DNA of 62,604 bases, filler included, from Globobulimina sp. (taxonomy: Eukaryota), in the NCBI GenBank assembly GCA_003354225.1. It is 20 parts of 20 records of this genome, joined end to end, with 100 filler letters (N's around TTAATTAATTAA, not from the genome) between each part and the next. Parts side by side here need not be neighbours in the genome. Positions count along the whole stretch, not along the records: positions 43,905 to 46,938 come from PIVH01003943.1; 19 more parts are not named here. One strand, written 5' to 3'. Positions within the stretch are counted from its first letter, which is position 1, and every line of letters starts with the position of its first letter. The notes beneath the pieces were generated by a model. It was not told the origin of the DNA. It made no database searches and saw nothing but the letters and a program-made list of their open reading frames with translations. Made by a program: the position numbers and the translations under genes. Of the stretch, positions 1 to 62,604 are shown one piece after another.

Positions 1-1310
1 GAATTACAAGTATATGAAAATGATGACATTGATGGTGATGTATTGAATGAAATAAACGATGAATATGCGCAGAATATAGTGCATCGAGCAAATATTAAAA
101 ATGATAAAGAAAAGATTGATCAACAAATGTTTAATTTGCATCAAGAGAACCAAAATTTAAGTGTCCAACCACAAATTCTTGCGTTGAAAGCAAATTCAAC
201 CAACACAAAAATCTGTGTTTCCTGGAAATTACAGCCTGTTTACCCAGATTCTTCGTTTATTGCCAAAATAAATGAAAAAGATAATGTTAACAATGCCATA
301 GTACGTGATACCAATAACGATGACAATCTTAACGCCGACAATATTTCTGATTATCAGCAGAATAAAATGGTTGACCATGTCCGTGATTCTATGAAAGCGG
401 AAGAAATATGCCACATTAATATTGAATGGAGATACGGCGATGATGAGCAGAATAATATTATTGCTGAAGGCGGAGAAGAGTATAAATGGAATACATTGTC
501 AGTGGATAACAGCAGGATATTGTCGTTCAATTTGGATGTTTCTGTCTTTGATCATATATTAAACACTGCGAGATTTGGTTTATATCATTTCCGGGTAACA
601 TTATATAATACCAATAAAGAAAGCATTTCAAGCAAAGCAACGATGATTACAACTTTTAAAATAAAAATAAGACATATTCCGGATGTATGGAACTTGGATA
701 CTAAACACAAACAAATAAGGTATGTTTATATATGACTTGTGAGCGGTATACGTTTTATGTCAATATTCTAAGTGTCGGTTTTTTGAATGGCAAAGTTATA
801 ACTTGCAATCAGCGTAATGTTGATAGAAAATTCAGAAATTGTTTTGGAACATTGGTTGTGTCCAATGGTGTAAATATATGGACATTAAAAATAAAGAAAC
901 GAGATCCGAATTGCTTACAATGTTCGGCAATGATTGGAGTGATAAACATGAATAACCGAAGAAAGAATACTGCATTTTTAAAAACATTAAGTGACTGTTT
1001 TGCTTTTCTGGACATTGGATATGGAATAAGGGCATCAAACGGCGCATTATATCATGACAACAAAGCGGGTGCATTCGGTAAGGAAATCAAAGAGGGAGAT
1101 ATTGTACAAATAGTATGCGATTATCGCCAAGAAACAATCTCATTTAAGGTAAACGATATTGATGGTGGACTAGCTTTTAATTCGTCTCATTTTCCACAAC
1201 AAAAAATGCCAAACTTAGGCTTAGCAGTTTCATTGAAAGGACGGGATGAAATACAGTTAATTGACTTTGAAAACAAAGACAAGCCGTTATCCTCTTGGGG
1301 TTTTGGCTAA
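1..1310 (+). CDS. SPRY/B30.2-like domain protein, 5'-truncated, 2 exons
   Basis: Frame is open from base 1. A GT-AG intron at 720..772 joins ORFs 43..735 and 732..1310 in frame (HKQISVGFLNGK). The C-terminus has a SPRY-like pattern (WTLKIK...MIGVI...YGI...EGDIVQIVCDYRQETISFKVN). Confidence 0.75.
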
Positions 1311-1458
1311 TTTATGCCAGCTTAGGTTTTAGTTTAGGTTTTGTTTTGTGTTTAGGACTTTCGGTATAGTTTTGCTTTTTTTTGTATAAGTTGTAAAATA
1401 TTTTTGTTTGCGTTTAATTTTGAGAGAAAATAAATTAAATCTTGACGGTTTATCCAAT

Positions 1459-2115
1459 TCAAAAAAGTTTAACACATAATCCGGATGGAATACTTACAGC
1501 GAATTTGTATTCAAATTTTTTATCAACAGAGACAGTTTCAGAATGCATATGATTGCCGTTTACAGTGTATGACAGAGTGTTTTTGTTTTGTCGTAAATCC
1601 AACCGCATTATGATAATATCTCCTTTTCTACCAAATTGCGTCAAATAATGTCTTGATTTATATCCATAGCCAGCGAGAGCATCCAAAAAATTAGTACTAA
1701 AGTCATATCCTTTCAACTGGACAGTAATTTTCTGACCAAATAAAGTAAAGGATGCTTTAATAATTCCTATGGTCATTGGAAAACGGTGTGATATTTTTGA
1801 ATCATTGTCCAACACTCTCAATTGCCATTGATATAAATTACCTGTTTTGCAAATCAATTGTCCAAATATTGTGCCATATTGATGTGTATTATGATTAATG
1901 ACAGTGCTTTCAGTATGGTTTACTTTCATAAATGGATGTTTCATGTTTGCATCCCATTGATCATACGTATCACCATACATACAACAAATATATTTTATTT
2001 CATCAGGTAACCTTCGTTGCACATTATTTCCCCAAATAAGAGTTTCTTGACTATGAATATATGCAAAGGTTAATTTAACTATTTTTGGGCTCAACATGCT
2101 TTTAACTTTATTCAT
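1459..2115 (-). CDS. SPRY-like domain protein
   Basis: 218-aa ORF with YQWQLRV...TIGII...KGDIIIMRLDL...TLSYTVNG...YKFAVS, a SPRY-like beta-sandwich pattern. Confidence 0.7.
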   Translation of the reverse strand: MNKVKSMLSPKIVKLTFAYIHSQETLIWGNNVQRRLPDEIKYICCMYGDTYDQWDANMKHPFMKVNHTESTVINHNTHQYGTIFGQLICKTGNLYQWQLRVLDNDSKISHRFPMTIGIIKASFTLFGQKITVQLKGYDFSTNFLDALAGYGYKSRHYLTQFGRKGDIIIMRLDLRQNKNTLSYTVNGNHMHSETVSVDKKFEYKFAVSIPSGLCVKLF

Positions 2116-2992
2116 TATTTAAAGGTTAGTTTTTGTTGTAATCGAAAAAAAAAAGAAGAAAGTAAGATGATAACTACTGAGTGTCTTAATATTGCATATT
2201 TGGAAAGAAGTGTAAATAATTTAGGAATGATGTTGACGCAAACCAATCCAAATATGTTTGTCTCAAGTTAATACCACTTGTGGCTTTCTTCTTGTTTTAA
2301 ACTGCATAATATTGACGTATATTTATAGATGATTCAATTTGCTGCAAAATGCTTATGGTTTTATTCATTTTGTTTAAATTAAAAATGTTAAACAAAATGC
2401 AGTCAGTCACAAGAAAACATCATGCATCCTCCAGCATGGCAATGGCAACTCAATTGCAAGTTTGCGAGTGGATCGATCCTGTATTTAACAATGAACAATG
2501 GAGCCACTTGAATTCATGATGAACATATTGCAGATTTGCAGTACATATAATTCCTTTTAATATCGATCCGATCGATCATTTTATTGTTGTTACGGTTACA
2601 CAACGTACGCATTCATATCATATCAATGATATTGTATCATATATTGCAGCCTCTCAATTTAGTACTATTCATAGTAAACATGTACAATAACAATTTAATC
2701 ATTTTAATACCAATCAAATTAATATTCTCGATCAATCCGTTGAATCAGAATAGAATCAGATCGATATCGATCATCCAATTTATAATACATTTTTATAATG
2801 AATCAATTAAATATTTATTATCATTCTCATTCTTATTATAATTGCTACAATCAATACAATCAAAGAATATTACATTTTTTAAATATGGATCAATGGATAA
2901 TGGACAATGTACAGTACATATTTTGATTTGATTTATGTGCCATAAATATTTGTGTGCCATTCCATAGCAACATATATAGCTTATAAATACAA

Positions 2993-3037
2993 GATTCAGT
3001 AGCTCAATTTGATAGAATCGAATATTTGATAGAGCGT
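2993..3037 (+). pseudogene. Degenerate 5' half of a tRNA-like gene, cut by the contig end
   Basis: GATTCAGTAGCTCAA...GATAGAGCGT closely matches the 5' half at 31493 (GACTCAGTAGCTCAACGATAGAGCGT). TTTGATAGA is duplicated in the D-loop, and TATAAATA lies just upstream. Confidence 0.45.
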
Positions 3038-3137
3038 NNNNNNNNNNNNNNNNNNNNNNNNNNNNNNNNNNNNNNNNNNNNTTAATTAATTAANNNNNNN
3101 NNNNNNNNNNNNNNNNNNNNNNNNNNNNNNNNNNNNN
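3038..3137. other. Artificial contig linker N44-TTAATTAATTAA-N44 (first of 19)
   Basis: Identical 100-bp spacers with stops in all six frames start at 3038, 6175, 9312, 12448, 15584, 18720, 21856, 24992, 28128, 31264, 34400, 37535, 40670, 43805, 46939, 50073, 53206, 56339 and 59472. The contigs between them shrink monotonically from 3037 to 3033 bp. Confidence 0.98.
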
Positions 3138-6100
3138 TCGATGCTGTCTTCTTGCTTCTTTTCGTGGACATTTATAATTTCATTTGGTTGCAATGCCGGG
3201 CCTAAGGCCAACAGCGCCGTGGCGGCGCGTTGAGATTGGATCTCGATGCGCTTAATGCGGCGATTGATCTTCTTTTCTTCTTTGCGGTCCAACTCTTTGT
3301 CTTTGTAGGTCTTGCGGTTCGATTTGATGGACTCGATGATTTTCTTACACTGCATATTGGGCTGCGTGGTGCATTGAGACCACAGCGATAAGGTTTGCAG
3401 CAATTTGGCGCGATCCTGCGCCGACCACAGACGTAGGATCCAATCTTGTTTGGTGCGCTGGTACACTTTGTACAGCGTAATGGCGACATTTTCAATGATG
3501 CGCGCCACACTGCGCAAGACCTCCGGGTCGCTGTTGGTGTGGGACAGGATGTGCTCGGTCGAGATGTTGTTGCAAAAGCGGATCAAGCCCGCATGCAAAT
3601 ATTCGATTTTCTTGCGTTGCTCGTCGCGTTCAATATCAATGGACTTGATCTCAGACAGAAACGCCTCAAACAACCGCTCCGTGCCGGTCAAGGACAATAT
3701 GACATATACATGCAGCCAGACGCGGACACAATTGTTTTGGAAGATTTTCTTGCGTTTCTTCTTCTTGATTTTGGCGGGGATGTTCTCGAAATTGTCCTCG
3801 TACCATTTATGCAACGAGATGAAGATAAAAGATAACCGCGTAAAATGCGCAGATTGCAGCGCATATAACACGGTGTGGACCAACGTGGCGTCGTTCACAT
3901 GGCTGAACCGCTCCAATTGTTTCCACACCGAGTCGTAAAAGCCATTATCGTCCATGCCATTGCTGGCGGAAAAGCCAATCAACGACACCAAGGCGACGCA
4001 CATTGACTGCAATATTTCAGATTGCCGCGACTGTTCGTCTACCCCCAACCAATTCTCCTGTAACAATATCTCTTGGCACGAGTCCACGCGCAAAAACTTG
4101 AAATATATACTGCCGCGCAAGCACAAATCCTCGATCTTCTCGACGATCGCGTCCATGCACGCAAAGAATGGCGTGTAGTCGTCCTGCACCAACAGCATTT
4201 TGATGATGCCTTCGTGAGAGATCTCGGAAACGCCGAAGTTGTAATCCAAATTGAAATATTTATCGAAAGGCTCGCCGGTTTTATCCATGTTATCCCGGTG
4301 ACTGAAGTACTTTTTCCGCGCTCTTTTGATGATATCCGAGCTGAATAAATTGAATAAGTTACCCAAACTGGAGGGGAACGTCAATTGTTTCTGTTGTTGT
4401 TCGGGCGATTGGTCTGTGAAATAATGCGCAATGATCAATTTCAAGCCGCGTTCTACCGATAATACCAATTTAATGCACGAGTAGCGTACATACAAATTAG
4501 TGTGGCATAAAAAGGCAAAGGATAACGCATCTAAGCGGTTGAACGCAAAGCATAAGTCGTCCACTATGGAGCGGTCGGATAATATCTCCGCGTCGTCATA
4601 CGTCTCAATGAATATGTCCACCAAACCGCTGATCACTTGTAACAAGATCGCAATGCACGACGCGCGATGGATATAAAACTGCAGCAAATAGTTGGTCAAT
4701 CCCGTCAGGATATTGCTTAATAAATATTTCTCGGTCCGTACAATCTCATACAACACGCCGTACGCTGTCATCACTATTTCATAATCTTTGTGCAACAAAT
4801 ACCGCCCGATATAGGTGATATTCTTCACCGTGCAGTCCGTTAAGATGCTATTAGGTCGCAAGGATAATACGCATCGCAAACAGGACCGCAATACATTCAA
4901 ATATTCCTTCTTGGCGCCTTTGTTCTGTTTGATAGACACATCGATATCATCATAGCCGCGATGTTTCTGCCGCAATTGCAAGATCTTGGAGCCATAGACA
5001 TCATTCCTCAGAAACGATAATGACAATAACTGCGCATCGCGGATTTGTTTATATTTGATATCTTCCAACAACGCCTTTTCTTCGTCGTAGATTTGCTTTG
5101 CTTCCTGTTCGTCATTCACTTGTTTGTTATCCTCATCCATTTGTTTATGATCCGGCAATAATAACTCTGCAAAAGATTGCGTCGCAGCCACATCATTCAC
5201 CTGTTTATTCTTCTCAATATAACGACTTTCGTAATGGATTAACAACGGAGTCTCGCGTTTGTGCAATTTATTGATACCAATATGAGCCTCACATTCCTCC
5301 AACAACAATGGCAAGACATTATTCATTTTATCTAATAACTGTTTGGAAATCTGGCCTTGATATTGCGCCAAAAATGAACCATTCACAGCCATGATTTCAG
5401 TGATGATATCTAAGCCTAATTCCATAGTCAAATAATTGCCCTTTTTAGCGTCTAATAAGGTGGACAACAAAAAGGTATTTGCGCCATATTCGATGTCTTG
5501 CGAGATCAATAAGGTCATGACTTGGATCAATTTCTTCCAATTGCTTTGCTTGAGGTGCAATATTTTGAGAGTGGACTTCTTCACAATGGCCTTAAACACA
5601 CGTTTGCATCGCTCGCGCGTGTCTTGCTGCGACTCATTTAGCCGCACTTTGGACCTCCAATTGGTGATCAATGCAGACGGGTTGTAATAGGATAAGAAGG
5701 GATTATGTGTGCCTTTGAATAGATAGATCAACATATCGAGGCATTGCTGCGACTTCTCGATCTCGTCCAAATGGGCCAAACTGCGCTTGTCTAAGAAGGA
5801 GGGCAATAATTTGAACAAGCCCTGCGGCGATTTGATTAAGAAACAGATATTGCAGCAATAGCAAAGGGATTTGATCTTCCTTTGCAATTTCTTCTTTTCT
5901 GAGAGTTTTTTTAGTAATTCGTTGGTTTCCGCGAGTTTAAGCACGATGGTCTTGTCCTGCGTGGAGGTGAAGTCGCATTGTTTGAAGATGTTTAATAGAG
6001 TCAAGAAGAAGGCATATAGCACGGCGTCGGGCGTTTTTTTATGTGAATGTTGCAAGAATGGCAGGAAAAAACCTAACCATTTCTCTTGAGTGGCGACTGA

Positions 6101-6174
6101 GACATAAATATAGCGCATGGAGGTGAAGTATATGGCGGCGGGATGCGAGATGGACTGCGGGTTTTTCTCTTTGT
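3138..6174 (-). CDS. Furry/Tao3/Mor2-like cell morphogenesis protein (internal fragment)
   Basis: ORF is open across the whole contig and looks like a helical repeat protein. RLDALSFAFLCHTNLYVRYSCIKLV and the preceding HKDYEIVMTAYGVLYEIV resemble the MOR2-PAG1 N-terminal region. Confidence 0.6.
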
Positions 6175-6630
6175 NNNNNNNNNNNNNNNNNNNNNNNNNN
6201 NNNNNNNNNNNNNNNNNNTTAATTAATTAANNNNNNNNNNNNNNNNNNNNNNNNNNNNNNNNNNNNNNNNNNNNTGAGTATGAAGAGGATAAGGAAAAAA
6301 GATAAAAAAAGCAAATTGAGCGATAAGAAGATGTCGTTATTGATGTCATCGGAGGAATGTAATGGTGGCAATGTCGAGAATGGGAAAAGTTTTATACCTT
6401 CGTTGACTCCGATTACTTCCGTAGATTCGGCAAATAATAAAAATGCTATCGAATAATATTATTTTCTTGGTGTTTTTTTGAATTGTTGCAGTAATCCTGT
6501 TAGTTTTATATAAACCTTTAAACTTTGCTTTTATGCGTGATTATTAATAGTTTGAGTAATAGCAACATTTTAATTAAGCTTTTTTTCACTTCAACGTTAT
6601 TTTCGATCGGCAGAAAAATCAATAGAAAAA

Positions 6631-7705
6631 ATGAATCAGTCTTTTGTTTCCACAGAGATTGATGCTGTGAATACAAATCCGATTGCTAACATCATAGAAG
6701 AAATGTCTTACGATTTCCTATACGGCGCGGTATGTTAATTTGTTGTAAATTTTGATTTATATTTATGTAAACGTCAAAGCTTTCCGCAGCACTGTCAAAA
6801 AGCAGTGTAGCTCCGATTGAACGATTAAAACTGTTGCTACAAACCAGATTTATTAATAGCAACATGAATGCAACCAATATTATATCAAATATAATTAAAG
6901 AACAAGGAATGTTGTCCTTATGGCGCGGGTATTACTTACCATTTATATGATATCTACCTTTATAGCTATATAAATATTATTAAAACATATATACTTTTAT
7001 AAAAAAAGGAACTTTCCCAATGTTATTCGATATTTCCCATTGAATGCATTTATGTTATCATTTAAAGAACAATTCAAATTAATATTTGTTCCACAATCAC
7101 CGGATGCGTCGACATTGTCCATTGTCACTGGTTTCATTATGTCAGGAGGCACTGCCGGCTGTGCAGCAATAACTGTCATATATCCATTGGATTTAACTCG
7201 TACGCGTTTAGCAGTTGATATGGGTTCAACCAATCGTGAATTCCGTGGAATCATTGATTGTCTAAATAGGACATATAGATCTGGCGGTATTCTGTCATGG
7301 TATCAAGGCTTATATGCATCATATTGGTGCTATTTTATCTACAGAGGATTGCAAATTGGCGGTTATGATGCACTGAAGCGAATATATAATATAGATTTGA
7401 AAAACAAAAATAAAAACAACCACTTGGATACTATTATTTTGGGCAAATCCTTTGCATTAAGTTATGGAGTGAGTGCTGCAGCGATGACCATTGCATATCC
7501 ATTTGATACGTTGAGGCGAATGATGATGATGCAAGCGGGCATTGATAGGGAGTACAGGGAATATAAAAATATGTTTGGATGTTATAAGCGTATTATGAAA
7601 CAAAATGGATATAAAGGCTTATATAAAGGATTGGGTGTTAATTATTTTCGAGCATTGGGGAGTGCGATTGTATTGGTTTTGTTTGATTGTTTCAAAAATT
7701 ATTGA
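6631..7705 (+). CDS. Mitochondrial ADP/ATP carrier-like protein, 3 exons
   Basis: Introns 6730..6779 and 6929..7008 restore APIERLKLLLQ and WRGNFPNVIRYFP. YPLDLTRTRL and YPFDTLRRMMMMQ (variant of the RRRMMM signature) follow. Confidence 0.88.
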
Positions 7706-7872
7706 GTAACTTTCCACGACCACGTGTGAGTGAGCATATGCAGTGCCGTGGTCGTGTCGTGTCGATACAGATATGTTTATAGATGTTTCAAAGGACTAGA
7801 ATGCGTTTTGCTATCTCCCCCAGCTAAAGCCAGTGTAACTTGCGAACCTCCAAACTTAGTTGGCACAGTCTA

Positions 7873-9122
7873 ATGGCAGAGGGCTTTTCCGATGAACAAA
7901 CACAACCAACATATGAAAAAGTGTTAGCAATTGTATATCCTCGAATACGTTCATTTGTAAGTGGTACTGCATCGGGAATTGCAAAATGGTTTGATCTCTT
8001 TTACATTCTCACCGCCAAAATCAATTATTGAGGACACTTTATATTATACAGTATCGTTGGCCATCCATTTGATACAATGTATGTGTGCGCTTCTGCTTAA
8101 TTTGTATATGCCAGTCAGTTAATACAACCATCAAACATACGCAGCAAAGTACGGATGCAAACAGAAGGATTCCACGGCAGATTTGGTGGTTCATTGCATA
8201 CAGTGACTAAAACAATAGCAGAAGAAGGAATATTTGCAGTTTATAAAGGAGCCTCTTTGCGTTAATAACTATCTATCTGAAGATGAAAAAAATTAAGAGC
8301 CACATGTTCAATTTTTCAGAGACAGAATGTTTAATTTTTCCGTTTGAGGCTGAAACATTAAACGCCTGGGTTCTTATTTTTTTTTTCATGCTAATATTTG
8401 ACTCATTGACTGTTCCCTAAATAGCAATGATTGGCTGGGGCCCAATTGATAGTTTTCTATGGTTTGGCTTAATGGAATCACGACGACAAGTTATGCGAAT
8501 AAAGCAATATAACGATCTGAGCGAATTTACATTAATAGAACATTTCTTGTGTGGTGTGATCGCAGGTTGGACCTCAACTTTTGCGTCAACGCCAATCGAA
8601 CAAATCAAAGCAAGATTGCAAATACAGTATGCGGAGCCCGCAACGAAAATATATTCTGGACCCATTGATTGTGGCAAACAGTTGATTCATAATAATGGAA
8701 TCCGTGGACTGTACAAAGGAATGTCTGGTTCTATGATATTCCGAACTTTTATAGGGATATACTTCACTTCCTATGTGTTGTGGAAAACGTTTTTTACAGC
8801 TCATTTGAGTGAGACTCTGCCGGCTCCGTTGATACAGTTCATTTCTGGAGGTAGCGCAGCAACTTGTTTTTGGGTATTTGCGTTACCTGCGGATTGTGTG
8901 AAAAATAGAATGATGTCGCAAAGAGATTTGAATCCTAGACCATATCCAACAGTTTTATCATGTCTTAAACATATTTATAAAGTGGAAGGAATGGCTGGCT
9001 TTTATCGCGGTTGGATACCATGCGCAATACGGTCGTTTCCCACAAATGGTGCTGCGTTCATGGCTGCTGAGTTTGCTTTGAAATGTTTACCAGAGAAAAT
9101 TGGATACAGTAAATTAACATGA
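7873..9122 (+). CDS. Mitochondrial carrier (carnitine/ornithine carrier-like), 4 exons
   Basis: Introns 7989..8051, 8079..8144 and 8261..8424 give three Px(D/E)xx(K/R) repeats: GHPFDTIKVRMQ, TPIEQIKARLQ, LPADCVKNRMM. It ends with RSFPTNGAAF. Confidence 0.88.
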
Positions 9123-9411
9123 AACCATAAGTCAGATTCACGGATCTCGTGATCTTTTTTTAAATAATGTAATGTGTGTTTTATCCATTATAGCCTGTAG
9201 AAGATCATAGTATTGGACGGAGACAAAAACAAAACAATTAAAAACAATAAATACGGTCGAATAGAATCGGGCACATCACAAAAATGAAATTATCAAACCA
9301 AAATAAATCAANNNNNNNNNNNNNNNNNNNNNNNNNNNNNNNNNNNNNNNNNNNNTTAATTAATTAANNNNNNNNNNNNNNNNNNNNNNNNNNNNNNNNN
9401 NNNNNNNNNNN

Positions 9412-12400
9412 TGTAGCTATGTTCAATATATTTCTGATAAGTTATTATTATTTAAAGAATTAAAAGATATTTTAAATGACACGTACGATTTAAATAAATT
9501 GTTGCAATGTTATGATCATTTGATGAGATTTCATAATGAATTAAAAGATAAGCAATATTTTATAAATTGTAAATATAAGGCATCAGATTGTGAAATTGTA
9601 TACAAATATATTGGTACAACGAGAGAGAATATGGACACACTCAAAGCAGATAATAGAGATATTTTATACGAAACATTATGTTCATTACATTGTTATTTGT
9701 TACATTCAGACGAGCAGACATTGCATAGATTGGGTACAATTGCTAATTTTAAGCGATACAGAATTGTTAGTGATAACAAGGAAGGCATTAATTGTGGTGT
9801 TCATATATTAAAATGGCTGCGATATGACGAGGAAGCAACATTTGATTGTTTTAAGGATGAAATATTAAAGAATAAAAATTCAACAATAGATATTGGACTA
9901 TGGCAACATTATAGGAATGAATGTATGATAAAATGTAAAAATATAAATACAAATTTTGAATTACTGACTATTTCTGAGCTAATGGCTGTAAAATTATACA
10001 GCGATACCACACGATTTCAGTCCTTGTTACGAGATTGTTTTGTGTCAAATACGTGTTCAGCAGTACATAAATCATATTATTGGTGGGGGTTAAATTTATA
10101 TAAAGCTTATTTATACGCAGCAAAACCAATACAATCTACAATTTATTATTCTGGCACACATAAAGAAAGTGCATATCATAAATATCATGGTCCAGTATCA
10201 GTGACTGATCGTCGATGTGTTGTATCTTCGTTTTGTGCAAAAAAACCAAATGGTAAACTAATAATAAATATGTCTAATAATAGCAAAGGGATTAAGTTAA
10301 ATTGGATCAGTCATTTTAAAAATGAATATGAAATATTATTATTTGACCAATATTTACCAATACAAACAGAGACTGACACAGTCGATGATAATATGCACAA
10401 ACAGACTCATGTACAGTCAATCGACGATGTCGAACATTTATTATCTACACTGCAATCCGGTGCAGATATTTCACAGTTTAATATTAACAAAGAGTTATTC
10501 TCACAAATTAATTTGGTGAAACAGCATCATTTATTATTTGCCACCATTGACAATAACAAAACTGTGACAGTTTTGCATCGATTAATTAAGGAATTAAAAA
10601 TTAATGAATTACAATTAGCATTGAAAGTGTTTTCAAGCAAATTTGAATTGTTATCAATGCATCAGGCATTTAATTATTGTTCCTATAAAATTCACATTGA
10701 TAAAAATGACACAGCATTACACCAAGAATTTAAAAATTATAAATATAAAATCAAAAAACAGAAAGGATCTGAATACGGATTAAAATACGACGATGAATTG
10801 GTGATAAAAGAAGATGGCATTTATAATATTTATATTTCGAATTGCGAGGAAAAATATTATTTACTCCAAACCATTGATTGCATACAATTTTCAAATAGCA
10901 ATTTTTATGATGAATTATGTAAGAAATTAAAACTGATCCATAATGACACGATTTTAAAATTAAAACATATTTCAAAAATTCCAATCCATTATCATAACGA
11001 TATAGTTTCAGCAAAATATCTATTAAAAATATGTGACGATAATCATAAAAATTACTATACATTTAAATCCCTTTCTCAAATTAATATGGTTATACCGTAC
11101 CAACCCGGCCACAATCGGTGCGATCTGTATGTTCAACCAAAAAAACCCCATCAATTCGTATTTTTAGCAAAAATAAAATATAATCATAAAAATACCACTG
11201 CGGCGAAACTAAATCATTTGTTTTGTTTGCTCAAATATTATAATAAAACAATTAAAAATCCTGGAAAAGTGTTGAATACTTTTAATTTGTCAACAAATGA
11301 GATCGAAAATGAATTAGTTCCGAGTTTACTATCACATAAAGATATGTTGTATCATATGGCAAAGACAAAAATGTCGACTAAAAAGCAGGTATCGTTATTG
11401 TATCGATTGGTGAATGAGTTACAACTCAAACGATTGAGTCCGTTACTACCGATTTTCAAATCAAAATTAAAACGGGTTCAAGCACATAAATTTAAAATTG
11501 CAATCAAAAAAAAATATGATTTTTTTACAAAATGTCAATACAAACTGGAAATACTTAATGATGACGATACGGATGAAAAAAGTGAAAACACTCTTATTTA
11601 TTTCAAATATAATGACGAGTTAACGATAAAACAAAAGGGTAAATTTAACATTTATATCAAAAATAGTGAGATATTTAATATTGATCAATATATTTTAATT
11701 CAAAAAATGTCATTGCAATGCAATTATTTGTCAAACTTGATCGAATGTAATTATTTATCCAACTTGATTGAAAATTTATTTTTATGTCAAACTGAGAATG
11801 TTATTAAATTAAGAAATCCACAGTCGATTCCACAGCAATGTCAACAGCAAATTTTGAATGCAAAATATATGCTAACATATAACAATAATGATGAAAATAA
11901 GGATAATATCTTTACATTTGATCGCATGAATAAATTTGAAATACCATTGCCGATTGCAACCCAATTGTACAGTTACAATATTTTAATAAAAGCAAAAGAT
12001 AAATCTAAATTTGCCGTAATTAAAAGTGATATGAATGTTGCAGTGGTGAAATGTGAGAATAATATATCGATCAAACGTCATTTTAAAATAAAAAAATGGA
12101 ATTATTATGATAAATATAGTGGTGTATTGAGGCTATTTTGTAAAAAGAATATAGAAATCGGCTTCAATGGAATTATTGATGCAAATGGTTGCGGATATGA
12201 TCGAAGCAAAGTTAGCAAACCCAATGACGAAAAAAGCAGTGAACAGAATGATTTGTCTGTGTTGCGATTTGGTGATGGACACAGTGATAATTGTGGTGGA
12301 GGAATAATTGAATTGATATCATCGAATTGTATCACCAATAAAGGAAGGATAGAAAGTAATGGCTTGTTGAGTGGGAATGGAGGGACTATAAAAATTAAAT

Positions 12401-12447
12401 GCAAACACTTTATAAATGAAGGTACAATTTCTGCAAAACGGGATGGT
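9412..12447 (+). CDS. Large multidomain protein fragment: ADP-ribosyltransferase-like region, two ~250-aa repeats, Gly-rich C-terminal repeats
   Basis: ORF is open across the contig. ELMAVKLYSD...GPVSVT...WISHFKNEYEILLF (ExE) is ART-like. KYDDELVIKEDGIYNIYI and KYNDELTIKQKGKFNIYI mark the internal repeats. The tail contains GGGIIEL and GNGGTIKI. Confidence 0.55.
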
Positions 12448-12641
12448 NNNNNNNNNNNNNNNNNNNNNNNNNNNNNNNNNNNNNNNNNNNNTTAATTAAT
12501 TAANNNNNNNNNNNNNNNNNNNNNNNNNNNNNNNNNNNNNNNNNNNNAGGTTTGAAAACTTCGTAAATATATTCATTTAAAAACGATTGTTGTCAAAAAA
12601 AAAAAAGAAATATAATTGTCTTTCTTTGTCAGTGTATGGAC

Positions 12642-14257
12642 TCATAACAACAAATAATAGAATGTGACAGCGAAAGCAAATATGAATGAAGCAAATCTTT
12701 GCAACCAAATTACTATTTTCTTATCTTTACTTGTTTGATAAAGCTGTATTAATTTATACGAATATGCTTTAATTACAACCTCAATCAACAACGAACCCAA
12801 CACCGATTGCAGGCAAATGCATAGCGATAAAAGAATATGATTTATCAAATTCATTTTCACAAATTGAGACTCACAAACTAAGCGATAAACATCCTTCCTA
12901 TAAACAGCATTATTGCTACACATCGGGCCATAAAATGTTATCCCAATACTCACATACAACACAAACGAGGTCACACAAGAGATCACAAGCGATATTAATA
13001 AGCCTTCAAACGAGTATTTTGTGGATATGGAATAACTCAAAATCATTTTCTTATGTCCCAGCAAATTAAAATTAAAATTATTGTCTGAATAGTTATTCAA
13101 TGATAATAATAAATAATTCATCACACTCTCTCCATATTGGCACGCAAATAAAATGATCAATACATAGCAAACCGGAATAATCCTATTTTATTTTTTGTTT
13201 TTATGATGACAGCGCAAGGATTACGACAGAAAATAATAAGGGAAGAACTTAACGAATGTTGCGATTGGTATAACAGAAAAATGTGAAATACAAAAAAAGG
13301 AATTAAAATGAATGAAAATAAATCGATGAGCATAGCCGAGAAATGCAACGAAGATAAGTTGAAATAATTTTGTTTGGACATCGTTGCAATGATTTGCTTT
13401 TTTTTGTGTTGGTCGAAAATGTTCAGGTAATTCAAAATGGTGTACACTGAGGAAAAACCAATCAGTCCTTGAAAGAAATTGGTGGGTTCCGATAATTTCT
13501 GCATTTTTTTTATGACTTGAAAATCGGGATTGTTTTCCGTTGCGTTTGCGTGGTATTCTTGTGATAATTTATTGAAATTAATAATACTGCCATTTAAGGC
13601 TTGCTTTTGTTTCAGAAACTCATTACTTTCAATCTCATCGTCGAATAATGGCAATGTTGTGTTCATCGCAAATGGCAATGTTGAGGTAAATGTGTCATTT
13701 AATCCATCAATGGATTGCGGGTTGAAATTATTTGGCGGCTTTGTTGGAGAATAAAAATACGAATTTGAGAGGTCATTATTTGTTGCTGTTGCTGTGTTGA
13801 ATGGAGCATTGAAAGAATTGATGGTTTGATTTTGAGACACGTATGAATTTAATGTCTGATTTAAACTGTTTTGGTTTTGTTGCAATTGCGTATTTTGTTG
13901 AGTGTAGGGGTATAAATTTGAGAATGCAAGGATCCAAATTGAGATTATTATGACAAAAAGGAAGATGAATAAAGAAATATAATCAACCAAGTGATAATAC
14001 CACGCAGTTACACCAATTATGACTGTGATCAATGAATGGAATATCACGGATATTGAGGTGGAATATGAGGAGGTTATTAAATGATATTCATTTGTCAGTT
14101 TCAATGTTGTTAATAATACTAAAATAAATAATGAATATTCAATGGCATAGAAAATAAGCACACAAAATAGTGGCAAATATGGAGAAATCACTATTCGTGT
14201 CACAATGCGTTCGGAGAAGTTCCATGCGCTGCCTAGATATAATGGTAAGTTGCACAT
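12642..14257 (-). CDS. Multi-pass membrane protein of unknown function, 2 exons
   Basis: Intron 13183..13253 joins ORFs 13157..14257 and 12642..13160 in frame. There are many hydrophobic segments around an N/Q/S-rich loop. Confidence 0.6.
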
Positions 14258-14386
14258 GATTCGCAGACTAGGAACTTTGAGGTTTTTTATTCTTTTTTTT
14301 TTGTTACATTTTTCTAAAACAGCAAACTGGAGAAAATAAATTGATAATTAACGTGTAATTATAATGATCATGAAACACAAAAACAA

Positions 14387-15100
14387 TTATAATAAAACAC
14401 AACATTGTTTGACAAGAGGCTCATTCTTTGGAATAAGCGGTTTTGAATGCAAATCTGTGGAATGAGTATATTTATTATCGCTCCATGGATTGATTTGATT
14501 GGGAGAAACGTATTTGGATTTAACCGTTTTTGCGAGCTGATGAAATGTAGCATCTACGTTACATGATTCCATTGCTGACGTTTCAATATATTCCATCCCT
14601 AATTCAGCAGCAAATGATTTTGCTGCATCATAACTAACAGCACGTTTATCAGATAAATATTTATTGCCAACTAGTAATATTGTTACATCATCAGAAGCAA
14701 AACGATTTATTTCCCATAACCATTCACGAATATTGTCAAACGATTCCTTGTCTGTTATATCGTACACAATGATAATGCCGTTAGCTCCGCGATAATAACT
14801 TCTGGTAACAACTTTAAATCGTTCTTGTCCGGCCGTATCCCACAGCTGTAATTTAATTATTTTGTTGCCTAATTCGATTGATTTTAATTTAAAGTCGACA
14901 CCAATGGTTGTTAAAAAATCGCTGCAATATTCATCGTCTGAAAATCGAAGCATTATACTGGATTTACCGACACCTTGTCATTGTGTAAAATCATAACGTG
15001 CTTATCATAGTATCGAATGAAGTGTGAACATTTAGCAATATACTGTACCTGAATCACCAATCAATAGAAATCTAAATAAATAGTCATATTCTAAAGTCAT
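14387..15100 (-). CDS. Rab1/Ypt1-like small GTPase, 2 exons
   Basis: Intron 14974..15048 restores YDYLFRFLLIGDSGVGKS. TTIGVDFK, LWDTAGQERF, YYRGA, ETSA and C-terminal CCVLL are present. The G4 motif is degenerate (NKYL). Confidence 0.9.
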
Positions 15101-15242
15101 TTTGAATGAGGGGAAGGCAGGATTTGCGGACAGTGTTGTTTTTAAGTTTTTAGTCACTTCGCAAGTAAAAAAAAAAACATTATTATAAATTTATACAATA
15201 ATACACCATTTGTTAGGATAGTTTTTTGGAGCCTACACAAGT

Positions 15243-15337
15243 TAAATAGTCGGCTAAATAGTTGCCTAGGTTTCCTAAATAGTTGCCTAAATAGTTACCA
15301 TTTTCCGTTTTTGTATTGAAATAGTCACTAAATAGTT
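15243..15337. repeat. Cluster of six (T/G)AAATAGT motifs upstream of the Rab gene
   Basis: Copies at 15243, 15255, 15276, 15288, 15318 and 15329; several form 12-bp TAAATAGTTGCC-like units. Confidence 0.6.
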
Positions 15338-15802
15338 TAAATTCTTCAATACCGTCAAATTAAATTGTGGTTGGGAAACCTGCCTCGACCGCGGATGGGC
15401 ATGATTTTGTTGATGGGACTATACTGAAAAGTATTTTTAGTCAAGCATTAGGGCTTTCCGATAAGTACAGTAGTGTTCCCGATAAGAGGTACGCATATTA
15501 GTACTAATATTATATATTATACAGCTAATATATATATTAGACTGCGAAGTTTCCCTTAGGATTCGAATAATATATATGATTTTNNNNNNNNNNNNNNNNN
15601 NNNNNNNNNNNNNNNNNNNNNNNNNNNTTAATTAATTAANNNNNNNNNNNNNNNNNNNNNNNNNNNNNNNNNNNNNNNNNNNNTGCCAAAGAGTTATTGC
15701 CCATGGTCAGCATACTTAGTTACAAAGTGAAGCACTCAAATGTTAGTGAAAATAGAAAATTTAAATGTTGATTGAAGAAATGAACTAAAAGCAAAAACCC
15801 TA

Positions 15803-18719
15803 ATGGACTTGAACTTTTTGAAAAACGACCCATGCACAGGAGCCAAATTATTATTCGAAAAATCCAAAAATTTAAACAACGACGATCTATGGAACCTATT
15901 TGATTTTCTATTATGGGAATACCAGGAAAGAGACATCGAAACATTATTCCAATGGTACGGCGAATTGATGTCTGTGGGTCTAGGCTTTGACCAGGCCTTC
16001 ATCACTGGCCATAAATTCGTCTGCGCCGCCACCATCAAAGAAGGCGATCCCATTTATCGCTGCAAAACCTGTCAAATGGATGGCACCAATCTATTATGTG
16101 TGCAATGTTTCAAAAATTCCAACCACATCGGCCACGATTGGACGCCAACCTTTACGCCAGGCAGTGGCTGCTGTGATTGTGGGGACCCCGAAAGTTGGGA
16201 CACCAAAGGCTTCTGTACCCATCATCCGGGTCCAAATGCGGGCGAAAACATAGAGATATCGCCCAATTTGGAACGCGTAGCCCGTTTATTATGCGGCTAT
16301 ATCATATACATATTATCCCATTCATTATCGCCCGACCATTATGATGTACTATTTGTGGATAAAAAGACCGCCAAACGCTCTCATTATGTGCAATCCCGCC
16401 TCAATTGCACAAAAAAGAAATCCCCCTCACATAACAGTGGTATGTTTGGCGGTTTATTCAATTTTGGCGGCGATGACGACGCAGAAACAAACGTTAACGA
16501 TGCAAAAGACGATGAGGATATTGTCAAACGCTACAATACATTCATGCAATTATTGCACGACAAATCCGCAGATAACAATGTATTACTAATCTCGAGTCAG
16601 GAATATCTCGCCGATGGCAGCGATTATGTCGACGCGGGCGAGGCCGAAAATTGTGCCTTAGGTTGGCAACACCCGAAAGATGTTTGTCTGCAAAGTATAA
16701 AATGTGAGGAAAAATCCGCCCTGGAAATTGTATGGAAATTGCGCGTGTACAATAAATGTAAATTGGTCTGTGGCGATGCGAAATATTTAAGTGGTGTGGC
16801 TAAGATATGGCAGCAATATGAATATATAAACCCGGAGGCACCGCCGTACAGCACCGAGATTGTAAGAAATGAGCAGTTAACGCGTGTGATTAGCGGCGAT
16901 ATGTTGTTAAAAATGATAATTGAACTAAAAAACTGGTCCTCTAATTCGGAGATATTAAAGCGTATAATTGCGAGTTGTTTAATGTTGAATATCGACGACT
17001 TATCGCCGCAGTGTGCCGGCTTCAATGTGATTGGCAAACTGAGTGTGCACGACATGGACATGAAAGTGAATGATTGCGATACGTCCATACATCATTTGAT
17101 ATTAAATGACCATATCCTCGGCCACACCGCACAGAAATATAACGCGCCGCTGATCGATTTGTGGTTTGCGTTGATTGTGTTGCCCTATTTTAAGCAGAGG
17201 GTGACCCAGGTTTTCACCTCGTGCTATGGCAAAATGATCCGCTTTTGGGATTTTATTACGCGCAAAACCCAGCATTGCTTCGTGCCGCTGTCTGTGCAAT
17301 TTTTCACCAAGAAAACGACGATAAATGTGTGTGAATCGCATGGCTTAATCTCCACCATATTCACCACCCATTTACTACAATCGTGCCCATCGTTTGTGGC
17401 GGATTATAATGAGAATCCCGATGAGAATTGCAATGCATTGGACATCTTTAACCCACGCAGACATAAAGCGACGTGGACGTCGCAATGGATGTTAAGCAAG
17501 AAATCGACGCATTGTTTGTATGATTTGCGTTATTTATTATCCATTCACGATTTCATGCAATATGTGTGTTTCAGCTCCAAACGGTGCGATCCCATGACCC
17601 ATTTTTGGAAGCCGTTATTGAATTTGTTGTCTACGTACAATCACAGTAAGTATGAGTATCGACAGTGTGGCAGGGAACACATCTTAATGGAGGACCAGAC
17701 AATGGTTAATATATTGCGCTTAGATTCGACTATCAACGGTATAAATCACAGGTATTTATTGCATGGCTTGTACCAATTATTTAAGGGGACGGCGTATACC
17801 AAGGATATAGATATTCTGTTAGATGTATTATTGTATGGTTTGAGTATAATTAATCACAAATCGTATGACGATTCGCATCAAAGTATACGTATGAAACTAT
17901 ATAATTTAGACGGTGGATACTTAGAGTGTCCATATTTGCGCGCAGATCGTGATATTTTTACCTTGACGTTAAATCTAAGCAAAACGTTGTGTAATATCAG
18001 TAAATTATATTGTGATATTACAGGCTGTACATTCACACAATTAATGGATAAGTTACATGCCGCGAACCACTGTGATGATAAACAGATATTAAATGAGAAT
18101 ATATTTTATTGGATAGATTTCTCGTTGCAATTTATATCTGTCTTTAATCAGTTTCATAGTGATTTATTGCGCAAAAATGGGGGAATATTTGCAACGATGA
18201 TATATAATATGGAAAAACCCAATTTCTTCTCGCTATTTTTTACGCATAATTTCTACCACATTGCACATAACGCAACGGATAGGTTTGGCGCGTCCAATTT
18301 CCTCACTTTATTATTCCATAGACATTGTTTGTATGATTGGTTTGTCAATGATACCGAGAATAAGCTCCAATTGTTCTGCGATGATAATGATATGGATTTA
18401 GATGGCTTGAGTTCTGTGCTGGAGACTGGTTGGCGACATTGGACAGATGCCAGCCGTGTGAGTAAAATGCTCAAGAATTGCTTATCAGAGCTATTGGCCA
18501 TAGTATGTGAGCCATCGTATACCTTAATGTTGGACAATGCGGACAAGTTCACCTTATTAGTGATTCGCTATGAGTTGATTCAATGGCTAATATTCAGTCA
18601 GAATGGTTTTGCAATGAGCGAGTTGGAATCGCGTGTGATTATATTTGGTAAAATCAACCCGAATCGCATTGATATTCGGCCGATTTTGAATGACATTTCA
18701 GACTACGAAGCTCCTTTGA
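15803..18719 (+). CDS. UBR-box E3 ubiquitin ligase (UBR1/2-like N-recognin), 3'-truncated
   Basis: UBR zinc finger: CAATIKEGDPIYRCKTC...LCVQCF...HIGH...GCCDCGDPESW...FCTHH. LSVQFFT and a long helical region follow. Confidence 0.88.
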
Positions 18720-18932
18720 NNNNNNNNNNNNNNNNNNNNNNNNNNNNNNNNNNNNNNNNNNNNTTAATTAATTAANNNNNNNNNNNNNNNNNNNNNNNNN
18801 NNNNNNNNNNNNNNNNNNNCTTCCCAATATGTGCTTGTAATGTAAGATGTAACTCAATACTAGTTGATGGACTTGCTGCCATTTATTGTGTTTTTTCGAA
18901 GTTTGTTTTAGAAATTTAGAAAATTAGTTTTT

Positions 18933-20000
18933 GTGCACATCATGCCTCTTCAATGGAGTGACCGATTGTTTATTTGTTCATTTTTTTGTGTTCTTGCATA
19001 TACTTATAAAGGTTGGGTTAACTGTGGAGGAAAAGACACAATTTTGTTGATTTCCGTGTTGGGACAGATCCTATTTTGTTATTATTGCTTCGATTGGATC
19101 AATCATCTATGTAATATTCAATTTACTTTGTGGATAATAAAAATATTATTTTTAAAATCTAATTGTGGTGATTTGGAGTATAAACCATTGGGTCGTTTCT
19201 TTTGTTATTTGCTATCTTTTGAAAAGATTTTTGATATTTGTATTGTACCGACATTAATAATTGTTATATCATTGAAAGGCGTTCCTGATATATCACATTT
19301 GACCGATATCACAGAAGCACTCCTTTGTTATCGTTGTTATTTTTTAACAGTATTCATTTTTTTTCACACTCATTTATTAGTTGGATATTATTACATATTA
19401 TTTTATAAAAAAAAATTAAATATCGCATGTAAACAAATTAAAATCAGCGCGTATAATCAATATTTTTCAATGGATAATCAAATGAGATGTCCTATTTGCT
19501 TTAATAAATTCGAATGGAATTCATCCAATTTCTTTCATAAAATATGTATCATTGGATGTGGACATATATTCCATTGTCATTGTTTAATTAAATATAGATT
19601 TAAAAAAAGAAAAAAATCTCAATTTTTTAAATTAAATTTGATGCAATGTTGTGTTTGTCGCTATGACCATAAAGACTTATTTATTTGGAACGTACCTATT
19701 TGTACAATGAATAATTTTAATTGCAATGATTTAGTGCATATCAATGAAATGGATATGGACAGACGTGTTTTTACCACCAGCTATTCACAAATAAGACACA
19801 ATCCATCGCTTAAAAAAGCATATTATAACTTATTAAAACAAAATATTGAATATGTTCTAGATACTGAAGAGGATGAGAAGCAAATCAACACTGCATTCAA
19901 GCAAATAAAAGCACGAGGAAAGCGGGCACAATTTAAAATTGACATTGCTCAAATTGCTAAACATTTCATCAAGAAAAAGGAAATTGAGAAAGGGTGGTGA
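18933..20000 (+). CDS. Membrane-anchored RING-H2 protein (putative E3 ligase)
   Basis: N-terminal hydrophobic segments, then CPIC...CGHIFHCHC...CCVC. The probable start is ATG 18942. Confidence 0.7.
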   Translation: MHIMPLQWSDRLFICSFFCVLAYTYKGWVNCGGKDTILLISVLGQILFCYYCFDWINHLCNIQFTLWIIKILFLKSNCGDLEYKPLGRFFCYLLSFEKIFDICIVPTLIIVISLKGVPDISHLTDITEALLCYRCYFLTVFIFFHTHLLVGYYYILFYKKKLNIACKQIKISAYNQYFSMDNQMRCPICFNKFEWNSSNFFHKICIIGCGHIFHCHCLIKYRFKKRKKSQFFKLNLMQCCVCRYDHKDLFIWNVPICTMNNFNCNDLVHINEMDMDRRVFTTSYSQIRHNPSLKKAYYNLLKQNIEYVLDTEEDEKQINTAFKQIKARGKRAQFKIDIAQIAKHFIKKKEIEKGW

Positions 20001-20232
20001 TTGGATCGGTCATTAAGCAAACCTCAGCAACAAAAAGCACGTGAATTGAATTCTTTTGTTGAATCAAACATTTAATTTAATCATGCACAATTTTGTTTGC
20101 ATGTTAGCTTTCCCCTCATTTGTATCGCAAACACCATAAAATTGTTGAACACTGTTAAAAAAATTCAGAGAGTTTTTTGATCTTAAAACGAAAATGTAAA
20201 CAAATTTCAACTATTTTATAGTTACTTTAACC

Positions 20233-21855
20233 ATGGAAACGTTTCTAGAATACATTGGTTGTATGCGCAGCAACGAAGTCTGCATTGTATCTCTATCATT
20301 AATTGTTTTAATAGATATTTTGGTGGTACCTAGCTCCATATACATAACGTACAAATTTTATTGCATTGCTCATGATCAAGTCAATTTTCATCGATATCCA
20401 ATGACTGTAATTACAATATCCATATTAAATATCATCTATATATTTATTTTTGACCAATATCAGATCATTTTAAATGGTATCACGAATAAAGTAACTTTTT
20501 GGATGGTACCAGTCTTGGATGGACCTTTTTTTTTGATGATCTTAGTTATAGGGGTTTTCAGAGTTTTGTTAATCAATTATGACATAAATTATTCAATCAT
20601 ACAATCCAGACAGAATTGGCAATTACTTTTAACATCAGCAGGTATATTAATATATTTATATCGCAAAATCGCAAAACTGTACATATAATTACTACAAAAC
20701 AACAGTAAATGATGAATGGTATTCACGTAATAGACACAAATGGGGAAACTATAGATATTTGCTCAAAGTAATTATGTGTTTCTGGATTATATTATCAATT
20801 ATATGCTTTATACCATTATTTTTGCAGCATTTGAACGTAATAAAACATGCTTTTAAGGCATCGGAAATTGTATACTTCTCCATCATCATTATGCTAGTAT
20901 TGTTTGTTGGGATTATTTGGTATAAAACCCCACATTTTGATGATTGTTTTTTTATTTTCAAAGAAATTAAATTATTAATTCAAGCGTATATTATTTGTTG
21001 TATCATATGGTTCGGTTTAATGTATTTTGTTGAAACTGGAAATATATTTGCCATTCTTCAAATATTTATGATCGTCGTTTTTAATTTTATTCAAATATTT
21101 ATATCTGAATTTATTGTCGTATATTTCATCAAAAACAAAATAAATCAACCAAATAATACTACGAAAAACGTTAAAAACGCGAATGATGCAAAAAACATAA
21201 AAAACGCTAAACTTTTTACTGTTTTAATATCGTCAGATATTGGCATTGAAGAATATGCAAAACATTTACAGCATGAATTTTGCATGGAAAATTTATTATT
21301 TTTCATTGAAATTATGCAATGGATTTACGCAGTGACAGAACAGAAGTGGTATAAATATGATGTATCCCCATTAAGTACCAATAATATTAAATATAAATTT
21401 GCCAAAATTATCCCCATATCGTCAATAAATGGCGACACTGAGACAGATTGGTATGCTAAAATTGAGAAAATCTACAAAAAATACGTGCATACATCAGCTG
21501 AACACCAAATAAATGTTCCATATCGGATACGAACAGAGTTCCAAACCTTATTACAATTATATGACATAAAAAAACAGATTGCAGCTCAAGTATATGAACC
21601 AAAGTTAGTTAAAAAATCAACTAAAAGATATTCGAGAACGTCTTCATTTTGGAACCAATCCAAAACAAAATTATGGACATTACGAAAACGCAAAGTACCG
21701 ATCTTGAAGCCAGAGCAAAATATAACATTAACATCCGGCAATACAACAGTGAGCATCCCGGAGCAGATCAAATACAGTCAGTCATTACAAACTATTGATG
21801 TTAATATTGAGTTCAGTCAATTGGAGCGAGCAAACACTTCACCCACAGGATTGGC
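20233..21855 (+). CDS. 7TM-RGS protein, 2 exons, 3'-truncated
   Basis: Intron 20642..20705 joins the two ORFs in frame. About 7 TM segments precede RGS motifs YAKHLQHEFCMENLLFF and IYKKYV...HQINVPYRIR. Confidence 0.8.
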
Positions 21856-22125
21856 NNNNNNNNNNNNNNNNNNNNNNNNNNNNNNNNNNNNNNNNNNNNT
21901 TAATTAATTAANNNNNNNNNNNNNNNNNNNNNNNNNNNNNNNNNNNNNNNNNNNNGACTCGATGTAGATAAATATATTTGCATACAAACCCCTTTAGAGA
22001 TCCTATACACTCGATCATAGGATCCAAGCACTCGAACTCAAGGCGAATTCGACCGGATAAATTCCAAAGGTCTAATTAACTTTGAAAGTACTCGAGTTAA
22101 GAAAAAGTTAGTTGGCACTAGTCTA

Positions 22126-23163
22126 ATGGCTTTAACAGCAAAACAAGAATTCGAATGGAATTTGTTATCATCACTAAATATTTTCATTTTAGTTGTAAGT
22201 GTTATATTAGTAATAATGCAATATTTATGTAATACATATCGCGATTCACAAATAACAAATCATAGACTGACTAAATCGAAAGTAGTGCCCAATTCATTAC
22301 AAAAAAGTAATACTGTGCGCACGCAGACTAGTAACAGTATCCAAGACAAAATGAAAGAATTTTTTGATGCATCAAATCAGAAACAAACTTATTTAATATA
22401 CGGAATATATATAACATGTGCAATGTGTTCCTGTGTATGTTTTTTGTGTCATATTTCAAAAGATTTACCGCCAGCATTTTGCATATGGGGCACACCAATC
22501 TGTTGTGTGTTTTATGTGACCGCTAAATCATTATTATTTGGTTTTTTTTTGGAGCGAGCAAAATTAGGCCAAGGTTTATCGCAAACATTTCCTCAATTTT
22601 TATTTGATAAATTATTACCAATTTATATTGCAATGTACTGGCTTTCTTTCACCGTATTAATATTAATATATTGGCGCGGAAAACCATTAGATTTGCATGA
22701 TGGATCTGGCGCGGTTACTTCCTGTGTATTTGATGTATTTTTTCCATGGTTATTTCAGCTCGGTGGAAGTGTGGACGTTTTAAATTGTATATTATTTTTA
22801 TCATTATTACTATATCCAGTTCAAACTGCGTACCATTCATCCATTGAGCCACTACCATTACGGCAACGAAAGGCATTTGTAAAAGCGATGAGATATAATA
22901 TTGTAATGAGTGTGGTCTGTACTGCCACAACATTTTCTGCTATGTTTTTAGTACCATTTGTCCCGCAGCATATTTGGTTGGTGAGTAGTATTGATATGAT
23001 AATAAACAGTCTTTGTGTTTTTTTTACATTGGCGAGTAATAAAACATATTTAAAGCATAAATTATGTTTTTGTATAAAAACATCTCAAAAACGAAATGGT
23101 AATTCTGCTAAACATCATGATACTGATCAGGAGTTCTTTTTTTTATGTACATTTATGTTGTAA
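22126..23163 (+). CDS. Seven-transmembrane (GPCR-like) protein
   Basis: 345 aa with about 7 hydrophobic helices. FLERAK lies after TM3 and IDMIINSLCVFF is TM7-like. The 3' end may be spliced differently. Confidence 0.55.
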   Translation: MALTAKQEFEWNLLSSLNIFILVVSVILVIMQYLCNTYRDSQITNHRLTKSKVVPNSLQKSNTVRTQTSNSIQDKMKEFFDASNQKQTYLIYGIYITCAMCSCVCFLCHISKDLPPAFCIWGTPICCVFYVTAKSLLFGFFLERAKLGQGLSQTFPQFLFDKLLPIYIAMYWLSFTVLILIYWRGKPLDLHDGSGAVTSCVFDVFFPWLFQLGGSVDVLNCILFLSLLLYPVQTAYHSSIEPLPLRQRKAFVKAMRYNIVMSVVCTATTFSAMFLVPFVPQHIWLVSSIDMIINSLCVFFTLASNKTYLKHKLCFCIKTSQKRNGNSAKHHDTDQEFFFLCTFML

Positions 23164-23377
23164 TATTGTTTTCTTTCGAATTATATTAATTTTTATGTAC
23201 GTAGACATTTAAATAACGGAATGACCAAAACAATTGTTGTTGTTTTTTCTAATAATTTAATTTAGTTTAAATTCTGTGCAAGGATATTAATTTCTGTATA
23301 TAGTCGAACTGTTTCTTGAAACGCCGAAAAATCCGTAGTGTGAATTAGAAAAATTATTGATTTTTCACTACTGAAAA

Positions 23378-24817
23378 ATGTGCTTAAATAAAAGCTGCGT
23401 ACTAGAAACAAAGTTGTATCGATATATATTGAATGTATTGAATGGGAAATATGTGTGTAATGAGGATGGTTTATTGTATTACAAATATAAAGAAAACGAA
23501 TATAAAATCGTCGTACCTGACACTTTAAAGAAATCCATAATGAATAACGCCCACGATTTGATCCATAATGGCAGCGGCAAAATGTATATGTTGATACTAA
23601 CCGAATATTGGTGGCCCAAAATGAAAGTTGAGATTGCGAATTACTGCAAAAGCTGTGTAGGTTGCCAGTGTGTAAAAGGTATCAAATATAAGGAAAAGAG
23701 AGGGAAACTTAACTTGTTTCCAGCAACACGACCCTTTGAACGAATAAGTGTTGATATTGTTGGGCCTTTACCCAAAACTGACGATGACTTCCAATACTTA
23801 TTAACGATAATTGATAAATTTTCTAGATATTGCATGATAATCCCAATAAAAGATACTTTAACACCGACCGTAATACGCGCCATCGAGCGATGGTACACTA
23901 CCTTCGGTCCACCTAACCTATCCGATAACGGCTCGCAATTCCTATCAAGAGCATATCAACATTTTCAAAATTCAAACAAAGTAAATATAAAATACATAAC
24001 TGCGTATCATCCGGAGTGCAATGGACAAATCGAACGGCTCCACCGATGGATAAAGGAGCGACTAGCACTGCTCGCACATGATTTAGGTTTGGAATTCGCG
24101 GTCGGAGCCGCATACCAATGCGATAACTGGACACATTATATCCCATTGATCCAATATTGCTATAATACGATGATAAATCGAATGACAATGTATACGCCAT
24201 TCGATATCGTTTTTGGTACAAATCCTCGAGATATGGATGCATTGAAATGCGACCCAAAATGTCCAGATATATACAAAAAATACATGGCAGTGCGTATAAA
24301 ATTAATACATGAACGAGCACGACAAAAGCAATTAAATTATGATAAAATTCGCAAGAAATACTATGATAAGCATCGACATGAAATAAAAGTTGAAATAAAT
24401 GATTTAATAATGTATGATATATCGCAAAATATGACAAAGAATGAAAAGTCATTAATACCAAATTATGTCGGCCCATATAAAGTGATTGAAACGATGAATG
24501 AAAATAAAACTTTAAAAATCCAAGATATTGATAAGTTATATGATCCATTTTGGACCGATATAATGCATTGTAAGCCATATCACGATGGCCAGACGAGTCA
24601 AATTGATGCGTTATTGATATATACGAAATATAATATTGACAACATTGATAAACAGATTGCAAATGATACGAATAATAAAAACGAATTATACAAATTATCC
24701 AAATTACAATATTATAATAAATTAATGTGTGCCTATTATTTACACCCATTATTGCAGATAAATAATAAGCCGAAGGATCAAATATTTCTGGATATGATTG
24801 ATCCGACTGATGACTGA
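23378..24817 (+). CDS. Ty3/Gypsy-type DDE integrase
   Basis: HHCC zinc finger (AHDLIH...YWWP...CKSCVGC), SVDIVGP, SDNGSQF-D35E-NGQIERLH, TPFDIVFG and GPY (YVGPYKV). Confidence 0.9.
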   Translation: MCLNKSCVLETKLYRYILNVLNGKYVCNEDGLLYYKYKENEYKIVVPDTLKKSIMNNAHDLIHNGSGKMYMLILTEYWWPKMKVEIANYCKSCVGCQCVKGIKYKEKRGKLNLFPATRPFERISVDIVGPLPKTDDDFQYLLTIIDKFSRYCMIIPIKDTLTPTVIRAIERWYTTFGPPNLSDNGSQFLSRAYQHFQNSNKVNIKYITAYHPECNGQIERLHRWIKERLALLAHDLGLEFAVGAAYQCDNWTHYIPLIQYCYNTMINRMTMYTPFDIVFGTNPRDMDALKCDPKCPDIYKKYMAVRIKLIHERARQKQLNYDKIRKKYYDKHRHEIKVEINDLIMYDISQNMTKNEKSLIPNYVGPYKVIETMNENKTLKIQDIDKLYDPFWTDIMHCKPYHDGQTSQIDALLIYTKYNIDNIDKQIANDTNNKNELYKLSKLQYYNKLMCAYYLHPLLQINNKPKDQIFLDMIDPTDD

Positions 24818-24991
24818 ATATGGTGACTAAGAGACTATTTAATTTACTTTCCTTTATTTACGAAAGGGGTGATGTGGATTACTACCACCCTATATAGGCT
24901 AGTTTGCCATTGACTTTATGTGTTGACTTCAGATTGTTTTGTTAACTAAGTTTTCTACTTTAAGACTCTACTCACCTTCGAATTACTTCCT
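23378..24991 (+). mobile_element. 3' part of a Gypsy-like LTR retrotransposon (integrase, putative PPT, start of 3' LTR)
   Basis: The integrase ORF is followed by purine-rich GAAAGGGGTGA (24862..24872) directly before TGTGG (24873), the usual PPT/LTR junction. No gag or RT lies upstream on the contig. Confidence 0.6.
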
Positions 24992-25268
24992 NNNNNNNNN
25001 NNNNNNNNNNNNNNNNNNNNNNNNNNNNNNNNNNNTTAATTAATTAANNNNNNNNNNNNNNNNNNNNNNNNNNNNNNNNNNNNNNNNNNNNTTTTAAACA
25101 CTGTGTCAGACATTCTTGCTTTCAAAATTCGAACTGAGGTTTTTTTTTTCGAAAAGCGCAAGGATGATGAAAGCTATTTTTATAGTTTTCTACTTTTATT
25201 AATAGCGCAAGGATTATGAAAGCTTAATCGAAATAGCAGCTGCATTATAGTAGACATTAATATAATAA

Positions 25269-28055
25269 TTATTGAAGATTAGTACAACTTTTAACATGAC
25301 TGACATACCAACCCATGTGGTCATATCCTTTACCACAAATACCACAGTTCCAGCTTTTTCTACAATGCTTAACATGCTCATTCCTTGCTTTATGCCCTGC
25401 ACTATTGGCATTCCTCCACGTTGCACCACACCGATTACACATTAACTGCGTATTAGGAAACCGAGGCAATTGATTACGAATTCTACCAATTATTTTGTTC
25501 TTTTTTCTTTCTGCTTCTTCCCTCATTCTACGCTGTCTCTCTTTTCTGTCTCTTTCTTCCCTTTCCCTTCTTCTTTGTTCCTCTCTTTCTCTCTCTCTCT
25601 CCAATCTTTCCCTATCTCTTTCTTGTTGCTCTCGTTGTTCCCGTTCCCGTTGCAATTGCGCATTTTCTCTCCTCTGTTGCTTCATTTTCTGTTCCCATTC
25701 CGATTCAATTTGCGGTCTCCGATATAAATTAATTTCATTCTGATTCAATATTTTTTTATCATACGGTTTAACAGCATCATCGTTTTTACCTTCTTGTGTG
25801 AGTGTTACTGCTTCATTGTTTCCTTCTTTTTTATCGTGTACTTGTTGTTCATAAATCTGATCTGTATCATCTTGCAATTGTTGTCCAGGCGCCCAGGGAG
25901 GTGGAGGTTGTTCATATTGTTGCTGTTGGGGTGGTAGTGATGGTGCAGATGGCGCTGGTTGCATTTCTGTGCCCGCCGTACAGACCGCAATACGTTTCAT
26001 GTCCTTTATTTTAGTTATTTCTTTTCACATAACATTATATAAAATAGCACAGAAATCTTAGCTGCTTTTGGTTGACTGCATCTTGAACATTTTGAATCAG
26101 TTGCTTTATTTTGAAAAGTACACGACACACATTTCCATTTATTAAAATCTGATAACTGTGGACTCGTAATGATAACATTTAAATCTTTATTTTGTTTTTG
26201 TTTTTTTTTATTTGCTGCGACATAAGATACAAATCCACATATAACGAAACCAACAATTGCCAATATAACATAAACAGCGTCATTTCCTGAACCTGATCCT
26301 GACCCTGATCCTGAACCGGTGGCTGACCCAACAGAGAATGGACAACAATCATTATCATTACATCGATACTGTGAATCGTCAGAATTAAATGTTGTAACGG
26401 TTGAGGTTGAAGTATCCTCATCGCAGTACCAGGTTATAGCACAGTTATAACCACCCGAGTCATAAGTATCCGGGCAATTTAATGTCATATAGTCAGCTTC
26501 ATATCCATTTGCTACATAAACAGCAACTGATCTACATGATGATTGTTGCAATGCGCAAGATAAACTAAATACATTTTCATCAATGTATGGCGGATATACT
26601 GTCATAGAATAGCACGCTCCGACAGAATTGCAATTTATTTCCAAATTGTTTGCATCTGAAGCATATATATTAGACGAAGATAGTCCATAATCGTTGGCAG
26701 TGAATGTTGCCATATTGGAGACAGATTCAATGTGAAATTCAGCTGAATAGCAATCATAATAACCACTGCATTGAACCGATACTGTGTTTGACTGTTGAGA
26801 CCATAATGATAAATCATAACAACCTCCGCCATATTGAGAATTAGCAGCATTGTCGCATTCTATATTAACAGTGTTTGTGTCAGGCAATAAAAAAACAGCA
26901 TCACGACACGAATATCCTGCTGACGCTGTACAAAAAATATCAATTTTATCGATTGGACCTTGGGAAATATATAATTTATCGCAGGCATATTGACCATCAC
27001 ATCTTAATGTTAAATGATTTGTTAACCCGCCATATATTGTGGCTGAATCGCATGAACGCGAACCTGCACATTGGATATAACAACCTGTTTTTGTATAGAT
27101 CTCGTATATGTTTATATTTATATAATTAATGTAGTACTGTATACCTGCAGTGTTATTGCAGTTAATCTGTTTATACATAACATTGTCATCATTGGTCATA
27201 AAATAATATTGACCAGTTCCATTTTCAATGGTTGGTATTACGGCATTTGGAAGCATCTCCCTTTCTGTTGAACTTTGTATCATAGCCTCCACATTTGTCC
27301 ATGGACAGCAATCATTATCATTGCATTCATATTTTGCATTTTCTGTAGAAAATGTAGTCACAGTGGCTGCAGATGATGAGATATCCGCACACACAAAATT
27401 TATACTGCAAATATAATCATTTGCATTTGTTCTGGGACAATCTAACTCCATGTAATTGGTTGTAAACGATGTTGATTTTGGCACTGTAATAGTCACAGTG
27501 CGACACGAACCACCGATTGCTCCACAAAATAAGCTAAATATATATTGATGCTTATATGGTGGGAATACATTCATATTATAGCATGAACTAAGAGCATTAC
27601 AACGTATTTCCAAATTATTTGCATTGGCAGCATATATGTTGGAAGTGGATAATGCGTAATCATTGGCGGTTAATATTGCTTTATTAGATACAAAATCTAA
27701 ATGAAATTCAGCTGAATAACAATCATAGTATGAACTACAAGCAATGTTGACCGTTGTTGCATATTTTGCCCATAATGATACATCGTAACAGCCTCCACCG
27801 TATTGATAGTTTGCAGCGTTATCACATTCCATATTAATAATAGTTGTTTCAGATACAACAAAAACAGCATCACGGCAGGAATATCCAAATCGCGATGTAC
27901 AAAAAATGTCAACTTTATTGATTGGACCTTGAGAAATATATGCGGAATCACAGGAATATTGACCATCGCATTCCAATAATAAATAATTAGTGGATGCGGC
28001 ATATATTGTTGCAGATTTACATGAATTGGATCCGCTGCATTTCACATAACAACCT
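25269..28055 (-). CDS. Type I membrane protein: Cys-rich repeat ectodomain, TM, RanBP2-type zinc finger, coiled coil, two C2HC/C2H2-like fingers; 5'-truncated
   Basis: Two ~250-aa Cys-rich repeats, a GS linker, TM AVYVILAIVGFVICGFVSYVAA and WKCVSCTFQN...CSRC. In-frame intron 27085..27144. Phase-0 intron 26004..26050 links to ORF 25269..26000 (CNRC...HVKHC; CGIC...HVKSC). Confidence 0.65.
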
Positions 28056-28227
28056 TTTTTATTTAATTTGTATATAAGTCAATAGAAACATAGTAAGAAG
28101 GCATATATATATATTTATACCGGCAATNNNNNNNNNNNNNNNNNNNNNNNNNNNNNNNNNNNNNNNNNNNNTTAATTAATTAANNNNNNNNNNNNNNNNN
28201 NNNNNNNNNNNNNNNNNNNNNNNNNNN

Positions 28228-28673
28228 AAGAGAATGGCTTTGATAATATGTTAATAATTCCATCAATCACTGATCAACATTTGAAAGAGATTGGTATTAA
28301 AAAAGCTGGCCATAGAATGAAAATTATGTTTTTTATAAATGAAATGAAAAATAAATCAAATTTAAAAGATGAAAATGCATTAAACGCAAAAGAGAAAGAG
28401 ATAAATTCGGTGAAAGAATGGTTAACAAAGACAGTTGGACTTGGACAATATTTTAATAATTTTATTGAAGATGGCTATGAGGATATGATTACAATTACAA
28501 ACAGTATGAATGAACAGGATTTAATTGATATGGGCATAAATAAAAAAGGACACAGGAAAAAAATTCTTATTTTCATTGAAAAATATAAAAATGTTGACCA
28601 ATATTCACAAATTGAAGGAGGTAATGATAAAAATGGAATTGTTGCTCCAAATGTTCAAGATACTGCTAAATAA
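28228..28673 (+). CDS. C-terminal fragment with tandem SAM domains
   Basis: ITDQHLKEIGIKKAGHRMKI and VKEWL..VGLGQYFNNFIEDGY..DLIDMGINKKGHRKKI. Confidence 0.85.
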
Positions 28674-28800
28674 TAATTAAATATCGCCAAATGTAAAAAC
28701 CAGTTTACTTTAATTTGCAGTGTTTTTTTTTTGAAAGATGTCACTTGTTACACTGTTCATTATGAATTAGCTCCTCGATCACTACTCGAACGCATCCGAA

Positions 28801-30189
28801 ATGATAAAGAAAGCACCTCCTGGAAGCCATGAATTAACACCTCTGCAAACCTCAAATGATGCAATACCAAATTATACGACATTAGCTTCAACAGACACAC
28901 CAACAAAGACTCAAACAAATATATCAATAACAAGTTGTGCTCTCAGTTTATTTACATTGGCTCAGTTGAATATGTATTTATCGCGAACAATAATTTACCC
29001 GTTTGCTACAATATTTGCCTTTTCCTATAACATGACACCATCAACATTTTCATTCATAATGTCTGCTTTTGATTTTGGCGGAGTAGTTGCTGTCTTATTA
29101 ACTTTATTGCCACGATTCAACAGATTCCCGATCAGGTATTGCATGTTTGTCGTATTGATAATGTGCAGTATCCTCAATATGGCAATGACGATATGGACCG
29201 GATTCATTGCACTGTTCAGCATCCGTTTACTGACCGGAATATTTGCCACCGTCGGATCCGCACAAATTCGCGGCAGTTTAGGTGCGACATTAAAACGCAA
29301 ATCAAGTGCATTGCAGTCACCTTTAACATTTGGTGTAATGTTGATTGAGTCGGCATGGTCCATTGCTACGTTTGGATGGATGTTTATTGGCATTGGCATA
29401 CACCAAATATCTGTCAACTTTGCCTGGTACACTATCTCTGGCAGCACATTATTAGCATGCATATTATCATATTTTTTGCCGGATTTTAGTATCTATCAAG
29501 CAACGCAGCACACCGCTCATCGACAAATTATGCCACCATCAAATATTAATACCGGTTCTGTAACGGATGTAACTGATCCAAAGAAACATAATTCGACTGT
29601 CAAGATTTTGAATCGTGATTTGTATATCTTATATCTAGGGATGTTTATGAATGGGATACCATTTTATTGCTTTTTCAGTACATTCGGGGGTTTTATGCAA
29701 GACACTTTCCATTTAAATCCGGCACAATTAGGGACTGTGACGTTGACCATAACTGCGGGCGAATTGAGTGCATTGATATCGTCGTGTTGCATCGCAAAAT
29801 TCAAATCGAATATGTTTATTGTTATTTTAGGTTCGTGTTGTGGAGCAATTGTGTTTTCTGCGTTTGTTATAATGTTAAATATAAACTGTTTGACACTGAC
29901 CAATGCCATGGTTATATTATATCTGTTTACTTATACGATTGAGTTATCATATTTAAATTCAATTGTCTGCACTTTACATTTCGCTACGCCTGGATATGAA
30001 GCTACTGCCTCATTAATTGGTCAGTTTGTATCGAGATCATCATCAATATTTGCTATTATTATCGGTGTGCATATTGTAGAATGGATGTCATTTCAATTTT
30101 TAATCCAAATGCTCATCATTGCGCAATTGATATCAATTGGAATATTTTGGTGGTTATATCGATTGGATAAAAGAAAAACAATCAAGTAA
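28801..30189 (+). CDS. Major facilitator superfamily transporter
   Basis: 462 aa with about 12 hydrophobic segments in a 6+6 layout, a central loop, IRLLTGIF (motif B-like) and TFGGFMQDTFHLNPAQLG. Confidence 0.7.
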   Translation: MIKKAPPGSHELTPLQTSNDAIPNYTTLASTDTPTKTQTNISITSCALSLFTLAQLNMYLSRTIIYPFATIFAFSYNMTPSTFSFIMSAFDFGGVVAVLLTLLPRFNRFPIRYCMFVVLIMCSILNMAMTIWTGFIALFSIRLLTGIFATVGSAQIRGSLGATLKRKSSALQSPLTFGVMLIESAWSIATFGWMFIGIGIHQISVNFAWYTISGSTLLACILSYFLPDFSIYQATQHTAHRQIMPPSNINTGSVTDVTDPKKHNSTVKILNRDLYILYLGMFMNGIPFYCFFSTFGGFMQDTFHLNPAQLGTVTLTITAGELSALISSCCIAKFKSNMFIVILGSCCGAIVFSAFVIMLNINCLTLTNAMVILYLFTYTIELSYLNSIVCTLHFATPGYEATASLIGQFVSRSSSIFAIIIGVHIVEWMSFQFLIQMLIIAQLISIGIFWWLYRLDKRKTIK

Positions 30190-30491
30190 ATATTTAATTT
30201 TTTCTTTTTTTCTTTTTTGTTGTTGTGTGATACATAAATATTGAGATTGCTGTATGTTTTTATTGTTTTTATTTGTTTTGTTTGTTTTATTTTATTTTTG
30301 ATATTTTTTACATTCTTCTAAAAAGCGATCGTTTCGTTTCCGGTTTACTACGGACTTTTAGAGGTCAAGCAATAGAAACATTCAGTTTCATAATTTACGT
30401 GAAGCAAAAAAAAAACTTTGAGTTTAAATAAATACCCAACATATGATATGAATAAATAAATACATTTAATTAACAATATGATATAGTATCT

Positions 30492-31139
30492 TTAATAATT
30501 TTCATCATCATTTTGTACATTAAGCGGTTCCTGTTCAATGTGTAATATTTCCGATGCATTTGTTGCGTCAATATTGACTATTTGGGGTTGCTGCAGTATA
30601 ACATTACTGCTCGGTGTTCGATCTCTTCTTTGATGGGTGTCAATGTCTCGTAATCTAAACGGCCCCTTGCCATCAACCATTATCTGCACATTTCGCATTT
30701 TAATCCGCCTATATCCGGCGTATAAAGTCATAACATACAGTCGCAAACATGCTGATATCACACATAATGATGTAAATAGCATACCAGCACAGCCTGCAAG
30801 CTTCCACACATCATTTATCCCTAAAAACACAAACCTTACAAACAAGACAGCACAACAACGTACAGCGTGCAGCAAAAATAATGAAAATGGCAATGTTAAT
30901 TGTAACGCATCGACCAACTTTATGAACCATATCATGCTAAACCCAACACACCAATCCATAAACACAAGGAACAAATATACCATCAATTCCGCTGAAACTC
31001 CGTCAAATTTGCTAATGCCAGGATCGACAATGCTGAATGTTGTAGCTGACGTCCATAAACCTAAAAAAAGCATCAATAGAGACAACGCGATGGTTTCTCT
31101 CAGCGATGCAACGCGACTTCCTATGTATATGCAACACAA
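30492..31139 (-). CDS. Hypothetical membrane protein (3' portion)
   Basis: 215-aa ORF with about 4 hydrophobic segments and a polar tail. The true start is probably further upstream. Confidence 0.5.
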   Translation of the reverse strand: MCCIYIGSRVASLRETIALSLLMLFLGLWTSATTFSIVDPGISKFDGVSAELMVYLFLVFMDWCVGFSMIWFIKLVDALQLTLPFSLFLLHAVRCCAVLFVRFVFLGINDVWKLAGCAGMLFTSLCVISACLRLYVMTLYAGYRRIKMRNVQIMVDGKGPFRLRDIDTHQRRDRTPSSNVILQQPQIVNIDATNASEILHIEQEPLNVQNDDENY

Positions 31140-31492
31140 ATATACATAATTTATATATAGAAAGATACATAATACCTTGAATGTGGATGTTACTGCAACA
31201 AAACGTTTCTTTCATACTAAATGTGATTAGTTGGCAACATGTTGGTGCTGATTGGTGGAGAGANNNNNNNNNNNNNNNNNNNNNNNNNNNNNNNNNNNNN
31301 NNNNNNNTTAATTAATTAANNNNNNNNNNNNNNNNNNNNNNNNNNNNNNNNNNNNNNNNNNNNTAAGTGCTGCCATGAAGTTTTAATTTGTAGAATATTT
31401 GGGTTTCTAAATGGATGTATTCCCATAAACCATTGACCGCCATATTTCCATACATTAAATATAACATTAAATAACAACAACAAATATAAAAT

Positions 31493-31724
31493 GACTCAGT
31501 AGCTCAACGATAGAGCGTGTGTCTGCAGCTTCGGCTGTGCCACCCAACAATTCTCAATTTTTCTGACGATGCATCCAATCGATGCATTGGCGAAAAAATT
31601 AGTTTGATTACAGTTGCAAGTCAAGGTAATTTCTGAACTCATTGTTTCTCGACATAGAAATGCTCAAAATTAAATGTGGTGGTTATAACTCACATGGACG
31701 TAGGTTTGAATCCTACCTGAGTCA
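31493..31724 (+). tRNA. tRNA-like gene (apparent anticodon GCA) with a ~160-nt insertion after position 37; function uncertain
   Basis: Acceptor stem GACTCAG/CTGAGTC, D stem GCTC/GAGC, anticodon stem TGTGT/TCACA, T arm GTAGG-TTTGAAT-CCTAC. TATAAAA lies upstream and T8 at 31741. The D-loop lacks GG and the T-loop lacks C56. Confidence 0.6.
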
Positions 31725-31826
31725 GCATACAAAATTCTTATTTTTTTTGCATTCGGAGTAGTTATTGAATAACAATTATATCGATTTATATTCTATGGCC
31801 GGTACACATGCAATTAATATGCGATT

Positions 31827-33782
31827 TTATCTGTTTTGTGAATGGAGTTCTTGTTTATGAAACTTTTCCGCTTTCAATATCAATGCATCCAGCTCTTGTT
31901 TATTAATTTTCATTTTAAAGCAAGGTTTTGGTGTCGCCGCCAAGTGCTTCTTTTTCTTTTTCTTTTTCTTTTTTAAGATAAGTTGCAGTTCGAGTTGTAA
32001 TTGGACATTATTTTCATTTTTTTGTTTATTTTGTTTTATCCAAATTTTAATTCTTCTTTGATGTTCAATCACTTTTTGGTGATAATATTCGTGGATAGTT
32101 TTATTCAATGAATTTTGTGAGAACTTATATCGTTTTTCTTTTATTACATTGCCTTTACACGATTTTATTAAATGATTAATGCGTTTATCAAATTGTTTTC
32201 CTAAAATGCCAATTCGTGCATATTTTCGCATATATATTTTTCTTGCAAATCGTTGTATCGTCAATACAGAATTTCGAAAGTTTGAGATGACGACAGATAT
32301 CGGACTGAAAGAATTTGTTTGCGTTTCTAAGAAATGTGAAATGATCGATGCGCTGCGATTATATTTATTTATTTCCCGATTTAATACACATAGTTTTAGT
32401 ATGCTTTGTAATGTATTTGAATATAAATGTCCTTTCCACTCCCTTTCATTTTGCAATTTGCGACGAACAAACTTTTGTATAATGCAACAAGCCTTCATTT
32501 TGATGATCAAATCCTTCTCAGACTGGCGATGCGCAAACAATTCATCTGAAAAATAAGAAATACGCAAAACCGAATGCAAAATAAATAGCCATTTCTTCTG
32601 TAATGGCTGTAATTCTTTTTGTTTTTGCAAAGCAATTTGTCTTTGTTTTCTTTCCTGATCCTTTATTTTCAATGTTGCTAATTTTAATTCACATTCTTTT
32701 AATTTCTCATCTTCACTCCTTTGCTTTTTATTTATTGCCGATTCAATATTATCATTACATTTATTTCTATATTTCATGCGGCATAAAATGGCGGCTCTTT
32801 CATTGCAGTCTCTGGCGGTCAGATTATTATTATCCATATTATTCAGATGAAGGCAAATTAAATTCCATTTCCTATCACTTTGAATGTCTTCAAATTGCGA
32901 CAATAATTGTTTTAATCTCATATCTTGTTTCCGAGTCCATACTAAATCACTGTTTCTATGCGAACTCCACAACAAATCACCAGCCGTGGCTTTATTTGAT
33001 TTGACTTTTTCATTTTCTTTTGCTTTCTTGCTCTTTTTCTGTTTATTTTTGATAAAATCCACTCTCTGCTCAAATGAAAGCATTTCCTGTCGATTTGATT
33101 TGATTTCTTTTAATTTATTTTCTAATTTCTGTTTAATACCAATGCCAATATTCGATTCTTTTGCTTTCTTGCTTTGTGTAATGGCATTAATTCGTATTTT
33201 AAATTTCAAATTTGAGTGTGTTGACGTTTCAGATTGAACCGCAATAAAATAATATTTGTCAGAAACAAATTGTTTGTCCGTATCAGTTATAGCAATACGA
33301 CAATTATTTGACGCTTTTAATGTTCGCCATGTCGCATTATTCGATGATGGTTGCTGTGTTTCGTGCGATACAAAGACAGAGAACAATGCTGAACATACCG
33401 CTGATTTAACATCAATGTGAATACATGTCTTTTTCAAATGGATTTTCTTGCGGAAATATACGGTCTCAAATTCATTTAACACCATTTCTGTCCACTCATT
33501 CTCTGCTATTTGATGGTAATTTATTTTATTTCTCTCATTCCCATTCATTACATTCTCACATTCCAGCATTGTATCACATATTTCCTTCATTAATGAGGTT
33601 GTTTTATGTTCTCTCTCTATTTTACTTTGTTGCCATTTTTTTAGCATTTCAACTGTTTTCCTTTCTTCTCCGCTTATTTCCGTTTTAAAAACTTGTGTAT
33701 CGTTCACCAGACACATTCTCTCATTTGCATCTGCCGTCAATTGAACCAAACTCATATCATTTGGAACTGCTGCATGAGACAC
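31827..33782 (-). CDS. Protein with SANT/Myb-like domain, coiled coil and IQ-like motifs
   Basis: WTRKQDMRLKQLL...KWNLICLHL...TARDCNER is SANT-like. IIQKFVRR and TIQRFARK are IQ-like. A poly-Lys tract lies near the C-terminus. Confidence 0.55.
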   Translation of the reverse strand: MSHAAVPNDMSLVQLTADANERMCLVNDTQVFKTEISGEERKTVEMLKKWQQSKIEREHKTTSLMKEICDTMLECENVMNGNERNKINYHQIAENEWTEMVLNEFETVYFRKKIHLKKTCIHIDVKSAVCSALFSVFVSHETQQPSSNNATWRTLKASNNCRIAITDTDKQFVSDKYYFIAVQSETSTHSNLKFKIRINAITQSKKAKESNIGIGIKQKLENKLKEIKSNRQEMLSFEQRVDFIKNKQKKSKKAKENEKVKSNKATAGDLLWSSHRNSDLVWTRKQDMRLKQLLSQFEDIQSDRKWNLICLHLNNMDNNNLTARDCNERAAILCRMKYRNKCNDNIESAINKKQRSEDEKLKECELKLATLKIKDQERKQRQIALQKQKELQPLQKKWLFILHSVLRISYFSDELFAHRQSEKDLIIKMKACCIIQKFVRRKLQNEREWKGHLYSNTLQSILKLCVLNREINKYNRSASIISHFLETQTNSFSPISVVISNFRNSVLTIQRFARKIYMRKYARIGILGKQFDKRINHLIKSCKGNVIKEKRYKFSQNSLNKTIHEYYHQKVIEHQRRIKIWIKQNKQKNENNVQLQLELQLILKKKKKKKKKHLAATPKPCFKMKINKQELDALILKAEKFHKQELHSQNR

Positions 33783-33885
33783 TAATTATGAGTGCAATTA
33801 ATATATTTGCTTCCATCGAGACGTGAGTTTACAACCTGTATTTTTATTTGTAAGTTTTTTTTTTCTGCTTACTTCAGTTGGTAGC

Positions 33886-34399
33886 ATGTTGTTGTCTGTT
33901 GCTGTGACTACATTTTTATGTATTTTGGTTGTGAATGGAACGAATCAATATATTACACCAACGAGAAACGCATCTTCTGATGTAACATGCAACAAAAGCG
34001 TGGATTGTTATGTATCGTGTATTAGCGACAATAGCTGCCAGTTCTTAACCATTGAGGCAAAGCACGCAAATAATTTATATTTAGAATGTGTTGGTCGATC
34101 AGCATGCGGTCGAGTGGCTGTTGTCAGTCCAGACCAAGGCAATCTGTCTGTAAATTGCAATAAGAATGCAAGCAGCGGTGAAGGTGCCTGTGTATATATG
34201 CAAATATTTGGGGATGCTGTGAATAATATTAATATTACTTGTGAGATGGAACAAGACTGTTTTGCCATTGGTATGGATGGAATAAATGCAACAAAGAGTG
34301 TGCATATTAATTTTAAAGGTTATAAAAGTGGACAGAATGCTGCTATTAATATAACAAATGTGTTTGAATCATTTGTAGTGCAATGTAATGGCATCGAAT
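33886..34399 (+). CDS. Secreted or surface Cys-rich repeat protein (5' portion)
   Basis: Signal-peptide-like MLLSVAVTTFLCILVVNG, then repeats (DCYVSCISDNSC, LYLECVGRSAC) of the same type as the ectodomain at 26300..28055. Confidence 0.65.
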
Positions 34400-34522
34400 N
34401 NNNNNNNNNNNNNNNNNNNNNNNNNNNNNNNNNNNNNNNNNNNTTAATTAATTAANNNNNNNNNNNNNNNNNNNNNNNNNNNNNNNNNNNNNNNNNNNNA
34501 ACCGATTGAATCTGAATATTCA

Positions 34523-36115
34523 TTAGTTTTTATCGGGAATATTTAAAGAAATTGTCTGAAAATGCTGGATTTCTTTACATGCCACATTGAATTCAGCCGT
34601 TTGCTTAAATCTTAAAAATGCTCCATGCATCAAATGAAACATGCTCGTTGTCACATCATCGTACAACGAAAACAGCTCATTTGGGTTAATATTGAAGTCC
34701 ATGAAAAAAGCCGCATCATCCATTAAACCGGTTAGCCGCAATCGGCCATCGTATGCAATATTAACCTCTAATTCAGAACCGGTTTCGATATATTTCTTAT
34801 ACAATTTCAAACAAACGTGCTTTGCCTGAGTCATGAGAGTCGAGTGATTATCATTGAATTTGTACTTCGCTAAATCGCCAAATCCTTCTCGGTTAATAAC
34901 AGACGTTGGCACAACTTCACTCATCGGACATTGCAGTCCGACCTCCATTTCGTCCGTGATTGCCTTCTCATCAATAATGTCAAACCTTTGTTTAAAGGCA
35001 AATTTATATTGAATCGTTTCCACGAAACACAGCAAACATTCAGTGCTAATTTCCTTCGCTAAGTGCTGCATAAATATTTTGAAGCTCCTCTCATTTGACA
35101 GTATTTTGGGTAATTTATACGATTTATGCAAGCTTGGTTGGAGTTGGTTTGCTGACAATCTGCGAACAATCGGCGCCAACTGCAGCTTGTTGGTGTATGT
35201 GTAACTGGTTGGAGTACTCGTGTCATTATTGGAGCTTTTCCGCTTCATCAAACGTACTAATTTGATTCTGTCCTCTTCGAAGCGAATTTTGCGTGGAATG
35301 AAAATAAAAGAGACCACAGCCATCGTATAGAATAATATCGCGCCACAAGCGGGCAACACCATTAATATTACATCCATGGAATAGATACCAATTAAAAAGG
35401 AAATAATAGCAAAGGAGTTGACCGCCGCAGACGCATAGGAAACGATTTTCATTTCTTCGCGAAGGAAAAAATGATCTCGATATTCAGGTGTAACATAATA
35501 GAAAATAAAAGGAATGGCCGCAGCGATCGCGTTCCAAAATGTAGTATGAATGTGGGCTATCATTATATGAGGGGTCGTAAGCAAAAATTGATTGGCTGTC
35601 ACTATGACTGCTACATTGAACAAGTAATACGAAACAACTATTTTCTGTGTATATTGCTGCGATCCATAATCTTTTTTGTGTGTGAGCCAGAAATTGTGTT
35701 TAACCAAAGACGGATCCAAATGGAATTTCCATTCGCTATTTTCCTGCGACGCGGAATATTTTAAATCAAAATAAATATGCCAAAATCGCCAGGCTGCAGT
35801 TATAAAAATGCCAATTACTAAGAATGAATATAATGTGGAATCAAAACGGGAAACTATGAGTTGTGTCTTTGCATCAAATTGATCAAAATAACACCAATCT
35901 GTCGACATTATCGGATAATTGAAAGTGAGGAATGACAAAATGAAAATGCCATTAATTGTTAATATTTTAGGATATCGTTTTTGAATCATAATAGAACTGC
36001 GTGATTTGGAAAATCTATAAACGAAATATATGAGTGTCGGGATGCCAATGACGTAATTGCAAATTTGTTGAACAACGACCCATATAAATTTTACATTGTC
36101 GTGAATAACTACCAT
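34523..36115 (-). CDS. 7TM-RGS protein
   Basis: 530 aa with about 7 TM segments, then FMQHLAKEISTECLLCFVE, LYKKYIETGSELEVNI and FLRFKQTAEF. Paralogous to the gene at 20233. Confidence 0.85.
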   Translation of the reverse strand: MVVIHDNVKFIWVVVQQICNYVIGIPTLIYFVYRFSKSRSSIMIQKRYPKILTINGIFILSFLTFNYPIMSTDWCYFDQFDAKTQLIVSRFDSTLYSFLVIGIFITAAWRFWHIYFDLKYSASQENSEWKFHLDPSLVKHNFWLTHKKDYGSQQYTQKIVVSYYLFNVAVIVTANQFLLTTPHIMIAHIHTTFWNAIAAAIPFIFYYVTPEYRDHFFLREEMKIVSYASAAVNSFAIISFLIGIYSMDVILMVLPACGAILFYTMAVVSFIFIPRKIRFEEDRIKLVRLMKRKSSNNDTSTPTSYTYTNKLQLAPIVRRLSANQLQPSLHKSYKLPKILSNERSFKIFMQHLAKEISTECLLCFVETIQYKFAFKQRFDIIDEKAITDEMEVGLQCPMSEVVPTSVINREGFGDLAKYKFNDNHSTLMTQAKHVCLKLYKKYIETGSELEVNIAYDGRLRLTGLMDDAAFFMDFNINPNELFSLYDDVTTSMFHLMHGAFLRFKQTAEFNVACKEIQHFQTISLNIPDKN

Positions 36116-36214
36116 GGTTAGCTTATTTAGCTAGAAAACATTAAAGTTTTAGCTAGAAAAAAGTCAATAATATCCTGCCAAAGTTTTTAATTTAATTTAG
36201 CTAGCAATCGCATT
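36116..36214. promoter_or_regulatory. 99-bp divergent intergenic region with three TTTAGCTAG motifs
   Basis: Copies at 36126, 36148 and 36196, each with the palindromic core TAGCTA, between two divergent ATGs. The regulatory role is inferred. Confidence 0.4.
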
Positions 36215-37321
36215 ATGAACTCTATTCTCCAAAAAGCAGTTCGTCATATCCCAGCGATACGAAATCCAAGAACCGGTGTACCATTTCTTTCGACAGACTT
36301 ATTATATTCGCGTTACAATTACCATGGCCCTCATTCAGCATTAAAATGGATCCATGCCAAGGCCAATGATTTTTGTGTTAACGAGTTAGAAATGAATGTC
36401 CACCCTCATCCAGGATCAGTGGGCTCTTTTTATTATCCCGACGCGACTGATTTGCATCGTGTAATGGTGGCGTCGAGCTGGTTTATGGTAATATTTTATT
36501 TGGACGATTTATGTGATGAACCCGAGAAATTCATGCAAGACAATCCAGGGCATATACAAAAGTATTCTGGTCTGAATTTTATGGATCAAATGGAAAAAAC
36601 AATCGATCGCATTTTAGATAACCCAGATTATGAACTATCTGACTTCGAAACGAGCATTCCTGTTTATTCGGGCTTATCCAAATTAGTTAAACACACCGTA
36701 GCCGACATTGAGAATTGCGAATTCATCCAACGGTATTTATCCAACGTCAAACAATGTATTCATCGCATTATCACAGAGCCGAAATCGACAGATGTCGAAG
36801 TAAATGATATCAATGAATATATCAAAATTCGTAAGAAGGAGTCTGGCTTATTTTGGGTGATTAACCTCATTGAATATGTGCATAATAATTATTTAACCGA
36901 GTATGCAGACATTGTGTCTGTAATTCCAGAGTTGCAAACCGCGCAGGAATTGGCGTGCGCGACTTATGCATTAGGCAATGATATGCACGGATACATTAAC
37001 GATATGCACAGAGATAATACGTTAATAAATGTAGTGTTGAAATCGCGGTATGACAATAATATGTTGTTTTTGCCGCATGCAATCGATGAAGCATTGGCTG
37101 TTGTTAATCAATTATATGTTGCAGCGAATGATGTCATTGATAGATGTTCGCATTTAGCTGAAGAGAATAAGGGTTTTCTGTCTCTGTCTGCGCAGCAAAT
37201 TGGAAGTGTTAAGTTACTTTGTGAAGGAATGAAAACAATAATGATGAGCGAATTTCATTACGCAAACGCGGGTCCACGCTATAAATCAAAACATCATTTT
37301 ATGATTGATATGCGATTATAA
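36215..37321 (+). CDS. Class I (microbial-type) terpene synthase/cyclase
   Basis: DDxxD (YLDDLCDE), PPi-sensor Arg (YIKIRKKESG), NSE/DTE-like LGNDMHGYIND and C-terminal YxxxxxRY (YANAGPRY). Single domain, 368 aa, no introns. Confidence 0.82.
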   Translation: MNSILQKAVRHIPAIRNPRTGVPFLSTDLLYSRYNYHGPHSALKWIHAKANDFCVNELEMNVHPHPGSVGSFYYPDATDLHRVMVASSWFMVIFYLDDLCDEPEKFMQDNPGHIQKYSGLNFMDQMEKTIDRILDNPDYELSDFETSIPVYSGLSKLVKHTVADIENCEFIQRYLSNVKQCIHRIITEPKSTDVEVNDINEYIKIRKKESGLFWVINLIEYVHNNYLTEYADIVSVIPELQTAQELACATYALGNDMHGYINDMHRDNTLINVVLKSRYDNNMLFLPHAIDEALAVVNQLYVAANDVIDRCSHLAEENKGFLSLSAQQIGSVKLLCEGMKTIMMSEFHYANAGPRYKSKHHFMIDMRL

Positions 37322-37658
37322 CGTACCACGAATTGTGTGCAATTGTATATTTATATTATTAGAAAGAGTGTGTTTTTGTGTGTCGAGTTTTAGTATTTTT
37401 TTTTGTTTTTATATACCTTTTTGTGTTTTCCTCTCGATCTAGTTGTGTGTTGTTTGTTGTTGTGCAATGTATCCAAAATCCAATTGTAATGAGGACGTAT
37501 AGGTATACTTGTACTTAGTATTTTGTTTTTAAGTNNNNNNNNNNNNNNNNNNNNNNNNNNNNNNNNNNNNNNNNNNNNTTAATTAATTAANNNNNNNNNN
37601 NNNNNNNNNNNNNNNNNNNNNNNNNNNNNNNNNNCAAATCACAACAAAACAAACTCGG

Positions 37659-39849
37659 TTAATTTAGTAAGTCAATGAGAGTAAGGATGTTCGTACAGAG
37701 TTCATCAATTTTAATGTTTGGTTCTTGCGCATTTTGTTTGATATTCTTTTGTGTTTTGCATATAAATGATTTGATGTCCTTTGTCAATAAATCATAACAG
37801 TTTTGACAATATTGCCGTCTGCCAGTCATATTTATGTCTTTGTCATTCACAATTTCTATTTTCAATGTGTCAATAATTAATGAAGAAAAAGTTTCTAATA
37901 AAAACTTTATGTAATTTAATATTGTAATAATTACATTTTCATTCTTTATATCCAATTGTTTTAAATCAATGACAGATAACAAAAGATAACAAAATCTGAA
38001 TGAAAATGTTTTGTTAGATATATCCTTTAAAATTGATCCAACAAAACTTATAAACAATGCATTATTCCCTTTGCAATCATTATCATTTTGTATTTGTGTT
38101 ATTATCTCCATAAATTCATTTGTTTTCTTTTTTTTCCATAAAGATTTCAATTGCCGTAAATATCTTAATCGAGTTGATAACATACGAAGGATTGGAATAT
38201 GATCCGTCATCATGCTCCTTTTTATTTTGATAAGTTCTCTTTCATCGAAATCTACCAAATGTTTCGGAATAAATTGCGCAAATTTCAAATTTTTATCTAT
38301 TAAAATAGCATTCTCTTTGTTTGTTAGGTTGTCATTTGTATCATTTCCTTCATTTTTAGTTGGACTTCTCTTCAATTGTTTATTTGTTATAAAAGCATCA
38401 TTTTTTTTTTCATTTTCTTTATCCTTTTCTTTCGTTTTTGGTAGAAGGGGAATAATGTTTTTCCGTTTGGCTCGCTTCTTTCTGACAATGTCAGCGGCTT
38501 CGAAGAAAGATTTTGTCCACATTTCCTGCGGCATATTTTTCAAACAGTTTGGCATATTAATATTGATATTTTCACCTAAAGTTTCTGTTTTTGTTTCAAT
38601 GGTTTGCGTATTCTGTGTACTTCCATTGCTTTGCATATCGGTTTTATTGGTTTGCATATTCTGTGTACTTTCATTGTTAATATTCTCTTTTTTTTGTATA
38701 TTATCGGTTGGAATATCTTCTTCATCAATTTCTTCAAATTCATCATCATCATAAACATCTTCGTCTTTTTCTTGAATGGTTGACACTGATATTGATGGCG
38801 TATAATACTGCTCAATTTTCTTTTGTTGATCATTATTGTTTTCGAATATTTGACCAATATCAGTCAACCAAACAATAACTTTGTTTCTATTTTTATCCAA
38901 TTCCAAACAAATTAAATCATTGTAACCTTTCATATGCTGCATGTCACCAATTGTATTGTTCCAATGCACAGATACATTATTTACACAATAAACTGGTAAA
39001 GGCTGCCATTGCCATATTCGTAGTGATTGATTGGATGCGGAAAACACAAATTGATTTTCTTGATTATCGTCAGTATTCTGCGGAAATAATATTTTTTGGA
39101 TTGGTGTTGTAACTTTAGATGTTCTTGAAATATGTTTCATTGTTTCCAAATCCCAAAAACGAACAACTTTACCAACAGCTGTAGCCAATACTAACTCTTC
39201 CGGGTGAAATAATACATCATTTATTGCCTGTTTATCATGAAATTCATGCAAGCATTTTGATGTTGAAATATCCCATAATTTTGTATGGCCAATGCTGTCA
39301 CCTGAAACTATCCAACTTCCGTCGGGGCTGAAATCAATACAATTTACGGCATTCCCATGACCTTTGAATGTGGAAATGCTTGTTTTTTGTCGAATGTCCC
39401 ATATTTTTATATTCGAATCACTGGAGGATGATACTATTAATGTTGTACCGTTATTAAAATCGAAAAAATTAAGATCTTTTATTTCCGACCGATGTTCACC
39501 GTAATTCCGAACTAATTTATTTTCATTTAAATCATATATTTTTATACCACCCCCAATGTTGCCGGAGCCTAACAAGTTATTATTGTTATTATTATTATTC
39601 AAAGCAACACAAGTAATCGCCAAGTTTGATTCAAATGAAGATATGCTTTCATTTTCTCCAATTTTCCAGATTTTAATAGCTCCATTTTCATGGCCAGTTG
39701 CAAACGATTGTAATGATGATTTGTTCAATGATGCACATTGAATAGATGACTTTTCATCCGGTGATGTTTTATCTGAATAAAAACATTATATTGGCACATA
39801 TGATGTGATTGGATTACATATGAAACACACATATTTTTCGGCTCTCCAT
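37659..39849 (-). CDS. KATNB1: Katanin p80 WD40 subunit B1
   Basis: WD40 repeats (SSDSNIKIWDIR, FKGHGNAVNCIDFSPDGSWIVSG, FHPEELVLATA..VRFWDLET), an acidic linker and a C-terminal con80-like region (HIPILRMLSTRLRYLRQLKSLW). Intron 39773..39830 links to ATG 39849. Confidence 0.85.
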
Positions 39850-39930
39850 AGTGACCATAAATAACTGTGAAAAGATGGTTTTTTATAGGTCCTAAAAAGC
39901 GTTTTTTTTGAACAGGTTATAACTCTGAAC

Positions 39931-40669
39931 ATGACAACAATGGGAGTACTCACAGCTTGTTGGTCGATAGTTAGCGTACTACCCAGAGATAACTGGCATA
40001 CAAACAACTCAGAAACACCAGTCGGTTCATACAAACAACTCTATGCTGAATGTATAACCAGATACAATGAAATGCAATATCAAGTCGTCAGAAATGTTGA
40101 GATATTGTTTTTAAACCAAACAAGTAACATTTTGCAGCCAGAAATGAATAAGCCAAATCTTAATATCCTGGATTTAGACGAAACACTTATAGATCAACGC
40201 GATGAGCAACGCACGCCAATACCACTCGGAAATGAACAAGAATTGCAACAATTACATAGACAAATATCAATGCACAATTCGAGGGATCTTCTGTTTGGTT
40301 TAACATTCATAAAAGACGATGACAAAGAAACTCACCATTATGCTGATTTAGTTATTTTTAGACCTTTTTTAATGAGTTTTATCAGAGAACAACAAGTCTC
40401 ATCCAATTTCATTATTTATTCAAACGCTGTGCCATTTAATATTATTCGGCATTTAATTTTAATTGAAATGTATTATAATTATGCGTATCAGGCAAATCCT
40501 TTATTGTCAGCAAAATCTGAATTATCAATGTTTAAATTTGATTATGTTATATCTAGAATGCCAGATACAAATTATGATGTTGTTGATAAATCATTGGTTA
40601 CCGTCTCAAAACTAATTGGTGATATAACACATTTTAAGACTGTTCGTATTGTGGATGATCTCGGTGATG
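39931..40669 (+). CDS. NIF/FCP1-like HAD phosphatase, 3'-truncated
   Basis: ILDLDETLI (DxDxT), FRPFL, IIYS and IVDD motifs. Confidence 0.72.
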
Positions 40670-40779
40670 NNNNNNNNNNNNNNNNNNNNNNNNNNNNNNN
40701 NNNNNNNNNNNNNTTAATTAATTAANNNNNNNNNNNNNNNNNNNNNNNNNNNNNNNNNNNNNNNNNNNNATGCTTGCAA

Positions 40780-43700
40780 TTATTTATGATAATACTTGTA
40801 ATCTAAATGAATATTTGCATCATTTTCATTTAATCCTTCAATTCCAATATATATTTTAATTTGCGTATCACCAAAAAAGAAAGCAATGGGAATATCATTC
40901 GAATCATTATTTTTATTTATCCATTCTTTTGGTAATCTAATTTTTTTGGTTGCCAATAATTTACATTTCCTGTCATCGGTAAATAATCTCATTTTTTTTT
41001 CTTCCTCCCTTTCCTCTTCAAATTCAAATAATTTTATCTCAATCACTTGCGAATCTTTGTCAATCGGTTTAAAATATTGTATCTTTGGCGGATCGTCAAT
41101 CTGTAATTCATCGCCGCAGCTCACAAATTTATAAAACACACAATCAACAAATTTATTCTTCAAATGCCCATCTAACACTATTTTATCTGCGATATATTTC
41201 TCATTTTCATATTTGTCTAACAATGATACGCCATCATCATTTTCTTCCTCATCTACCTCAACAGCGACATCTGTATCATTCCTATACGTAATATATTGAT
41301 TGTATGTATCTTCAAAATCACGTAAACTTTGTCTTATTTCTATGCCAATGGTGTTTCGCAGTATTCTCGATTTCACATAACATTGATTCTTGCAATACAA
41401 CGCAGCCCCGGTCACGACCTGTAATATCGGTCTGCGTGGAATCACAATCCGCAATTTATACTTTGATCTCATCCCAAACATATTTAACAATTTATATCCC
41501 ACATATTTGGATTCACAAAAACCTCCCGCTAACAATAAATATTTAAACTCGTGTTTGACTGACAATTTATCGATCAAATCCGAGATATGATTACAAATTG
41601 GAATTACTACGCAATCGAATAAATATTGCCATACAATGTCATGTATTTTTAAATGCTGATCCTCTAACACCAAATACCCGCATTCTACGCCAATGTTCTG
41701 ATTGGAATAATCATTGAATAATGTCTCCAGTTTTTGAACATCCACATCTTCGTCTTCCACCATTGTATTATTAATATTTTCCAACTTCTCCTCCAAAAAC
41801 TGAATGAATTCAAATGGTAATTTAACATTATGATAACTGGCCACTCCGACCTTATCATCGCAAAACGTTCCATCAAAGTTACGTTTCTGCCAAAAATTGT
41901 GCTTCGAAATTTGGAAAAAATGCAGCAATTCCACATATTTGTGAGGCTCATTGATTTTAAATTCTTTCATCCACCGTTTGGATATTATTTTGCTTAATAA
42001 ATTCACAAACTCCTCGTCAATGAATGTAGAGCCAAAGGGACCTCCCGACGGCTTATAGATTTCGCGCACATTGTATTGTGACAAGATTTCATGGCAAACC
42101 AAGTCGGCAGTCCCGCCGCCTAAATCCGCCAATATATACTTCTCGCCTCGCGCAAAGAATTTGTCTCGTTCAGAAAAAGCTGATTTCTTCACATTTGACA
42201 GTTTTTCCTTTTCCTCCATATCATAACCAGGCGTTTCTACATTTTTATTCTGCTTTTTCTTTTGTTTCGGTTTAGTTTTCTGTTTATAATCATCGTTGTC
42301 ATAGTCATCATTATCACTGTCACTGTCAAACAAATCAGGGCCAAACATCGAAGTTCCTTTGCCAAGCTTTCGCTGATTAGTAGCCGTATTATTTTTGTTT
42401 GCGATTACTTTTTTTTTAAGTGTTTGAAATCTTTGTTTCTTTTGGGTTTGGTATTCGTGCTGAATAGCAATAGAAGCACAATCTGGTTCAAATGCAATGA
42501 TCAAATGATTGGTGATGTTGGTATTAATTAAGCCCGATTTTGCAGCACAATGCATCATAATTCCTTTGCTGCGATGGGACCAAATTGCGGGTACAGTTAA
42601 TACCCATTGACAATCATCCACAGCCACATCCAAACCATTTCTATTCATTACATGCAAAGCATGCGTTTTTACAAATTTTAGTGCTTCGATGATAACCGTT
42701 TTTGAGTCGCATTTTTCTCCATTGATTGCGGTCAATTCTTCATTAATATCTTCTTTTTCGTCATCTTTTGATGAGTCAATTGCAAACAATGCCATTTTAA
42801 ATTTCTCAAAAAACAATAAATCATTTTTCTCCTCCTCCTCCTCTTCATCTTCATCATCAACCTCCAGTTTCATGTACATTTCCCGCGCTCTCTGCCCAAA
42901 TGCAACATGTCTAAAACCATTGTTTCTGTCCAATAAAATATTTGTTTTTAATTTTGTGTCAACAATTCTGTCATCGCCACCCCAGTCTGCACATAACATA
43001 AACATATCCATTAAAATATATATATACAAACAAATTAAAGAATATTCAACTAACATACCAGGACAATACACCTCGTCGTCATGCGGCAAACAGTACGAAA
43101 ATGCGGTGCCATCCGTTCCAAAGTCGATGCCACAAAAAACTTTAAATATATGATTTTGCTTTGCGTCGAGGAACAATCTCCGTGCGCGCTGTTGTATTAT
43201 TTGTGTATGTTTCACTTGTTTCGATATGGTAATTGCAGTCGATATCGAATGATAAACGGCACCAAATAATTGCTGACACGCTGTCAATTCACTCGTATTC
43301 ACAGTATATTCTATATTTGCTCCACTTTGCTTGAATACATCGATCATTTTATTCACATTCTTTGTTTTCGACGCAATGTGATATTCAATTCTTTTCTCTT
43401 TCATTGCCAATAAAATGTCTTCGTGGTCTGCATCCTTTGCATGTTTATCAGGAAACCGATCTCGTTCCTTCTTTCGGGATGAAATATATTGCTGCAATGC
43501 CTCTTGTCGACGCGTATCATTTTCAAATTGAAATATCCAGGCAAATTCCCACGAATCTCGACCAAAAATATCCGCACAAATCTCCGAATCATACTGCATA
43601 AATTCCATGAGTTGCAATCTGTTTTCCTCGATTTCGTCAAAAAAAGAATGATATTGGACACCGTGCGGAGGGTCGTCACAAATATGGAATAATACTTTGG

Positions 43701-43804
43701 TCGGTGAGCTCCATTTAAGTGATAATGAGGCATACAAACCACCCAATACATCTTCGCACCGATCACCGCCACCTCCATCGGTTTTGATTTGTTGCACGAA
43801 ACTG
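40780..43804 (-). CDS. vWA domain fused to an HSPA12-like Hsp70, 5'-truncated
   Basis: GGGDRCEDVLGGL...W...FHICDDPPHG is vWA of the VwkA alpha-kinase type. GIDFGTDG, WVLTVPAIW, FEPDCAS, DLGGGTAD, GSTFIDEEF and AGGFCES are HSPA12-like. In-frame intron at 42987..43058. Confidence 0.8.
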
Positions 43805-44198
43805 NNNNNNNNNNNNNNNNNNNNNNNNNNNNNNNNNNNNNNNNNNNNTTAATTAATTAANNNNNNNNNNNNNNNNNNNNNNNNNNNNNNNNNNNNNNNN
43901 NNNNACTAAATGTACCTTTAACGCATTTGTTACCTTATATAACGTTTTTGTCAGCCAGCAATTCATTTCTGTACAGACGCAAAGTTCTTTATTCCCAACA
44001 ACGCCTATAAAAGTAACTTTATTTTTGTTTTACTGTACTATGCAAAAACTGTGATTGTATACACAACAGAAACGAAAAACACTTTTATAATACCTAGTGA
44101 TCACAAACAGAAGCAAAAAAACAAAAATTTGTGATTATAAATAACTTACAAAACGCCACACAAAATAAACTAAGACAAAAAAACCACTCAAAATAATA

Positions 44199-45913
44199 TT
44201 AACGAGAATAAAAATTACAATTTGAGAATGTACAATTTTGAAATATCCTTTCCATCGATTCTTGATTGCCACCGTTTCCATTGCCATTGCCATTGCCACC
44301 ATCGCCATTGCCATCATTTGGCATTGATACATTAATATCGATATCCATTGATTGATTATTATTATTTCTTTGTTGATTTGCTAATTGTAATTGATTATTA
44401 TTTGATTTTTCCTCTTCTTCTTCACTTTTCTCCTCATCCTCATCCATAAAAACCACCTCATTCATAATATCTGCCGCTTTACGTTTATTTCTTATCGCAT
44501 TATCAAAATAACTCTCTGCGATTTGATCACTTTTCCAATCGCCAAACTTCTTTAATTGTAATAATGTGACCTGGACAGACAAAAAAAGTAAGTGTTTGTC
44601 AAAAAAAAGAGACTTTACATACTTCTCCTTTACAAAAATTCGATGCCGCCGTCCGCCGAATAGTATGTCCCGTATATCTCCACCAATTCGCTAATCCTAA
44701 TTCCTTTGCTATTTTCTTTGTGTTTTCACCAAAATATCCACGTCCAAGAGGTTGATAATGGTGGCGATATCGCCCCGTTTTTTTACTTTTTCTTCGTTGC
44801 CATAAAAATCTTGATCCATATCGTCCACCTTTGCGATTCCAATATTTCTTTGTAACTTTCATATATTTCAATATCCGATCCACCGATTTCTTGTTTGTTA
44901 CCATAAAATTTGTAAATTTCTTCGTCTTTGCTTTATAATAATAAAATCTTACCGCTTTCATTGACTTTGATAATGAATTCTTTTTTGATCCATGTTTTGT
45001 GGCTGTTTTTGTTTAAAAACACAAAATAAATACAAAATAAATATAAATATAACATACTATTATGATAAATGACTATTTTTTCATCATCGGATCTATGATG
45101 ATACAAATTCGTATAATCAATGGGTCTGAAACACCCATTTAATCCCACAATCAATGTAATTTTATCTGCCATAAATTCTTCATCGTCCGCATCACTTAAA
45201 AACTGCCTTATTTCTTCCGCTTTAAATACCGCTGCCTTTTTAACCGACTTTCCCTCCGCATACCGCTTCAACCATTTCCTTGCCAATGCCCATGATTCCG
45301 TATTAATGTCATACTTCGTTAATAATATTGATTTTATGCCACTATAATAAGTGTACATACTCGTATGCGCCGCGCCGATATCACTCATAGTTTCAAACCA
45401 CATCATCATCGTTGTTTCATTCAGCTCCAATTTGTATTCAATAACGAATTTATTGAATCGATTAAAATATTTTGTATATGTGCCAGCACTCGCTGTTGGC
45501 AATAAATTTGACTTTGAACGGTTGATTAATCCATTTAATGTTTGATTAATTGCTGTATCTTCATTTAATTGAATAATATTGATATTTGCATCAATATTCG
45601 ATGCGTTATGATCATCGACAGATTCTTGTTTATCTGACGATATTATTTTTGGTATATTTATATTTGAAAACAGATTAATATCTGCTTCTAATAAATTGAA
45701 TATTGCATAGTTTTGATTAATAATTTGATTTGAATTAATTGTATTATTGACTGTGTTGAGAATATATTGATTTTTGAATGATATTAATGGGAATGTCCAT
45801 GCATGAAATTGAGGAATAGACTGTGTTGACTGTAGCATATCGATGCATATAATGACTGTGATGATCAGTGTGTGAGTAGACACGACTAAGTGCGACATAA
45901 TGACATGTTGCAA
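44199..45913 (-). CDS. Tyrosine recombinase, 3 exons
   Basis: GT-AG introns 45003..45057 and 44571..44622 fuse three ORFs in frame. Catalytic set: R (NGCFR), K (KAKTK), HxxR (GHTIRRT), W (FGDWKS), Y (AESY). An N-terminal core-binding-like region is present. The start codon is uncertain. Confidence 0.88.
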
Positions 45914-46217
45914 ATTAAAGTTAGTAAAGACTTAAAACTGGTTTTTTTATCTTCTGCTTAAATCTTAAAGTCGCAAAGCACTGCAAACCTTAAACGTTGC
46001 TCAAGAAACCTGAAACTGCACAAAATCTGGATATATTACAAACGTTATTTCGGACGCTACCAATTAAAGGATATCAATTAAATTAAATTGAATACACAAA
46101 ATAGAAAAAAGAAACAAAGCATCCACACAATATTGTATTATAAAGAAAGGGATATTATTTAGTTTATTATTTAGTTTATTATAAATATACATATTATTAT
46201 TTAGTTTATTATTTAGT

Positions 46218-46694
46218 TTAATGATATTCATTATATGTCTGAATATCGGCGATATGCTGGATTTTATTCGCTGCCGCATTCGCTTTCGCCTCTTCCAACT
46301 CTCGCTTCACTTTATGATATGCCGCCGCTCGCGCAATCCTCCATTTTTTATTCACCCGATTCATGCCAGTCATCCTCACCAATTTCTCATTCAAATCAGC
46401 AATTTTCTTGGATTTGTCATCCAATGCGGCAGCTAATTCATGCGAGAAATCATCTAAATCGCAATTTAATATAAATTTTTGATCTAATTGATCAAATTTA
46501 TATTTTCTTAATCTTTCATCTAAAATTTCTTTCTCTGATTCCAATGTGCATATCTCGACATGCATGGAATAAATCTTTTCATCTTGATTTGCTAATTCGA
46601 GCTCTAAATCCACCACTTTTTCATAATCCACAAATTTTTTCTCGTCTCCACCATCTTCTTTGTCGACTGGTGCCTGTTTTTTCTGCTGGGACAT
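46218..46694 (-). CDS. Coiled-coil protein, second ORF of the YR element
   Basis: 158-aa ATG-initiated ORF rich in heptad E/L/K, co-oriented with the YR gene and inside the inverted repeats. Confidence 0.6.
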   Translation of the reverse strand: MSQQKKQAPVDKEDGGDEKKFVDYEKVVDLELELANQDEKIYSMHVEICTLESEKEILDERLRKYKFDQLDQKFILNCDLDDFSHELAAALDDKSKKIADLNEKLVRMTGMNRVNKKWRIARAAAYHKVKRELEEAKANAAANKIQHIADIQTYNEYH

Positions 46695-47038
46695 GTTTTA
46701 TGAGAGTGCTAGGAAGGAGTTTTAGTAAGGAGTTTTAGTTTAGTTTTAGACAAAAAGTTCAGAAACAACACAAAACACAAATATAAATATCATTATCATA
46801 TTATTAAAACAAGCACTTTTTGAATATTTTTTATTCTCCCATGAAACCAATCAAAAATCCGAAACCATATATTATTTGTTTTTAATATGATAATACCAAA
46901 TTCCCTATATGGTCATTATTGGGAATAAAGCATCGTATNNNNNNNNNNNNNNNNNNNNNNNNNNNNNNNNNNNNNNNNNNNNTTAATTAATTAANNNNNN
47001 NNNNNNNNNNNNNNNNNNNNNNNNNNNNNNNNNNNNNN

Positions 47039-49188
47039 AATTAGCACAAAACTTAAACAAAAACGATTTGAATGAGATAATCAATTCCATCCACACAATG
47101 TCAATCAATCCAAATGATATCGATAATAGTAATAACAGACAGGTTATTGATGAAAATATTAAGCTATCGTCAGATTTAAAATGCACATTATATCCCCATC
47201 AGACATATGGCTATCAATGGATGATAACTCGGGAAACCCATTGCTGTGATGGCCAACCGTATGGCGGTATAATTGCGGATGAAATGGGTTTGGGCAAAAC
47301 AATGCAAATGATCGCTCTCATATTATCTAAACATAATATTCCAGTTCAACTTCCACATAATAATGATTTTCAAGCATGCGACAGTACGTTAATAATATGC
47401 CCAGTCTCTGTAATGAATCATTGGGAGAATGAGATCCGAAAACACACAAAACGCGGTGTCTTAGTCATACATAGATATCACGGAAATAATCGCTGCAAAA
47501 ATATAAAAAAATTAATAGCAAATTATAATGTAATTATAACGACTTATGGTTCTGTTCAAAGTGAATGGAATGGATGGAAAAAATTAGACGATGACCGAGG
47601 GAGTAAAATCAAAGAGATTCGGAAACAAATAGTTATGCTACAAAGACCATATATGAACAGGATACATAATGAGGAGAATGTGAGCAAATTGAAGAAATTA
47701 AAAATAAAATTACAAATGTTGCTCACTAAGAAATATAAAAAACCAATTTTATCCGAGATTTGTTTTCGTCGCATTGTGTTGGATGAAGCGCATCAAATTA
47801 AAAATTATAAATCAAAAACGCATAAATCTATTTGTGATCTATCGGCAAAGTGTTATTGGTTTATGACTGCCACGCCGATACAGAATAGTTTGGATGACTT
47901 ATATGCGGCATTCCATTTTTTGAAATATAAATATTACTCCAATTATAATAACTGGAAACAAGCAATCTTGACTCATTCGAGAGGTATACAGAAAATAAGG
48001 ACACTTTTGGCGATTATTATGTTGCGCCGAATGAAAAAAGATTATATTAAAAGTGATATTGAGTCACTTGACATTGACAGAGAAGATAAGAAAGTCATAC
48101 ACTTACCGCCAAAAAAGGCGGTGACACATTTAATTGAATTTAATGAGTATGAAAGATTTATTTATAAGCAGTTGGCGACCAATATGACGAAAATATTTGC
48201 TGGTTATCAAGAAAATAATTCCGTTGGAAAGAATTTCAGTCAATGTTTAAAAATGTTGTTGCAATTAAGACAGGCTTGCAATCATTTGATATTAATAAAA
48301 AATAGTGTTTATACAATACATTCAATATTAAAAAGTGGAGAAGATGACAATAATAATATGGATATTTCACAGTTGTTATCGGTTATGAATGAAAATGATA
48401 TGAATCATAGCGACGAATATCTGACAGAGATTAAAAATGCATTAGAATCGGGGAATGATGAATGTCCATTTTGCTTAGATACGATTGAAAATGTATCAAT
48501 TACAGATTGTGGGCATCGGTTTTGCACTCAATGTATAAATCAAATTATTGAGGAAAAAGAACGGGCTTTACAGAGAAAATTAAAATCAATTTATTCGACA
48601 AATAATTTGTATATTCAATGTCCGGTTTGTCGTAAAAAATTAAAAAAATCAAATATTACACAAATAATTGATAAAAATAAACAAAAGAATGGTACACAAT
48701 TTATAGAAAATGCAAATGAATATTTATGTAAACCCTCGTCAAAGTTGCAAAAATTAATGGAAATTCTTGAAAAGATAAAAGAAGAAGAAACATCATCTAA
48801 ATGTATTATATTTAGTCAATGGACATCAATGTTAGATATTATTGAGAAAGAATTAAAATATAACAATAAATATGGAGAATACTGTCGTTTGGACGGCAAA
48901 ATGACAGCCAATCAAAGAAGTAAAAGCATCAATAAATTAAATACGGATCGAAAGTGCTGGATAATGCTTATTTCATTAAAAGCAGGTGGTGTTGGATTAA
49001 ATTTAGTTGCCGCCAATCATGTATTTTTAATGGATATTTGGTGGAATCCAGCAGTCGAAGATCAAGCAATGGACAGAGTTCATAGAATTGGACAAACCAA
49101 AAATGTTACAATGCATAGGATTGTTATTGATAATTCTGTTGAACAAAAAGTGTTAACATTACAAGATAAAAAAAGGAAAATTGCGTAA
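47039..49188 (+). CDS. Rad5/Rad16/HLTF-like SNF2 helicase with RING finger, 5'-truncated
   Basis: GGIIADEMGLGKT, LDEAH, TATPIQN, LRQACNH, RING (CPFC...CGHRFC...CPVC), FSQW, SLKAGGVGLNL and WWNPAVEDQAMDRVHRIGQ. The frame continues past TAA 49186 to 49338. Confidence 0.92.
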
Positions 49189-49518
49189 GAAGCATTGAAT
49201 ATGAACAGGAACAGGAACAACAAAAATAAAAATAAAGAGAAACGAAGTGTGAATTTAAATGCTAGGGATTTAGTTGACTTATTTCGTGGCGATGTAATGA
49301 TTAATAATCGTAATAATTATAATAGAAATCGAATATGACAACATTTTATAATTTTTAATTTATTTAATTAATATACATTTGTGCTGGATAGCAAACCGTT
49401 TTTGTATACAACCTATCGATGAGGGTGATCTTTTCGAATATATCGTTGAGATTGCGCAATATCATGATAAGAACAAAAACATTACAATCCCAAAGTAAAC
49501 TTTTGTTGTTGTCAAATC

Positions 49519-50072
49519 ATGTCATTCTCACAAAAGGAGGGTAACACTGAAGAGAAAAAGGAAGACCTAAACGGTGATGTGGCATCATTAATATTCGAAT
49601 TTAAACGATGTCAATTTTTTTTGATTAAAAATGATCAACGTAAGCAATTAGCATCCGGTCCATTACAAATAATAACCAATGAGCCAGATCGTAGTGAAAT
49701 TGTATTTATATTTGCAGATTATCCAAACATTACGCACACTTTATGCATCTTAAAAAAACGACCAGCAATAAAAATGTGTGAATCCGATTATATTTTCATG
49801 AATGATTGTATTGATTCGTTTGGTTTATATATTGATATCGGGATAGAAAATGAACAAAATATCTCCATTCTGGCACAATTTGAACAATTAATATCAACTT
49901 ATTGCCATTTTAAAATATCATCCAAAATATTTCCAATTCATAAATATGCCATGAATGAGCAATTAGTGCTTGGTCCACCTGATAAAATAGCAATTGCTGG
50001 AATGAAATTAGCCGCACTGATATGTAAAGGAGCGGTGGGCACTGCAAAAGGTATAAGAAAAGCCACATTAAT
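49519..50072 (+). CDS. Possible spartin/senescence-domain protein (5' portion)
   Basis: A beta-rich N-terminal region (CQFFLIK...ASGPLQII) precedes the amphipathic A/G-rich helix KLAALICKGAVGTAKGIRKA. Truncated by the contig end. Confidence 0.4.
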
Positions 50073-50172
50073 NNNNNNNNNNNNNNNNNNNNNNNNNNNN
50101 NNNNNNNNNNNNNNNNTTAATTAATTAANNNNNNNNNNNNNNNNNNNNNNNNNNNNNNNNNNNNNNNNNNNN

Positions 50173-51347
50173 AAATATTGTTTGCCATACAAATACAATA
50201 AATATGGATTGACACAAATCCATGATTCAGATAAATTGTATTTCAATGCAGTGACATATAATTGAGCACTTCTTTTAAGATCCATTATATTTCCATATTT
50301 TTGTAAATACTTTCGAGGGTATTTAATATCCATTTGTCCACCAAGCTCATCATGAGTTTGTAAACTTGCTTGCATTGGTCCCAAACAAACAATATTGATA
50401 TCAATCTCATCATCTTGCAATTCAATTCGTACTGATTCAAAAAATCCATTTAAACCATGTTTGGTTAAAGAATAAAATGCGTAACCTGGACTGCCAATTT
50501 TTCCCACGAATGATGAAGTTACACAAATTTGATGCTTTTTGTGTTGACAAATTTTATCATTTTTATGCTGTCTCCATTGTTTCACAATACATTGAACCAA
50601 ACCAATTGGACCATACATATTAATTTCTGCGCATTCTCTAAATGTATCAAATGATGCATACTCAAACCTACATTTTTGTAATATTCCACTATTAATCACT
50701 AATATATCGACATCTCCAATTGTATCCAAAATATCTGAAATGTATTTCTCACCAAAATGTTTGTTTTGACTAAATTGCTTTATGTCTAAAGGCTTTATCA
50801 CAATATTAACATGTGGATTCAATTTCATACAATGCTTTGAAACTCGTTCCAATTCATTCCGCCGTCTTGCTGATATTATTAATGTTTTTGGTGCAGCTTT
50901 TTTTAAATTACAAAGATTATAAGCAATGAACTCTCCAACACCAGAACTAGCACCAACAATCCAAATTGTTTTATTTGCAAAATGATTTCTGTTTATAATA
51001 ACAGCAAATAGGTCCAGAAAATAGGTAATGAAATCGGAGTCAACGTTGAGAAACCATGTTATCACTAATAATAGTAAAATATTCATTGTGAATAATAATA
51101 TCACATTGGAATAATTAATATAAACATGCAAGCAAACTATGACATGGAATATATTAACAAATGTTAACGCAAATTTCTTGAATGATTCTGAACTATACTT
51201 GCCAACAACACTTAAAACAATACCTACCATTAAATTCATTGCTGTAACACATGTTAATTGTGATGTAAAACTGTTGACTAATCCAAGTATTAACTCCAAT
51301 ACAGCAAATGCATAAACAACGTTCGTTTTTGATGGGATAAATACCAT
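50173..51347 (-). CDS. Short-chain dehydrogenase/reductase, DHRS7-like, 3'-truncated
   Basis: N-terminal TMs, IWIVGASSGVGE, IISARRRNELERV, INSG, VTSS and YSLTK (YxxxK). Confidence 0.85.
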
Positions 51348-51728
51348 TTTTGATTAAAGACTTTTTTTTAGGAAACAGGAAACAGGTTGGTGGCACAAGG
51401 GGTCTGATGATTTTTTGGATTTTTTGGTGGATGGGGTGGTTTGATCGATTTATATTGATTTTTTGGATTTTTTAGAAGTAAAGTACATTTTTAGAGCCTA
51501 ATTTTGCGGAATTATGAAATTAAATATCTATTTTTGCAATTATGGATTTTGCAGCAGCCCAATTAGTGTGAGAAGAAAACCGCAACGTACCACCGCAGAA
51601 AAAAATTTTATCAGAATGCTTGGGGTAGGGGGGTTCAAGGTCATTATTTTGGTGCCACATGTCTGTTTCCTTGCATGTCAGAAATCTGTTCTAAAAAAAA
51701 AGTCTTTATTATTGATTATTACTGTTGA

Positions 51729-52664
51729 ATGATTTCTATTATTGGTTTCTATTATTGGTTTCTATTATTGTTTTCCTTACCTATCAGATTTGTTCATTAC
51801 GTTTCAGATTTGTTCATGGAGTTTATAATAACGTCTGTAAAAAATGCGTGGAATTCGTTTGCTATATCAAGAGGTCCAGAACAACAAATTGCAGCGTCAT
51901 ACACAATATCAATGCTGGTTACATTTTATTGGGTGGCATCTTTGGCATGGTTATTTGTCAACATTGTACTTGGAATAAATATGACGCCTTATGGCAGACT
52001 GAAAACCAAAACAGTAAAGTTTGAAATTCCAAGCAAAATTGTATGGTTTATTGTTGAAGTTGAACTATTTCTGATTGGTTTTTATTTTTTATTCCAATCA
52101 TTCAAAACTACATTTGAAATCGTTCCTATTGGCAACCGTATTTTGTTATCATTTTTTATTGCTCATTATTTTTATCGATCATGTATTTACCCAGTATTCA
52201 TCAAAAATGGAAAAACATTCAGTTTATCGTTTGTGATTTTAGGTTTAATGTTTAGTTTTAGTAATGGCTTATTGCAGTCTCTTTGTCTAACAAAATTTGA
52301 CAATTACAATATCCTTAATATTTACAGTAATAATTTTATGGTTGGCATAGTAATGTTTATTTCCGGGTTTTTAATCAATTTACATTCGGATTTTATTTTA
52401 ATAAATTTACGCAAGCATCACGAAACTGGATACAAGATTCCTTATGGAGGATTATTTAATTATGTTACTTGTCCAAACTACTTTGGTGAAGTTATGGAAT
52501 GGTTCGGATTTGCAATTGCTTGCAATAACAGTGGAGCATATGCGTTTGCTTTTTTTTCATTTTCAAATTTGTTTCCACGAGCTTTGGACTCACACAAATG
52601 GTATCAAGCGAAATTCAAAACGTATCCCAAAAATAGAAAAGCATTCATTCCATTTGTTGTGTGA
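51729..52664 (+). CDS. 3-oxo-5-alpha-steroid 4-dehydrogenase (steroid 5-alpha reductase/DET2-like)
   Basis: PYGR, HYFYRSCIYP, INLHSDFILINLRK..ETGYKIPYGGLFNYVTCPNYFGEVMEW, NLFPRA..HKWY and YPKNRKAFIPF. Confidence 0.92.
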   Translation: MISIIGFYYWFLLLFSLPIRFVHYVSDLFMEFIITSVKNAWNSFAISRGPEQQIAASYTISMLVTFYWVASLAWLFVNIVLGINMTPYGRLKTKTVKFEIPSKIVWFIVEVELFLIGFYFLFQSFKTTFEIVPIGNRILLSFFIAHYFYRSCIYPVFIKNGKTFSLSFVILGLMFSFSNGLLQSLCLTKFDNYNILNIYSNNFMVGIVMFISGFLINLHSDFILINLRKHHETGYKIPYGGLFNYVTCPNYFGEVMEWFGFAIACNNSGAYAFAFFSFSNLFPRALDSHKWYQAKFKTYPKNRKAFIPFVV

Positions 52665-53087
52665 TTTGTTGTTACATTCCGATTCTTACATCTGTTAATT
52701 TCCATTGTTTACTGAAAGTTGGTTCTAATCCCCGTTCCATGTGATTAAATATATGTAAAATACCAACAAATACACCAACAATCATTACACTTGCACCAGT
52801 TACAATAAGCACGAATGAACCACCAGCCAATTTTGTGATTTCATAGACAGTGTTTAATACATATTTAGCACACTTGTTTAATAATACGTACCTCGCTCTG
52901 ATGTGAATATCAGCATCAACTTTTACACTAAAAAATTGAAGGGGGGCAAATCAACTTGGGTTCCATTGGGTAATCAAAGAGCATCCGGTTTTCAGCGTCA
53001 GATTTTTATTGTTTCTGAGAAACGAGGGCAAACCTATATTATTTTTACCTTTATCAGTCACCAGAAACGGTTTGCTTATACCTTACC

Positions 53088-53152
53088 AGCTCAATGAGAG
53101 CATCTAATTAAAGAAGATTTGGGTTCAAATCCCACCATCACATTTTTTTTTT
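53088..53152 (+). pseudogene. Degenerate tRNA-like or SINE-like remnant
   Basis: D-arm-like GCTC-AATGA-GAGC, T-arm/B-box TGGG-TTCAAAT-CCCA, then a long oligo-T. No acceptor stem and no canonical anticodon arm. Confidence 0.4.
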
Positions 53153-53311
53153 CATCATAATTTAAAAAAACTATAATTTTTGTTTGTGTTTCGGTTGTGT
53201 ATGTTNNNNNNNNNNNNNNNNNNNNNNNNNNNNNNNNNNNNNNNNNNNNTTAATTAATTAANNNNNNNNNNNNNNNNNNNNNNNNNNNNNNNNNNNNNNN
53301 NNNNNAGATGA

Positions 53312-56300
53312 TCAATATACATGCTCCACATCTTTATAATGGACATGATAGCTCACCGTAATGCCATTGTATTTTGTCAATGCCTTCTTTAGCCATCGCG
53401 GGTTATTCCTGCAGGTGTTATAAATCCATGGTAACTCGGTATAGTTCAACATATCCGTTGCCAGCTTATTACTGTCAACAGGCTTAAATAAATACATATC
53501 TTCAGCACCAACACTTGTATCATCGCCACCAATTATTAATAAGCACCATCGCGAAAAATGTTTCTCTTTAAAAACATCTTCAAATGCATCTGCAGCGTCT
53601 CTCTGTCGTCCAAATAATTTATGTGCATAAATTCGTTTATATTCAATGCCTTTTGAACGAAAAAAGTCTTCATTTATGCCACAATCGGCTGCGGCTTTTG
53701 GAATGAACATCATATCAATTTGACGTGGTGCTGTTGACCCTGTTGTTGTTGCTGAAAATCCTGAAATATTAATATTCGAAAATTGCGATATATATCGGAG
53801 TATTCTCTGCATGTCATGCTTAATATATGTTTTTTCGTCAATTGCTTTAATTTCATCTTTTTCATCATCCTTTTCATCATATTCTTCGTTTTCATCATTG
53901 GTTGCTTCCATTTGTTTGTTCTGAACGGGCATAGCGATACATTTTAAATATTGACTTAAATAACTTTGAATTAAATAACTTGTCTGCTTTGGTATTTGTG
54001 ATAATAACTCAGATTTCGCCATAAAATCATTAATTGTCAAGTTATGACGGATAAGACATTGGTGATATGTATCAACGATAAATTGAGCCATTGGGGTTCC
54101 GGAAGTAATGCATTTCATTTCTAATTCAAGCAGTTTTTGATGCGGGTTTGGAATATTTGTCTTTATAAAATCAGAAATGTGCTTTGCGATGCCATGCTTG
54201 GAATAAATACTGCCAGAAAGGCCCTATATTGAGTGCAGACAACGTGTGAGGAGGCACGAAATGTATAACACAAGAACGTTGGAGAACATTTACTGAACCT
54301 TGACGAATGATTCATGTGTTGCCGAGAGTGATGTTATTTTAGTTTCATTGCGGATTAAATCCTTGGGTGCACAGCGAATAATAATATCATTCGATAAATG
54401 TGCTTTTGATGTTTGTTGATAAGAAGACATGGTATAATTTAGATGTTACAAGTATAATTTAAATGTTTTCACAAACACACTGGGATTATGCTGCTGCATA
54501 ATCGTGATCTTAAAACTTGATAAAAGTTATTTTCATTTCCTGTTACATTTTCTTCCAACTCCTTTTCAAAACATTCAACAAATGCGTTGAAATATTGTGC
54601 CAATCCATCATATAAATTATCGGTTGATTTTTTATTAAGATAACCGTTTATCTCCGTTTGCTGCAATCCATCATAGAAATGCATATTTTGTGAATTACAT
54701 TTCATTCGATTCAATTGTTCCAATGACAGTGGAAACACTGCCAAATGTTCCAGTTTCAATGCATTTGCTTCAAATAAGTGTACCATCAAAGCTTCAGATT
54801 TTAAATCTTCATTCAAACTCATAACATCTCCAAACGCCATGGATTGCAGAAATTTTGTTGGACTCTCCATTTCTGTTCAAAAGTTATCAAAACAAAATCA
54901 CCACAAATACATAATATATACAATACAACGCAACTAAAGTTCATTGAGAATGCAGTAAACCGAATATACGGACAACTTAAGCTTAATATTATGCTTTTGC
55001 ACCGACTGCTGTTTGATGAAAATGGTAACTTAATCACCAAATTATGTTCACAGTGCCTTGAATTTAAATCACTGTTCCATTCCACACATAGTATTTCATC
55101 ATTTATTAATGGTAACTTTACTGAATGTAATTGATTGTGCAATTCTGATATCATTCTATGTCTCAAATTAAAACACTCTGAAATATGAAATACATATTTA
55201 AAATACGCGTAGGTCCACATAAAAAACAAAAATGTAGAACAAAACTTTGTAATTGCTTTAAATGTGAAACTTTCAATGAATTCAACGGATTTTCGAAACT
55301 ATTTATGTACATCAAATGTGATGAAAATATAAATTAAAACAAAGACTTAACAATTTCGGTATTTTATGTAATATCAATTTTTTTATATCCAAAGATTGAA
55401 ACTTCCATTGTATGAAACCCAAAATGTCTTCACTTTCTTCACAAATTTTAAATGTGTTAGATTTCATTCTGTACGACAATAAAATCATATTTTCTGCATC
55501 ATAATGGAATAAATTACGATTCTTTTTAAATAAATGGCTATGAAAAACTTTATAATTTGAAATATTTAACAAATCATCATTATCAACACCGTCATTACCA
55601 AACCATTGTTTGTATTGTTTATGAGTTAAAAGTTTTTTTTGTTGCAACGCATCTCTTTTTATAATATGACATTCAACAAACGATTGAGTTTTATGTTCCA
55701 TGTCAATATCATCAGCATCTCCATCCTCATTATCATTGCTTTGAGTACCGGCTATAAATAAAAGTGTATTACAATTGACAGCTATCAACGATAACGGTGT
55801 AATAATATTAGTTTCAGATATGAATGGAATCCGTGTCAGAACTTTCTGATTTTTGATCAGTAATATTTTACATTCTCTGCCTGGTCGTTGCACTGCGATC
55901 CACCAATACCAATCCATATAATTTGAGTCGACAAATGACAACGAATTAGGTGAACATGTAACACATATTAAATAACGAAGATATGATTGAGGAATACATA
56001 GAGATAAATCCCATATTATATTTGCATTCATATCTGCTGTTTTATTACATTTACTATTGTTGTTATCACTGCTTTTTAGAGCTGACGATAACTGATATCT
56101 GGGATGGATTATTGACGGAGAGATAACAATTAATGGATTTAGAATGTTTGTGGGCCATGATCTGATATATCGAACTGATAATTTTGCATCATTTTGTATG
56201 GCAAATAATGCATAATATCGACCATTGTTTGTTGAAGCGTCCCTGATATCAAATAATAATATATTTGATACCAGATTGCAATCTAAATGTTTATTGATAG

Positions 56301-56338
56301 AAAATGTAAATATTTTCCATATAGATATAATTGAGTTT
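53312..56338 (-). CDS. Hypothetical protein(s), probably one multi-exon gene
   Basis: Successive co-oriented ORFs 55312..56031, 54819..55229, 54469..54870 and 53312..54118 have short gaps or overlaps. No family was recognised and the exon structure was not resolved. Confidence 0.4.
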
Positions 56339-56438
56339 NNNNNNNNNNNNNNNNNNNNNNNNNNNNNNNNNNNNNNNNNNNNTTAATTAATTAANNNNNN
56401 NNNNNNNNNNNNNNNNNNNNNNNNNNNNNNNNNNNNNN

Positions 56439-57166
56439 ATAATGACGCACATGAACCGGGATCTGAGCAGCAAACTGAACCACAGTCAGAGTCAGAACCA
56501 ACACCCGAACCCGAACCAGACGCACAAACTGCAACAGAAACAGCACAAGAAACAGCGCCACAAACTGCTACAGAAACAGTGCCTGAAATAGCGCCAGAAT
56601 CAGAGCCCAATGATAAGGCAGTGAGTAATGGCTATTCTATGGATGATAATAAAGAAAAAGAAGCAGAGCCCGTACCAGCGGCTTATAGTGACATTGCAAA
56701 GGAAGCACCAAAAGAGAAACATGAACAAGTTAAAATTTTGGAGAATGATGGTTTGCGACAACGTTCAGTCATATTAGTAACGGCCGACAATAATGAATTT
56801 ATTAAATTTTTGAAGAAGATATTAAAATCAAAATTGAGTGACAAGATATGGAATAAATGCGATCCTCATAAAAATGGCAGGATTGAAAGTGAAAAATTTA
56901 CGTATTTTTGGACTTTGCCGGTGACACTGTTCAAAGTTGCTATTTTTCAAAGGAAAAATGGCAATAAACAGAAACCAAAATTAGATCAAAAAGAATTAAA
57001 GAAAGATTTTATGCATTTGGCGACTTGGATTATTCGAAGATATGGTGAGAAACAGTCGGATGGCGGGGCTACGTTCGTGTTGACGCAGGAGAATTTTGCC
57101 AAAAATATTGTGGATTATGTGACGAGTTATGCTGATGCTAAAGGCGAATTATATGAACAATATTAA
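56439..57166 (+). CDS. Hypothetical protein with an E/P/T/A-rich low-complexity N-terminal part, 5'-truncated
   Basis: Frame is open from the contig start (EPTPEPEPDAQTATETA...) into ORF 56579..57166. Confidence 0.55.
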
Positions 57167-57351
57167 TTTGTTTCGATCGTTTTGATATGTTTTTTTGTAT
57201 TTTCCTTGTTCTTCGTTTGCTGTACAATATAGTTTATATCCTTGCACTTTGATATATATATGTTTTCGTTTGACGATGATATTAAAAACGATGATTTCTT
57301 GGATGTTTCCCTCAAACTACATAAATAAAAAACTTTGTTATCAAAAATCTG

Positions 57352-58974
57352 ATGGCCACAGCTACTGATGATTTTGAACGTGAATACTGCCAATTGGAGA
57401 ATTCTGAAGAGTCAGTTGACACAAAATCAGCGGGCTCAGCTCTCGAAATTTCAACATTGAAGAAAAAGGTACCAACGCGAACAAAAAAGCCATTAACAAG
57501 CAAACAACAGCTACTACGCTTTATAGATAAATATTTTATGTTGCTATCATTAGCGATAATAATTCCATTTGCATTTTTATATCCCATTGGTCACAACGAT
57601 GGGCCGTTACACCCAAAGATAACAAGTTCGTGGGTCGTGACAATAGTATTATTTTTCGGAATTGGTTTGGGTGTAAAACTAGAATATTTGAAGAGGTCGT
57701 GCATGTTCTGGCAAATGAATGTATTTTGCCATTTCGTCATATTTATATATTATCCATTGGTTGGTTTCACAATTTATCAGCTCACTCAATTATTGCCTAA
57801 TAATGTCATATCTGAGTCAATGGACGCATTGTTTGAAGGCATTATACTTTTATGCACATTGCCAGCCACCACAGCATCGGCCATTGTGTTCACCAGCAAC
57901 GCCAACGGAAATGAAGCAGCCGCCGCCATTAACTGCACAATGAGTAACTTGTTAGGCATCTTTATAACGCCTGTGCTAATTTGGCTGTTTATGGGCGCTG
58001 AAACCGCCATTGATGCGGGGGATATATTTTTCAAATTGAGCTTACGTGTAATTGCTCCATTTGTCCTCGCACAGATCATTCGAATTTTAATTGGTTCGAA
58101 AGGAAGACACAAATTAAAAGAGTTTAAACCTTATATCAAAAAAATCAACGAAGCGAGCTTGTTATATATGGTTTTTTGTGCATTAAGGTACAAAGAATAT
58201 AATTGTTGACAAATGTAACACATTTTTAATATGTTTTGCTTTCGAGCGCAGTTTGACGCGAATTTTGTGTGGTGGTTTAAAGCAAAAATGTTATATAACA
58301 AAAGTAAACTTAATGCAACAGCAAAAAGTTGCAAATGTGTTTCTAATTAATAGAAGTTGATATTTTATTCAATATAAAAGTTAATTCCGTTATGAAATAT
58401 ATTTTATTTTCGAATACAATGTCAACTTTTATCGTTAAGTGAGACAGTTTACCATGGCATGGACGCAGTGATTGGAGAGATGTTGGTGTTTTTAGTAGTG
58501 ATTATTTCGTTGCATTGCCACGGATATATTGCCATATGGTGTCTTTCTTCGTTATTCCGCTGTTGTTTAATGAACAAATCGCAGTCATTATTTATGGCAT
58601 TCACGGTCTATGATAGGATCGCGTGCATTTATTCAGGTGTCAGTAAGACGATAGCTTTGGGGATACCACTCATTGAAACTATATACGGTGACAATGAAAA
58701 GGTTGGCTTGTATATATTGCCCATTTTATGCTATCATCCAAGCAATTTAATTGTTGGATCGTTGATGGTGGAACCATTAAAGAAATTGGTTGCGAAAGAA
58801 AGGCAATTTATATCCTCATATATAGGCACTGCGTCATTTACTGATTTGATGCATGGCACGGATTATGGGACAATCCCACCCTTTAAAATTGGGCCAGATT
58901 CTACGTTTATATTTGCGCCATTCACTCCTTTACCGGATGAGTCCGACGAATATGAATCTATTTCGAGAAACTAA
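57352..58974 (+). CDS. SLC10A7-like sodium/bile acid symporter family protein, 2 exons
   Basis: LCTLPATTASAIVFTSNANGNEAAAAINCTMSNLLGIFITP, KTIALGIPLI and PILCYHPSNLIVGS. Intron 58188..58439 joins the ORFs in frame. Confidence 0.85.
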
Positions 58975-59755
58975 ATAAAAAAACTATATAAGATATATAT
59001 GAAAAAAGTTATGATCATGAAAATTTTTTTTATGAAAATGTCATGACTTTAACGTTTACATTTTTTTGATGAGTTTATGACTCACGACAACTGCTATAGT
59101 TATTTTGAGTGATATACGGCTGAAAACAAAACACAATATTTTATGCTGTTTTGTGTCGTGTTTTTGTGTGTTTTGTATTAAATTTATAATTACGAACCAT
59201 ATTTTGTGTCGTGCTTTGTAATTTTTTTTAAATGTGTCTCTGTTTTGTTTTTTACTTTTTACCAGTGCTTTAGACTAAGTCCAGCTTAAAATACGAGAAT
59301 CTGACATAAGTAATGATATAACCTAGTGGGGTCAAGACCCTGTAACCCCTGGGAAAAGTTAGATACGTTGAAGCAAGGTGTTTAAGAAACAAATTCTGAC
59401 AGATGGCACTACTAATTTAAAATTAATTCAGTCAACATATATAATTAAAATAATCTTTCAATCCAGTCAACNNNNNNNNNNNNNNNNNNNNNNNNNNNNN
59501 NNNNNNNNNNNNNNNTTAATTAATTAANNNNNNNNNNNNNNNNNNNNNNNNNNNNNNNNNNNNNNNNNNNNTTGTAACATTGTGACCCAGTTAATGTTTT
59601 CCGAACATGGCTTTGCGGATTGTTAATGAAATATCAATATAATGTCACCATATATGCAGCTGCTGAATATAATGATTATGAGTAGCTACAAGCTGCGATT
59701 ATGAGTAGCAACAAACAGATATTCCCCTGAATTCACAGAAACGATTAAGCAGAAT

Positions 59756-60985
59756 ATGAACACACCAAAAGTTCAGAAACAAGCAATTCTCCGAAGGATT
59801 GATGACACCCAAATTATCGAAGATTTGTTACCTTTTTTCAAAACAATTATAAAAGTATCCGTGGATACTTTACAAGAAAATGAAATCAAAACCTTGTATT
59901 ATGAGACTATATCCATCACAGAAACCTTACATGAACATGTTATCGGAAATATTTTATCCTTTTGTTATCCGCACCATAACGTCAGACTTGTTTGTCACTT
60001 ATTTGATGATTTAATATCTCAATATTTGCGGAGATGCGAGAAAGAGCGACGTTTAGCAGTTGAGCTGGAGCGTGAACTATCTTTATCAAACATAAAATTT
60101 GATGAGACCAACAATACGATTTGGATTGTTGATATAAGCAGAGATACATTATCTGCTCAAGAAGCAGAATTAGGTTATCGTGGTCCATGTGATTTGAAAT
60201 CTGCTATTAATAATTGTGAATTTGGCGATATAATTTTTATTCATAACGAGATAAATCTTATTGAATGTGATGACCGTGAAGTAGCAATGGATAATCCTGA
60301 CATGGCTCCAATAAATATTAACAAATCGATTCAGATAATTGGTATCGGTGATAATGTGCAATTAACAGATAACAATGGACAGCTCTCTGTTATCAGCATT
60401 GGGTCAGACCAGCAATGTACTGTTTATTTTGAAAATATTCAATTTTATCATGGTGGATGGGATCAAGGGAGCTGTGAAGGTTTCATTAATGTTAAACCTA
60501 ACTCGACAGTGTGCGCTAAAAATTGTCGATTTGAACCTGCTCACTCTGCCATAACTGTAGAGAGTTATGGTACATTATGGGTTAAAAATTGTAGTTTTAT
60601 TGGTGGCGGTATCATGTTGTCGCCGATAGCGCGATTTGTAGATATTTTGGGGTGTTATTTTATAGAATGTGGACATGCAAGTGAAGATTTTCAAAGAGAT
60701 GGAGAGTTGTCATGTATTGAAATTTGCATCATGGAAGAGCACGAGGATGAGTCAGATGAAAATACATTTGTGACTTTGAAGTGTGTTGGTAATAAATTCG
60801 AATTCAACAATGGTTATCCAATTGCTGTGCAATCGGGATTAGACGCGGACTGTGTTGATGTCTGTATGGCTCAAGCAACACTAAAATGCAATGTATTGCA
60901 TGGATACATCGGTAAATGTTTACAAAGGAACATTCAGATTACATCAGCAAACGAAATGTATGTCAATGATGAAGCTACCGGATAA
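59756..60985 (+). CDS. Right-handed beta-helix (pectin-lyase-like/CASH) protein with a possible F-box-like N-terminus
   Basis: LHEHVIGNILSF...VRLVCHLF is F-box-like. LKSAINNCEFGDIIFI, ININKSIQIIGIG and repeated xxNCxF strands follow. Confidence 0.6.
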   Translation: MNTPKVQKQAILRRIDDTQIIEDLLPFFKTIIKVSVDTLQENEIKTLYYETISITETLHEHVIGNILSFCYPHHNVRLVCHLFDDLISQYLRRCEKERRLAVELERELSLSNIKFDETNNTIWIVDISRDTLSAQEAELGYRGPCDLKSAINNCEFGDIIFIHNEINLIECDDREVAMDNPDMAPININKSIQIIGIGDNVQLTDNNGQLSVISIGSDQQCTVYFENIQFYHGGWDQGSCEGFINVKPNSTVCAKNCRFEPAHSAITVESYGTLWVKNCSFIGGGIMLSPIARFVDILGCYFIECGHASEDFQRDGELSCIEICIMEEHEDESDENTFVTLKCVGNKFEFNNGYPIAVQSGLDADCVDVCMAQATLKCNVLHGYIGKCLQRNIQITSANEMYVNDEATG

Positions 60986-61111
60986 TAATAATTGATTAAT
61001 TTGCCTTTGTTAATTGTATAATTTGTATTTGTTTTCTTGATAAAGTTGTTGTTCGTTCATCAATTCAATTCACCACTGAAAACTCAGAAATTAATATATC
61101 TTTACAATACA

Positions 61112-62466
61112 ATGTCACAATCAAGAATGAAGCAGCAATTAAGTGAGCAATACTATGAGTTCTTGATAGTTGGCTTTATTCGAGAATTGCAAGAATGCAA
61201 TAGGTTGATGTATGATATACCATTGGACATATCGCTACTAATTATAATGTTTTATCCGGCAAAATTACAGTTTTATGCGATTGGTGAGAATAGGAACAAT
61301 GTATTTGGAACAAATATTGGAAGTGCAGCGGCAGCCGACCTCAGTGTTTGGACCAAATTACAAGATCTAAGCGATAAATGTCTGGATCTATCGTCAATAT
61401 ATATAAATTACGCACGGATAATATGCAAATCACACAATAATACTATATTTCTCACTGGAAAAGATTTTGTCTCAGAGCCAAGCACCCCATTAAAATGTAT
61501 GACCAATATTACAGAATTTATATCAAATGAGAATGATAATTGTATGGAAGTGATAAGCACAGGGCTCTGGAATGAACATTGTATTTTTATGTCAAGTAAA
61601 CGTAATTTTGCTTTATTTGGAGATAACAGATACAACTCCTATGCCTCCGTAAATATATCGATTAATAAATCAATAATTGTCACAAAAATTGTTAATGGCA
61701 CAGAACATACATTATTCCTATGCAAAGATGGCAGTATTTTAAGGTATGCTCGTTTATGATGTCCAATTAATTGCACTTTATGTTGTAATAAATTTAAATT
61801 GTTTTAAGTTACGGCAAAAATAGTGTGGGGCAATGCGGCCATACAACAAGTTCCAATGCACCACATAACACAGTTAGCACTCCAACACAAATCAAATGGA
61901 ATAATGAAGATAAACAGCACGTAGTTATAACTGATATTGCCGTTGGAGATAAACATAATTTATGCATCACAGAAAAGGGAAATTTATATGTATTTGGCTG
62001 GAATGAATACGGTCAATGCGGAATGAGCAGAGGCGAAGTAAGAAAGTATGACACACCAACATTAAATAACTGGTTGAGTAACAAACTAAATTGTAAAAAA
62101 GTTGTGTGTGGTGCTTGGCATTCTGTCGTCATTGGTATGCATGGTATTTGTTATGTATTTGGTCATAACGGAGATGGACAATGCGGCAATGGTTTGGATG
62201 ATATCATTGTTGATTTTGGAAAGAGCGGACGGAAAAAGATTAAACTTGACAAAGCAGATTCCAACCGTAATACTGCTGACAGTAAATATAACAGGATTTT
62301 CGAGGCATCTATTCCTCGGAGTGAAATCTGCCCCAATGGCCATGGCATGGTTGAATTCCTTGTGATGTTATACGCCGAGGATAATCTGGTAGAAAAATGG
62401 CCAATTGATGAGCCTATTAGATTAGAATTTCCTGAAAGAGATAAGGAAATCTTTTGGCAGGTTTAA
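61112..62466 (+). CDS. RCC1-repeat protein, 2 exons
   Basis: Intron 61744..61808 joins the ORFs. Repeats: NGTEHTLFL, YGKNSVGQCG, DIAVGDKHNLC, VFGWNEYGQCG, VCGAWHS and VFGHNGDGQCG. Confidence 0.82.
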
Positions 62467-62604
62467 AGGAGTGAAAATGGAAGATTCATTCTTTAATAAA
62501 GATGAAGAACAAAGTACTGAAATTCCCCGCCTAAATGATTTCGGGAACGAGCAGGGAGTCGGAGCACAGCAAGATAAGGATAGAGCCCTGACTGCCGGCA
62601 GATT

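Follow-up and report, generated by a model that had tools for sequence, protein, structure and literature searches.

Positions 36215-37321 of the window encode an intact member of the class I microbial-type terpene synthase family, and the gene looks like one of the host's own. The window is the whole stretch of Globobulimina sp. DNA that was analysed (62,604 nucleotides, N's included), and is made up of 20 separate contigs, each ~3 kb long, with N linkers in between; the gene sits on the contig at 34500-37534 (G000:C3940). It is a single-exon ORF on the + strand, 368 aa long with zero internal stops, and so is intronless as first described. The gene is conserved and host-encoded, belongs to a small foraminiferal family, and its product most likely works as a class I terpene cyclase. 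Taken as a whole, we think it probable that a foraminiferal nuclear gene here encodes a Mg2+-dependent class I terpene synthase acting by the mechanism proposed below. This is a known enzyme chemistry with a variant motif in a new eukaryotic lineage, and not a new kind of system.

Motifs, family and predicted fold

A Pfam scan matched the protein to Terpene_syn_C_2 (PF19086) far above chance, scoring 48 bits where the cut-off is 23.7 (E 1.7e-12). Together with a fold match at Z 29.7, this upholds the first-pass annotation, which had called the gene a microbial-type terpene synthase from four class I cyclase motifs. All four are present in the order it gave (Table 1), they correspond to the motif set described for class I terpene synthases (PMC13638087), and in an alignment they fall in matching columns of 172 other synthases. 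The sensor column holds Arg in 171/172 of those other rows, and R206 and G211 are both invariant in alignment A1. Likewise, the RY pair (R355-Y356) is in register with the family, as are N255, D256 and the acidic D263 with the canonical NDxxSxxxE, the Ser position being occupied by Gly. The same protein had 0 matches to PF00348 (trans-isoprenyl diphosphate synthase) at E<=1 in the Pfam scan, and its second metal site is of the NSE type and not a second DDxxD. The protein thus does not fit a trans-isoprenyl diphosphate synthase, and no clustering with prenyltransferases is supported.

Table 1. Location of the terpene synthase gene, its motifs and surroundings, and of the second subfamily (window positions unless a contig is named).
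Feature	Location	Strand	Basis
Class I microbial-type (alpha-domain only) terpene synthase gene, 368 aa	36215..37321	+	ORF, PF19086, fold searches
Basic, acid-free N-terminal ~25 residues; candidate mitochondrial presequence (inferred)	36215..36289	+	charge rule
Asp-rich motif DDLCD, residues 97-101; expected Mg2+ A/C ligand	36503..36517	+	motif position, alignment
Pyrophosphate-sensor Arg206 and helix-G kink (RKKESG)	36830..36847	+	alignment
Variant NSE motif NDMHGYIND, residues 255-263; Ser->Gly, Lys->Asn, Glu->Asp	36977..37003	+	alignment
YxxxxxRY motif YANAGPRY, residues 349-356; Trp->Tyr variant of WxxxxxRY	37259..37282	+	alignment
Intergenic region of 99 bp between divergent genes; three TAGCTAG copies (36128, 36150, 36198)	36116..36214	.	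motif count
Neighbour, 530-aa 7TM-RGS-like host gene (context only)	34523-36115	-	ORF, family matches
Second-subfamily terpene synthase gene	G000:C1129 (L009:1009-2052)	-	PF19086
Second-subfamily terpene synthase gene	G000:C17471 (L006:150-1142)	-	PF19086

The structure model of the protein, built on a 15-sequence alignment, has a pLDDT of 88.5 and forms a single all-helical terpene synthase domain. With Foldseek, 37/37 of the matches listed were terpene synthases, the best being T-muurolol synthase (E 5.8e-9). A search independent of Foldseek, run against 48,161 chains, also placed T-muurolol synthase first (Z 29.7, rmsd 2.6, 293 residues, 16% identity), and its top rows were class I cyclases with Z 29.7-26 and identities of 10-17%. 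The nearest solved enzyme, T-muurolol synthase from Roseiflexus (9hqd/9hr0), has the same single alpha-domain fold, and the N-terminal domain of geosmin synthase (5dz2) and selinadiene synthase (4okm) are also among the nearest solved PF19086 cyclases. The foraminiferal protein matches these bacterial enzymes at Z 28.5-29.7 (rmsd 2.6-2.8 over ~295 residues), with DDxxD, sensor Arg, NSE position and RY pair in register. However, it is only 14-17% identical to them, reads NDxxGxxND at the NSE and has Tyr in place of the W of WxxxxxRY. Moreover, unlike the bacterial cyclases, it has a basic N-terminal extension and is encoded by a nuclear protist gene. The coral cembrene synthase (Z 19.9) and the Orpheovirus synthase (Z 21.6) stand below the bacterial enzymes in the fold ranking, the latter being the single match at E<=0.001 in a viral fold library. 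Many cyclases follow within ~2 Z units, and therefore the fold gives no pointer to the substrate. None of the solved enzymes among the fold matches exceeds 17% identity to the protein; with this distance and the unusual metal site, it could plausibly form new products or work by an altered mechanism.

Gly at the Ser position of the NSE is tolerated in some plant enzymes, and our literature search found no paper on such sites. In our alignment, this column is Gly in 5/5 foraminiferal rows and Ser in 168/168 of the other rows with ND there, a contrast that is overstated because the 168-row set, which was not dereplicated, was shaped by a pattern requiring Ser (29 loci) and by recruitment through relatedness to one Streptomyces protein (80).

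Paralogues, relatives and origin of the family

A close paralogue is split over two contigs of the same genome, C4311 (residues 1-286, 91% identity) and C2335 (residues 296-368, 88%), with flanks unrelated to those of C3940. The gap between them is bridged at ~87% identity by an X8 contig whose 3′ flank matches that of C2335, and the two pieces are probably one gene. The paralogues are under purifying selection: dN/dS is 0.07 at dS 0.64 between the 36215-37321 gene and the C4311 paralogue, and none of the 34 residues that differ is in a motif. The C4311 paralogue lies head-to-head with a small lysozyme/SLT-like ORF (L004:1052-1516, +), a possible pairing of two antibacterial functions that are perhaps adjacent by chance. 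Two further PF19086 genes, on C1129 and C17471, make up a second subfamily; they are 68% alike, each is ~20% alike to the 36215-37321 protein, and they have the motif NDILGFNKD and a canonical WxxxxxRY. A word-indexed search for homologues of C1129 yielded 0/790 candidates. The C1129 gene is located downstream of a TRM13-like methyltransferase. A fifth PF19086 match, on C4459, was below the cut-off and was rejected as a G-protein alpha-like ORF.

An exhaustive search of 1.84 billion representatives returned 15 homologues, the best of which was a Bolivina argentea EukProt protein (26% identity, E 5e-20). The named matches below it were Pontimicrobium and an Acidobacteriota polyprenyl-synthase fusion, and no microbial-type synthase of another eukaryote was among the named matches of this search. 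A word-indexed search with the query gave 0/1424 candidates, whilst a profile search gave only 5 proteins, bacterial where named. Scans with a pattern from the foraminiferal alignment found 0/333 stretches in metagenome contigs and 0/156 in viral contigs, and an exact look-up of four host proteins found 0 in the protein collection searched. Using the relatives from the exhaustive search, a scan of bacterial genomes recovered 29 loci, mostly from marine Flavobacteriaceae and Saprospiraceae. Bacterial relatives reach no more than ~30% identity to the protein and have a C-terminal tail in common with it (profile probability 99.8%, E 1.5e-29).

The nearest non-foraminiferal sequences form a subfamily of marine Bacteroidota, Chloroflexota and Acidobacteriota (Pontimicrobium, Tenacibaculum, Saprospiraceae, Aureispira) at 22-31% identity to the foraminiferal query. 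In contrast to the query, the bacteria keep NDxxSxxKE and some members are fused to a polyprenyl synthase. We found no characterised member of this Bacteroidota/Chloroflexota subfamily. Nor was there a conserved operon in the bacterial neighbourhoods, where 58 scanned proteins (53 from bacterial loci) included a single case each of a prenyltransferase fusion, a neighbouring P450 and a tandem synthase. Two Acidobacteriota proteins (L064:2705-4927 and P0011) have an N-terminal polyprenyl synthase fused to a C-terminal terpene synthase and are candidate bacterial bifunctional di- or sesterterpene synthases; the L064 fusion gene is followed downstream by a glycosyltransferase.

For the tree, 177 sequences were pooled once P0009 (a repeat protein) and five duplicate loci had been removed, and dereplication at 55% identity kept 62 rows. 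It was built without fungal, amoebozoan, animal or algal synthases, and its branches are long. In the careful tree, Bolivina groups with the query and its paralogue (support 100/99). A 25-row clade (96/86) unites Bacteroidota, Chloroflexota, Acidobacteriota and one cyanobacterial row with the query clade and the second host pair. A sister link to Bacteroidota had a support of 98 in the quick tree and <80 in the careful tree.

These data point to an ancient transfer, likely from bacteria in a tree that held no other eukaryotic synthase. The history we favour, with fair confidence, is that the family was acquired once from marine bacteria before the host and Bolivina split, and was then duplicated. 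A less likely alternative is that eukaryotes have long had the family or received it from an amoeba, fungus or alga, or that the two host subfamilies represent two acquisitions. It gains from the make-up of the tree and from the uncertain placement of C1129/C17471, on a branch of length 2.87, and a preprint on rhizarian gene transfer describes most transfers as eukaryote-derived (10.1101/2023.01.27.525846). However, after Bolivina the named matches of the exhaustive search are bacterial and have the C-terminal tail of the query, and all host copies have the Gly site and N-terminal make-up in common. Moreover, an AU test did not reject placing the five foraminiferal rows together in a single clade (p 0.40), which is compatible with one acquisition and is not proof of it.

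Proposed function, location and precursor supply

In the mechanism proposed from what is known of the family, an allylic prenyl diphosphate would be bound via three Mg2+ coordinated by DDLCD and by the variant NSE, with the diphosphate gripped by Arg206 and the RY pair. The helix-G kink would then close the pocket, the diphosphate would depart, and the carbocation would be cyclised and quenched to a terpene hydrocarbon or alcohol.

An unlikely alternative to cyclisation is that the fold has been repurposed, either as a prenyltransferase onto a small nucleophile, as in DabA, or as an enzyme that does no more than ionise and hydrolyse its substrate to a linear alcohol, for example farnesol or nerolidol. 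The altered NSE and WxxxxxRY across the foraminiferal clade would fit such a change, as would the low identity to every solved enzyme, and both DabA (an N-prenyltransferase, Z 24.2) and FlvF (Z 20.1) have the same fold. However, 33 terpene synthases outrank DabA in the 48,161-chain search, and the relatives are all PF19086-type, two being fused to a polyprenyl synthase and one adjoining a P450.

We give still less weight to a host-encoded pseudo-enzyme, catalytically dead and retained for binding or scaffolding. The changes in the NSE (S->G, K->N, E->D), by which the Ser ligand and the Lys are lost, and the W->Y change would affect metal and diphosphate ligands and would count against activity. 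In Physarum, an enzyme whose NSE is altered (NDxxLxxxE) yielded no product from GPP or FPP, although a canonical one failed too (PMC6902781), and a springtail enzyme bearing all four motifs is inactive (PMC13638087). Against this, all complete foraminiferal copies, even those only ~20% alike, keep both Asp motifs, the sensor Arg and the RY pair, and the paralogues have the low dN/dS given above. Moreover, PhmA, a solved diterpene synthase, is without any NSE motif according to the title of its structure entry.

The basic N-terminal extension noted in the first-pass annotation is borne out, residues 1-25 containing 4 K/R and 0 D/E, with the first acidic residue at 28 and a hydrophobic moment of 0.71. 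The N-termini of the host's mitochondrial Hsp60 and FPPS-like protein are similar (4/0 each, first acid at 30 and 39, respectively), and in each of the four host copies of the synthase residues 1-25 include 4 or more K/R and are free of D/E. An acid-free basic N-terminus of this kind was found in 0/28 control ORFs of the window and in 1/34 bacterial relatives; that of the Bolivina protein has 7 K/R and 1 D/E. In the structure model, pLDDT falls below 50 solely in residues 1-8, and residues 11-30 are confidently modelled within the fold. By this crude charge rule, import of the protein into mitochondria is somewhat favoured.

A supply of precursors can be traced in the genome, which has HMG-CoA reductase and three polyprenyl synthases, one FPPS-like and two prenyltransferase fusions. 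The FPPS-like gene (G000:C15143, L200) apparently contains an intron and encodes a long, basic N-terminus resembling a presequence; this enzyme, the one of its kind found, also seems to go to mitochondria. The first fusion (G000:C1204, L201:118-2475, +) is an uninterrupted ORF of ~800 aa with a C-terminal polyprenyl synthase fused to CrtC and Lipocalin_9. The second (G000:C346, L202:1327-3765, -), also ~800 aa with a C-terminal polyprenyl synthase, has an N-terminal part that looks like that of C1204, without a Pfam match. Small residues upstream of the first Asp motif of a polyprenyl synthase lead to longer chains. In both fusions the residues upstream of this motif are small, as in the bacterial fusion, which points to chains of C20 or longer, and this unusual isoprenoid fusion may supply or process C20+ chains. 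The HMG-CoA reductase is the N-terminal part of an 848-aa ORF (G000:C3248, L203:514-3057, +) and is followed by ~430 residues without a Pfam match; a second copy of the gene is on C119.

As substrate, FPP would have about an even chance, GGPP comes next as a possible but weaker candidate, and GPP or GFPP is improbable. For a mitochondrial enzyme FPP would be our first choice, followed by GGPP, because the FPPS-like enzyme is presequence-like and the fusions point to C20+. By inference, chemical defence or signalling is the most likely role of the products. A wider reading, in which an ancient, lineage-wide foraminiferal family, mitochondrion-targeted and of one bacterial origin, with a Gly-type NSE and distant subfamilies, makes undescribed sesqui- or diterpenes, is put forward tentatively.

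The gene suggests that sea-floor foraminifera may make terpenes. If the wider reading is true, foraminifera would contribute terpenes to marine sediments without this having been recognised, and would be the first rhizarians to carry enzymes of this kind. Foraminifera are abundant and hard to culture, and single-exon genes are directly expressible, so that foraminiferal terpene production becomes testable without culturing. Synthases of this type have recently been reported from sponges and brown algae. Enzymes of the same class occur in social amoebae, Physarum, Naegleria, red algae, soft corals, mites, fungus gnats, springtails and giant viruses, whereas the foraminiferal family belongs to a different supergroup, Rhizaria. 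Carriers outside plants, fungi and bacteria have been listed as social amoebae, red algae, soft corals, viruses and mites (PMC11665903), and the synthases of these eukaryotes are described as forming small gene families that have diverged and whose origin is unclear or horizontal (PMC11665903, PMC6902781, PMC13638087). Each new eukaryotic group (amoebae, red algae, corals, arthropods) opened its chemistry, often with new skeletons (PMC11665903, PMC13638087). As the first-pass annotation had supposed, no characterised foraminiferal example came to light: among the best matches in the open literature, with most subscription journals and preprint supplements outside the search, we found no paper on rhizarian or foraminiferal terpene synthases. 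The main text of the rhizarian gene-transfer preprint, for its part, does not contain 'terpen' (10.1101/2023.01.27.525846).

Host identity and surroundings of the gene

Large actin and tubulin families are typical of foraminifera, and this genome has 116 actin and 101 tubulin matches. With the best match in Bolivina, these families make it very probable that the host is a foraminifer; a genome search for foraminiferal SSU rRNA under a strict filter gave no match. The eukaryotic host assumed earlier is confirmed and is rhizarian, because two intron-containing polyubiquitin genes (G000:C12044 and C40513) have a single Ala inserted at the monomer junctions, and a one- or two-residue insertion there is a rhizarian signature (PMC3014934).

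The synthase gene lies head-to-head with its neighbour, 99 bp apart. The neighbour resembles eukaryotic 7TM-RGS clusters (Atlas 0.94) and has 89 matches within the same genome; it had no Pfam match. The window ORF at 20774-21855 also belongs to a large 7TM-RGS-like family, with a Pfam RGS domain. The first-pass annotation had taken the contig shared with a eukaryotic gene as an argument against bacterial contamination. The eukaryote-like character of the neighbour holds, but this is the weakest of the arguments because the join of gene to neighbour is unconfirmed, no piece bridging 36122-36196 being among the pieces of run contigs listed.

Better arguments than the contig for a host gene are the paralogues and the selection on them, co-divergence, the codon usage and an orthologue in Bolivina. 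In three other studies, the runs contain both the synthase gene and its neighbour at matching identity (synthase/neighbour: X4 ~99% for both; X6 94.0%/94.0%; X8 93-94%/~94-95%), X1 having been left out of the population support as a possible source sample. Third codon positions account for 11/15 of the differences listed inside the synthase gene. Its codon score of +0.050 equals that of the neighbour and lies within the range of 17 window ORFs (-0.03 to +0.12), whilst only 1/61 Bacteroidota ORFs reaches +0.050. Intronlessness was dropped as evidence on host or bacterial origin, since the neighbour and many long window ORFs are also uninterrupted, and GC content was dropped for either origin. 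It is highly improbable that the gene came from a bacterial symbiont, prey or another eukaryote by way of a chimeric contig: the assembly is highly fragmented (48,370 contigs), its source organism is taken to be of an uncultured type and the nearest non-foraminiferal relatives are marine Bacteroidota, but four other contigs carry family members, with eukaryote-type neighbours on those examined, gene and neighbour co-diverge in independent studies, codon usage is host-like, and the closest relative is in another foraminifer and not in the far more distant bacteria.

All three TAGCTAG matches of the window are within the intergenic region; window-wide the motif, chosen post hoc, is not enriched (3 seen against 1.65 expected). 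A rare 11-mer, TAGCTAGAAAA, has 36 matches in 70 Mb, of which two are in 36116-36214 and one is ~140 bp upstream of the paralogue (G000:C4311:998-1008), where the upstream DNA of the paralogues otherwise does not align. These repeats in 36116-36214 are a candidate cis-regulatory element.

Elsewhere in the window are a tyrosine-recombinase-like ORF (44933-45898, -) and, recognised by eye, ORFs resembling a retrotransposon integrase (23378-24817, +), Hsp70 (40780-43608, -) and a SNF2-RING helicase (47098-49188, +).

What the first reader, a model, noticed from the sequence alone, without database searches (positions are those of the whole stretch)
43987..46930. Apparently complete two-gene, intron-containing tyrosine-recombinase element bounded by inverted repeats
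Seen: three separate ORFs splice through two canonical introns into one recombinase with the full R-K-HxxR-W-Y set and no disabling lesions. A coiled-coil ORF lies upstream, and both sit between 12-bp perfect (~24-bp imperfect) inverted repeats. The contig ends 8 bp past the right repeat, as expected for a multi-copy element. Known: intron-containing, RT-less YR elements are Cryptons, and KKAAVFKAEEIRQFL / HTIRRTAAS / GDWKS..IAESY resemble CryptonI-type proteins from memory. Inference: a possibly active new family with an accessory gene in this protist lineage.
Basis: partly seen in the sequence, partly recalled or inferred. Interest (0 to 1): 0.8.

Follow-up and report, generated by a model that had tools for sequence, protein, structure and literature searches.

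The report
Crypton-like transposon with inverted-repeat ends
A 2.9-kb jumping-gene copy in an AT-rich eukaryote carries an intron-split, Cre-like DNA recombinase and a small helical protein between short inverted repeats; it is a new variant of the known Crypton transposons, not a new kind of element.

Summary
The window is 20 unrelated ~3-kb contigs joined by N spacers. The finding fills one of them (43905-46938). On the minus strand, three exons join through 55-nt and 52-nt GTATGT..CAG introns into a ~530-aa tyrosine recombinase (YR). It keeps every Cre catalytic position (R, D for E, K, H-x-x-R, W, Y). A contig of another sequencing run lacks exactly intron 1, and a 73%-identical metagenome relative has introns at both positions. 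A 158-aa two-helix orphan ORF lies upstream. The inverted repeat (12/12, then 13/21) is the only terminal one among the 20 contigs. Its left edge is supported twice: contigs of three runs break at 43988, and homology to a related copy beside host genes stops at 43987. The right end is untested, and no clean empty site was found. Diverged copies exist in the source run. The YR blocks match the published CryptonI alignment, not CryptonA/DUF3504. No reverse transcriptase is present. Best reading (0.7): an intact-looking Crypton-type DNA transposon of a lineage related to CryptonI, unusual in its inverted termini and second gene. Activity, the role of the second ORF and the host's identity are not shown.

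The parts
43905..43988 (.). Left flank: a separate high-copy repeat, not part of the element
   Evidence: Summed contig depth is 886 in run X1, against 5-25 inside the element. Contigs of X1 (3), X4 (1) and X2 (record 9) match up to 43988 and then continue with other sequence.
43987..44019 (+). Left inverted-repeat arm (perfect core 43987-43998); best-supported terminus
   Evidence: An X2 contig starts matching at 43988 with an unrelated flank. Homology to the related copy L009 runs up to 43987 and not convincingly beyond.
44199..44570 (-). YR exon 3: the G-x-W-K-S and A-E-S-Y catalytic part, an acidic low-complexity tail, a conserved C-terminal F-x-N-C-x-F motif, and the TAA stop
   Evidence: tblastn hits in 8 of 10 related loci.
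44571..44622 (-). Intron 2 (52 nt, GTATGT..CAG, phase 0)
   Evidence: A GT..AG intron sits at the same codon boundary in L002, and the acceptor is at the same place in L009.
44623..45002 (-). YR exon 2: catalytic K and H-T-I-R-R
   Evidence: Pfam PF00589 at E 0.035. 25 relatives at E<=0.001 among 1.84 billion representatives. Alignment to Cre through the family profile.
45003..45057 (-). Intron 1 (55 nt, GTATGT..CAG, phase 1)
   Evidence: A 486-nt contig of run X2 joins 45002 to 45058 and skips exactly these 55 nt. L002 has an intron at the same place.
45058..45898 (-). YR exon 1: non-conserved N-terminus, SAM-like N-terminal domain, and the first catalytic R (G-C-F-R-P-I-D)
   Evidence: tblastn hits in L002, L004, L001 and L008. 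The start codon is uncertain.
46153..46220 (.). Intergenic run of four 13-nt direct repeats directly after the coiled-coil ORF's stop
   Evidence: families D1 and D3-D6.
46218..46694 (-). ORF1: 158-aa helical (coiled-coil-like) orphan protein, function unknown
   Evidence: No Pfam family, no homologues, and not recognised by the Atlas. Two long helices, mean pLDDT 74.9. A variant copy of 46328-46347 is present in X1.
46898..46930 (-). Right inverted-repeat arm (perfect core 46919-46930); inferred terminus, not independently confirmed
   Evidence: The contig ends 8 nt further on.

Best explanation
This is one copy, about 2.94 kb (43987-46930), of a Crypton-type DNA transposon in an AT-rich eukaryote.

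It encodes a Cre-like tyrosine recombinase that is split by two spliceosomal introns. Upstream on the same strand it encodes a small all-helical protein of unknown role.

Inferred mechanism, following the Goodwin model for Cryptons:
- The recombinase cuts and rejoins DNA through a 3'-phosphotyrosine intermediate and excises the element as a circle.
- In the circle the two 12-bp terminal arms would lie head to head and form a lox-like palindromic site.
- That site recombines with a target to reinsert the element.

Shown here:
- The gene structure.
- The complete catalytic set.
- Homology to CryptonI-like recombinases.
- Absence of a reverse transcriptase.
- Diverged copies.
- The left boundary.

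Inferred only:
- The right boundary.
- The circular intermediate.
- The role of the repeats as recombinase sites.
- Any role of ORF1.
- Present-day activity.
For: Gene structure:
- Three exons give 530 codons with no stop.
- The intron 1 junction is present exactly in a contig of another run (table 5: 45002 to 45058, skips 55, ends CT..AC on the + strand).
- Both intron positions are kept in L002, and the intron 2 acceptor is kept in L009.

Selection: against L002, dN/dS is 0.31 over 224 codons.

Enzyme identity:
- A profile of the family has Cre as its best solved match (E 5.7e-07, Cre 54-329).
- Family columns sit on Cre R173, E176, K201, H289, R292, W315 and Y324.
- The window's residues in those columns are R, D, K, H, R, W and Y.

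Family placement:
- PF00589 was found in 12 of 17 relatives scanned and in 7 of 9 locus ORFs. DUF3504 was found in none.
- The CryI rows of Additional file 4 of PMC3212892 share the blocks R-F-F, Q-P-x-G, Y-T-G-H-x-F-R-R and L-K-x-H-G-G-W-K-S-x-x-V-A-E-G-Y. The CryA rows have H in place of W (comparison by eye).

Copies:
- 60 of 74 X1 contig pieces laid on the stretch are under 99% identical. They include pieces about 80% identical over 45110-45287.
- L002 is a frameshifted relative.
- L009 is a fragment with the same terminal blocks, next to a sideroflexin gene.

Termini.

No RT: no further ORF of 40 aa or more has a family match on the contig. Both the junction at 43988 and L009's flank show that nothing follows the YR gene.
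Against: - The right terminus rests on symmetry alone.
- Other copies of the left-flank repeat continue after 43988 with a sequence (AAAAGTCCTGG...) that differs from the 8 nt right of the element. This copy is therefore not a simple insertion into that repeat, or the element runs on beyond the contig.
- Published Cryptons lack terminal inverted repeats and have 4-6-bp direct repeats (PMC3212892 passages; PMC13465315 Background). Here only a 4-nt AAAG candidate exists.
- The window's own exon translations do not reach Pfam's cut-off (14.3 bits against 27.1).
- ORF1 is absent from all 10 related loci.
- Depth figures come from assembled contigs at 80% likeness in AT-rich DNA and are not copy numbers.
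- No named Crypton, DIRS or Ngaro reference could be put into a tree.
Confidence: 0.7

Rival explanations
1. Part of a larger mobile or viral element. Candidates are an endogenous virus-like element, a giant-virus or polinton-like fragment, or a DIRS-like retroelement derivative. In this reading the true ends lie beyond the 3-kb contig, and the inverted repeat is an internal or chance feature.
For: - The contig is only 3034 bp and stops 8 nt after the right arm.
- No matching empty site was found.
- A helical ORF1 followed by a YR recalls the gag-like ORF1 of DIRS elements (from general knowledge).
- Earlier notes of this scan describe spliced YR genes with a partner gene in giant viruses (leads only).
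Against: - On the YR's 3' side the element ends. There is a junction at 43988 in three runs, and L009's homology stops 12 nt before host ORFs, which include a sideroflexin gene.
- There is no RT between ORF1 and the YR or after the YR.
- Two scans of viral contigs found no relative.
- The spliceosomal introns have eukaryotic GTATGT donors.
- The YR blocks match CryptonI rows.
Confidence: 0.13
2. A host gene pair: a domesticated or expanding Crypton-derived recombinase gene family with a neighbouring coiled-coil gene. It would no longer be mobile, and the inverted repeat would be fortuitous.
For: - The reading frame is intact, and dN/dS is 0.31 against L002.
- Cryptons have been domesticated repeatedly (PMC3212892 abstract and passages).
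- A 12-nt inverted match in the terminal windows arises in 15 of 2000 shuffles.
Against: - The full catalytic set is retained, whereas domesticated DUF3504 genes often lose it (PMC13465315 abstract).
- The relative L002 is frameshifted and L009 is a truncated fragment in another context.
- Both element ends have 10- to 30-fold higher summed contig depth than the interior, as expected if short derivatives share the termini.
- The boundary at 43987/43988 coincides with the repeat.
Confidence: 0.12
3. An assembly artefact: a chimeric contig that joins unrelated repeats.
For: - The assembly is fragmented and the runs are small.
- The left 84 nt are a different high-copy repeat.
Against: - X1 contigs of 1150 and 664 nt with 5 and 0 differences tile 44936-46720 and overlap their neighbours (table 8).
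- The gene structure is colinear with L002 from another project.
Confidence: 0.03

Closest known systems
CryptonI DNA transposons of insects (Kojima and Jurka 2011, PMC3212892)
   Same: - A YR-only DNA element without RT.
- The same conserved YR blocks, including W (not H) nine residues before the catalytic Y and the Y-T-G-H-x-x-R-R box (by eye).
- Statistical homology through CryptonI-like proteins: P0025 at E 6.6e-04 against 1.84 billion proteins, and L003 at E 5.6e-09 by tblastn.
- Low copy number of the coding form, with signs of more abundant short derivatives. The paper reports these for CryptonI-1N1_RPro.
   Different: - In a quick tree the window's YR, L002 and P0006 form a clade (SH-aLRT 98) inside a 23-row group (87). 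That group is separate from the 6 rows with the typical CryptonI blocks (85).
- The element is 2.94 kb, against 1.5-2.0 kb for CryptonI.
- It has two introns, a second ORF, a long acidic tail ending in F-x-N-C-x-F, and inverted termini. The paper found no terminal repeats in 50 CryptonI copies.
- The host is not shown to be an insect.
Cre recombinase of phage P1 with loxP
   Same: - It is the best solved-structure match of the family profile, over both domains.
- All seven active-site positions are conserved, including the Cre-type W.
- If the ends join in a circle, the 12-bp arms would form an inverted pair like the 13-bp arms of loxP (inference).
   Different: - It is a eukaryotic, intron-bearing gene.
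- No spacer-separated site has been demonstrated.
- Identity is only profile-level (E about 6e-07).
CryptonA / DUF3504 elements, including Glomhoppers (PMC13465315)
   Same: A eukaryotic YR DNA transposon in which introns vary between copies (abstract).
   Different: - No DUF3504 match in the window's exons, in 17 relatives or in 9 locus ORFs.
- The CryA rows have H, not W, and a different H-x-x-R-A-T box.
DIRS/Ngaro YR retrotransposons
   Same: A YR plus an upstream helical ORF. DIRS elements have inverted terminal repeats (PMC13465315 Background).
   Different: - No RT/RNase H or methyltransferase.
- Introns are retained in the genomic copy.
- The repeats are 12-33 nt, not long ITRs with an internal complementary region.

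Membership tests
Tyrosine recombinase superfamily (Cre/Int, Pfam PF00589) | Catalytic R, E/D, K, H-x-x-R, H/W and the nucleophilic Y in the canonical order and spacing | tested here: met
   The family profile aligns to Cre with columns on R173, E176, K201, H289, R292, W315 and Y324. The window has R, D, K, H, R, W and Y in those columns. The Cre residue numbers come from established knowledge.
Tyrosine recombinase superfamily (Cre/Int, Pfam PF00589) | Pfam PF00589 match at the gathering score | tested here: inconclusive
   Exon 2 alone scores 14.3 bits against a cut-off of 27.1. The gene is split and could only be scanned exon by exon. 5 of 9 related locus ORFs and 3 of 17 relatives pass the cut-off.
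Crypton (eukaryotic YR DNA transposon, Goodwin 2003; Kojima and Jurka 2011) | Encodes a YR and no reverse transcriptase | tested here: met
   The only ORFs with signal on the contig are the three YR exons and ORF1. The element ends about 210 nt after the YR stop.
Crypton (eukaryotic YR DNA transposon, Goodwin 2003; Kojima and Jurka 2011) | Repeated in the genome, with copies in different contexts | tested here: inconclusive
   There are diverged pieces in X1 (60 of 74 laid pieces under 99% identity) and junctions at 43988. L002 and L009 lie in other records. Contigs give no true copy number, and no genome is held.
Crypton (eukaryotic YR DNA transposon, Goodwin 2003; Kojima and Jurka 2011) | No terminal inverted repeats; 4-6-bp direct repeats at the two termini | tested here: not met
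   A 12-nt perfect, 33-nt imperfect inverted repeat sits at the inferred ends. The only shared direct word is AAAG (43981-43984 and 46927-46930, read).
CryptonI group | The YR groups with CryptonI sequences | tested here: inconclusive
   Block-by-block likeness to six CryI rows, judged by eye, and homology through CryptonI-like proteins. In a tree without named references, the window falls in a sister group to the CryptonI-like rows.
CryptonI group | Single YR gene, no C-terminal domain, insect host | tested here: not met
   There is a second ORF and a ~100-aa tail with a conserved end motif. The host is unknown.
CryptonA / DUF3504 | Pfam DUF3504 match | tested here: not met
   No DUF3504 hit at E<=1 for the window's exons, at E<=0.01 for 17 relatives, or at E<=0.1 for 9 locus ORFs.
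DIRS/Ngaro/PAT retrotransposons | RT/RNase H domain in the element | tested here: not met
Starship (captain, DUF3435) | DUF3435 recombinase and very large size with cargo | tested here: not met
   No DUF3435 hit. The element is about 2.9 kb.

The most novel reading that the evidence does not exclude
A previously undescribed Crypton lineage, related to CryptonI but found in AT-rich microbial eukaryotes, that does use short terminal inverted repeats.

In this reading:
- In the excised circle the two 12-bp arms meet and form a lox-like palindromic recombination site.
- The helical ORF1 protein is an element-specific architectural or directionality factor.
- Short derivatives that share only the ~100-200-bp ends outnumber the coding copy 10- to 30-fold.

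Inverted repeats also flank the recombinase gene in two of the related loci: L003 (16 nt, perfect) and L010 (80 nt, 91%). This hints that the 'no TIR' rule for Cryptons may not hold across this clade.
Probability: 0.3. Interest if true: 0.55.

Novelty: new variant of a known kind. Interest (0 to 1): 0.4.

Why it matters
Cryptons are the least understood class of eukaryotic DNA transposons. Their ends are usually undefinable, and their mechanism rests on a model plus recent observations in Chlamydomonas (bioRxiv 10.1101/2022.05.23.493040, passages).

A compact, intact-looking copy with a Cre-like active site and candidate 12-bp recombinase-binding arms would give a directly testable substrate pair, recombinase plus site. 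It would also extend CryptonI-like recombinases beyond insects.

The find remains modest. The enzyme family and the element class are both known. The two unusual features, inverted ends and the second gene, are each supported only in part.

Tried and rejected
Searches that gave nothing:
- Own genome: not held, so no copy count or synteny was possible.
- Other copies in the window: none by blastn or by searching for the repeat core.
- Exon 1 word-index protein search: 398 candidates, none at E<=0.01.
- Full-length relative P0001: only 3 proteins found, none named.
- The listing of cluster members: switched off, so the sources and names of relatives are unknown.
- Viral contigs: 2 scans, no relative.
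- Genome contigs: 1 scan, none.
- First metagenome scan: none. The second gave 10 loci.
- Rfam on the whole window and on the contig: nothing. The left-flank repeat is therefore no known RNA gene.
- ORF1: no Pfam family, no homologue, no Atlas recognition, and no tblastn hit in 10 loci.
- Earlier notes of this scan by place and by sequence: none.

Limits on what can be concluded:
- No RNA holder is listed among the runs. The kind of run X2 is unknown, so the intron-less contig may be a transcript or an intron-less DNA copy.
- Parts of the stretch without cover in X2-X4 are not interpreted.
- Joints with short sides (21-31 nt) were not used.
- The empty-site test failed: the continuation of the left-flank repeat was not found in the window and does not match the right flank.
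- A phylogeny against named Crypton, DIRS, Tec or PLV recombinases could not be made, because no reference sequences are held in the tools.

Considered and rejected:
- A circular contig: there is no direct overlap of the ends.
- A ciliate genetic code: both genes stop at TAA.

Not attempted:
- Complex prediction, because no binding claim is made.
Full report
CONTEXT

The window is not one locus. It is 20 contigs of 3033-3037 bp, sorted by length and joined by N44-TTAATTAATTAA-N44 spacers. The finding occupies contig 15, 43905-46938 (3034 bp, 31% GC). The neighbouring ORFs in the window are therefore not its genomic neighbours. They include a 1007-aa ORF without a Pfam family and an SNF2/RING helicase. 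No genome is held for the window, and no other copy lies in the window.

THE OBSERVATION

- Exon 1: 45898-45058.
- Intron 1: 45057-45003, 55 nt, GTATGT..CAG, phase 1.
- Exon 2: 45002-44623.
- Intron 2: 44622-44571, 52 nt, GTATGT..CAG, phase 0.
- Exon 3: 44570-44199.

The product is 530 codons without a stop. Both genes end in TAA, so the standard code fits. Read-through of either intron ends or shifts the frame.

The splice junctions have outside support:
- A 486-nt contig of run X2 (another study, another organism label, run kind unknown) matches 44668-45002 and 45058-45188 and skips exactly the 55 nt of intron 1. This is either a spliced transcript or an intron-less DNA copy. Either way the junction is biological.
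- Locus L002 is a metagenome contig 73% identical in DNA over 893 nt. It has GT..AG introns at the same two codon positions (57 and 58 nt).
- L009 keeps the intron 2 acceptor.
- Against L002, exon 2 is 71% and exon 3 is 55% identical in protein, and dN/dS is 0.31 over 224 codons.
- The introns are not clearly less conserved than the exons: 41 of 55 and 31 of 52 positions match.

The start codon is only the first ATG. The first ~110 residues are low-complexity and unconserved.

THE ENZYME

The evidence that this is a tyrosine recombinase is as follows:
- Exon 2 alone gives only a weak PF00589 hit (E 0.035).
- An exhaustive phmmer search of 1.84 billion representatives found 25 relatives at E<=0.001. 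The best is E 1e-16 at 38% identity.
- 12 of the 17 relatives scanned carry PF00589, and none carries DUF3504.
- A profile of the family has Cre as its best solved match (E 5.7e-07, Cre residues 54-329, both domains).
- The family columns fall on Cre R173, E176, K201, H289, R292, W315 and Y324 (residue numbers from established knowledge).
- In those columns the window has R (G-C-F-R), D, K (A-K-T), H-T-I-R-R, W (G-D-W-K-S) and Y (A-E-S-Y).

WHICH FAMILY

I read part 4 of Additional file 4 of Kojima and Jurka 2011.
- Its six CryI rows share, block for block, the family's R-F-F, Q-P-x-G, Y-T-G-H-x-F-R-R-x-x-A and L-K-x-H-G-G-W-K-S-x-x-V-A-E-G-Y segments.
- The CryA rows have H where these have W, and a different box after H-x-x-R.
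- The CryS rows differ further.

This comparison is by eye. The references could not be placed in a tree.

Six of the sequences fetched here look like typical CryptonI: L003, L004, L005, P0022, P0025 and P0026. They are linked to the window by significant scores (P0025 at E 6.6e-04; L003 at E 5.6e-09).

A quick tree of 32 rows was built. Left out were P0011, P0013 and P0024 (under 120 aa), and L007 and L009.
- The window groups with L002 and P0006 (SH-aLRT 98).
- That clade lies inside a 23-row group (87), separate from the six CryptonI-like rows (85).
- The supports are moderate and the tree holds no named references.

My reading is a lineage related to, but outside, typical CryptonI.

A short C-terminal F-x-N-C-x-F motif after an acidic tail recurs in many relatives and in the window. 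I found no description of it in the passages I read.

THE ENDS

The inverted repeat is real. Its arms are 43987-44019 and 46898-46930.
- The outer 12 nt are perfect.
- 13 of the next 21 nt match (P about 0.0013).
- After that there is no similarity, and none outside the arms.
- Among the 20 window contigs only this one has a terminal inverted match of 12 nt or more; the others reach at most 9.
- 15 of 2000 shuffles reach 12. The core alone is therefore only moderately significant.

What lifts the repeat above chance is its left edge, which is supported in two independent ways:
- Contigs from X1 (3), X4 (1) and X2 match the left flank up to 43988 and then run on into other sequence. An X2 contig matches the element from 43988 with a different flank.
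- L009's homology to the element is colinear (blocks at 44061-44086 and 43987-44024, with equal spacing) and stops at 43987. Beyond that point L009 carries ordinary genes, including a sideroflexin.

The right edge has no such support. The contig ends 8 nt after it.

One result speaks against a simple picture. In other copies the left-flank repeat (43905-43988, summed depth 886 in X1) continues with AAAAGTCCTGG.... The 8 nt to the right of the element are CATCGTAT. No empty site is therefore reconstructed.

COPIES

- 74 X1 contig pieces were laid at 80% likeness or more. 14 are at least 99% identical and 60 are less.
- The less-identical pieces include pieces about 80% identical over 45110-45287 and a variant of 46328-46347 inside ORF1.
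- Summed depth is 186 and 91 over 44007-44210, and 114 and 51 over 46761-46938. It is 5-25 in the interior.
- In both X1 and X2, contigs begin to match at 46837.
- This fits short derivatives that share only the ends, as reported for CryptonI-1N1_RPro. However, these are contig depths in AT-rich DNA, not copy numbers.
- L002 has a frameshift in exon 1.
- L009 is a fragment that begins inside intron 2 and is 77% identical to L002.

Together these argue for a decaying, multi-copy family and not for a single host gene.

ORF1

The 158-aa ORF (46694-46218) has no family, no homologue and no counterpart in the 10 related loci. A single-sequence model gives two long helices (24-72 and 80-157; mean pLDDT 74.9). 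'Coiled-coil-like' is therefore fair. That it belongs to the element rests only on its position between the repeats and on the variant copy in X1. Its function is unknown.

MECHANISM

Shown: a complete Cre-type active site and an RT-less, intron-bearing element with one defined end.

Inferred, from the Goodwin model as summarised: excision as a circle and reinsertion by site-specific recombination. If the ends join, the two 12-bp arms form a 24-bp palindrome that could serve as the pair of recombinase-binding arms of a lox-like site.

This differs from published Cryptons, which have no terminal inverted repeats and carry 4-6-bp direct repeats. Here only AAAG is shared, at 43981-43984 and 46927-46930.

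VERDICT

This is a new variant of a known kind. Confidence is 0.7 that it is a Crypton-type transposon copy, and about even that the two arms are its functional termini. Activity, expression and the host's identity remain open.

Noticed in passing
window 1-62604: The window is 20 unrelated contigs of 3033-3037 bp, sorted by size and joined by N44-TTAATTAATTAA-N44 spacers. GC ranges from 28 to 44%, so neighbouring 'genes' are not linked and the assembly may hold more than one organism.
   Followed up: partly
window 43905-43988: A separate, very high-depth repeat (summed contig depth 886 in run X1, up to 1334 at one place). It is near-identical in runs X2 and X4 and continues elsewhere with AAAAGTCCTGGAATTCC.... 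It has no Rfam match, and its nature is unknown.
   Followed up: partly
window 46153-46220: Four copies of a 13-nt unit (TATTATTTAGTTT), in two pairs, directly after the ORF1 stop in the ORF1-YR intergenic region.
   Followed up: no
L003 120-135 and 2701-2716: A CryptonI-like, intron-less 386-aa YR ORF lies between a perfect 16-nt inverted repeat 2.6 kb apart, about 120-130 nt from both contig ends. This may be a second case of short inverted termini in this clade.
   Followed up: partly
L010 167-246 and 1250-1328: A more distant 313-aa YR ORF is flanked directly by an 80-nt, 91% inverted repeat. The right arm ends at the contig end. It looks like a 1.2-kb YR-only element with long inverted ends.
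   Followed up: no
window 44202-44250; C-termini of P0004, P0006, P0008, P0009, P0014, P0017, P0018 and of the ORFs in L001-L005, L007-L009: A short conserved C-terminal motif, F-x-N-C-x-F or a variant, sometimes doubled, follows an acidic or basic low-complexity tail. Its role is unknown, and it is not mentioned in the passages of the Crypton papers that I read.
   Followed up: partly
P0001, P0015: These database proteins carry hydrophobic read-through stretches exactly where the window has intron 1. This suggests unannotated introns at the same position in further relatives.
   Followed up: no
L009 674-4149: The flank of the related element fragment has three intron-less ORFs: a Gly-rich 328-aa protein, a sideroflexin (PF03820, E 6e-84) and a 419-aa protein without a family. 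The context is a gene-dense eukaryotic one.
   Followed up: partly
window 40780-43803 (-) and 47041-49188 (+): On the neighbouring contigs there is a 1007-aa intron-less ORF with no Pfam family at E<=0.001, and an SNF2-family helicase with an inserted RING finger.
   Followed up: partly
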